A DNA stretch of 51,615 nt, filler included, from Dirinaria sp. TL-2023a (Eukaryota): assembly GCA_051941275.1 (NCBI GenBank). It is 2 parts of 2 records of this genome, joined end to end, with 100 filler letters (N's around TTAATTAATTAA, not from the genome) between each part and the next. Parts side by side here need not be neighbours in the genome. Positions count along the whole stretch, not along the records: positions 25,892 to 51,615 come from JAVEBF010000170.1; 1 more part is not named here. One strand, written 5' to 3'. The notes under the pieces were generated by a model, which saw nothing but the letters and a program-made list of their open reading frames with translations, did not search any database and was not told where the DNA came from. How positions within the stretch are numbered: the stretch's first letter is position 1; every line of letters begins with the position of its first letter. Positions 1 to 51,615 of the stretch are shown piece by piece. Made by a program: the position numbers and the translations under genes.

Positions 1-3000
1 GGGAAGAGAGGAGCAGGTCGACGATGATGGAGGCGGTTAAGTCCACGGGGATCCAGGAGATGGTGTTCATGCTTGGGAGGGTGGTGGGGATTTTGGAGAG
101 GTATTTCGAGGAGGCTATTATCTGATTTTTTCCCGGGTAACTTATTAGTTATGTGTGTGTGCGGGGTGAGGGCGGAGGGAGAAACTTACACTGGGCAACC
201 ACTCCTGCTTGCCCCATACCCCTTCCTTGACCACCGGCCCCGCGAGCTGGCCCACGCGAACAATGGCGGCCGAGATCCCGGATTGCTCCGTCGCGGCCTC
301 CAGGAGCCGTTCGGCGATGTATTTCGACTCGCCGTACCCCATCGCCGCGGGGATGCTGAAGTCGTGGAAGGCGTGTTCCGGCACTTTCTCGTCCGGGTGC
401 TTGAGCGGCCAGTTGTTCAGCGTGGAGACGCTGGATGTGAACAGGATCGGCGGCTTTCGGGCAGATTGATGGGACAGTTCGATCAAGTCCCGCACTCCGG
501 CGATGTGGGGCTGGAAGGATTCGAGGCTGAGATTGAAGTCTACCTGCCATTGGTTGTCTTTTTGACGGATTTTGAATTAGCTGAAGTTGGAAAAGGGAGG
601 TAAGGGTAGGCGGTTTGCTTACGGATTATGAAAGAGGCTTCTTCGACCAGAGTCTCGTACGCCTGAGCATCCAAGCCGAGTTTGGGTTTCCCCAGATCCG
701 TTCTGAAGAACCGGACTTTGTCTCCCCATTCAGTGATCAGACCCCGAGATGCATTGACGCTCTTCTGTTTGTCTTCGCCGTGAACGCCGCGGTTGAGGCA
801 GATGATCTTCGATACTTTCGCGGAGCTTAGCAGCGCGTCGAGCAGATACGATCCAAGCGAGCCAGTGCTACCGGTAAGGACAACGGTGACGCTCTCGTCC
901 TTGGGTGCTTTGACCTCGGCCGTGGCTTTGGGAAGATCCTTGGAGTATTTAGCCAGCATTTCCTCCATGCTCTTAATGCGCTCCTCTTCCATCGCTTTGT
1001 ATACATCTCCACCCTGCGCTGTGAGTTGGTGGAGAGCACTTGCGAGCTTCGTGGCCGTAGGGTTCGAGTAAATGAGTCTCGGGGTGATCAAGTGCGGAGC
1101 GATCCCTCCTTCTTCCCCCGTGAAGGAAGACTTCAGCTGCCGTACGAGATTCATGACCTGCAGAGAATCCATTCCTGCGGTAAAGACATCCTGCTCAGGA
1201 CTCAGGTCTTTGAATCCAAGAATCGCGCTCAGAGACTCCAAGATGGCTTTTTCGAGACCGGGCAGATCCCTACCGTCCAGCTGCACGGTGGACAAGGATG
1301 TCGCAAAGACCTCGGCGTCCGCATAGATCTGGTCAATCTCATGCTCATATGCCTTCGCTGTTGCGGCTCGCTTGACAGTCCCTTTGTCAGTCAAGGCCAT
1401 CGATTTGCCAGCTTTAGTGAAACCAATCCATTCCGGTAGGAGTCTCGCGAACCTCGGAGCCGCTTGGTTGGCCTCGTCAAGGTACGGCTTCAGCGAGTCG
1501 AGCATCTCCTTTTTCGCCTTGTCCGACAATGAAGGCTGGCCTCTGAGCTGGATCAAGGCCGCTGGCTGGAATCGGGCTTGGCCAACTACCAAAATGTGAG
1601 CCACATCTGGATGAGATTGCAGTGTCGCTTCCATGCCGCCCGGATTGAACTTTTCCCCATTGGAAAACACGATCATGTTGTCGGCTCTGCCTTCGTATCG
1701 CCACAGGTTGGGTTTTGTAGGGTGCTTGGAAAACAAGTCCCGTGGCTCGTACTCTTGACTGTCGGGAAACGTGTACCATACTGAATGGTAAGGGTCTGTG
1801 GAAGGATGGCGAACAAAGACCTGCTCATAGAGAGCACCTTCAACTTGACGAAATTCTATGCCTTTCATTTCAGGATCGAAGTGGAAGTAGATCCAATCCT
1901 CTGGCTCCTTATCATAGAGCGGTAGGAAAGCTGCTTCTGAGGAGCCGATGACATTGTGGAGTATTGCGTATTTGGCAATCGTGTCACCAGCACGCTGGGC
2001 AAGGGGACCTAAGTCTGCAGTCAGCATGTGCGGGGAAACCCAGTGTTCTTGCCAGAAAGTCCTACCGCCTCCGAATTTGATATAGGTGCATTTGGCCAGC
2101 TTTTCCAGGGAGGTTTGCGACTGGCTCATTTCCTCAAGTAGGGAAGGCGCTAGGAAACATGTGTCTGTCTGGACATTGTCGAGAACTTCCTCCACCAATT
2201 CTGCACTGATTGGCCGATCTGCAGGCGGCCAAACGATTGTCTGCGCATAGCATAACGGCAAAGTAAGAGCGCTCAGTATGCCTGCCATCTGTGCTATCAC
2301 TTTAGCAAATGGAGGTTATCACAGAAGACAGATGGTGATCTTCAATCACTCACATGAAATGGAGGCAGGCCGGCAAATACGCGCTCAGGGCCTCTGGCCT
2401 TTGAAATCGTAAGTAATGGCCGGTATCCGTTCAAGTTAGGCATTTCATGGTGCGTATCCAGAGTTGCAAGGCCTCCGTGACGCAAGGTGATGGGCTTTGG
2501 CATGCCGGTGGATCCAGAAGTGTGGATCACGATGAAAGGGTCATGAGCTGCCTCCTCGAACGATTTCTCGAATGGGTAGGGCGCAACAGACTCTTGACTG
2601 ACCCAGTCATCAAAAGTGCGGATGGTAGCATGCCACATGGAACGCTTGGCCAAGATGTGATCCACTTTGCTCCCCGGCGCACTCAGCATGTAGTGACATT
2701 GGGTAGATTCGAGCAATGAGAGGAGGCCTTCGACACTATTACGTGGGGAAGGTAGCAGTGTCTTGATCCCGTATCAGTTTGATGCTGTTCAGGTTTCTGA
2801 GTGGTGACTGACCTTATAACCTGCCTTCGTAGCAGCCAAAGCAATGACAAAGTATCTAAGGTCCGCTACAAATCGTCAGAGGCGGATTTTAAATGGTTCG
2901 GTAGAGTAGTGACTCACTGGGGCCAATGTAGGCAATTGTGTCAAATTTCGTGCTTTTGCCAGCTGTAGAGTCGATCCGATGGGCAACTTCATTCACTGCT

Positions 3001-3173
3001 CGAGCAAAGGACTCGATGGTGATATCGCGGAAGCCATCTGCGAGATCTGCGGTTTTGGGAATCATTGCAAAGACATATTCAGGATTGGTTCGAGCGCATT
3101 CATCCACCAAAGCTGGCAGCAGCCTCTTTCCATATTCCACCTGGGTCGTAGCCTTGGAAGTTTGTTCCATCAT
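1..3173 (-). CDS. NRPS-like A-T-R enzyme (adenylation, thiolation, NAD(P)-dependent thioester reductase; carboxylic acid reductase-like), 3' end beyond window
   Basis: Exons approx 3173-2918, 2865-2813, 2761-2354, 2288-2066, 2008-623, 557-190, 121-<1, all GT-AG. A-domain motifs LPSPRNS, IHTSGSTGMPKP, DLFSKHP, GRADNMIVFSNGEKFNP. Ppant site FTAGMDSLQ. Reductase VVLTGSTGSLGSY and YxxxK (GYGESKY), RVGQLAG. Confidence 0.93.
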
Positions 3174-4872
3174 GGTTGATCAGAAGGATAGAGCAGTTGT
3201 AGTAATGATCTTGCACGAGAGTCTGAATGGTGAGAGCTTTTGAATTCGTCGTCACGTCGGGCTTTATATGTACGAAGCAGCAGAGCTCAAGAGAGAAGGA
3301 TCGAAGTGCTTTGCGGCACCAACGGAAGGAGTACATTGTGGAGGGAAGAGCTCTGACGACACGTGTAGAGAAGAGATAATGGATGTTCTCGTGGCCCTGT
3401 CAATGGTGATCGATGCCCCGCGTACTCCGTACAAGAAAGGTGAAGAAGATCGCGGGTCACTTTCCGAAAATCCGAGTATGCAGCATGCAAGGTGAAATGG
3501 CTGGAGTGCTGACTGATCAATGATCCCGGTTTTGCTGCTTGTCAGGTGGTTACGGGTGGCACGGCTATGAATAGCCACGGGAGCGGCAATGTTGGTGTGT
3601 ACTTCAGCCCTGAAGGTTTTACGAGATTTTGGAGAAGTACCTTTTTACCTGGTATTATTCAAAGCCAATCAAGGTCAGAAGCCACTCCGAGTGCTGCAGC
3701 TCAACATTTGCATGGTGTGACAGACTGTAGAAAGTGCACTTGACCAAATCCCTGTTGAAGGACATGTTGAACTGCATCGTCAATTTTGATCGTAGACGAT
3801 ATGTTTTGATCTTGAGCCTTTCTCGAGAGCGGCCTCGGTGCAAGGAGCCTCTCAGTGAATGAGATTGAGTCAATACTATGAGAACTACGCAGAACCTTCA
3901 AACCTGGAAGACATTTGGGCATTCGTGGTGACGATTCGAAGACGTGCCGCCCGGAGCGCGATGTGTGTCGCAGACCAACTTGAAGGAGAAAATCAAATGC
4001 CCCATTTCCCCGCATCTGCATCTTTTATTCAGGCATTTTCCCTGGCTCGGTATCAGTCGGTTCAGTAGTTCACTCGCGGCCGATAAGCGACGTACTTTAG
4101 ATAAAGTCCAGAACCTTAGAGTCCATGTACGCGGAACGCTCCCGCTCCTCCTACTCAAAAGCATCTACGGCCCAGCGAGTATCGACGGGAATAGCGTGAC
4201 AGGCTCGGGAATAATATCTTAACCCGGCTTATTCCAGTGATGATTGTCACCCGCTGAGCACGGGGACGTGCCGAAAGTCGGATTTTTCATCATTTCACCC
4301 CAGTTGCGACCCACCGCCGAGGGATCATTCGGCCAGGAGTGCCAGATTGACGGATCTGTGTGTGGTTTTGTCAAGATAATGGGGTGGATGGGAACCATGT
4401 GAGAGAGTGTCGTTGACCGATGACACCCAGTCATAGAATCGTCGTCCTAGGCTGGGGTTGGTCCATGTCACGAAGCGAGTCGCACTCCCAACGATCTAAG
4501 CATTGTACTCTGGAGGTGACTGTAGCGATGCGGGAATCATTGCGTGTACTCGGCCAGCGCAGCCCTCTTTGAACCCTGGTTGGAGGTCGCTGAGGTACGA
4601 GACACCAGACAAGCGGATGGCACACATGAGAGGGGAGAAAAGAGAATGGCTTAGTATATATATACAGCTGTAGAGGTAGGGAGGTATCAACAAGAGATTT
4701 CAATCATGATTATAAGTACTCACACCCCAACAGTCGCTACTGAATCCCAGACAATATAGAGCCTTTTCGAATCCCATTAAGCCATCTAATGTTCAGCCAA
4801 ATCAGTCCGTCCATACTTTTTATCAAGTCGTGTCCTTGACCAATAAACCTTTGGCTCCTGCAACAGGGACAT

Positions 4873-5725
4873 TTAGGTGCAGATGGAAGAGCAGAGATCG
4901 CTGCCAGACTGGATATTTTCGGTTGTACAGAGGTTGGCGTCACCGAAAGGGAAGTTGATATAGGCATCGCATTCATAGCCTGGCTTACAGTCGGCATTGG
5001 AAGAACAGACATTGCAGCTCGGGCAAGCTGGCGCGGGAGCAACAGTGGATGTTGCTGTAATTGTGGACGTCTGGGATAGTATCAGCCTCACGAGGTTCCG
5101 AAGCGAACAAGGGCCCAAGGAAAAAACAAGGCGTGAAGGTCGGTAAAGTTGAGAATTGGCTCAGGATGGGGATGCAAGACTTACGGTAGTGGTGGTAGGT
5201 GCGGTGGAAACAGTCGTCAGTGTACTCGACGTAATACTGAGACAGTTGCATGCGGAAGTTAAGCGTGTGGCTGGAGGGCTATACTGAGCAAGGCACGACG
5301 GTGCCGGTTTGGTCGTTGCCCTCGCTTCAACCATGCGACGGTTTAGGACCACGCTGGTCGCGTCAGGACCGACGATGGTAATTGGAGATCCAGCATAGAT
5401 GGTGGTGGCGGGTTGGGAGCCACGTTTTGCAACCGCTGGAGAGGTTACAGTCACTGTGATCGTTGTTGTGGAAGTTCTGTATTGTTGGATTAGTACGTAT
5501 ACAAACTCCTTGGATTGAAACGCACGCGATGGGTGTGGTAGTCGCTGAGTACGACGTCACGACTCCTTTGGACAGATAGGAACTGCAGTACGGTGTCGCA
5601 GTGGCCGGCGCACCGATGAGGCATCTCAGAACGTTGTCATGGTTGCACGTGTCCCTTTCCTCGAGTGGGGAGCCGATAGCCAAGGCAAGAAAAGGAAGCA
5701 TCACAGATAAAGTGGCGGAAAGCAT
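4873..5725 (-). CDS. Small secreted Cys/Thr-rich protein (~229 aa), cell-wall/effector-like
   Basis: Exons 5725-5526, 5476-5185, 5070-4873 join in frame. Signal peptide MLSATLSVMLPFLALAIG, Cys motifs CNHDNVLRC..PYCSSYL and SACNCL, Thr-rich linkers, 8-Cys C-terminal module. Confidence 0.8.
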
Positions 5726-6883
5726 CTTGAACTGAGCAGACAAGGTTGAGTTGTATATACAGAAGAGAAGAAAAGATAGCCTGCCGTGAAGAGTGGATAT
5801 TAGAACTCAGATATGTAGACAATCACAGGCGTCGGGCGTTGAATATATAGACAACAATTACCTCTTGGATCCCCTAGAATTGATGTAAGTACCGATTTAA
5901 GAAGCACACTAGTCAAGTAATTTTGTACAGGAAATCCCAGTGATTGATTGCTTGTGTTAGGGAGCCACGCTATGTCATCTGTTCGAGCGGATTAATACGA
6001 GCATAGATTAAAGGTTATAGACTTATAGTGTCTCGTAGTTCTGCACTTTCATTAGCTCAGATGAATGTAGCTGGACTTTCGTTCATCAAATTCTGCCCGA
6101 GCCATGTACTACTAGACACAGTACTTAATACTTATCCTACTAATGAAGTTCTACTACTGACGCTTGAAAGCTTCGACTTGAGGCTGAGAGGCACGTGGTC
6201 TACTGGTCCAGTCTAGCTCTTCCAGATCAGGATGCAACCGGTCGCACACCTTCGCGTCAGATTACCCGATGAAGGCTTCGGGCTTGCGCCAAGATGGATT
6301 ACTTGCACCAGACTATTGAAATCTACCTGTATGGATACATCATTAGCATGATTCTTCTACTGAAAAAATCGACCATTGGGGTACCTTACGTTGTCAATAT
6401 TCCTACTCATGCTTGTGACGCCATACGGAAGGGAATAATGCATCGCAAAGCGTCGTGCGCGGTATCCTCACGAGTGCTGCTGTAACCGCAATCCTATGTA
6501 CAGCTCAGCCTTCTTGAAAGTGCTTTGTTTAATGAAAGACAACCTTACCTTCCTTCATCGCCGGTTTCAAACTTAAGCACTAAGTCAGCTTGGCACTATC
6601 CGAAAGGGTGTGGCGAAAAAAACGTGTGCTGTATGGGGTAGGTATGGTAATTTCCTGCAGCACTTAGCCTCTTCCATGCAGCCTATTTTTCCCAGGGTTG
6701 GTGCCGAGGTGCTTGGTAGGTCAAAAATGGAACCTTCAAGATAGCGTTAGGGTTATTTGGTCAATTTTGCAGGGTTATCGCGATTAACACATGCCTGAGA
6801 GTATGGTTACTGGGCCAACAAAATGGTTGATTTTTTTCGACGACATGTGATTTTCTACTACAGTACTTCGAGATACACCTGTT

Positions 6884-7900
6884 CTATATGTAAGTGGAGG
6901 GTTCAGAATCAATGAGCGATAATTTTACAAATGCGAACCAGTTCGAGAAAGGGAACCCTTTGTCCAGTGCGAAAGACCAGAGCTTCCGAGACGAAGTCGG
7001 CACTTCGCTAACGCAATTAGATGTGAGGGTTATGATCATGATTGTGACCATGATGTTGGTCGCAGCATAACTTTTCATGGTATTGTAAGACACTTGGATA
7101 AAGGGATACCCAGTCGACATGTCAACAACAGCGGAAAGATCCCCAAGGCAGAAACACATCGTGATAGCCATCAGGAGACCCATCGCTCCATTCAAATAAA
7201 CGAACCACATCATGGATCTGGGTAAGGTCTTCCCAGCATCCTCGGTTTCTTCCACTAAGGCTTTGTATCAGTTCTGGATAGTGAAGAGGTGGGATACTAA
7301 CACATGTGGACCACGCAGTCAAAGCCACATAAGGAACCCATCGGTGTATGCAAACCAATCATAGCAGACAAACCAGTCCTAGGCCATCCGCCCCCATTCG
7401 TAAAGGTCAAAAGAGCCTCAGAAGATGCTGCGGCTAGGTCTGGGGATGAAAGATCGTTATCGACACTCAGCAATTCAATGGTCGGCATTTCTGATCAGAC
7501 TATCAAAAATCGAGACTCCTTTTCGTTCATTGAGTCTACAAAACATCTGAACTTGTGTGCTTTCTCTACGTCAAGGCGTTGTCCCGATAAAGGACCGACG
7601 TTTCAAGGCTTGACACACGCCCGACCTCTTTACGATATCAATCTCTCGAACGGTAGCGTTGGGCGCTACAACATTCGCTTGAAATGGAGATCTTAAAGGC
7701 AGTATCTGGAGCGAGTCCCAGGCTTCGTGGTATGACGACTCCAAGGGCACAGCTGCATTTCCGCTTCGTAAGCTCAGCAGGGCCTCAATGAGTGCTGTAG
7801 GTCCAGTAGTATCACTACTTGATCCGAAACCCAAAACAAACAATACCTGGAATTCCTTCTCTAACCTCTGCTTAAATATCATGTGTGCATGTGTCGTTGT
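6884..7900 (-). pseudogene. Fragmentary APC-family amino-acid permease (GABA/choline transporter-like)
   Basis: Recognisable pieces: RLEKEFQVLFVLGFG (~7870-7820, N-terminal-like), FTNGGGWPRTGLSAMIG..GFDCVVHM (~7420-7300), EETEDAGKTLPRSMMW..GYPFIQV..SSRKLWSFALDKGFPFSNW (7255-6930). Most TM helices and the C-terminus are missing. Confidence 0.7.
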
Positions 7901-8184
7901 CCAGACGCCTTTCTGAGCGTATGCCTGCACGAGCCAATAGCAAGGAGCAATCAGCAGAATTTTCTACGCCCTCGAAGGCCCATTCTCTTCACAACTGGAC
8001 GCTACGCGTTGGGAAATTCGCAGGCTCTGTTTAGTCAATGAAAGCCTGCATTTGGAACCAAAAAACTGATATCATGATTGGAAACATACAGCACGTCTAC
8101 CCACGAAAAGACCTTTATAATCTAGCTAAGGGAGACTCTGTAACAGACGCGATGCCGATCCAGATATATTGAGACCCTAAATCC

Positions 8185-9400
8185 TTAAGCTGCTTGACCC
8201 GTTGACACTCTAGGAAGAACTAACCTATCTTCATACCAGTTTCGATTATAAGGGGCTCCAGCAAATATCACGCGATATCGAAGGTCTGTTGGCAAATCTT
8301 CGTCACTGAAAGTCTGCCGAGCATCAATCAAGAGACCAAAACCAGCATCGACGAACAACTGACATCGATTTCTGTGGAAGGTTTCGTCACATAACGCTTG
8401 CCGAGAAGCTTCTCGCTCCATTCGACTTGACGGGCCTTGCGCAGCGCAGCTCGCTTCTCAGGGTCTTCTTTTTTCTCTGCTTCGATTGCTTCTAAGAGCT
8501 CTGCCTCCTGCCTCTCGTACTCATCCACGTCATCGTCACAGTCCGGTTGCTTGTTCAGCGTTGAGTCCTTGCCTGCAGAGACCCCGTTTTGGGCGTTTCC
8601 TTCCCTGTAGATACATTTCAGCGTTGACATTACATAGGGTTGAATAATATGGAGAAACCGAAGATACATACATTATGGTGACGTTCATGTGATGTTGAAA
8701 GATCAAGGGGGAATCAAATGAAGGAAAGCCACAAGCGAAGGGGTCAGCTTACCTTATGAATCCGGTCTCGCCTGCGTAAAGCGAGGGTTGGTGATGACTA
8801 ATGAAACATGGGAAGAGGCGCTAAGCTGGATTTGGCCATTGTCAATGCTACCCTCTCAGCCTCTCTTCAAGTAATCTTACTATCTTACATTATTCTGTCC
8901 ATCTCGTATTCATTCATTGACACTTCCGTGCCTTCTCTGTGTAACCACATGAAATGAGCATAGCCTCTAATGAAGTCACTGATTACTGTATCTTGTAATG
9001 CAGGTAAGCCACCTGCCCGTTTTTCGTTGGATACGCTCAAGCGAGCGCGCCGCTGGGGGCGTTAGCTGTACGCCTTTCTTGTGATCGGATGTCAGCCGCG
9101 AGAGGAGCAGAATATCCAGAATCTCGTCATGCCAAGAGAAAGCTCGTTCAATTGCCTCAATTGCACAGCAAATCGCCATGGCTGCAGTTGACATTCCAAG
9201 GGAAGGAACCCTGCCGTACGCATGCCCACCTCCTTTTCGTACTCCATCTTCACCCCTTCATAGTTGTATTTGTCGGCACCAACCATTGATTTTAACCAAT
9301 GACCTAACGAGCTCTACCATGCCTGTGCTCAGTTCCAGTTTCTCTCCCCAAGCTCGCTCTCGGGCATGTCTACTTGATACATCGTGATTTCAACTGTTCT
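8185..9400 (-). pseudogene. Decayed hypothetical gene(s)
   Basis: Protein-like segments continue across frames (YERQEAELLEAIEAEKKEDPEKRAALRKARQVEW then QLFVDAGFGLL..; KYNYEGVKMEYEKEV then AMAICCAIEAIERAFSW). No coherent full-length model found. Confidence 0.35.
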
Positions 9401-10188
9401 TAGGCTTTCATCTTCTCAATGCTCGAACAATCATCGTTCCATGGCTTGTTTCTTTTCGACACATTGACGTCAGCCTGAACGGTCAAGCGCAGCAAATTCA
9501 GTTTGGTAAGGCTGAGGCGCTAACCGCTGAATTCTGCTTCGACCAAAACATGTTCGTGTTGCAATCGCTAAACAATATACTTGAGGCAACAGATATCTGG
9601 CCCTGATATGACGGCTTGGCTCACATGGTCGCCTAGCTCAGCCGATTCATTATCGCTATCGACATGGTTGGACATCCGATCGGATGTAACAGTCAGGCGG
9701 CCACAAGGCTCCACTCGAGCGCCCAGTGGCCCAAAGACCCTGGAATATTCACGGATATGTCTGCGGCCATGTTTCGGAAAGAGCTCTACATAGTTGGATC
9801 CTTTCTCGGCGGGACTTACATTTGAGCACAGCAAATCTGGATATCTACCACCAACAGTGTTCTGCTCACTGCCGATCTGCCATGGCGTGGACAGAATGAT
9901 GCCAAAACACTAACACTTTACACGAAGACGTTTCGTCCAATATCGATTGGCTCAGAGATGAAGGAATTTGTCTGCTACTAGATCAAGGTGTTTCGATGAT
10001 CACCGGATCATTACGTTTGATGTTGGCCTAAACGTCATTGTGTCTTGATAGAACGTGGAAGATCTAAAGTCAGCACAGGCGAAGAATGTATATAAGTCGG
10101 CAATACCAGTCTTTACCTGTCTCACCTACAACTCACTTAACAGAGACTGGTTCCCTGAAGCTTTTAATCATTTCTTTTTTGTCACATT

Positions 10189-12028
10189 ATGTATTTACTG
10201 CAGAATTCCTACCCTCTATGGCTGGCATTACTTGCTACAGTCCCTACTCAGCTGGTCTGCGGTAGCGTACTGGGCGTAAAGGAGGTAGGAAGCCGACAAG
10301 AAAGACGGATGGTACCATGTGAAGCGTCGGAAAACTGTGGTATCTTATATCCAAGGGGATCAGGCCCAAGTGGCTCTGGTGTTGCTGGTAGCACAGCCAC
10401 AGGATCAAGTGGTGCTCAGTCGACTGGCTCGGTGGGCCCGCAATCGAGGTATCTGATCATACCAAAGACTGGAAGCTCCAAAAAGGACACGGATAATGTC
10501 TCTGCCGATCTCAAGAAAATGGTGAAGGGAAAGAACACGATCTATTCGAAGAGTGACGATAGTCTTGGGGTTTTATTTTGGACCGCCAATATCTCGCCCT
10601 CTGACGCAGATCGACTGAAGAAGAGCCATACTATTGTTGGTTTCTCCCCCGCATAATGACACCATGCGCTAACAAGATCAGCTTTTAAGTGTGAAGGCGG
10701 ACAAGATCATCCGCATCCAGGATCAGCCTGATCATCCTGATCCATCAAATAATGCAACAAAGAGAACAATATCAGCCGCGAACCGAGTAGAAAGACACCT
10801 AAAACGAGCACCTGAAGACAATCTCATACGCCAATCCAACGCACTCCCCCAGTTGAAAGTGGTTTCTCAGCCATCTAAAGAAGACAAAGTCGACGACCTC
10901 AAGAACTTTGTGTATCGCAAGGAGGCGGGGAAAGGCGTGACTGTGTACATCTTCGACGACGGTGCGAATAAAGAGCATAACGTGAGTGTCCTCTGTTTCA
11001 TCGGCCGATAAGTCTAATTAGACGAAACTAGGAATGGAAGAATCAGCCAGGAAACAAGAGATGGATTCACGCTGGAGATCCCAACGACGACCGTTATGTG
11101 GTATCTGGTACCGAAGACGACCAAGCAGTGGACGGCCACGGAACCTGTGTCTACTCAATGGCTGTGGGACCTAAATACGGGATTGCTAAAGAAGCTGACG
11201 TGGTCATCGTGAAGCACGCCAAGCTTAAGAAGCAGCCTAAGGATGATGGCGGTAAGAATGGCGACGGTAGTGATAGCAGCAGTGACGACGAAGAAGACAC
11301 TCTGGAGTCGGCAACGCTTGACGGCATGGCTAAGATTCTCGAGGACATCAAGGAGAAGAAATTGCAGAAAAAGGCCGTCGTCAATTTGTCGTGGGGAGTG
11401 AGCGCGCAGCTGGAAGAAGCGTCAAAGACAAAGCTTCACGACATCATCAAGGAACTTCTCGAGAATGATGTTGTAGTGGTCACAGCAAGTGGAAATGAAG
11501 CGGTATGCTATCAGATCAAGCCAGGAACGCATAACTAACCGTAACATCTGATAGGATGACGAGAACCACAAGGAGATCGACGACTATCCCGCGCTGTTTA
11601 GAAAAGATCTGAAAGACCTGATCGTGGTAGGCGCAGTTGACAACAATGGCAAAACGTGGTCAGACTCTCAAGGGGGCGACCTCTTAGACCTTTCCGCACC
11701 CGGCGTCGATATAATCTGCGCCGATGGAAAGAAAAACATACCACAGAAACAAAGCGGGACTTCTTTCTGTAAGTTATACATCATATAATCCTTCCATGCG
11801 CGGAGGAAATTGAAAGTTAACGATGAATCCGCAGCAACCGCATCAGTCTCCGGGCTCGCAGCATACTTCCTCTCTCTTCCAGAGCTTAAAGATGAGCTGC
11901 AGGTCGAGGGGAAGACGGCCGAAAAAGTCAAAGAGCACATCCTCAAGCTGGCATATCCGAGAATCGACGGAGAAGTCAAGGTTCTATACAACGGCGAGAA
12001 GTCGGATCTCAAGACAGACAAAGCGTAA
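10189..12028 (+). CDS. Secreted subtilisin-like serine protease (peptidase S8)
   Basis: Exons 10189-10635, 10682-10981, 11032-11502, 11555-11768, 11835-12028. Signal peptide and propeptide. Catalytic Asp (VYIFDDG), His (DGHGTCV), oxyanion Asn (ASGNE), Ser (SGTSF|STASVSGLAAY across the last intron). Confidence 0.9.
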
Positions 12029-12589
12029 GCGAGCTGTAGCATCATCGGGCTACTGATGCCCTCTGTCAGTCGTTACAGGAAGAAAAGAATCGCGTGGGTT
12101 GTGTGCTGTATCGTTTGGCAGGAACTCCAAATGAACAGCATTGTTGGGAATAGTATTAGCAGCGCTAGTGCTACATTGGGATGTCATAGAGAGACTTAGC
12201 GAGCTGGACTCGATAGCGAGCTGGACTCCTACTCCTGGCAAACAAATTCTCACCCAAATAACTCTATTCTCGCTGTATCAATTGAGAAACTATTCTGAGC
12301 ACTCTGGAGTGAAAGTTTTGTAAGAAAATCGCGCTCCAAGGCCACTTTGGCCAAGGTAATTAATACTAGTCAGGATTTTCTTGGTCAGACGTGTAGCTCT
12401 CTACGCGAACCGTTGCAGGCTTTGAGGTATATAGGTGACCCCGGCGGGCACCTTGCGAGAATCATGATGACCTTCCATTTCTTTCCAACAGAAATCGCGA
12501 CGCTCGTGCACAGTAATAACACCTATGCTGGAAGATATATTTTCATGCTTCATAATTCTTATCTTCCAAGAAAAAACCTCCATAGAATC

Positions 12590-12972
12590 TAGGCTCCCAC
12601 TGCCGCCCACACCACCATACTCTACTGGCACACACCATCCTTCCCCGCTAAATACTCATTTTCACGTGCTGTTGTATTCGATCTCTTTGATGTCTCGGAA
12701 TGAAGTATATTCACTTTTCTGCTTTCGACAGAGTGCGAGTTTCTTTCAAGCAACGACGATTTCACGAGATGACGATGAACTGATTTCATCACGAATGTGT
12801 CATCGTCGAATAGATAAATTGTTAAAGCAGGTTGAAGGTGTTGGGAAGGAAAAAGTGAGACCGACGTTATTATTGACAGATGAAAAGTGGGCAGGACGGT
12901 GTGGGCAGCAAAAAGTGAAGGTGGTGTTTCAGCAAAGTATAGTAGGGTGGTGTGGCGGTAGTGATTGTCGTA
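12590..12972. mobile_element. Non-autonomous TIR element (MITE-like), copy 1
   Basis: Imperfect terminal inverted repeats: CACTGCCGCCCACACCACCATACTCTACT (from 12598) versus AGTATAGTAGGGTGGTGTGGCGGTAGTG (ending 12963). No convincing ORF. A second inverted copy lies at 25351-25790. Confidence 0.8.
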
Positions 12973-13580
12973 AATAATCAACAACCTCTACATAGAAGAA
13001 GTAATAAGAAAATTAGACGATATGCGGAGTCCAATTAGGTCACCAATCTCCATAGTTTTGAATTTTATATATGGTGCTTCTTTATTAAAGAATAGAGATA
13101 ATATTCAGAATGAAGATGTATATTCATCAGCGTATCAATGGTCTCAGTTGCACATATATTAGATAAGCGAACGTCAATGATCCTGATGACCTACCTAGGT
13201 ATGAACATGTAGACTTTGCACTCTAGCCGAGCTTGGTATTTAGTGAGAGGCATCGGCTTAGTTGAGGATATATATCTCTCTTTTTGTCTCGTGTTGATGA
13301 CGGTGGTAAGAGGCCTGGCAAGGCTGAGGGTGTAACAGAGCCAGCGTCTGCAGAAGCTTGATATAGCGTTTCACGGTTTATAAGTGAGAGAGTGCTTGAT
13401 AATAGATATATAGGAAAACCATTATGAATAAACAGTGTCATTAGCGAAAGTCGCTGAAGGGAAAATTCCTACAAGTGAGCACTAATCTTCGACCTCAAGG
13501 GCTGCCAGTTCAAAAACCTCCGGTAACCCGTCCAAAAGCGATACTAACCAAAACCCCCCCCCCAAAAAAACGGCCGTTGG

Positions 13581-15016
13581 TCACCACTGCTCCCAAACTG
13601 CCCTCTCCTCTGCAGGCATTAAGCTCGGAACCCATGCTGTATCTGCCGGCACATAGCCTACTCTCGCCATGCTCAGCCCCCGCACATCTCTCAAGCGTCT
13701 CATCTCGGCCAGAAACCGATTCCCAACATCGGCCCAAGTCCCCCTTTGAAGCCCAACGGTAAATAATCTTACTCTTTTCAGGCGCGCCTTATTCGGTATC
13801 GTCAAACTTACTATACCATCAGCGTCGAGGATCAAGTATTCGATGGTCAGATGAGTGAGGCAAGGAAGGGGCGGAGCACGGAGTTCGACGAGCGATGGAG
13901 TGCGATCAAAGGCGTCGAAAGACACTGGGCTGCGGAGGATTAAGGTTTCGAGGTTTACGGTGTGACAGAGGATATCACTGAGAGGTTGAGCGAGACCCGG
14001 CCGAGGAACCTCAGGGAAGAGGATGTCAAGAGTAGTTATGCCGAGCGCAAGTAAATTGGTAGGAGATGGTGATGTGGAAGGCGAAACCGCTGACCACGAC
14101 CCTAATACCCAGCTTTGGAGCATCTGTAGTGGTGACTGAGGTTGATCGAGGGATGCATTTGAGCATCGGATGGTGGAGACCAGAATTTCAAGATCTGACG
14201 GGTGAACCTGCTCGATCTTTAGAACCCGCAATTGAGATCTCCTGTTTCGGACAAGATAATTGCCCAGTCCAGTGCTGAGATCCTCGGCAATAGTGTTGAA
14301 AACGGGCCACTCTCTGGCCGTAGGATAAGTAAACACTAATTTGCGTAGGTTTGGAAATTCATGCATCGCAGCGAAAAAGATCGATTTGTGAAGGGCAGAG
14401 CCAACACTTTTTCTTCCGAGAAGCCACTCGTAGCAAGTCTGAGCATAATATGACAAGCTTCCGTGATCAGGTGAGAGGAAGAAGCGCTGTTCGTCGAAGT
14501 GGGCTTTGATACGTTGACGCATTTCATGTTGCGCGATAAGCTCGCGGCGTCGTGGCCCAGGGCCGTAGGAGTCCAGAAGCTCGTCGTAGTACTCATCAGG
14601 ACTTGACTTGACGACTATCCACAGAATATATGAGCTGGGCTCTGTGGGATCGAGAATATCATGTTGATTATGAGAGATAACGACTCACCCGGCGCTGTGT
14701 GCACGATGTAGGGTTTGAGCACATACTCCTTCACGGCTGGACGAATAAGGTCAGATTCGGACATGCACCGCAAGCGCCTCGCATTGCTGAGATCGATTCT
14801 GTCCAGAACGATCTTTGAGAACAGCAACGGAGTGGTAACGTTGGCCAGAAAGTTACACGAGCGGCGCAATGATAGTAGAGTTCTTTTCGGTGCCGTATCT
14901 CTCGCTTGCAGGCCAGTCCAAGGTTGGAGAATCGTGGGTCTGATGACTTCCTAGTATTCTTGGTTCACAATGTCGACAATCTGTAGCAGTATATCATGAC
15001 CAAATGTAGGAGTCAT
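13581..15016 (-). pseudogene. F-box/LRR-like gene with in-frame premature TAG
   Basis: ATG 15016 MTPTFGHDILLQIVDIVNQEY*EVIRP..TLLSLRRSCNFLANVTTPLLFSKIVL (fungal F-box-like). TAG at 14953-14951. Intron 14688-14615 joins in frame to LRR-like repeats (FPNLRKLVF, NLETLIL, LPCLTHLTI, RLKRVRL). Confidence 0.65.
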
Positions 15017-15877
15017 GATGCGCCTAGAACGCGAAGCGCAGATCTTTAATCAACCACCTTTGCAAGTAAACAAATGATACAAGGCCGTTTCTGTTGGAGA
15101 CCTTAACTAGACTGTTGGTCCTTGAAGGATTTCAGAGAGCCTAGGTGTATTTCGTGCTCAAGGCAAATTACTTTTTACACTGTGGCTTATCAGTTAGGAT
15201 TGCTGTTGAGGGTGAAGGTGTAACTGTCCCTGAGGGTAATTTAGTAGGCAATAACATGCATGGAAATCTCTTATGAGTCTACTTAGAGAAGTGTAGTCGA
15301 CAAAACAAAATGGATGTTGTGATGTATGTAGAGCGGGAAGATTTGTCTTGGGGAAGGTAGCATAGCTCCGCCACGGGGAAAGAGCGATCCCTGATTATTT
15401 GTTGTGAGGTTGAATATTGAGCGGCAACTAAGGTACGCTGAAGAAACGAATACCTGATGCGACCTGATGAGATTTTTGGCCATCAATCGTGTTAAAAGTC
15501 TTTCTGGTGAGGCTTCCTGCGGTGAAGCCTTCTACGCGGTGAAGCCTTCGAATGAGGGAAACCAGATTTGAAGGAAGAGGACAGAGGTACAGTTAAACTG
15601 GGTTCAATCTATCGAGGGTCTTATTGGAAAGTGACTTGCATGCATTGCTAACTCTAAGAAAGTGGGTGCTGACTATGGTTTAAATAGTGGGGGGAGGTGA
15701 CTGAAGCGACAACATATGCATGCAACAACTCCTAGCATGCAATACTTCCAACAGGTCTAATAAGTAACAAGCTATTGTGAAGATGGTTCTAAAAGCACTA
15801 GACCTAGCTGGTTCCGATAGACCTGAAATTCAGGAGGCTCGCTCCACGTTAGGTCGTAGCAGTGGTCGCCCTCTTTG

Positions 15878-16606
15878 CTACTTCCACCCGTTCTGTGCAT
15901 CATATCCATTTTGCGGACTCGTGTTCTTTGCACTTACTACTGTACCATACTTCCTCAGGTCGTAGCATTGATCACCCACTCTGGGTTTCGAGCGTGCAGA
16001 CGGCGCTTTTAGGGCTTTCACCTTCTTGGTGCATTTGGTGTCCGAATAAAGCGTCAGCTCGTCAAAGTCTGCGTAAACTGAACGAGAATTAGCAAGGTCC
16101 TACTAAGGAATTCGAAATCTAGAGGGAAAAAGACTATACTAACAACCAACACGTAAGAGTGTCTTTCCGGCTACTGTAGTGTCACAAATGCCGGGGCTAA
16201 ATTTAACAATATCCATGTCGACGCAAGCATTCGCACCGCGCTTATCCAGAACACATTTCCATTTTCCGTGGACTAATCTCGATTGTCCATTGGGGCATGT
16301 GGGGACAATGACATCGAGGAGGTTTCGAGGGTTCTTTCTATAGTGTTAGGAGACCCGCGCTTCACAAGGTGAACAATCAATGAGACTACTTACCTCATTT
16401 TGAGGTTCCTGGCGGCGTACAAGCTCGTCATTCGAGGTCACGTAGGGCAGAGTGGAGTGCGCAGAGATGACAGGCGGCTTAGATGCTGGCGGTACGGCTG
16501 AAGTACCCGCGGGAAGGAGTTCAGTGGCTGTAAATGAATTTGGCGGAAGCGCGTATGTATATTGGAGGGCGCTTCCCAGGCTCAAGATTGTCGTTAAGGA
16601 GATCAT
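15878..16606 (-). CDS. Small secreted protein, ~200 aa, 6 Cys, with propeptide (effector candidate)
   Basis: Exons 16606-16394, 16333-16144, 16077-15878 give a continuous frame. Signal peptide MISLTTILSLGSALQYTYA, dibasic LVRR, then ..VPTCPNG..WKCVLDKRGANACVD..GICDTT..LYSDTKCTKK..DQCYDL..GWK*. Needs the AAG acceptor at 16334. Confidence 0.7.
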
Positions 16607-17973
16607 GCTAGTAGGTATTGTGCGCCCGATCGCAATATTGCGGATTTGTGATCTCTAGGTTTTGGATGCTAGAGTGAGTGTGGGTTGATTCTTTTCTTCA
16701 AGGATCCAGATCTTCTTTGAGGAGTTATATACGGCAAAACGAGGGAATTGCGGTGGGAATCGACAGGAACGATACTTATGAATTGGATAGAGAATGTGCA
16801 AACCGAGGTTCGAAGAATGTCTTTGTGAAGGGAACTCCGTTGTCTTCGGCTTCATTCTCTTTGTCTTCCATACAAAGTTCATTCAGACCAACAGAAAACA
16901 GTTGCACGTGATCAGAAAACAGATTTCTGCGACATTACTTTGTTCCTTTGACTGACGCGCTGATGGTCATTATCCATACCAACACTTAAGTGTAGAAATA
17001 GGGGCTACGAGGTGTTTTGGCACCATATCTGCTGGTGCATAAGCTCTTAACGCTTCTCTAAAATGGAAGTTGACACTAGGAAATGGATGGTATCCTGAAT
17101 TCTAGTATTACTCCTCATTTATGCTCCCTGTATCGTTTGACTTCTTCGCTGCTAATGGTGCGGCATGAGAATTGCAAGCGTCCTTGGTGGAAGATATTAG
17201 AAGGTGAGCATGAACCTCGGCCGCAGAGCTACCACTGGCTGTGAGAGCTCTAGGTGACTTATTGAAGTCAATCAGCTTCTGGAAACTGATGCAGGACCAC
17301 ACTAGATTTGACGAATCTAAATTCGAAGAAAAGTGAAGATTTCAACGCCAGGCGAGACATGAACTTAGTGCCGTATGAGCGCCTCAACAAGATACTTCAA
17401 TGCCCATCTCCGATTCATCAAGCAAACGTGATTTACTGCTAACTTCGAATGGAATTGAAGGCCAGCAACCCTCGACATCAAGTGAACAGGTTGTTTCGTA
17501 CACTAACAAGTAAATTGTAATGTGCTGTTCCCGGTGCTATACTGGACCTGCTTGAAACGCTAGCAAAAGGTGTTTCGAAAGGAGCAGAGAGTTTGACATG
17601 CTAATCAGTGTTTTCTAGGGCTGGCACCGACTCAAAAGCACCGTATTCCCGATGAGCGATGGATGACGCTGCCATCGCAAAGGCCAACCTAGGTCTTTAC
17701 ATAACGATTTCTGTTGGCGGTGGCCGATTTTGGTGATAATAAAGTCAGCACCGCTAGAAGGGTCGGTGTTGGGGTTGTGGATTTGATGCCCAGAGCCCTG
17801 CCAAGACTCTAGTAAAAGGTAGAACTGACGCTGACGTAACTCTGCAGGTGGTGGCTGTTGATCTGAGTTTGAACTAAGCCAAATTAAGTTCATTACTATG
17901 TATATGCGAACAGGACACTTCACTCTACTCAGCATGGACTGGGACAATAATAGAGTAGTCTGGAGGGCTATCG

Positions 17974-19924
17974 ATGATGGAGGATCGTGGTCGCCGAAGG
18001 TATGAAAGAATAGATGATGACGGGTCGCCTGACTACGATGCCGACGATGCCGCGGAGCACGACCACTCTCCAACACCCACGTCCGACCCATCCAAGAGAA
18101 AATCGCCGCGGACCGGTACAGGCCAGGAAAGTCATAAAATAGTCTCCTTCGACACTGGTCATGAACAAGCCTACGATTCCAGAGCGCAAACCCGATATTT
18201 ATTGAACAGACAACTCTTTCGATGGCTCGGAACTGCCTTCTTTGCGAGCTTCTTTGCGATCTCCTTGAAGATATATGCGATGAAGGGTGTGATAACACCA
18301 ACACAGAAAGCGACCTTCAACGCGATAATTACGGCTTTGAGCCTGGGCCTAGGTCTCAATTTTTTTGAGGCCTTCAAGGATCTGGCCAAGCTCCTGAGAT
18401 GGCGGTTCCTTGCAGCAGGGCATCATAGCGTTCGAGAGGTGGATTTGATCCTGGGCATTGAGAATCTTGTCACCGTCTGCAGGCTTGGCTGGGAATCTCT
18501 AGGGAATAGAAAGCTGTGGCAATTCTTATTTTCCTTGACGTGGATACTGCTCAACCTCTCTGCACAGGTCTCGGTTGCCTTAGTAAACTTGACGTATTCG
18601 CTGGACGACGGCACAGATTGGAACGGCACTTACACGAGGGAAGGAACGGTCAATGTAGCAAATCTCTCGTGCTACTTCCACAACCAGGATTGCCCTTCAG
18701 ATGACCACGAAGATATCGTACAAGCCACTGCGCATGCTTATGGAGAAGTGTCTTCTGGGACCGTTTGCGGGCCTTACAACACCACCGCAGATATCTTGCA
18801 TTCCAGGAATGACTATGAATACTACTGCCGGCGGACGCCAGGGAATCAACAGTTTGCCTATCGCTTCTCTGAATACAACCCAAGAGATCTGCAAAGGACG
18901 CATCCCCACTTCACCAACCGAATTGTTACTGCCTCAGCGGGCCAGTGCTTCCAGTACTCACAGGTAAATCTTACACTTGCGCCCGACCTTAATGGCTTAA
19001 TGAATGCATGGAACTATACTTTCACGAACGGCTCATACACCAGCTCTATTCGGATCCCAGTGAACATGGAAGCCGTCAACGGCACAGCATACGTCTACCG
19101 GAGCGCAGTCATTCCGCAAGAAGCCGTGACGTGGAGCTGTGGCCCAAGATGCATGTGGTTATGGGCACACAAAAGCTTCGGTGCTGGCGAACCCTCGACA
19201 TTTTACCAGTGCCCCATCACGGTTAGTCAAGTCAGCAATGTTACCCATCCTGGGCAGAACATCACGGACGGAATTGCTCGCCTGGCTGCTTCAGCCATTG
19301 GGCTGCAGGGAAGATTCGTCGGTTCGCCCCCCAATCGGACCTGGACACAGTACCAATTCTATCCTTTTGGGTATGGACATGATCCTGGAGCCCTATATGT
19401 TGTCACTTAAAGGCTGACCTTTGTCACGTAGGAGCCAGTGGGAAGTCCACTTTAAGAACGCAGACGCCGTGGGCGCCAATATGGCCGAATTTGCGATCGG
19501 TTCCATCTCTACCCTTGTGACCAGGAACCCGCAAATTGCAATGCAAGGCACCGTACCTTATCTGGGCAGTCGCATCAGAGTGCTTTGGGGATACGCTATT
19601 CCATTGCTCGTATCTATCGCAGGAGTGCATTTGGTTCTGTTCGCTACTGTAGTCTATGCGTCCCGTGTGGTGGTTATCAGGGATGACTCAAATCTATCTA
19701 CAGCTCGACTGCTGCGCACTCTGATCGATCACTTGGGTGCATCTGGGACTCTCCTCGATGGGAACCAATTAAGTCGGGCCATCACTCCAAGCGTAGCTGA
19801 TGGAGTCGTCTACGGTCCACGGCATGATGAAATTTCTCAGCGTTACTCTCTCGGAATGGCGAAGGACGTCACGCCTCGCAAGGAGCTGCCGAATAGCAGA
19901 CATCCCGACGGAATCTACCTCTGA
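17974..19924 (+). CDS. Uncharacterised multi-pass membrane glycoprotein
   Basis: Exons 17974-19370 and 19432-19924. About three N-terminal hydrophobic helices, a large Cys-containing loop with many NxS/T sequons, and one C-terminal TM helix (WGYAIPLLVSIAGVHLVLFATVVY). Confidence 0.85.
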
Positions 19925-20062
19925 TCCGTCAAGTAGCTCAATGCTGGATCCGAATGAAGTACCAACGCAGACGAGGACTTCATTCAACAGAACCGCATTA
20001 CAATCGTATCGCCAAGTCCACGGAATAGCTATCTCATTGACTATTCAATGCCAATTACTAAT

Positions 20063-21844
20063 CTAAGGCTCAGCCTCCTTCATATCGCCCTTGAATCTTT
20101 CCATCGCCCTCGCTTTTGTTTCCTTCCAATCAACATGCGGCTCAGGGTAGCCCAGTTTTTTGAACTCTTCCTTCGACAACCTATTGAACGGGTCGAAAAT
20201 CGCCTTTCCCTGGACATCTCGCAGCTCTGGGACCCATTTTTTGATATACTCTCCGTCAGGATCGTTCTTCTCCGCCTGACTCACAGGATTAAAGACCGTA
20301 TAGCTCGGTTCCCAGCCCTGAGTGTTGTTCGAGAGATCCCAATCGATAAGCGTCTCTGCAAAGTAGCGTTCACCGCGACGATAGTCGAGGAGGAGGTTAC
20401 AGTAGAGATACGAGGACACATTCATGCGTAGCCGGTTATGCATGTACGCTTCGTGGTTGATTTGTCGCATTCCGGCGTCGACAAACGGCATACCTGTCTT
20501 CCCTTCTTTCCACTTGTACCAACCTTCTTCGTCTTCTTCCCACCGGACAAAGTCAAATTTCAAGTTCTGCGGCAGATTCATTACTGTATGAGGAGTGGTC
20601 AATGTCGTCTGGCGATAGAGTTCGCGAAAGACGACTTCGCGAACCCAAGCCGAGACACCTGGAGTGCTTCCTCCACTGCTGAAGTCGGTACTGTCGGAGT
20701 TGTACGCTTTCACCTTGGAGAGCGCTTGGCGCACGCTCACGACGCCGGCGGAGAAGTAGGCAGACATGCGGGACGTACTGCTTTTACCAGGATTACTCCG
20801 AGTTGCTGCGTAATCTTCAATGTAACTTTCTATGAAATCGTCCATACGTTTTAAGCCCGCTTTAGTTCCTGCTGGCCATAGGGCACGGATACGCTCGCGG
20901 TCCTTTTCTGAACCGAACTGCTTATTATCCGGCACCGGAGGTATCTTGGTGTCAAAGAGGGCTGAGAGGGATTTTGTCCTCGATTTGTCTTGCTTCTGAG
21001 GCGGAGAAACAGTATCAAGAAGATCCGGATTCTCCTTGACGTGGGCTAGCCAAGCGCGGTGATATGGTGAGAATACCTTCATCGGTCCGCCGCTTTCCGT
21101 GGTCATTGTGCCCGGCTCTACCACGCACTGATCATGATGGAGGGAAACGTATGCATCAGTTCCTGCTTCGGCCAAGAACTTTATGTCACGCCGCAGCTCA
21201 TCGACTTCGTATTCATAGTTGGCGAACACATTGGAAATGGAATTCTCCTTTACAAAATTCGTGATCGACGGGACAATGTCTTTCCGGTGTTCTGCGTTCA
21301 CAACGACCAACGGAATATTCAGGCTCTTGAGCTCTGCCTGCATGATCTGAAGGTTCTCGCGGATGAAGTCGACCCGGGCGGGGCTTGTACCGTGCCATTC
21401 AAACTCGGGACCGCAATGCACGTACGCGCAAAGAAGAGGTTTTCCTTTGTCCTGCGCCAACGAGGAGGCATGATGGAGGCCAATATTATCTTCGATCCGG
21501 AGATCCTTGCTGCGAAACCAGTGCAACACGTTGGACACATTGTCTTTCACATTCTGGCTTTCGAGATGCTCCCTGAGCTCGTCGTAGGGCAGATCCTGAT
21601 CAACTTCTTTGGCGCGTTTCGTCGACGGCCGCTTCACCTCGGGATGCTCTGGGACCTCGCGCTTCGACATATTCGACGATTTCGAAGATTTCTTACGAGA
21701 TGAAAGCGATGTGCTATAAGAGAAAAGTCTTTTATGATGGGAGATGTAACTTATCAACGCCGGCTGGACTGCAAGCGAGCGATAATTACTAGAGAGCTTA
21801 GGCTGTATATATCTAGGGGGTACATAACACCACATAAATTGCAT
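20063..21844 (-). CDS. DNA photolyase/cryptochrome family protein, class I CPD photolyase-like (divergent)
   Basis: Intronless ORF with HWFRSKDLRIEDN, EYEVDELRRD, TSRMSAYF, GKTGMPFVDAGMRQ, YMHNRLRM, FNPVSQAEKNDPDGEYIKKWVPEL. Alternative start at 21670 (MSKREV). Confidence 0.92.
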   Translation of the reverse strand: MQFMWCYVPPRYIQPKLSSNYRSLAVQPALISYISHHKRLFSYSTSLSSRKKSSKSSNMSKREVPEHPEVKRPSTKRAKEVDQDLPYDELREHLESQNVKDNVSNVLHWFRSKDLRIEDNIGLHHASSLAQDKGKPLLCAYVHCGPEFEWHGTSPARVDFIRENLQIMQAELKSLNIPLVVVNAEHRKDIVPSITNFVKENSISNVFANYEYEVDELRRDIKFLAEAGTDAYVSLHHDQCVVEPGTMTTESGGPMKVFSPYHRAWLAHVKENPDLLDTVSPPQKQDKSRTKSLSALFDTKIPPVPDNKQFGSEKDRERIRALWPAGTKAGLKRMDDFIESYIEDYAATRSNPGKSSTSRMSAYFSAGVVSVRQALSKVKAYNSDSTDFSSGGSTPGVSAWVREVVFRELYRQTTLTTPHTVMNLPQNLKFDFVRWEEDEEGWYKWKEGKTGMPFVDAGMRQINHEAYMHNRLRMNVSSYLYCNLLLDYRRGERYFAETLIDWDLSNNTQGWEPSYTVFNPVSQAEKNDPDGEYIKKWVPELRDVQGKAIFDPFNRLSKEEFKKLGYPEPHVDWKETKARAMERFKGDMKEAEP

Positions 21845-23782
21845 ATAAAAAATGGTTGGAGAAGAATGTTAATGGCTGCGAGAAGAAAGCAAGTGAAGGT
21901 TGCCCTTGCATATTACTTAAGGTACGAAACTGGTACCTTGCAGTCTTGGCTCGCTTCGGCACACAGAGATCGTGACGTCACCACGGCAGCCACAAAGTTA
22001 ATCTGCTTTGGGATGCCAAGAATTCACATCAAGCAGTCTCGGCATCCTACTTTAGTCTTCTTCACCATGCTTCATTGTCCCTCTGCATCAGGTGCGTGAT
22101 GAGACAGACTGTATACGCAGTCCGAACGACGATATATATGTCGAGCATCTCTTCACTCTAGGTGCGTGAAGGTCAGGATCCCCGCAATTTAAGTCCCACG
22201 ACAATATACAACACACTGCGCTCGATCTATGATGGGGCTGATGCCTCTATGGCAGATTCAATACTGATAAAACACCCGCAAAGGCTGGCATCAGATGGTT
22301 TGCGATAGCAAAGCCAGATTGAAAACTTCCAGTCGCCTTCGCAACAACACTGCCAACTAAGGCATACCTGGACAATCCGGTTATGACAACCGGATCAAGG
22401 CGGAATCGGTCTAAACCTTCGTCGAATTGAACGCTTACGGTATCTCCTCAAACTCTACAGGACCAAGCCGTTTCTTTGGAGAACTGTTGGCAGCATCTGA
22501 CGATGTTGCCCGCGTGCCATGGATATTTGACTCAGTGCTCCAGAAAAGTCGAATCCAATGGGGATACAGCTGCACTGAAAGTCGTCAGATCCTGACTTAA
22601 TCCAATTGCTCGGTATGGGTTTACTAAAGGCCTATGATAAATGCAATGAGAACTCGACTGCCAACAAAAAAGTTTACGATGAGTAAGTTTTGGCCATTTG
22701 CAAATATAGGATTAATAGGATCTTCGCAAAACATCGCAAGGCTCCAAAAACCAGGGTCTGCCTATCATAAGACGTTCAAAAGTCCCATCAATAATTAATC
22801 ATCATATAAGAACTGCATTGAAACCCCGCTCTTACAGAGACATGCATGAATGACACAGGCTCTTTCGAGCTACGCCATTCAGTTGATCCGATGACCACTT
22901 AACTGTTCCGAGGAATGAGAAGAAGCAAGCGTTTTATAACCTTTATGCTATTCGAAGAAATTAATCTTCACTTCCCACATTGAGTTTTCGAAAGCGGTAG
23001 TAGCAGAGCTATTTGCAACAGCGTTGGCTTTTTGTGGCGCGGAACGGCTTTTTAAACAGATTCCTTTCTCATTAATATTTTGTATCTCTTGATTGTGAAT
23101 TTATCTTTTCTGGATTACATTTTGCAAACTTCAAAAAACCGACGTGATTATCTATTGCTGTTTCTTCTTCCCCTGCATCTTTTCAAGAAGCTAGGAAATA
23201 AGTTATAGCTACTTGGCAGCGTTCGTGTTTCCCCGCTGCACTTGATCTGGCTCGTACATATTTATTCTCGACATTTGATCAGTCGTGATAAGAGCCAGGT
23301 AACACATCGAGACGTCTTTTGAGGTGTTGGTGATGCATATGTGTGTTTTCGAACATCTTCGTGTTCTAAGAACGGTGTAGAACAGGAGCCATTATAAAAA
23401 TTTTTATATCTCTGTCGATATTATATATCCTTACATACTGAACACCTATAATGTTTCTCGTGCACAATACTGGGTAATCAGCATTCAGCTTTTCCTATTT
23501 CAATTGACGAAGATCACTCCAACAAGCCAGGTAACAGCAAGCCTTCTCCTGCGATCTATACCCTACAGCAGACTTTTTATCCACAATTCCATCCTTGTAT
23601 GCTTCTTCACCGCTACACTTCCAGAGCAGAAGATCTGACTACACTTAACACGGTCTCTACGTAAGAAATAGGAATTCTGGATTGTCGTCCAGTATTCCAC
23701 CTTCATACCAAATTCTGCGTGCTAACGGGCCTCCTGCTTTGGTCGCGGCCCCTGCTCCAGCGACTGCTACAATTCAGCTAAT

Positions 23783-24608
23783 AATGCAGCGCTTTCCAAC
23801 GCGGTCCGCGTCCGCACTCAGTATGAGGGCAAACGTGGCCCCCGCGGATCGCTCGCCCTCTGGCCGTTCTTCGGGATTTTCAACTTGGCAACTCGGCATC
23901 ATCATTCCCATCTGCGTTGTCGTCCTTGTCGCCGTCGCTATAGGGTTTATATACCAGTCTTGGAAGAGAAGACTACTTCCCAAGCCCCAACCCAGTGAAC
24001 AGAAGAAAAGTTCTTCACAGCACATGCCTGAGCCGCCTCCGATCCCACTGACAAGACAAAACGTTCAGCGACATCAAACAGATAGTACCGGCTGGCGCGC
24101 TTTACCTTCTGTTCGTCAGACTGATTTGGGTCAACTCCCTTCAAAGCAAAATGGAGATCGAGGAGCGTCGCCAGGACGAGCACATTCGTCGCCTCCTGCT
24201 GCAGTGAGACAAAAGCCAAAGCAGGAAGCCTCTCCACTTGAGCACTCAAAGGAACGGCAAGTCAGACAGCACAGCGAAACCCTCTTATGCACGCCTCGTC
24301 TGAACCGCCAATTGTCACCGACCCGGAACATTCGCGGTAATGGAGCCTCAGGCGCTGCGCAGCAGCAGGTATACATCGACCTGCGTAAGGCTCAGAACAT
24401 GAGCGTCCACATCTCCTCCAACCATCCACACCCAGAAGCCTGCAAACGATTCCCGAAGCATTCAAGAATCGACAGCGGCTACGAATTCACGGACTCTCCG
24501 AGAAAAAAACAGCGCTCGCCTGATCAATTACCCAACGAAACACGTCCCGAACTGCCTGGTGAACCGGACTTTATCACACCGCTCGATTTTGCAAAGTACC
24601 GTCGCTGA
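23783..24608 (+). CDS. Hypothetical single-pass membrane protein with disordered cytoplasmic tail
   Basis: Long open frame with TM segment WQLGIIIPICVVVLVAVAIGFIY followed by basic WKRR and a P/Q/S/R-rich tail. Start uncertain (first ATG 23783). Confidence 0.6.
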
Positions 24609-25350
24609 GGCGAGGTCGTTCGTTGTCTTTCTCGCTTTGTTTCTATTGATTTGAAATTGAACTATCAAACGCCACTCATATCGCTGTCCGTATCAGCATG
24701 GCCAATGCGGAAAACCTGGCAAGGAGATCTTCAGAAATTGACTGGGAATGACCCGTCGCTCTCGACGCTGAGGACGAAAAGCGAAAAGGTAATGATGCAT
24801 GTTCAGATCTGATCCACGCGCTTCGCGCACGTCATCTTTGGTCAGCCTGGCTCATCGCTGGTTTAAGGCGCGCTTCATATAGGCCACCGCTTTTCAAAGA
24901 AAAAGCGAAGATATAGATTGTGGCTTGAGTATAAGAAAACGTTGCTGAGGGTCCTGTGGTGGAGATTGGTCTATGATGCAAGAGTCAGCTATGGTTATTG
25001 GTTAAAGATTACCTGCGGTAGGAAGTAGATTTTGTCTTTAGGACCGAAAGGGTTCGATGACTGGAATTGTTTTTGACCCATGGCAGTGGGTGCGGGCTAG
25101 GAGATGGCAGAAGTTGAGAAAAGGGACTTCTTACATTGAAGGACAAGTGGGAAGGTGAGATTAGAGATATAGAGCCTACGGGAATTACACCAGGGTAAGG
25201 GGCTAAGTTAGGACCTAATCCAGGGAGAATATGAATGGATGCAGATTTGTGCTATTTTTTCTTGGTTCGTGAATTTCTCAATGTCTAGGAAGATGTTGCA
25301 AAGGGATTGAGGATCTGACCCGGAAAAAGACGTGGACAGCTTACATTTTT

Positions 25351-25790
25351 TAGGCAACCACTACTGCCACACCACCCTACTTTGCTGACACCACATCATT
25401 CTCACTTTTGCTGCCCACGCTGTCCTTTTCACTTATTGTTTTTCATCTATCAACGTCTCTCTCAAGTTTTATTTTTTTAACATCTTCAATCTGCTTTAAC
25501 GATTTGTCTATCTGACGATGGCACATTCGTGGTGAAATCTATCAATGTCTCTCTCAAAGTTTTTTCTAACGTCTTCAATCTACTTTAACGATTTTTCTAT
25601 CTGACGATGGCACGTTCGTGATGAATCAGTTCATCGTCATCTCATGAAATCGTCGTTGCTTGAAAATCGCACTCTATCAAAAGCAGAAAAGTGAATGTAC
25701 TTCTTTTCGAAGCATCAAAAAAGAGGTCAAATGCATTAGCACGTGAAAATGAGTATTTAGCGGGGAGAGGGTGGTGTGCCAGTAGAGTAA
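25351..25790. mobile_element. MITE-like element, copy 2 (inverted relative to copy 1, cut by the gap)
   Basis: Begins TAGGCAACCACTACTGCCACACCACCCTAC. Reverse-complement match to 12619-12963, e.g. AGCACGTGAAAATGAGTATTTAGCGGGGA. Internal ~90-bp tandem duplication at 25446-25537 / 25538-25625. Confidence 0.8.
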
Positions 25791-25791
25791 G

Positions 25792-25891
25792 NNNNNNNNN
25801 NNNNNNNNNNNNNNNNNNNNNNNNNNNNNNNNNNNTTAATTAATTAANNNNNNNNNNNNNNNNNNNNNNNNNNNNNNNNNNNNNNNNNNNN
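25792..25891. other. Artificial assembly spacer
   Basis: Exactly 100 nt: 44 N + TTAATTAATTAA (stops in all six frames) + 44 N. Confidence 0.97.
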
Positions 25892-25909
25892 GAGGTAGAG
25901 AGGAAGGAA

Positions 25910-26425
25910 GGGGGGGATAAGGCTTATTTGTTATTCAAAGATTCGATCTTTGATCGGTGATGAAGATTGTGGAATATGGATTAACTGCCTTTCATTATGC
26001 AATCATCTTTTTTAATCTTTTTTTCTTTAGTATTTGATTCGTCATTTTTATGAATTTTCAAAAATTCAGCGTAGCTCATTTTATTTCACTCAACTTCATT
26101 TCATAATCCCCCTCTTATTTCACTTCTAATACTTCTCTCTTTTTTCACTCAATCCTAAACCCCTCCCTTATTCTATACCTCAATCTCACTCTAATCTCCT
26201 ACAAACTGATACCCAAGCACAAAGAACCCTCGAATCAAAAACCCAACCTCTTCAAAAAAAGAAATAAGAAACATCTTACGCTCGTGGAAGGTTTTAATGA
26301 TTGTTGATATTAATTTTTTCGCTTAATTTTTGGGGGCAAAGGGGGGGTGTATTGATAACTTTTATTCAGGTTCAAAGATTCGAGTTGTATGTCGATTGTG
26401 AAGATTGTAGAATATGAACTAAGTT
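25910..26425 (+). repeat. Degenerate direct repeat in AT-rich DNA
   Basis: TTCAAAGATTCGA..TGAAGATTGTGGAATATGGATTAA (~25933-25984) recurs as TTCAAAGATTCGA..TGAAGATTGTAGAATATGAACTAA (~26371-26422). Both are preceded by a G-run. Confidence 0.6.
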
Positions 26426-27011
26426 CTTTCTCTCTTAATAGCATGAGGAAACGTGGTATAATAACAATTATGCATCAGCTTCGCTCTCTTCGAGATGGGG
26501 TCTTGAAGATTTGATAGAGTAATATAGTTGCGATACCTTTTTTTTTTTTTTTTTTCTAAAAAAAGACTGTGTTTGATGGGGGTTTGAAGCTTTAGAAGTT
26601 TAGATGCATTCTTCGCCGAGGCTTTGAAATCAAGATATACATACTGGACATTCAGGTTTGTTTGTTTGGGAGCTTATGATATGGTAGGAATAATTTTGCA
26701 TACTTGCATGGAGTCTGAACAGGAGCAGATGTTTCTTTCCAAATATCCTAGCAATGTATTAAAATAAGATCGATGAGTAAGTAGATTGAATGATGTGTTT
26801 TCGATTCATACAAACACAACACAGTCATCAATCACAAACCACAAATCACCCTCCCTCAAATACCACACTATTCCTCTACAGAAAATCTCTACCTTCAACC
26901 CCCTCCTTTCCAATCCCAGTCCTCCAATAAACAAACCCCCCTTTCCAAAAAAAAAAAAGAAGAAAAAAAAAGAGCAGTTTACAGCAAAAAAATACACAAC
27001 CCGCTTGAGCA

Positions 27012-28034
27012 ATGCGTTACATCCCCAGCGGCCTACTCCCCGCATCTAAATCTTGGGTTTCTCCTCCCACGCCAACTACGCTTTCAGATCGGGGGGATGA
27101 AGATAGAGACGACGATGCGAACATTTCTCACGCCCAAAACAGGACAGCTTCGCCGGCAAGTGCTACTATGACGACGCCGATGCTGCTAAATGGCGGTGAT
27201 GATGGATCTGGAATTTCGGGAAGGTCTGTATTGAATCATGGGGGGACGGTGGAAAGGAGCACTGTATCGGGAGAGATTCTCACACCGGTTACTCCTACTA
27301 CAAGTTCAACGACGTCTACGTTTAATGAAGAGATCATGACGCCAACACGCTCGAGTACGCCTACCTCGGGGGAAAGGGTGTTTACACCGGTAACTGACGT
27401 ACGTTCTATCGCGCCCGCTGAAGAAATTAATGATCGGACAGTATTCTCCAATTCTAATACGAGCGTCACGAATTTCTTCGAGTTCGGAAATGGTACAAGT
27501 TTCAGAGCTAGCATTAGGATGCCAGCAGGCCGCTTTGAGCGCATTGATGTGCGCAGTGATGGGGTGACGTGTGTTCGGAATGGCGTTGAGACGTTCCTGC
27601 CTCACCCTGCCGGTAGCGGTAGCGGGGTGTCGATTCATTATGATTTCCGCGCCGGAGGTGAGAGGACACCGAGTTCCGTGTCATCAATCAACTTGGGGTC
27701 ATCAGGCTCGGCGAATCGGGATACTCCTCGTCGTAGTAGCAGATGTGCGAGTGCAAGCCCCAAGCGTTTCACCAACCAGACTCTGTCGAGCTGTAACCTT
27801 CCGCACGGCGCTGTTATCACGGACTGTAGCCTTAGCAGCTGCAATGGGAGCAATCTCACCATAACCGACTGCGAGTTCAGCAGCTGCAATTTCTCGGATT
27901 CGGTCGTGACGGACTGCGAGTTCTCGAGCTGTAACCTTGAAGATTGCAGGGTTTGTGATTGTCGTTTTTACAGCAGCAATGTTGGCGGAGGGACGGTTGT
28001 GGACTGTTCGCATTCAAGCTCGAATGTGCGTTGA
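27012..28034 (+). CDS. Hypothetical protein with C-terminal Cys/Ser pentapeptide-type repeats (putative beta-solenoid)
   Basis: Intronless 340-aa ORF. S/T/P-rich N-terminus and about six 15-residue repeats xTDCxFSSCNxxxxx at the C-terminus. Confidence 0.8.
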   Translation: MRYIPSGLLPASKSWVSPPTPTTLSDRGDEDRDDDANISHAQNRTASPASATMTTPMLLNGGDDGSGISGRSVLNHGGTVERSTVSGEILTPVTPTTSSTTSTFNEEIMTPTRSSTPTSGERVFTPVTDVRSIAPAEEINDRTVFSNSNTSVTNFFEFGNGTSFRASIRMPAGRFERIDVRSDGVTCVRNGVETFLPHPAGSGSGVSIHYDFRAGGERTPSSVSSINLGSSGSANRDTPRRSSRCASASPKRFTNQTLSSCNLPHGAVITDCSLSSCNGSNLTITDCEFSSCNFSDSVVTDCEFSSCNLEDCRVCDCRFYSSNVGGGTVVDCSHSSSNVR

Positions 28035-28609
28035 ATGCGGAATATATGCGTTGAGAACGGACATAGGCGATGGATCTATTGGAAGAAGTCGTGTTTACAT
28101 GTTTGGGCTGTTGGGAAAGCGAATTGCGTGTACGTTAGCATTAGATTCAATAATAACTCAATTACAAGGACGTCGATTATACCCGTTTCAGCAGATATCG
28201 CACGCTGAAAAAAAGAAAAAGAACAAACAAAAATGAAATAACAAATCAAAAACGTATTGAGAAACCAGTGAGTGGACCAACTTTTACTTAATCCACGTGA
28301 CCAACGAATTCCGGTTCTTCTTTTCGATTCAAGCAGCTAAGTAATTATTCAAGCCCAGGCTTGCAAATTAGTAGCTAAACAGACTGTGCGAGCATGGATG
28401 ACGTATGCATGAGAGGCAGTATCTTTGTAAGACCTCGTACGAGAACCAATCCCGAAAATTTCGCTCATATATGATTGACTCACGAAAATTTCTCGCTTGG
28501 AGCTTCGTGCTCTAGCACTGCTTTAAGTCTGTGTGAAGTACTGGTTGCAAAGGCCCGCGTTCATGGATCGGTGGCCGAGTGGTTACGATTGCAGAAGAGA
28601 GGAATGATA

Positions 28610-29435
28610 TCAGTTTTCCTTCCAGCGCTCTCCACACTTCGTACACTACAGTTTGCCACCCACGTTAGCCTTTATGCTTTACCAAAGCAAACATAAAGGC
28701 GTGATACAGAAAATGAGATAGGGGTGAAGACGTACTTTGTAGAACGTAGTCATGGGCTCATCCGCGCTCCGGATCTGCACTTGGTGAAAATATGCCACTG
28801 CGTTGGTGCAGGATTCACGGGGGCATTGCACTGCGCATACACAGTTAGTGCGTGCGCCGGAGGCTATACTACCGCCGAACTGCTCGAGATATCGAATGAC
28901 TTGCGAAGATAGACAACACATGGGAAACTTAGGATGCTCTGGTGGAAAGAGTCCGGTGGAATAGATTTGGAAGAAGGGAGAGGAAGCGCAAAAACCCAAG
29001 TCGAAGCCGGGTTAAGACACATACCATCCGCGGTATCGCCACCGCCTTCTTGAGCGCCGTTTTCGCCAAGTACATCATCGACTTCTTTGCGATTGAATGT
29101 GCGTCGCTCGAAGTATTGTTGTTCTACAGAAAAAGCCTAGAAAAATCCACGACATCGAAAGTGTTAGTAGATGAGTGCAAGGGGAATTAAAAAAAAAAAA
29201 AAAAAAGCGCCATACATAAGGACACGTCCGACACATCAACCGATTCTGTCCCGCGGCCGCGTAGCGCTCAGCTCCAAAACTAAAACCCTGCTCACTCATA
29301 GCGGTGCCGAAAGTGGGGTTTGTAGAGCGCGTTATGGTCAGGGAATTGGCGCAATGAGGACAAACTTGGTATTCGGATCAGCACATATCAGTTGGCACAG
29401 GATGCAAGCAAAGCACAGCACGTACAGGTTTGCAT
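28610..29435 (-). CDS. RPC11: DNA-directed RNA polymerase III subunit C11 (RPC10/RPC11)
   Basis: Exons 29435-29426, 29364-29216, 29136-29025, 28830-28736, 28645-28610 (133 aa). FCPHCAN..CRTCPY zinc ribbon, RKEVDDVLG, and TFIIS-like [36 protein letters not shown]. Confidence 0.95.
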
Positions 29436-30219
29436 CTTGGAAATAAAAGAAAAGGGTTCTAATAGTTGAGCTGATGAATTTTATTGGTTGAACGGATTGA
29501 ATGTATTGAATAAGGGGGGGAGGGAATTGCTGATAGATGGAGTATCAATAATACTGCCAGGTAGTAGTAATGATGTGCGTCGTTGAGCTTGCCGTATTCG
29601 GCTAGCTTGCATTCACAAGCAAGGGCTCCGGAGTATCTTAACATAACTCACCCATGGTCTTATCACTTCGGTGTATGATGGTACCAAAAGTGGCTTTACT
29701 CCCATCAGCTGCATGTATGTGATCATATGCTACTAGGAGACTCCGAACAACCCCTTCCCAGTCAATAGACTGGATTTTGATGTGGCGATCTGGTGGCTGC
29801 TCGCTTTCTACAGGACACGAAAAACACGTTCCTGAAGTATCTCATGATGACGGGATTTTCATGTCAAAACTTCATATCTATTCTAGAATAGACAGTAACG
29901 GCTGTCTTGATGGATGCTGAAGTCTTGATTCTACTTGCAGAGCATGAGATTCATCTATGTAACATGGTCGATCGATCAACTGCATAATACATGTCGACAA
30001 GCTACGGCTGTCGAGGCCGGCGAAAACTCCTATCCAGCGCCAACGCTTTGCACAATCTTGTTTGACGAAACCAGTCCTCCCCGCCGATAACTCCCCCGCA
30101 CCAGTGGCATCGTCTCGCCGAATTTTATCGAGCACAGGTACTTTTGAATTCCCGTCCGGATGGTAAAGCCTCCAAGAGACCAGCTCGATTTCTCCCACTA
30201 CCTCGGCTGTCCTCCACCA

Positions 30220-33200
30220 TCATCTCTTTGGCGCCTGTCCTGGGCCGTACACCTTCAACCACTCATCCGTCGGCCCGAACGGATCCTTCAAGTACTTCTT
30301 CTGTGCCTTTTTCGCCGCATCTTCCGCCTGCTCCGCCGTCTCTCCAAACATCGTTTCCCAGTCCATCAGATCATCCCCCATCAGAGCACCCCCTCGGGTC
30401 GTGCTGGATCCAATACCCAACCCACTGTCACCCCCAAACAGATCTTGGCCCTCTCCCAAGGTTTCGGTCCCAAGATCAAAGGGGTTAGGCCCAAGATCAA
30501 GGCCCTCGAATTGCATCATTGGGTCACCCCAGCTGATGGGAATCCACCCTTTATCCTCAGCTCCCATCTCAAGCTCCATGTTGATTTTAACGGCATCGTT
30601 CTCGCTGATATCCGAGGGACGAGGACTGTTCTTTTCAGTATTTTCACTCGACATACTTTCGGGAGTGAGGTGGTAATCTTGGATCTTGGTCCACGACTTG
30701 GGGCCATTGAGGTGGGCAAGGCCGGAGAAGGCCTCACGGATCGTCTCGGGCGAGACTAGCGAGGCGGACCAGGGATCATTGGCGTCGGGGGTGATGATGA
30801 GGGGAGTGGCGCCCTGGTTTGCAGAGTCGTTCTGCAACGCCTTGGAATCTGATGCTGGTGTTTTCATATTTGCTATCTGAGGGGTTTTGAGCAGGTTGGA
30901 GGCCGGTGATGGGTCCGTTTGGGTCGGCACACGGCTCATCGGAGTGGCGGACTCCTGCTTCATGGCTTGACCTTGGCTAGATGCTGAGCCCTTCATGGCC
31001 AGGGCTTCGATCTTGGCGTTTGGCAGTTCGGTCCCAGCCTTGGGAACCTGCTTACCGTTCTTGTCTAGATTCAGTGCGAAGCGCATTTGCTCCAGAGCAT
31101 ACTGGAAGGGATCGTCTATGACTGGCTCCTTAGGCTCGTGAACATCTAGAATGTGCTTGTCGAGGTCCGCCTGGCTCACAAACCCTGCAGGATGTTGACA
31201 ATGTGGTATGGGACACTTGATCATCGTTGGAGCAGGTGGACGAGATATCTCAGGCGAAGCCATCTTGCTGACTGAAGGTGATGGCTTCTGCATTGGCGTG
31301 ACCACTTGTTGGGCAGGGGTCGAAGCAGCGCTGGACTGGTTATTATTACCCTTGCGCTTCTTGACAACGGGGAGCTGAAGCTGAAGCTTGTCTGCAGTGA
31401 GCTCCGTAGGTCCGTAAACGGGAACGCCATGAGGTGATTGCGCCGGGGGGAAGGTGTAGGGTGGTTTATCAGATGTAGGAGCAAGAGGGGCGCGGTTGCT
31501 GTTGTGATGCCTTTGTTGGGATAACTGCCGAGCAGCTTGCGTGTTATTCTCGTGCTGTCGTAGGTTGGCAGCGCTCAAAGCTGATGTTGTCTCCTTCGCC
31601 GGCGGTTGAGGCGGCTGTGGTTGTTGCTGCTGCTGCTGTTGTTGTAGATGTTGGCTATTGGTTTTTTCCGCTTGCACACGCTGCATGGTGACCTGGGTAA
31701 ACCTCAAAAGGATATTGTGGCAGTTTTCAAGTTCCTCGGCAGAAATCGTAAAATGGTCACTCGGTGTGCCGTTTTGATCCTTGTATTGGCAGGCAAGTAG
31801 CAAGCGCTAAGGACCGTTAGTTCTCAAGTCCTAACGCTGGTCAAGTGGGACTTACGGCTCGAATCATCTCTTTCGTACTATTCTCATCCTTGAACATTGT
31901 AAAGAACAGCGGCAAGAATTTGTCCATTCTGCTTAGGATCTGCATCACGGATTCTGACCGCAATCTCTCAACCATCTTCGCCCGAGTGGCAGCATTCATT
32001 GGCACGGGCGCTCCCAGGGGGTGACGTTGTTTGACCTCATTGACCAGCTCTCGTAATCTTGCCTGAGCCTCCTCACTTTTCTGCATTGCGGGTGCGCCTT
32101 TCGTAGGCTGATTGACTGGCTGGCCTTGGGTCGTCTGGACTCGCTGCATTTGTTGTTGCTTTGCATCTGGTTGACCTACTTGTGTCTGTTGCAGCTTGGC
32201 AGCTTGAGCTGCTGGATTGGATTTCTGCTGCGCCGGTTTCGCGGCTTGGGACTTATTCTGCGCAGTTTTTGGATCTGGTACTTCCACCACATCGTCAGTG
32301 CTAGAACGTTTAACGCCCTTGTTCGGTTGCATGGGCGCTTGAGGAGCGGCTTTCGGCGCCGCCTGCTGATTTGGCTGCGTTGGTTGCTGGGGTGGCCTTT
32401 GATTTGTAGGTCTTTGTAGTGCTGGCTGTGCCGGCTTAGTGGCTTGCGCACTGGCTTGCAGGGATTGGGTTTGCTGCTGCTGGTGGAATTGGGCTTGCTG
32501 CTGTCTCTGCATGAACTGCGACTGCTGTTGTGGATTCAAACCTTGCTGCTGTCTGGCTCTCTGGATATGTTCGTACCGTTGCTTCATTATGGCCTTCTTG
32601 ACCTGGTCATCCGTTGCGCCGCGAAGCTGCGGGTTATGGTTACGAGTTTGTTGGATTTCTTGCATCGTAGGCTGAGGTATTGAAGGTATTTGAGGGTGAG
32701 CTGCTTGATTACCCGGCCGAGGCACCATTGGTGCCGTGGGCCGCATTCCGGGTTGCTGCTGTCTCTGAGATATACTCTGAAAGTGAAGGCCTTGGAGTCC
32801 TCGCAGCTTCTGTTCACTCTCCCTCGGCAAGTTACTGGCGTTTTCCCTCACCCATGCTTTAAGGTGGCCCCATGTCTTGACCGCCTGTGGCAGTCTCGAA
32901 AGGGCATTGTTCGCGTTCAGAATTCCATGTGGGAATGGATAGCTATCCATAAGCCGCTCGTTCTCCTCAGTCAGGATGTTATTTGCATTCAAGGCCAACA
33001 TTTGTTGTTGTTTTTGCCGCGCCGCTTGATTTAGATCCGTCTGTTGTGGCTGTATCTGTGGCTGCCCAGATTGCTGACCAGGCGCCCGCTGCGACTGAGC
33101 TCCGTTTGCTTGCTGAGCAGGATTTGCAGGTCGAGGAAGCCCTTGAATCCCATTAAGTTGCTGACCAGCTTGACTCCGTTGAGGCTGCATTCGGACTGGC

Positions 33201-34958
33201 TGTGCTTGCCCAGGTTGTTGTTGCCCCGAGGCTCTTTGCCTGGCCTGCATCTGCATCTGCATCTGCATCAGCAACTTTTGTCGCTCGTCTTCCGGAAGTG
33301 TTTGTAAATATTGCTGCATTTGTTGGTTATTCACAGGCCTTGTGGGAGCTCCGTTGGGCACCTGATGTGCATTTGGAGTAGCAGGGTTTGCTTGTGGCAT
33401 TTGAGGCGTTCCTTGCTGAGGCCACATAGTCTGCGGTTGAGATGACTGGGTCTGAGAACCGACTCCTCGATTAAGGTGGGGCATATTGTGCTGCATCTGT
33501 CTGACTGGGGTGTTGAGCCCACCAACTTGGCCTTGTAAATGGGCTGGGCCTGGGATTGTCGCGCTGGGAAAGCCGTTAGCCTGGGGCGGATTCTGTATCT
33601 GTCCGGATGGTGCTGACTGCGCAGGCTGTTGCTGTCCTTGGGCATTCCAGAAACCCTGTGACTGTTGAGACATATTTGGCGTTTGAGGAGGCCGATTGCT
33701 GCTCTGTATATTGGGCTGCTGCGAGTTGGGTCTTCCCGGTGCCCGTTGCTGCTCAGCAATCGCTTGACTGTTGCTTGCGGGGACGACGACCTGACCAGCC
33801 TCTTGAAGCCTCTGCGCATCGCGTTGCTGGGTGTGGATATGATCAACATTTCCCATGAACGAAGGGTCAATGTTCTGTGCTGCAGGGATATTTCCCATCT
33901 GCTGGGGTTGGGTGCGCATAGCATTTTGTGACATGGGCCGCTGGTCCCCATTTATGGTGTTGGGCCCTTGTGCAAGTAGACCAGGTCGCTGAGAGCCATT
34001 CCTCATTGCCATGTATTGTTTGGCAGCCAGTTCTCTGAAATATCCGGAAACGGGATCCATGCCTTGCGCTAGGAGGTGTTGCTGTTGTTGTGGATGTGTG
34101 CTATTCAGACCTTGTCGGATCTGCTGAAGCTTATCCTGCGGAGTGTTCGTAAACAGATTCCGCGCAAGACGGGATATCTGTTCAAGCTCCTGTGCACTGA
34201 ATTGGCCTTGGGGGGGGATCTTCTGTTGCCCATTTTGCAACTGGAATCGGGCTTGAGGGTTGCCCATATGCAAGTTCTGTTGCTGGTTCAGCATACCAAC
34301 CATCGGCTGCTGGTTTGGTCGGGCCATTTGCTGGCTGGCAAGTCTCTGCTGCATTGAAATCTGGTTTGGGTTGGGGACCATTGCTTGCATGTGTGCTTGC
34401 GGCTGAGCCATGCCCATTTGAGGAGGCTGGCTGTTTTGTAATTGTTGCTGCATGTTTTTGGCGAGGCCCGCTCGGGTTTGAGCTATTTCCCCAAGCTTTG
34501 CTTTAAACTGTTGCTCATAAGTTACCTGTCGACAGCGGTTAGTCATAGCAAGAGCCTTCAAGAATCAAGTCACACCTTATCAGGAGATCCGAAGTATGTT
34601 CGGTGTTCGAAATGCACTGCAACATTTATCGCCTGTTCGACGGGCATCTCGGCCTTGATCATCCGCAGTGATGTGACTCTGTCTACAGTCAGCTTGCATG
34701 TACTCGTGTAGTGGTTGGAGCCGTGACGAACAGCTGAAGCACCGCAGGAACTCTTTGCGGCAGCTGGAACGAAGCTTGCCAACCTTGTAAGTTTGGCTGC
34801 TGTTGCTGCTGTTGCTGCTGCAAAGCCTGGAGCGAGTGAAATATTCTTTGCGCTATCTGCTGGGTTACTACATTATTTCTCTGCTGCCCAGGCTGGGGTT
34901 GAGCCCCTTGCGGGACCATGCTCTGCCCCGCCATATTTTGAAAGCTGACAGGGTTCAT
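30220..34958 (-). CDS. Mediator subunit Med15/Gal11-like Q-rich coactivator
   Basis: Four exons (approx 34958-34727, 34678-34576, 34525-31856, 31807-30220). N-terminal KIX-like segment (GWQASF..R..L..SLRMI..A..FEHRTY), long Q/P/N-rich region, C2H2-like CPIPHC..LDKHILDVH, acidic C-terminus. Confidence 0.75.
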
Positions 34959-37047
34959 GATTGCGAGGTATAGGGTGGGTGGAGGGACAGAGCGAGGTGG
35001 GGCCCTCGAAGGGTATCGCTATGCGATAGATCCGATGCTCGCAGAAATTTCATAGGATGTGTAGATTCCTGGACTGTCGGTGGTAGAGGACGGTGCCAGC
35101 AGATATGTGAGGAGATGCTTCTGTATCCACGACTCGACCAAAATGTTATTCGTGTGTAGGTACGTAGCACGTTGGTCAGATATTTGCAAAGCTTAGGTGT
35201 AGTGTGGATGAAGTAGCACTGTGAAGATTCGCGACCGAGGTAGGATATAGGGCGAGGTCGCTGACACTCGACAGATCTTTCAGGCACGTTGTGGAGAAAA
35301 GACCGCAGAGAGAGAAGATGACTGTTGCGGTGTGATTGCACTGCTGACCAAGGCAGAAACAGGGCGTCTGATTGACAGCGAAGCACTGCCCAAGTCGAAC
35401 CAGCGAATCTGTGGACACGGTTGACGACGATGGCAATGCTGGAGTGGTCCTTGAGAATTGCTGCTTTCGACCGGTAGTGAGAACGCTGGTGAGGGAGCAC
35501 GGTTTACGACCAAGTTCCGGAAGGGGAATGAATAATCTGCGGTGGTCGAAAGTTCGAGGTGTGCGACGCTACCGTATGGAAGGGTCTGCTGCAACAAAGG
35601 GTACTTGCATGAGCCAGCGGGAGTTCCTCGTGCGCAATACCCGAAGGCAACAGGGAATGGAAGGGCAGAAGGGCGAGGAACAACAAAGGCGGGTTGGGTT
35701 TAACTGTGTGGGAAGAGGAGGGAAGGGTAAGAAGAGTGTATGACAGTGTGGAGGAGAGAGTCGGGAGAGGATAATAATGAATACTAATGATGAATTGGGG
35801 ATAAGGTATGGGATCAGGTAAAGTAAGGTGAGTGAGTAGCAGAGTACAGTAAGTAAGGTACCAGCAGAGTGAATACTGTATGTAAAGTAGGTGAATAGTC
35901 GACTACGGTAAGACGTAGGGTGGGTAGGGTCCAGTCCATACTAAGGGTACTAGGGTCCAGCACCAAGGTATCTTAGGGTCCAGTACTAGGGCAAAGTAAG
36001 GTAAGGTACTATACACTCCCAGGCGAATGGGCTGGATGAGGTGATGACCTGTTTCCTCTCATTGCCGGGATTGGTCGAAAAAAAAGAACACGCTAGGCTG
36101 CAACGGGCGCATTGGCGGCCGATAAACGCTGTGCAAATCCCGTAGCCTTCCCGGTAGCTGCACTGCCCGTCATCCACCCAATTCCCTCTTCCTCCGCACC
36201 CTCTTCTTTTCTCTCTCTCGCTGTCTGTTCAACACTAAGGTAAGGTACTTACTACTTACATACATACTTTATCCCTCTCACTCAGACCTTGGCACCCACG
36301 CTACTGCTCTCGAAAAAAAGGAGGCTGACATGATTTGGCATTCATTCAGAGCCTTCTTCTCACACTGAACCGTGGACAGGATGATACGGTGTGCACATGA
36401 ACATGCGATCGATCTAACATGTGACTCGACTTATCAAAGGTTCACTAAAGCCAAGTAACTTAGCTCGCCAATTGGGCTTCAAGCCACCCGCCGCCCCATG
36501 GCCGAATTGTCACTTGCTTGATGCGCGCTTGCAACATCAGAATAGAAGTGGGACAGGGTAAAGCAGACCACAAGATATATATTATTGTAATCCGCATTTC
36601 CATGATGCACTACTACCGTCATACTACAGTATACTCAACGGTACTCGACATTATTGCTTCCTATCCTCAAAGGGGTCTGAGCTGAGCCTGTTGCTGTTCT
36701 CGCTGTTGTAGGTCCATCGAAACACTGGTGTAACAAGAATCTTTCTTACGGATTGTCTGATCGTGGTGGAAATGCCAAGACGAGCGACGATCAGGGCATC
36801 CCGGAGTTACCTCGGTTAAATTCTACGATTGCTCCCGGACTACGGCTGACCAAACCCCTCCATGCGCAGTCCTTCCAACCTGCCATCATGATCCACGATC
36901 CGTCATCCTTTCAGGCCTACAAGTATACTTCAAGTAGCAGGTAGCGAGGTGCAGTACTCTGCAATCAAGCACATTTCCCCTTCAATTCCCATAGATGCTT
37001 ATACCGCGATGTGAACGGTCCGCATCACAACGTTTTCTGCCCTCATC

Positions 37048-39186
37048 ATGCCTTCCTCGATCGGCTCCGACGCCTTTGCTCTTCTCTCCATCCTCGTCAT
37101 ATCTGTCCTGGTCCTCCTGCTGCTCCGCCATTACCTGCCGCTCCGCTCAACCCCTGCCTATCTGACTGTGCCTGTGTTCCTTGGTATCGCTCTTCCTGTC
37201 AGCATTATACTTTTGGTTCCGATAGATCTTGCTTCAAGTTCGAGGGTCGAAGATGAGGGTGCAAGAGGGATATGGCTTCCCGAACGAGCCATCCTGGTTG
37301 CGTGGCGCATTACATACTGGTTGACCTTCGCTCTGACGTGGTATGGAAAATGGAACGGAGATGCGTGGGATGGTCATTAACTTCCAATGCACAGGTTTAT
37401 TCTTCCGCTACTCGGCGAGTACGTGGATTCCGGCTATCGAACGCCCAGGGATCGCTTCCTCTACTCGGTACGGTCCAATGCACGATACCAGCTTATTGTA
37501 CTCGGTTGTGCAATTGCTGCAGCCGTTTATGTCTTTCTGCAGAATGGCTTCCAAGGGACATCTGTCAAAGCCCTGGTCATGGCCTTGGCGTATTGCTGGG
37601 GTCTCGTCTTCGCCATCTATCTTATGGGTCATGGTCTGGTAGCCGTGCCGCGACGGCTAGTCCGGAACGCGAATATGCCAGGGCGACTGCGGAGGATACA
37701 AACCCAAGCGCCCAGGATTCATGATCGTCTAACGACTGGGATAGCGGAGCTTGAGGATCTTGAAGCTCAGTTGACACTGTTACGACAACGCAAGAATGCC
37801 ATCTCAAGAGACCACGAAGAATGGGTCGAAGAGCTTGCAGACTCGTCAGAGTTGCCCGAGTCACGCCTAGTATCCAGTGCATCCAATACTGCAAGAGCGC
37901 CAATGCCGGCTGTAGTGACAGACCGGTACCTTGCAGAATTAACGAGGAAATTGGTTCGCGCTCGCCACAAGCGTATACGCTTCATTGACGCGTGGGATCG
38001 ACTCGTGCAGGATGCCGTGGAAGTTCAAGCCGTTATCGATGCCGCAGCGACTAAGAGACTGGACTTCGGAAGGTCCCCACCGCATGCTCCAGTTCTCCAC
38101 CGCATAACTGTATTGACCCCGTATACGCGATACCTCCTCTACTCGAGGGTCATACCTGGATTCCGGCTCATTCTCGCAGCGATCCTTGCCCTTGCCTCGA
38201 TCTCCGTAGTCTGGTCCGAACTAGTCAAGTTCGTTGCACCGAAGCTTTCCATCATCAGTTTGACCGTCGTCGGCCATCGCAAGGACGGCGATGGAGAAGT
38301 GACGTTCACTGGTCAGCTAATGGCGGTTTTGTGGCTCACGTACATGTGCACAGCGACCCTGGCTAGTTTCGAAGATGTGAAGGTATGGGGCAACCGCGCT
38401 CTTGTGCCAAGAAACACTTACGGTGAGAGCGCGGTCTGGTATTCTGGCCAAATCGCCAAGCTCACCGTGCCTCTCGCATACAACTTTGTCACTTTCTTGC
38501 CACGGGATGTGCACCGGGAGACCACTTTCTACCACTTTCTTGGCAGCTTAATCAACCTGACGCCCCTAGGAAAAGGCTTTGATTATTTTTTCCCTATCTT
38601 TATACTGCTGCCCATCTGTGCGACATTGTTTCATGTGTACGCACGTGCCAAAAACTTGTTCGGCTTCGGCATTCTTGGAGAAGATGACGAAGAAAGTCCG
38701 CCAGGCTTCGGAGCAGGAGGGTGGCCAGAAGGGCGCGAGTTGATTGAGCGTGAGTTGAACGGCACTTCGCGTCTAGGTCTTACTCGTCGCGATGGCAGCT
38801 CATATACACGAGCTCCAAGCAACGCCTCGCCCGTTGGAGCTAGCGCGCGCCAGAGTCAGCTTCCACTGCATAGCCAGACATCGGCTCCAACTGCTCGGCC
38901 GCAATCCGATCGGAGGACGACCGATCAGGACCAAGCGCAAAGACTGGCTGAAGCCACACGCGCGGCCGAAGAAGCGGACGAAAATGTTTTCTCGGGCTTT
39001 GCGCACCGTGTGCGAAACACTTTCGATACCGTCGAGAGACCGGAATGGCTATCCGATCTCGGCAAACGACCGAAGTGGATGAGTGGGGTGAACAACGGTG
39101 GCGAGAACAGTGGCCGAGCAGATTCAGGGAGGGGCATGGGCAGATGGTTTGGAGGGAGGCCTGCCGATGGCCGGGTTCGACTTTGA
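37048..39186 (+). CDS. LMBR1-domain membrane protein (LMBRD2-like)
   Basis: Exons 37048-37340 and 37395-39186. LLVPIDL, WRITYWLTFALTWFILPLLGEYVDSG, MALAYCWGL..IYLMGHGLVAVPR, KLTVPLAYNF. Confidence 0.88.
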
Positions 39187-40726
39187 TATGGCGCCGTGTT
39201 CATGATATGCATGCATAGCGAGGGAAACTTCGGAGAGGTCGTGGCGTCAGTGTGGTCATCAATCATGATTTAGGGGAAGAAGATCTATGTACAGCGATGT
39301 TTGACGACAGGCACGACACGGTCTTGCAATTGTTTTGCGCGTTCTGAACAAGGCATCGAGGTGATTTCAAGCGTCTAGGAGCTGGAGGATCGTGTACCAG
39401 GCAAGGTATCGTGATCCACATGCTCGCAAAAACCCATGGACCGGAGACAATGTCAAGTGCATGCGCAGTTTACAACCCGCCTCGGCGATGGTTTTGTCCT
39501 CACAACCAGCGAAAAGCAGTGGTCCTCTTCGATCCAGGACGTCGAATCGCACACATCGTACTGTGCGGGATGAGCGTAGGCAATAATAATTGACAGTTCG
39601 CCGCAATAGTAATACGCACGGTGACGCAGATTGTGATCCGTGCATAAGGTACCTTACGTGTTCAGAAAATCGCAAATTGGTATGCTGGAGAGTTTAAAGT
39701 TTGATGAAATTCTCTATCGAGCCTCCATAGTTGACGCTATGACTGTTCAGCCCATGGAGATCTGACTGGATGAAGGGCTGCGATATGATGGATAACGCTG
39801 GCTTTTGCCCCGGCTTTTGGCTGTTGAAGGAAATGGCGAACTGGATTACCTTATGCATAAAGTACATAGAGCTTACGGAGTACCTTAAGTATCATAAGGG
39901 GATGTCAAGTGCGGAGATAAAGTAAGACACCTGATTACCTGAAGTTAAATGAAAAACGACCTCGGGTGATTTCCGATATCTTATGTACCTACCAGCAAGC
40001 GTTTCTTGCAAAGCTTGATTTGATGATGCTGCAGCACTGCATTAAGTACATATTTATGATGGGTGACAGTACATACCTTACCACATACCGTACCTTAGCG
40101 CTTTCATAAGGGTTAGTAGGTAAGGTAGTGCCAAGAGACCATGTTATGAGGAACCATCAGGCACTTTACTAAGGTAGGTACAGGACGTACATACAGCGTG
40201 AACTAAGCTACCTTAAGGTACAGCAGGCACTTATCCCACATTATTATGTACTCGTACCTTAACGTTATGCTAAGCTGAGCAGCAACCACCACAAACAAAT
40301 ATCCCCCGCAACCCCAAACAACTCACCTGTACGCCTCCCCTTACTGGCAATTGAACCCAGCTCGAGTACTGATTACGCAGACTATACATAACCGTCCTAC
40401 AGCAACAATCACCTCCGCGCAATTGCTCTGTCCTGGGTCTCTCGTCTCTACCAACTTCCGATTTCCGAAGCGCCCAGGAAGAAGATACTTGAACGGAGGT
40501 TGGAATCTAGAGCACACGACCGCTTAACTATTTGGGGGCCTTCACCAATCAGTAAACATCGGGACAAACAACCTCTGCCAACTCAACCGTTCCACCCCGA
40601 GATACTGTACATACCCGTTGGTGGGGTCGCGACAATGCGCGGCAGGTGGTAGAAGAGAACTTCAAAGGAAATTATAAAGGCAGAGTACATCGCGTACCAA
40701 ACAACAGCTAGCTCATGTAGCAGAAG

Positions 40727-42910
40727 ATGGCAGCTGTATCGACTTTCCCCTCTGATATGGGTCTAAAGTCAGGAGGTGTAGAGCCAGATCCTAATCCCTG
40801 GCAGCACCATGGGCGGAGTAATCAGGACGTGAGTCTATCCATTTGCTTCTCTTTACTGGCATGTCCAATCTACTGTTGCGCTGTTGAACCATGACTTGAT
40901 TCTTGCTCTCTCAACAAAAGCTAGTCCCTATTTCAATCATGGCCCCCACCAGCACGCTGACTTCCTTATCAATTATAGCGAACAGCAACACCGTTTACCC
41001 AGCCATTTACTCCCGTTCAGCAGGCCGATCAACATCCAAGACCGAACGTCAGACATCCGTCACGCCAGCAAGCAAATGGTGCCTCCAAATATTCCCACGC
41101 TGTCGCTCAACACCTGAACGGAGAACAAGAAGGCCGTCACGACTCAGCTCAAACATCCCAACCTCCTGCTCCACCCAATGACTCTAATTTCCTATCACCC
41201 TACAAACACAACGCGGCAAACGGCGCCAACGCGAGCAGAAGTGGAAGTGAAGCAGATAGTCTGCTCGACCTTTATGGTCAACCAAGAAGTATAGCCGGCA
41301 GCATAGAGCGAAGGGATAACAGGACACCCCCTCATACAGTCCCAAATGTACCGAACAGCCCAGAAATTCTCTATGTGAGCAGAGAAGACCCTGATAGTTC
41401 GAAATGGGTACACCGAGATAAGTTGGCCCTAATCGAAAGCCACGAGCTTCAGGAAGCTGGTATCAAAATACCCCGGCACAGCAGTCTTCGCGGGCGATCG
41501 AACAGTAAAAGTAAGAACAGAAGAGGGCAAAGCAAAGGCCATAGCCGGGGCCAGAGCGTGAATGGCGAAGAAAGCGAAATGCCACAAAGCAGGGACGGCA
41601 AGCGGCAGCGGATGCGCTCCCCAGAGCGGCAAGAGGAAGAAACCCCTGATGTCCCCATGGACTATGATCTGCGCACCCCAGAAGAAATTGTTGCAGCTCG
41701 TAACGAACCCACCTCATCGGCCTTGTATCGGCAACAGGGGCTCCGGGCTACTTCTAGCTCTTCGCGCATCCCACTCCCTACCTCCAGCCCTATGCCGATT
41801 CCACAGGAGCATCGCGAGCGACACATTCCTCTTCCCCGAACGCGCGGAGCGAGTGGCAGCTGGGCCGGGGAGGACGATCCAATCGCCTATCCCAAAAACC
41901 GCCGCAGAAGCCACAGCGGCGGCAGCCAGATCCTGCTCGACGACACAGACCCTCTGAACGGAACAACGACACCCATACCCGATCCAACAGCCAGCCAACA
42001 GGGCACTCCTTCTTCCACATCTCCGTCGAAAATCCGTTCCGCGAGCAGTAAACTCCTCCCCACCGCAGCCGCCGCTTCAGCGCGCAAAGCCTCCGCGGCG
42101 CTTCGCAACAACATCAACATGGCGGCCCCAGAACAGCCACAAGCACAAGCCCAGCCAAAACCACGCTCCACCTCCACAAACTCCGCTCGGGGCTCTCCAG
42201 CAGCAGCATCAGGAACAAGACCGAAGTCGCGCTCTGGCCTTGAACCCCGCCCTGCTACCGCAATCAACCGGCCCGAGGGCGAAGCACCATGGTTAGCCAC
42301 GATGTACAAACCCGACCCCCGCTTACCGCCGGACCAACAGGTAATTCCGACGCATGCGAAGAAATTACAGCAACAGCAGCAACAACGCGAACAACAAGGG
42401 CGGAGCGCAGACCAACAACCAGTAGAAGACATTCGAAACCGAGGAAGGGCCCAAGGGCAGAGAGATAAAGAAAGTGCCTTCAGCCCCGTAGCAGTACACA
42501 CGAACAACGGTCTGCAACCCCCAAGCCCATCGAGCAGAACGGACATCCCAACCCCCGTCCCTTCCCCACGCGCCCTGAACGAAAAGAGTTCGGCCGAGAA
42601 ACCTGGCTGGCCGCTCAAGGTGTCGCCTTCACCTAATCCCGACACTACCCACCTTCCTGCAAGTACTCCCGCGGTAGGAGGGACTCACAATTCTCCTGGC
42701 AGCGCAGCAGCAGCAGCACAAGTGGGAAGCAACAATGGTGGTTATAGCACGATGCCGAAAGTCGCTCCTAGTGGTACTAGCCCCTCTACGCCTACCCATC
42801 CGCGGACACAAGCTATGCCGATGGCGATGGGGATGGGAATGGGGATGGATGAGAAGGCCGTGGGGAAGGAGAAGGAGAAAGGGTGTGGTGGGTGCTGTGT
42901 GGTTATGTGA
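40727..42910 (+). CDS. teaR: TeaR-like prenylated cell-end marker receptor
   Basis: Exons 40727-40828 and 40979-42910. Blocks SEADSLLDLY, SKWVHRDKLALIES.EL, RPEGEAPWLATMYKPDPRLPPDQQVIPTHAK. C-terminal CAAX GCCVVM. Confidence 0.78.
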
Positions 42911-43566
42911 ATTGAATCGAACCGAATCGAGATGATTGCTACCTATGCTATGGGACTTACGATGGGGAGGTTTGTATTTACTCAGGGAGGGAGGAGGGTA
43001 GCGAGCATAGCTGGTTACTAGGTGTGAGTGGGAAGTTGCGGAGTTGTATATACCTCTTTTATTTCGAGAGCTTACTTTATAAGCTTCGCTGCGCGCTCTG
43101 AACAAATGGGCTGTTTGATGCCACGCGGGGCCCCGTTTGGGGTCAAGAGCTCAAAGGCTGTCAGTCGACTATTGATGCTGCGCTCATAGGCTCTAACTGT
43201 GAATGAGGTCGAGGAATGCATGGTCTGATTTGAGAGCGGTATTTATGCGAAAAGATCCATTCTCTTTTTCTGTGCTGTGCTCTAATCTTTGCAGACTACT
43301 AATGATCTCACAGCGGAAGAGTTGCTGAGAGAGTGTGGGGAAGCGTGTAGGCAGATTCTCAAGTTAAGCTCCCTCCTTGACTCTAAAATAACTTTTTCAG
43401 TAAGTGCTGACTAGGACCTGACATCCTTCAGTTGCTCTTATTTACACCTGCAGCCGATTTGCGCGGCATCTCGGACGAGTCACAGTGACCCGGCTCAGTT
43501 GAAGAGCTGCTGTCCGTATCACCATAGCAGCCATGTCTGGTTTGATAGATAAATTGCTGACTTTCG

Positions 43567-44340
43567 CTAGCGACGGATGACGTAGTAGAAAATCTGCAGT
43601 TCATGCGCTAAAGCTTTTGCGTCTTCCTCACTATAGAGCTCCATGTCCAGCAGAGTACCGGATTTTAAAGAAATCTTAACTTTAGTGCTGTCATGGACGC
43701 AAAGCTCTGAGAGCAAAACAGGATAGAACGGCCAAAAGAGCCAAGTGCAGAATATCGGGCTGGGTGCTGACTCACTGTCGGTTTCGAGCTTGAAACTAAA
43801 AGTGGTTCGGTCGTCGCTCCAGAGGAAAAGAAACTGCTCTCGCGGCGGGTCGCTTTTGTATCCGGAGCTATCCGTCTCATTTTCTCTATCACTTGGGTTA
43901 TACGCCTCCAATGTACGCAACAGATAGCGGGTGCGGGGGCCATAATGATTGAACTTGGTCGTGCAAGGTCAGTGCTGTGCGCTAGTAAGATCATAGGAGC
44001 TTCCTACCCTCTGTTTCTTGCCACTCGCCCGGTGTGCCATGGACTTAGAACGAAGAAAAAGGTCCACTAGGACGTCGCAGATCTCATCCATCACAGGCAG
44101 CACAGCACCGAGTGCTAAGAGCTCCTTGCGGATCACTTTGAAACGCACCAGGTGCTCCTCGCTGTACGCCAGCTGGGCCAAGTTGAGGAGTAAAGCTTTA
44201 GCATCTTGCATTATGGCCTCAAGAACCTTATCCAATTTCGCGGCACTGGTGTCTGGCAAGTCTCCGCGGACCGAGGACAATTCCTCAAGGTCCGTGAAGA
44301 AGCCTTTGAGGTCATCATCTAGAGAGCACGTTGAAGGCAT
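43567..44340 (-). CDS. Orphan protein A (~239 aa): helical N-terminus + putative PH-like C-terminal domain
   Basis: Exons 44340-44008 and 43953-43567 join in frame (GTAGGA donor, CTGAC branch, AAG acceptor). Ends VKISLKSGTLLDMELYSEEDAKALAHELQ. Confidence 0.7.
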
Positions 44341-46279
44341 GACTTGTGCAAGGGGAGCCTTGATCAGCGCCTACGGTTGACGAATTTTCAATCAGCAGCC
44401 ATTAGAGATCTTATGACCGACTCCAGCTGAATAAATCGACAACAGTGATCATCATTGTAAAGAGCAAACAAAAATTTTGACCTCGGTTGATGAAGAACAG
44501 AAAGCTTTTTGCATTCACTTCCCTTAACGAGCAAGCGCTAAGCGCCGGATGAGGAAGTCGCAACACAATATATGATACGGGACTTTGTGAGTGCAAGCAC
44601 TTGAAGCTCGACCTGATCACGTTTGGATCAATACCTTGTGATGGAGGTGGTTCTAGCAAAGATACATTCTAGCCGTTACGATGTAGGCACCTGCTTCTCG
44701 ACGACGCATTTCTCCGATGCTCTATCCATCGCTCAAGCTTTAATGTGGACTGAATAACAACTAACAAGTTCACAATAGGGAGAAGGAGAACGTTAGATAG
44801 ATATCAGAGCATATCGAAAAAGCGAAGATGGCCTTGTATTATACGGAACACACACTTTTTGCGTACCAGACTGCGATGAGAAGCGCCGATCCCACTTGTC
44901 AATTGGCAAAATAATCGATCCTCACTCGTGCTAACGTATAGAGCAAATAGACCGGCATAAAAGTCCATCACGGCATCCAATCATAATACTAGCAAGTAAA
45001 CCGCAAGAACGAGCTTCGATGCATTTGCTATGATCAAAAAAGCGAATCAGAGATCAAGATCAAATACACGAGAGCGCAACCCTCACCAGTAATGTCTGCG
45101 TCTTGAAACTTCGAAACGAATAGCATGCACCATCGATTCCCACGTGCAACAACCGCCATAACTGCTTCCTCTTCTTGCTTTACAGCTTTGCAATTCTGGA
45201 AGCTATGAGCATTCACTCACTCATCACTACGCAATCAACACAAAAGCAATTTAGTTCGTCTCATACCGAGACTCCAGAACGAAGAGGAAAATCATCATCG
45301 TTTCCCGTCTAGGGAGTATGGAAAAGCACCGGCGCGCGACCCAGATTCTCAAACCCCGTGATCACAAACATACAGCTTTTCGACGTGAACGACAACTCCT
45401 CAACCCTTCCTGCCCTGACAGAGTTCCACAGAGCTGCACTGCCGATATAGACAACGAAATTGCCATCGTTGTGTCAAATCAAGGGACAGGTCCACATGGA
45501 ACAGTCATGCCGCCCTGTATTACTAGATCAGATGAACGCGCTGCTGTATGCATGAAACACGCAAAAATTCGTCAACAGCTCCATGGCAATGGTGCAACTC
45601 GTTTGACAATGGGCATTGACCAAAGGACAGCCGTTGGGGGATATCTTACGTAACGAAGTCACCATCCCCTTGGAAGTAGGAGTCCGTGCCAATCAAAAAG
45701 CTGACGAAGTGCTCGCTTGAGGGCTACAAATTGTGATATTGGTTGGTACTGAATCGACACATTTGGGGAAAAGCGTGCGGTTGGAGGATGTTGGTAGGTG
45801 CAGTTGCCGCTGAGGCGATTATTGGGAGCACAGTAGGAAACAAAGTCTTGACAGGATGGGGCTGATCTGATGGGTGAGTACATACAAATGCTAAGAGGCA
45901 AAAATACGGCGCCTTCTCATATGTACTCATCGAGTATCCAGACTGCTCATGTCTTTTCCGAATACATCTTGCACTTTATCTTGTACACGCCCCGAATATC
46001 CTAGATGTGCTTTCAATGCCTCGGGGACTAGCATTGATAAAGGTTATAGCTTTGTGTTTTAGGCCTCGTCGCTGCTAGAGGTGACTGTATAACAAGCAAA
46101 GACTGCCTAAAAATGCTGATTCTAGCGCCAACAACTCCCCCGATCTTTGCAGCCGATACCTGGAGTGAGTGTGTTGGCAAAAGAGGGCCTAATTCTTTAT
46201 CGACGGCGACATTGAGGTCGTGGTGGAAGGAAGAGGAAGTGCTGATGAGGTCTCAGAGACACTGTATGCGCAATTTGCC

Positions 46280-46480
46280 ATGAGCAATGGCAATTGCACA
46301 CCAGAAAGAGTGGTAACATCATCATACCAATATGCATACCTGCCATGCTAATATGCGCACGCAATGGCAATTGCCGATGAACAATGACAATTATACACTG
46401 GAGGTGACATGAACAGCCAGAGCGATCAGTTGATCAGTTCATTACGCACACACAATGGCAATTGCACGCCGGAGGTAGAA
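46280..46480. repeat. Short degenerate dispersed repeat CAATGGCAATTGC
   Basis: Four copies near 46285, 46362, 46382 and 46453, some extending to CACNCCRGA. Confidence 0.55.
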
Positions 46481-46949
46481 TTCTGAATGAATGATAATGG
46501 CAAGAGCATGCTCGCGTGCGCAGGAATATCATCAGTGGCCTCAAATGCACGCTTGAGGTAGCATCAACGACCCTAACGATCTAGGTATCGGCATCCAGAC
46601 ATTTCTCTCTAGCTAAGCTAGGCGCTTCAATTTTCAATTTGTTCTCTACAACAAGCTCGGAAATCGTGTCAATCATCGCTCAAAAGGGTCAGCGCTACTG
46701 CAATTTGACTGCAGCTGAATTGAGAGCTGAGGTGGGTCAATGACAAAAAGCATCCTGAAAGAAATCAAAAAAAATCGCTCGAGCGCAGGTAGCTGCTCGC
46801 TCTCTGTTCACGCAATACTATAATTCCCTAAAACCTCGAGTCTCTTGCGGATGCACCAAGGAACGAATTTGAAGTTATTGAAAAGAGCGGGATTTGATGA
46901 CCATTAAAAGAAAAAGAAACCTATCTATGCGCACGAAGCAGATACATAT

Positions 46950-47705
46950 CTAAACTCTTGCCAAAAACTTGATGTCACTCACCAACTTATTCGCCTGTTC
47001 TTGGGAGCCCAATCTAAAGCACATACTACCCCCTCCATGCATCAAGACCACTACCCATGCTTGACCCGAGTATGCGAAAAGGCTTACCGAAACAGCAGAA
47101 TCAAGTGCCAACGTGATTCCATTGAAAAAGGTCCCTCCATTCATATAACCCACCACTCGGTATTGAGTCCGCGTGTGGCTTAGGACGAGGCTCCACACGT
47201 CCGGTACACCATGCGTCGAATCGGTGATTGCGCCCCTTATAAACATGAGACTTATGCGGTGCACCTTAGTCACGCCTGCCAAAATACTAACTCGAGAAAG
47301 CTCCAGGCGTTGTGCTCTGACGAGGTGTTTGAGTCGGTTGTCGATCATTTCCTCGACATGGCAATTCTCCCCGTGGTAGTTGCTGAATTCCCTCTGAAGC
47401 TTGATCAGCCGATGCAAGACAGCTAGCTGTTGGCTCTCGTCCCCAGTAATCGGAGAATTGGATATAGTGGTGACCTTGTGCATGATCACATCCTGGACCG
47501 CCGAGAGCTGACCGATTCGAAGATTTGGTAGAAGGCGCACCCACTCGGAAAGTAAATCCACCTCACGCAGCGTTTGCTCTGGTCGATTGCCGCAGGAATC
47601 ACGGATCCGCACATCGTCATTGATGAAATTCCGTAAAGCAGGTAGATGTTCGAGGAAGGCAGCTGGGTTAATGGCCTGGAGTCCTTTTGCGTATAGAGGT
47701 GCCAT
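46950..47705 (-). CDS. Orphan protein B (~251 aa): helical N-terminus + putative PH-like C-terminal domain
   Basis: Open frame from ATG 47705, TATATAAA ~90 nt upstream on the minus strand. Ends WVVVLMHGGGSMCFRLGSQEQANKLVSDIK. Confidence 0.7.
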   Translation of the reverse strand: MAPLYAKGLQAINPAAFLEHLPALRNFINDDVRIRDSCGNRPEQTLREVDLLSEWVRLLPNLRIGQLSAVQDVIMHKVTTISNSPITGDESQQLAVLHRLIKLQREFSNYHGENCHVEEMIDNRLKHLVRAQRLELSRVSILAGVTKVHRISLMFIRGAITDSTHGVPDVWSLVLSHTRTQYRVVGYMNGGTFFNGITLALDSAVSVSLFAYSGQAWVVVLMHGGGSMCFRLGSQEQANKLVSDIKFLARV

Positions 47706-48307
47706 GCGTACTGTTCGATATGAGTATGGAGATTCTTCGATAATGGAGACTGGCTTGGACACTATTAAGAAAAGCTGAGGAGACAAAAGGAGGTTTATAT
47801 ATAGTTAGTTAGAGAGAGTTCTAATGGGTGTGTTAGGAAATCGAGACAGCATTACTAGCCAATTGCAAATTCCTACCATAACACGCGCTCCCGGAACACC
47901 ATAGCGGCGCCTCATTGATTCCAACTTAGCACAATCTTTGTCGAGAAAAGGCACCATCGCTGCTCTCTAGCTTAAAAGGTGTTGAAACGCCGGAAATACT
48001 AAGTCATCACTTTATGCAAGTGTCCTGCCAACCTGTTCAACATTTGCTAGTCTCGGAGATGACCGCGTAACGAGTCGAACAAAAGCTCTGTTTGATAAAC
48101 AAAAACCCTGTCTAATAACTTATGGGTAATTTTCCAGAGCCATGGGAAATCAAACACGCATGCTAATATCTACCTAACCTACATAGATTGAAGGCTTTCT
48201 TTGTTATCACACAAAGACCCAGGCTACATCCACCAGTTCTCAAAGTCAAGGGCGCAAATCCTCGCACTTGTGTCAGAAAGTATCGGAGCATCTCAAATCT
48301 TTCGAAA

Positions 48308-49271
48308 ATGCCGACGCCCATCGAATTACTAAGGAGACCGTTCCATCCAGAATGTGAGGCAGTAAGAGATGAAGAACCTCTTGCACAACGCGTCGCTTAC
48401 GGCGTCCATCCTAAAAGCGTAAGTATGCTGCTTAAACCACTTTTCGAGGCGCGCTAATAGCAAGGTAAAGACACGTCCTCGGAACTTCTACCACATCATC
48501 TCGATCGGCAAAGACTCCATTGACGGTGGTTGGCCAAGAATACATAAAGAGTGGGAGCATCTCATCTTGACACGTCTCGATGATGACACGTTCGAAGTCA
48601 CGAGCCATATAATGGGACTTGCGACTCCACGCAAAACAGGCTACTTTGTGGGACCTGCGAATTATCGAGAGCTCAGTACCTCTGTTGATCACGAAATAAT
48701 AATCTTCGACCCTACAGATACAAGGTATCATGAGGATACGCCATTTGATGGTTGGTGGGTCAGCGTCCAGACACCAGGCGGTATTGTCAAAATCGTCTTC
48801 TTCACCAAGCGCGATATGTGCAGTTTCGCGCGGGAAATCATGGATATCGTAGACAAGGAAATCCGCACGACCTCATGGATCACTGTTCCGCTGCCACACT
48901 TCAATTCTCTCGAGAGTAGTCTTGCTAAGGTCCATAAGAACCCTTATGAACCGGACCATCAGCTTAACTTCTTTTCAGCCGCCTTCGACCATGACGACCC
49001 GTACATGGAGTGGTGGTTTATTATACAAGCTATTCTTGAAGCGGAAAATGACGAGCGCAGGACTCTTGGCCCCGCAGAGAGGCTCGGGGTTCTGAACAAA
49101 CCGCGAGTGAGGCCAGAGGACGAACTGGTGGAGTTTTCGGATCTTTCGGAAGAAGAACACCTCGAGCTTATCAATGGAGATCAGGGAAAGGAAACGGATT
49201 CGGAGATTTCGGAACTTCCGGAAGAGGAGTGGGAAGATCTCACGAAATGGATGGAAGATCAGAAGCTTTGA
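48308..49271 (+). CDS. Orphan protein C (~305 aa): putative PH-like domain + acidic tail
   Basis: Exons 48308-48418 and 48465-49271 (GTAAGT..GCTAAT..AAG). WVSVQTPGGIVKIVFFTKRDMCSFAREIM. E/D-rich C-terminus. Confidence 0.72.
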
Positions 49272-49773
49272 TATGGGTCTGACATGGCTCAAGATTGGCG
49301 TGCCGATTGTATGCAGATCATGTTGATACAGGGGAACACATTGTGTGATCCAGTCCCAGATGCTGCCGAATTAATTGCGTGTACTTTAGATGCACCTGAA
49401 AGTTCGACCCAGCTTATTCAATGAGCGGTCCTGGGTCTCTCAAGGTATCAAACTTCCCCATAGCATCTCCTTGATCCCTCTTGAACCCCCTTCAACCCTT
49501 AGTACGATCACGTGTTCAGAATAAGCGAGGCTTGGCAGTTTGTAACGATTCAGGGGAAGGGAAAGAACAAAGGACGACCTGACCAACAACCACATCAGTA
49601 CTCATAAACACATCATTCCATCCCAACTCTCCAAGATCCGGTAAGCACACTATTCATCCCATCACATACTTAGTGGGTTCTACATTTCGCCCCAACACTC
49701 ATCATCGACTATTATATCATCATCATCATCATCAACTTAAGGAAGGACAGACAAGCGGCTTTTCCGCCGAGAA

Positions 49774-51006
49774 ATGGCCTGGCAAGCGCGAGGGCGAGGA
49801 GGGCGAGGTCAAGCAAATCAATTGTTTCGCCAACAGCAGGCCCCTCAGCGGGCCCCGGTACAAAATGCACAGCAGCCCCCTCCTGGACAAGGCTCAAACC
49901 GCCAACAACAACCCATTCAGCAACAGCCATATCGACAAGCATCTCAGCCAACCCCTCAAGGAAACGGTGCGTACCCACGGCAGCAACCACGTCAACACGC
50001 GCCGCCCCAAGGTGCATTTCCGCAGGCCCCTGCAGGAAACAGTGCAGACCGCGAGCAACAACTCAACCAGGCACCACCACCTCAGAATCCGTGGCAGCAG
50101 GGTCCTCCAGGAAACGGCTCGTACCGCCAACAGCAGCCCTCCCAGCGACTGCCGATTCAAAACATCATCAATGGGCAACAACCCTCTCCAGTTAACGACC
50201 TGTACCTCCAACAGCAACAATATCAGCGATCAGCACTCCAAGATATACAGCAGCCCATACCAGGAGACGGCTCATCCGAGCAGCCACCAGCGGTAGAAAA
50301 TGCATGGCAACCATCACCCAACTTCAGTCCGAACGGCATCTGGCCCCTCACTAGCGCCGTTTGTTGGAAGCCCATGTACCATATCAAGCTTGGCCCAGAC
50401 CCAGAAGCGCTGGAAAATTCGAGTGACTCTAGCAATCCCAGCTCGTCGAATCAGCGTGATCAATCCAATTTGGTCAATCACGCGCATGCGTCCAATGGAA
50501 TCAACCAGAACAGTAATCATCCCAGTCAACTCAATCAATTCAGCCAGGGAAACAAACAGCCCACAGAGAACGCTAAGCCCAGAAGTCCAATTGATTGGGG
50601 GATCAAAACAATCTTCACTGAGGCAGTCTCTATCAGACTCAACGCAGAGCATACGCAATATGACGTATGGTATATGCCCGAGGGTACAGAAGTCGAGAAA
50701 CGGGCTGGATTTGGCTTCACGGTGGGGGATGTGAGATGGATCGAAAACCCTGAAAAAGTGCCTCTAGTGAGGGTGATGGTAGGGAACGATAATATCATCG
50801 AGCTAACCTTTTTCACGTGGAATGCCAAGCATAAGGAAGGTTTTTGGAACCAGGTGAGACAGTTGGCACAGTTGGAGGAACGAGGCTCCTACGAAGGCAC
50901 CAAGGATGAGAAGTACAGGGAAGGTGTAAAACATATGTTGTGGAAGAAGGAGCCTGTCAAGGAGAAAGATCAAGTGGAGAAAAAGGTTCCGGGCTATGAA
51001 TTCTGA
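49774..51006 (+). CDS. Orphan protein D (410 aa): RGG + Q/P/G/N repeat N-terminus, putative PH-like C-terminal domain
   Basis: Intronless ORF starting MAWQARGRGGRG, repeated P.GNGSYRQQQP.Q-like units, and VRVMVGNDNIIELTFFTWNAKHKEGFWNQVRQL. Confidence 0.8.
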   Translation: MAWQARGRGGRGQANQLFRQQQAPQRAPVQNAQQPPPGQGSNRQQQPIQQQPYRQASQPTPQGNGAYPRQQPRQHAPPQGAFPQAPAGNSADREQQLNQAPPPQNPWQQGPPGNGSYRQQQPSQRLPIQNIINGQQPSPVNDLYLQQQQYQRSALQDIQQPIPGDGSSEQPPAVENAWQPSPNFSPNGIWPLTSAVCWKPMYHIKLGPDPEALENSSDSSNPSSSNQRDQSNLVNHAHASNGINQNSNHPSQLNQFSQGNKQPTENAKPRSPIDWGIKTIFTEAVSIRLNAEHTQYDVWYMPEGTEVEKRAGFGFTVGDVRWIENPEKVPLVRVMVGNDNIIELTFFTWNAKHKEGFWNQVRQLAQLEERGSYEGTKDEKYREGVKHMLWKKEPVKEKDQVEKKVPGYEF

Positions 51007-51615
51007 AGCGAACAGTAAACCGGCCAGTGGCACGTGGATGGTCATTCGTTTTGTAAGATAGTTTTTTAGAGCGAGGTTCAGTAGAGAAAAGTATAATCCC
51101 ATTATTTCCGGACTACTGTCCGGAATTAAATTTCAGCTAACTCTACTATTATTTAAATTGGACCACCTGAAACTATTCTCCCCGCTCTAACATCCTTGTC
51201 AGCGCATTTTTTCTCCTAAGGCCTCTAAGCGAGCCCGCCAAAACTACCTTACCTTATACCCCAATCCAACTTCCATCCCAGACCACACACAAAAAAAAAG
51301 AAAAATACCGATACACCACGCGCCCCTCAACCCCCAAAACCGCAGGTAATAACCTCCAAAAAACAAATTTCTTATCTCCCCTCCTTTTCATATCCCTCTC
51401 AAAAGAAATCCGCCCCCTTCTCTCCCCCCAAAAGACATCCCATATCCCACTCTGCATGCCAACACTCTCAAAAACCAGCGTATCAAGAATTTTCGCCAGG
51501 AATCGAGACTGTTAAATCGTGGGTTTTTTTCATGGAGAGGATAAGTTTGAGATGTGAGTTGGACATTTCGGGGGGATTTTGCATTGGAAGGTTGGTTTTA
51601 TGGTGAGAGCTGGGT

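Follow-up and report, generated by a model that had tools for sequence, protein, structure and literature searches.

Genes A and B of Dirinaria sp. TL-2023a are best read as old tandem paralogues from an unnamed family of cytoplasmic adaptors, in which a helical bundle precedes a PH-like domain, copies turn over by birth and death, and the ligand is probably a protein. We put the probability of this reading at about 0.5. The family itself consists of unnamed, lineage-restricted and fast-changing fungal proteins, small and soluble (200–250 aa), and it is a new architecture inside a known superfamily.

The window, the whole stretch of 51,615 nucleotides that was analysed, is made of two length-sorted contigs joined via an N spacer. 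Four genes lie near its right end in the order A and B (minus strand), then C and D (plus strand), with a CAAX-ending gene upstream. B and C diverge from a 602 nt spacer, C and D are 502 nt apart, and D is the final gene of its contig, which ends 600 nt further on. The four ORFs, and the four motifs that a sequence-only reading had quoted from them as a shared PH-like ending, were all found in place. Codon usage is coding-like in each of the four genes, with log-likelihood ratios (LLR) of 0.04–0.15 per codon. For reference, long training ORFs gave 0.03–0.13 (10th–90th percentile) and ORFs of 100–140 aa a median of −0.05. An ORF at 45255–45653, with a codon LLR of −0.025, was not accepted as a fifth gene. 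The 2.6-kb gap between A and B holds a decayed member of a non-coding repeat that is dispersed through the genome (46004–46180, no strand assigned); this repeat is not part of the gene family and recurs at 16 further places with 68–81% identity. An Rfam scan of 42900–51615 gave no significant match.

Gene B (46950–47705, minus strand) is a single exon encoding 251 aa, with homologues at 60% and 70% identity in other organisms. The 214-aa NCBI model of B was rejected, as it drops the last strands and the helix that are conserved in frame in P0006 and P0007. An AlphaFold model was built from a 15-row alignment, in which the C-domain is covered by 6 rows (pLDDT 71.7, pTM 0.43). The model has an N-terminal domain of four helices (model residues 43–137 by DSSP; 47298–47582) followed by a PH-like domain (model residues 146–252; 46953–47273). 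The latter is a beta sandwich of two sheets with a C-terminal helix closing it, although pLDDT is near 50 in its first strands. The helical domain is modelled with pLDDT of 69–90 per ten-residue block, has conserved G, Q, R, R and L columns, and gives 16 matches at E up to 0.001. Fold searches with the model covered the PH-superfamily domain in all 50 matches listed; the check by AlphaFold and Foldseek proposed earlier, when run for B, recovered the PH-like sandwich. On this model, B has a PH-superfamily fold. A language-model search also lists PH clusters at 0.75–0.76, which serves as a lead only.

The closest structural relatives of B are the FERM lobe of JAK1, TYK2 and FAK, the PH domain of USP37, the PTB domains of CCM2 and IRS-1, Homer EVH1, Ran-binding domains and the C-terminal PH domain of pleckstrin. 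Since identity is 4–15% and the top rows are tied between different subfamilies, no PH subfamily can be named. B resembles canonical PH domains (PF00169) in its modelled fold but not in sequence, and neither A–D nor their homologues match Pfam PH. PF00169 itself matches the genome in 14 places, all of them on contigs other than those that carry the family. A profile of 13 PH domains from this genome scored A–F and four homologues at z −0.7 to 1.4, while true PH domains left out of the profile scored z 2.4–12.5. With these controls working, canonical PH membership was rejected.

Gene A (43567–44340, minus strand; 239 aa, start and intron predicted) is a distant paralogue of B, as judged from profile comparisons. 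Exon 1 (44008–44340) carries the helical N-domain, exon 2 (43567–43953) the putative PH-like domain with the quoted motif at 43680-43597, and between them lies a predicted phase-0 intron of 54 nt (43954–44007). This is one among several possible splice choices; it falls at the family intron position, and phase-0 donors are present at the equivalent place in genes E and F and in L018. When both domains were scored jointly and in order, A reached −22.7 against −32.9 for the best decoy, and 0/1013 decoy bins did as well. Exon 1 alone matched the family N profile better than all but a few controls (0/694 decoys and 1/200 shuffles as good; in another test 1/1755 decoy ORFs), and by HMMER alone it was not significant (E 3.6, rank 3/3310). 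Exon 2 scored 22.4 against a strand-strand-helix profile made from the family only, where the decoy maximum was 7.0 (0/1755), and 2 of 1755 decoys equalled its whole domain against the family profile. An HMM E-value of about 0.01 was rejected as sufficient for A, since a false positive has the same score. That false positive, a HeLo-like ORF at 12.6 bits, came from the extended C-domain profile; this includes F and P0024, although their C-parts fail to match the core profile (z 0.8 and 0.6). The PH-like fold of A would follow from its homology to the B family. The old local duplication proposed from sequence is borne out for A and B by the two-domain joint test. The accompanying idea of one module fused to different partners fails for them: because both domains are common to the two, A and B are whole-gene paralogues.

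At least five copies of the family are present in the genome: two neighbouring pairs, A–B and E–F, and one copy with stops. E had E-values of 1.1e-4 and 9.3e-4 among 1055 ORFs against the two family profiles before it was included. No other member turned up when three sets of genome stretches, of about 200, 144 and 200 kb, were scanned with the family HMMs; these stretches make up about 2% of the genome, and five is therefore a lower bound. The sequence-only reading had missed the copies elsewhere in this genome and in other organisms. The neighbours of the two other loci are unlike those of A–B. Some copies are broken, and E has a candidate frameshift. Most of the remote family matches have the helical domain in common. 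No 19-residue window exceeds a hydropathy of 1.9 in A–D, F or P0024. Single-protein searches of the same genome returned only known copies for P0016, P0024, P0021 and P0014, and no paralogue for A exon 2 or the last exon of E. Scans against Pfam, NCBIfam and PHROGs, PDB sequence searches with single proteins and profiles, and a viral fold library (E 0.001) yielded no significant match. Among metagenomes, alignment A1 had no match and P0026 had one, on a 1.1-kb contig too short for synteny. No published description of the family was found among the titles and abstract beginnings consulted.

Gene D (49774–51006, plus strand; 410 aa, supported by its ORF and codon usage) has a repeat region rich in Q, P and N, after which comes a candidate PH-like domain (50587–50889), within which the quoted motif lies at 50767-50856. 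Residues 1–260 contain 21% Q, 15% P and 10% N, and six Q/P-rich repeats of about 75 nt (25 residues) occupy 49808–50229. D aligns colinearly with the family C-domain with few gaps. Against the C-domain profile 10/461 decoys and 0/200 shuffles were as good (33/1755 in another decoy set), and the family HMM placed D at rank 1/3310 with E 0.24. Adding A to the profile lowered D, with 64/461 decoys as good. The C-terminal 156 aa have no paralogue in an own-genome single-protein search, and an Atlas search with D gave no usable match. From these alignments D is probably a further PH-like protein, with the Q/P-rich region replacing the bundle.

Gene C (48308–49271, plus strand; 303 aa, intron 48419-48470) equals the deposited protein P0011. 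It consists of a beta-rich part with the quoted motif at 48759-48839, a helical-looking part and an acidic tail. No homologue besides itself was found among proteins of 146–466 aa, nor any paralogue of exon 2 in the own-genome single-protein search. Against the family C-domain profile C was not significant (240/1755 decoys as good), nor was it with the other family profiles that lack D. That C is also PH-like is conceivable, at somewhat under even odds.

The sequence-only reading had derived all four genes from one locally expanded PH-like module and treated them as one functional locus. The homology of A and B, the colinear alignment of D and the close spacing from B to D are in keeping with this, and with a profile holding both A and D only 1/461 decoys and 0/200 shuffles were as good as C. 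The alignment of C in that test is misregistered, however, and the family profile, when used to look for the helical domain, found it in neither C nor D. A motif profile made from the family only also places the best site of both away from the quoted motif (110/1755 decoys as good for C, 622/1755 for D). Judged by sequence similarity, the 28-residue pattern said to be common to A–D does not exceed chance: allowing flexible gaps, it scored 99, the mean for random quadruples of long ORFs was 110.8, and 109/150 of these reached 99. All six pairwise local alignments among the A–D domains were non-significant (the best, B–D, was reached by 45/500 shuffles). A leave-one-out motif test gave few decoys as good (A and C 0/193, B 9/193, D 11/193); it was rejected as proof, since the three training motifs had been picked for resemblance to the fourth, and the test with random quadruples puts the pattern at chance level. 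That all four derive from one module and form one functional locus is unlikely. The PH-like module itself stands for B by its model, would follow for A from homology, extends weakly to D, and finds no support from the family profile in C.

The non-significant pairwise alignments, the motif at chance level and the decayed repeat within the A–B gap would suit a patch of orphans near a contig end, unrelated to one another or drifting, in which B is truly PH-like, the others resemble it by chance, and the clustering reflects only the places where young genes build up. Yet A lies above 1013/1013 decoy bins over its two domains and above 1755/1755 decoy ORFs by the family motif, B is kept at 60–70% in other organisms, and a second adjacent pair (E and F) is present on another contig. 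Such a patch is improbable as an account of the locus.

Similarly improbable is a sensor-executor system of non-self recognition, in which the PH-like domain would sense a foreign or allelic protein, the four-helix domain would oligomerise and kill the cell, and paired paralogues would be cognate. The four-helix N-domain of the B model, the paired paralogues at two loci, their extreme divergence and the broken copies are what such a system might leave, and both a NACHT gene and a HeLo-like one lie on the contig of the C15 copy. About 30% of the N-termini of fungal NLRs are four-helix domains of the MLKL-like type (10.1101/2022.03.16.484565), and lineage-specific genes of Neurospora cluster with HET genes (PMC10684091). 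Against this, the N profile scored 15.2 with the 19 HeLo-like domains of the genome by hhalign, where the reversed profile scored 13.0 and the best of 59 shuffles 15.0, and a HeLo-like HMM found family members at a best E of 0.58. Kinship to HeLo-like domains by sequence was rejected on these scores. HeLo-like genes are also common in the genome (28 matches), so that a single HeLo-like neighbour means little. A–D gave no Pfam match to HeLo, HET, NACHT, NLR or gasdermin, and neither did 11 long ORFs of the window that were scanned to the left. The family is like the MLKL, HeLo and HeLo-like (PF17111) death domains of fungal NLRs in the four-helix unit modelled at the N-terminus of B and in evolving fast in fungi. 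It differs in that the unit is shorter (about 95 aa) and without a profile match, and its partner domain is PH-like, with no NACHT, kinase or HET domain found. A bolder version is more speculative still. It would make A–D a recognition locus of a new kind, all with diverged PH-like sensor domains. In A and B, the four-helix domain would act as an undescribed oligomerising or cell-death effector, the Q/N/P-rich region of D a scaffold or prion-like amplifier, and A–B and E–F cognate partners in self/non-self or symbiont recognition by the lichen fungus.

The adaptor reading of A and B takes the family to be built of a four-helix domain of about 95 residues, usually an intron, and then a PH-superfamily domain, and to turn over by duplication and decay. 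The PH-like domain may bind a partner protein or peptide rather than a phosphoinositide, by analogy with PTB, EVH1 and FERM-F3 domains. Phosphoinositide-binding PH domains carry a basic K-Xn-(K/R)-X-R motif in strands 1–2. This motif was sought in A, B, C, D and F; it is absent from B, C and F, and the matches in A and D precede the domain. Lipid sites of an atypical kind are nonetheless conceivable. The more conserved helical bundle may dock a constant downstream partner or the sister copy. Both the adaptor role and the type of ligand are proposed readings. The family is not alone in placing a helical unit immediately ahead of a PH-like domain: FERM F2-F3, DH-PH and SKAP-Hom (dimerisation domain and PH) do so as well, and the Foldseek list for B is filled by chains of this kind. 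Nearly all of these alignments, however, are restricted to the PH part, and the helical unit of B has no good match among them (rmsd 8.7 Å in the SKAP-Hom row). B differs from the listed PH-like proteins in having no Pfam match and in carrying, next to its PH-like domain, an unnamed unit of four helices in a protein of the small size given above.

Since PH-like folds go unnoticed in orphan genes at similarities well beneath what sequence methods detect, finding the fold is in itself a modest surprise. Two orphan genes have nonetheless become a definable family that has a fold, an intron position in common and, as its other part, an unnamed helical domain, unrecognised by Pfam, NCBIfam, PHROGs and PDB sequences. 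A role would make the family more notable: duplication in pairs and rapid decay of small, sensor-like proteins is what one would expect of recognition genes. It is still debated how lichen fungi recognise their partners and rivals, and a Xanthoria study points to a lack of experimental validation (10.1101/2024.08.16.608140). The family offers small soluble proteins with which to test it.

Four neighbouring orphan genes, A (43567-44340, minus strand), B (46950-47705, minus strand), C (48308-49271, plus strand) and D (49774-51006, plus strand), had been proposed in the sequence-only reading to share a strand-turn-strand-helix ending. The four ORFs and four motifs exist, codon use is coding-like in all of them, and splicing of C yields exactly the deposited protein. 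The motifs are present in common, but their sequence similarity is no better than chance. The A-D motif score is 99, against a mean of 110.8 for the best motif common to four random long-ORF pieces, and 109/150 random long-ORF quadruples reach 99. Pairwise alignment of the A-D domains gave 0/6 significant pairs. A leave-one-out motif test (decoys as good: A 0/193, B 9/193, C 0/193, D 11/193) was discounted because the training motifs had been picked for likeness to the one left out. A four-gene system comprising A-D is a hypothesis.

B belongs to a family with a four-helix N-domain and a PH-like C-domain. The window is fungal, and in NCBI the deposited forms of B and C belong to a Dirinaria (lichen fungus) assembly, annotated as hypothetical proteins. 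Homologues of B were found at 60% and 70% identity, and a search of 1.84 billion representatives with a four-row profile retrieved 16 proteins (E no higher than 0.001), two of them (B itself and F) from the same genome. Counting relatives P0006, P0026 and P0027, there are 17 outside family sequences. Twelve of these stop within or soon past a helical domain of ~95 residues, the outcome to be expected where an intron misled the gene callers, and in stretch L018 a phase-0 donor is directly visible at that point. The deposited 214-aa B model has a short different tail in place of the last strands and helix (46950-47090); it is probably mis-spliced, since homologues conserve the unspliced end. The family is unnamed in Pfam, NCBIfam and PHROGs, and was not found described in the literature at the level of titles and abstract beginnings. 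It is a new architecture inside a known superfamily.

With B as query, its own genome yielded F (contig C1526) as well as a copy on contig C15 that carries in-frame stops (stretch L003, about 1200-1820, minus strand). F (stretch L007, 3956-4596, plus strand) forms a convergent pair with another family copy, E (5064-about 5800, minus strand), which matches both family profiles independently (E-values 1.1e-4 and 9.3e-4 among 1055 ORFs). Two phase-0 introns flank a 10-codon exon in E, and its 5' frameshift may be decay or an assembly error. Near each other family locus lies an ORF with a hydrophobic N-terminus (L007 1571-2314 and stretch L008 5194-5841, both minus strand); these putatively resemble small secreted proteins and have no Pfam match.

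Profile comparisons identify A as a remote member of the B family. Only 1/1755 decoy ORFs scored as well as A exon 1 with the helical profile, and 2/1755, both HeLo-like helical ORFs, as well as exon 2 with the C-domain profile. The joint score for both domains, in order and correctly spaced, was above all 1013 decoy bins, and with a motif profile from which A, C and D were left out, A scored 22.4 and the best decoy 7.0. The extended C-domain profile contains the C-parts of F and relative P0024, admitted for their N-domains; neither matches the core profile, which counts against membership. The start and intron of A are predictions, the splice having been picked among several possible; the predicted intron is phase 0 and directly follows the helical domain, an arrangement seen also in F, E and L018. 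Against membership, HMMER scores taken alone are weak, and one unrelated ORF equalled the bit score of A.

The last 100 residues of D align nearly gap-free to the family C-domain. With the family C profile, 10/461 decoys and 0/200 shuffles scored as well (33/1755 in a larger set), and the HMM ranked D first of 3310 at E 0.24. The signal drops to 64/461 once A joins the profile, the family motif profile did not pick up the motif site proposed in D, and Atlas gave no match for D. True PH domains likewise fail this motif, so such misses are compatible with a PH-like fold, which D probably carries. For C the same fold is conceivable at slightly less than even odds: the family C profile did not match it (240/1755 decoys as good), and it attains 1/461 solely with D in the profile, in a misregistered alignment. 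Profile tests found the helical domain absent from both C and D. An N/Q/S-rich stretch (50440-50560) lies between the Q/P repeats and candidate domain of D.

Family proteins are small, soluble and two-domain, without an enzyme domain or clear membrane segment. Ligands of PH-like domains that lack the basic motif are mostly peptides or proteins. In the helical domain G, Q, R, R and L columns are invariant or nearly so at ~20% sequence identity, and the PH-like part diverges faster. This anatomy and conservation would fit an adaptor with variable input and constant output, a reading to which we give a probability of about 0.5.

Paired copies at two loci, together with broken copies, suggest birth-and-death turnover of the family, as in recognition genes. 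That turnover would also suit a sensor-executor of non-self recognition, with a PH-like sensor and a four-helix killer. HET genes and lineage-specific genes cluster together in Neurospora (PMC10684091), and MLKL-like four-helix domains are common death effectors in fungi, with PH domains unmentioned in the passages on them (10.1101/2022.03.16.484565). We nevertheless consider this role unlikely because the helical profile did not match a set of 19 HeLo-like domains of the same genome and the scanned ORFs beside A-D yielded neither an NLR nor a HET domain. C15, the contig of the stop-bearing copy, also carries a NACHT gene along with a HeLo-like one. The adaptor reading is preferred.

The genuine genomic context of A-D is 25892-51615 only, as an N spacer at 25792-25891 joins two contigs and the assembly orders its contigs by length; the 12 non-N letters breaking up this spacer are a joining artefact. 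Left-hand neighbours are an LMBR1-family gene and an ORF of 643 codons that terminates in a CAAX-type motif, putatively TeaR, as the sequence-only reading named it. A and B point leftward, C and D rightward, and the contig ends ~600 nt past D. No convincing gene was found in the 2.6-kb A-B gap. The gap holds a decayed, dispersed non-coding repeat of ~190-250 nt (46004-46180, conserved part to about 46240), possibly a SINE- or MITE-like element, with no Rfam match. Elsewhere in the genome it has 16 copies of 68-81% identity, which resemble one another more than they do the more diverged window copy. Located 3' of B, at 46275-46465, three copies of a ~13-base word, spaced by 77 and 91 nt, lie amid short broken reading frames. 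A 127-nt piece at 46494-46620 has a single match, on contig C30, at 73% identity.
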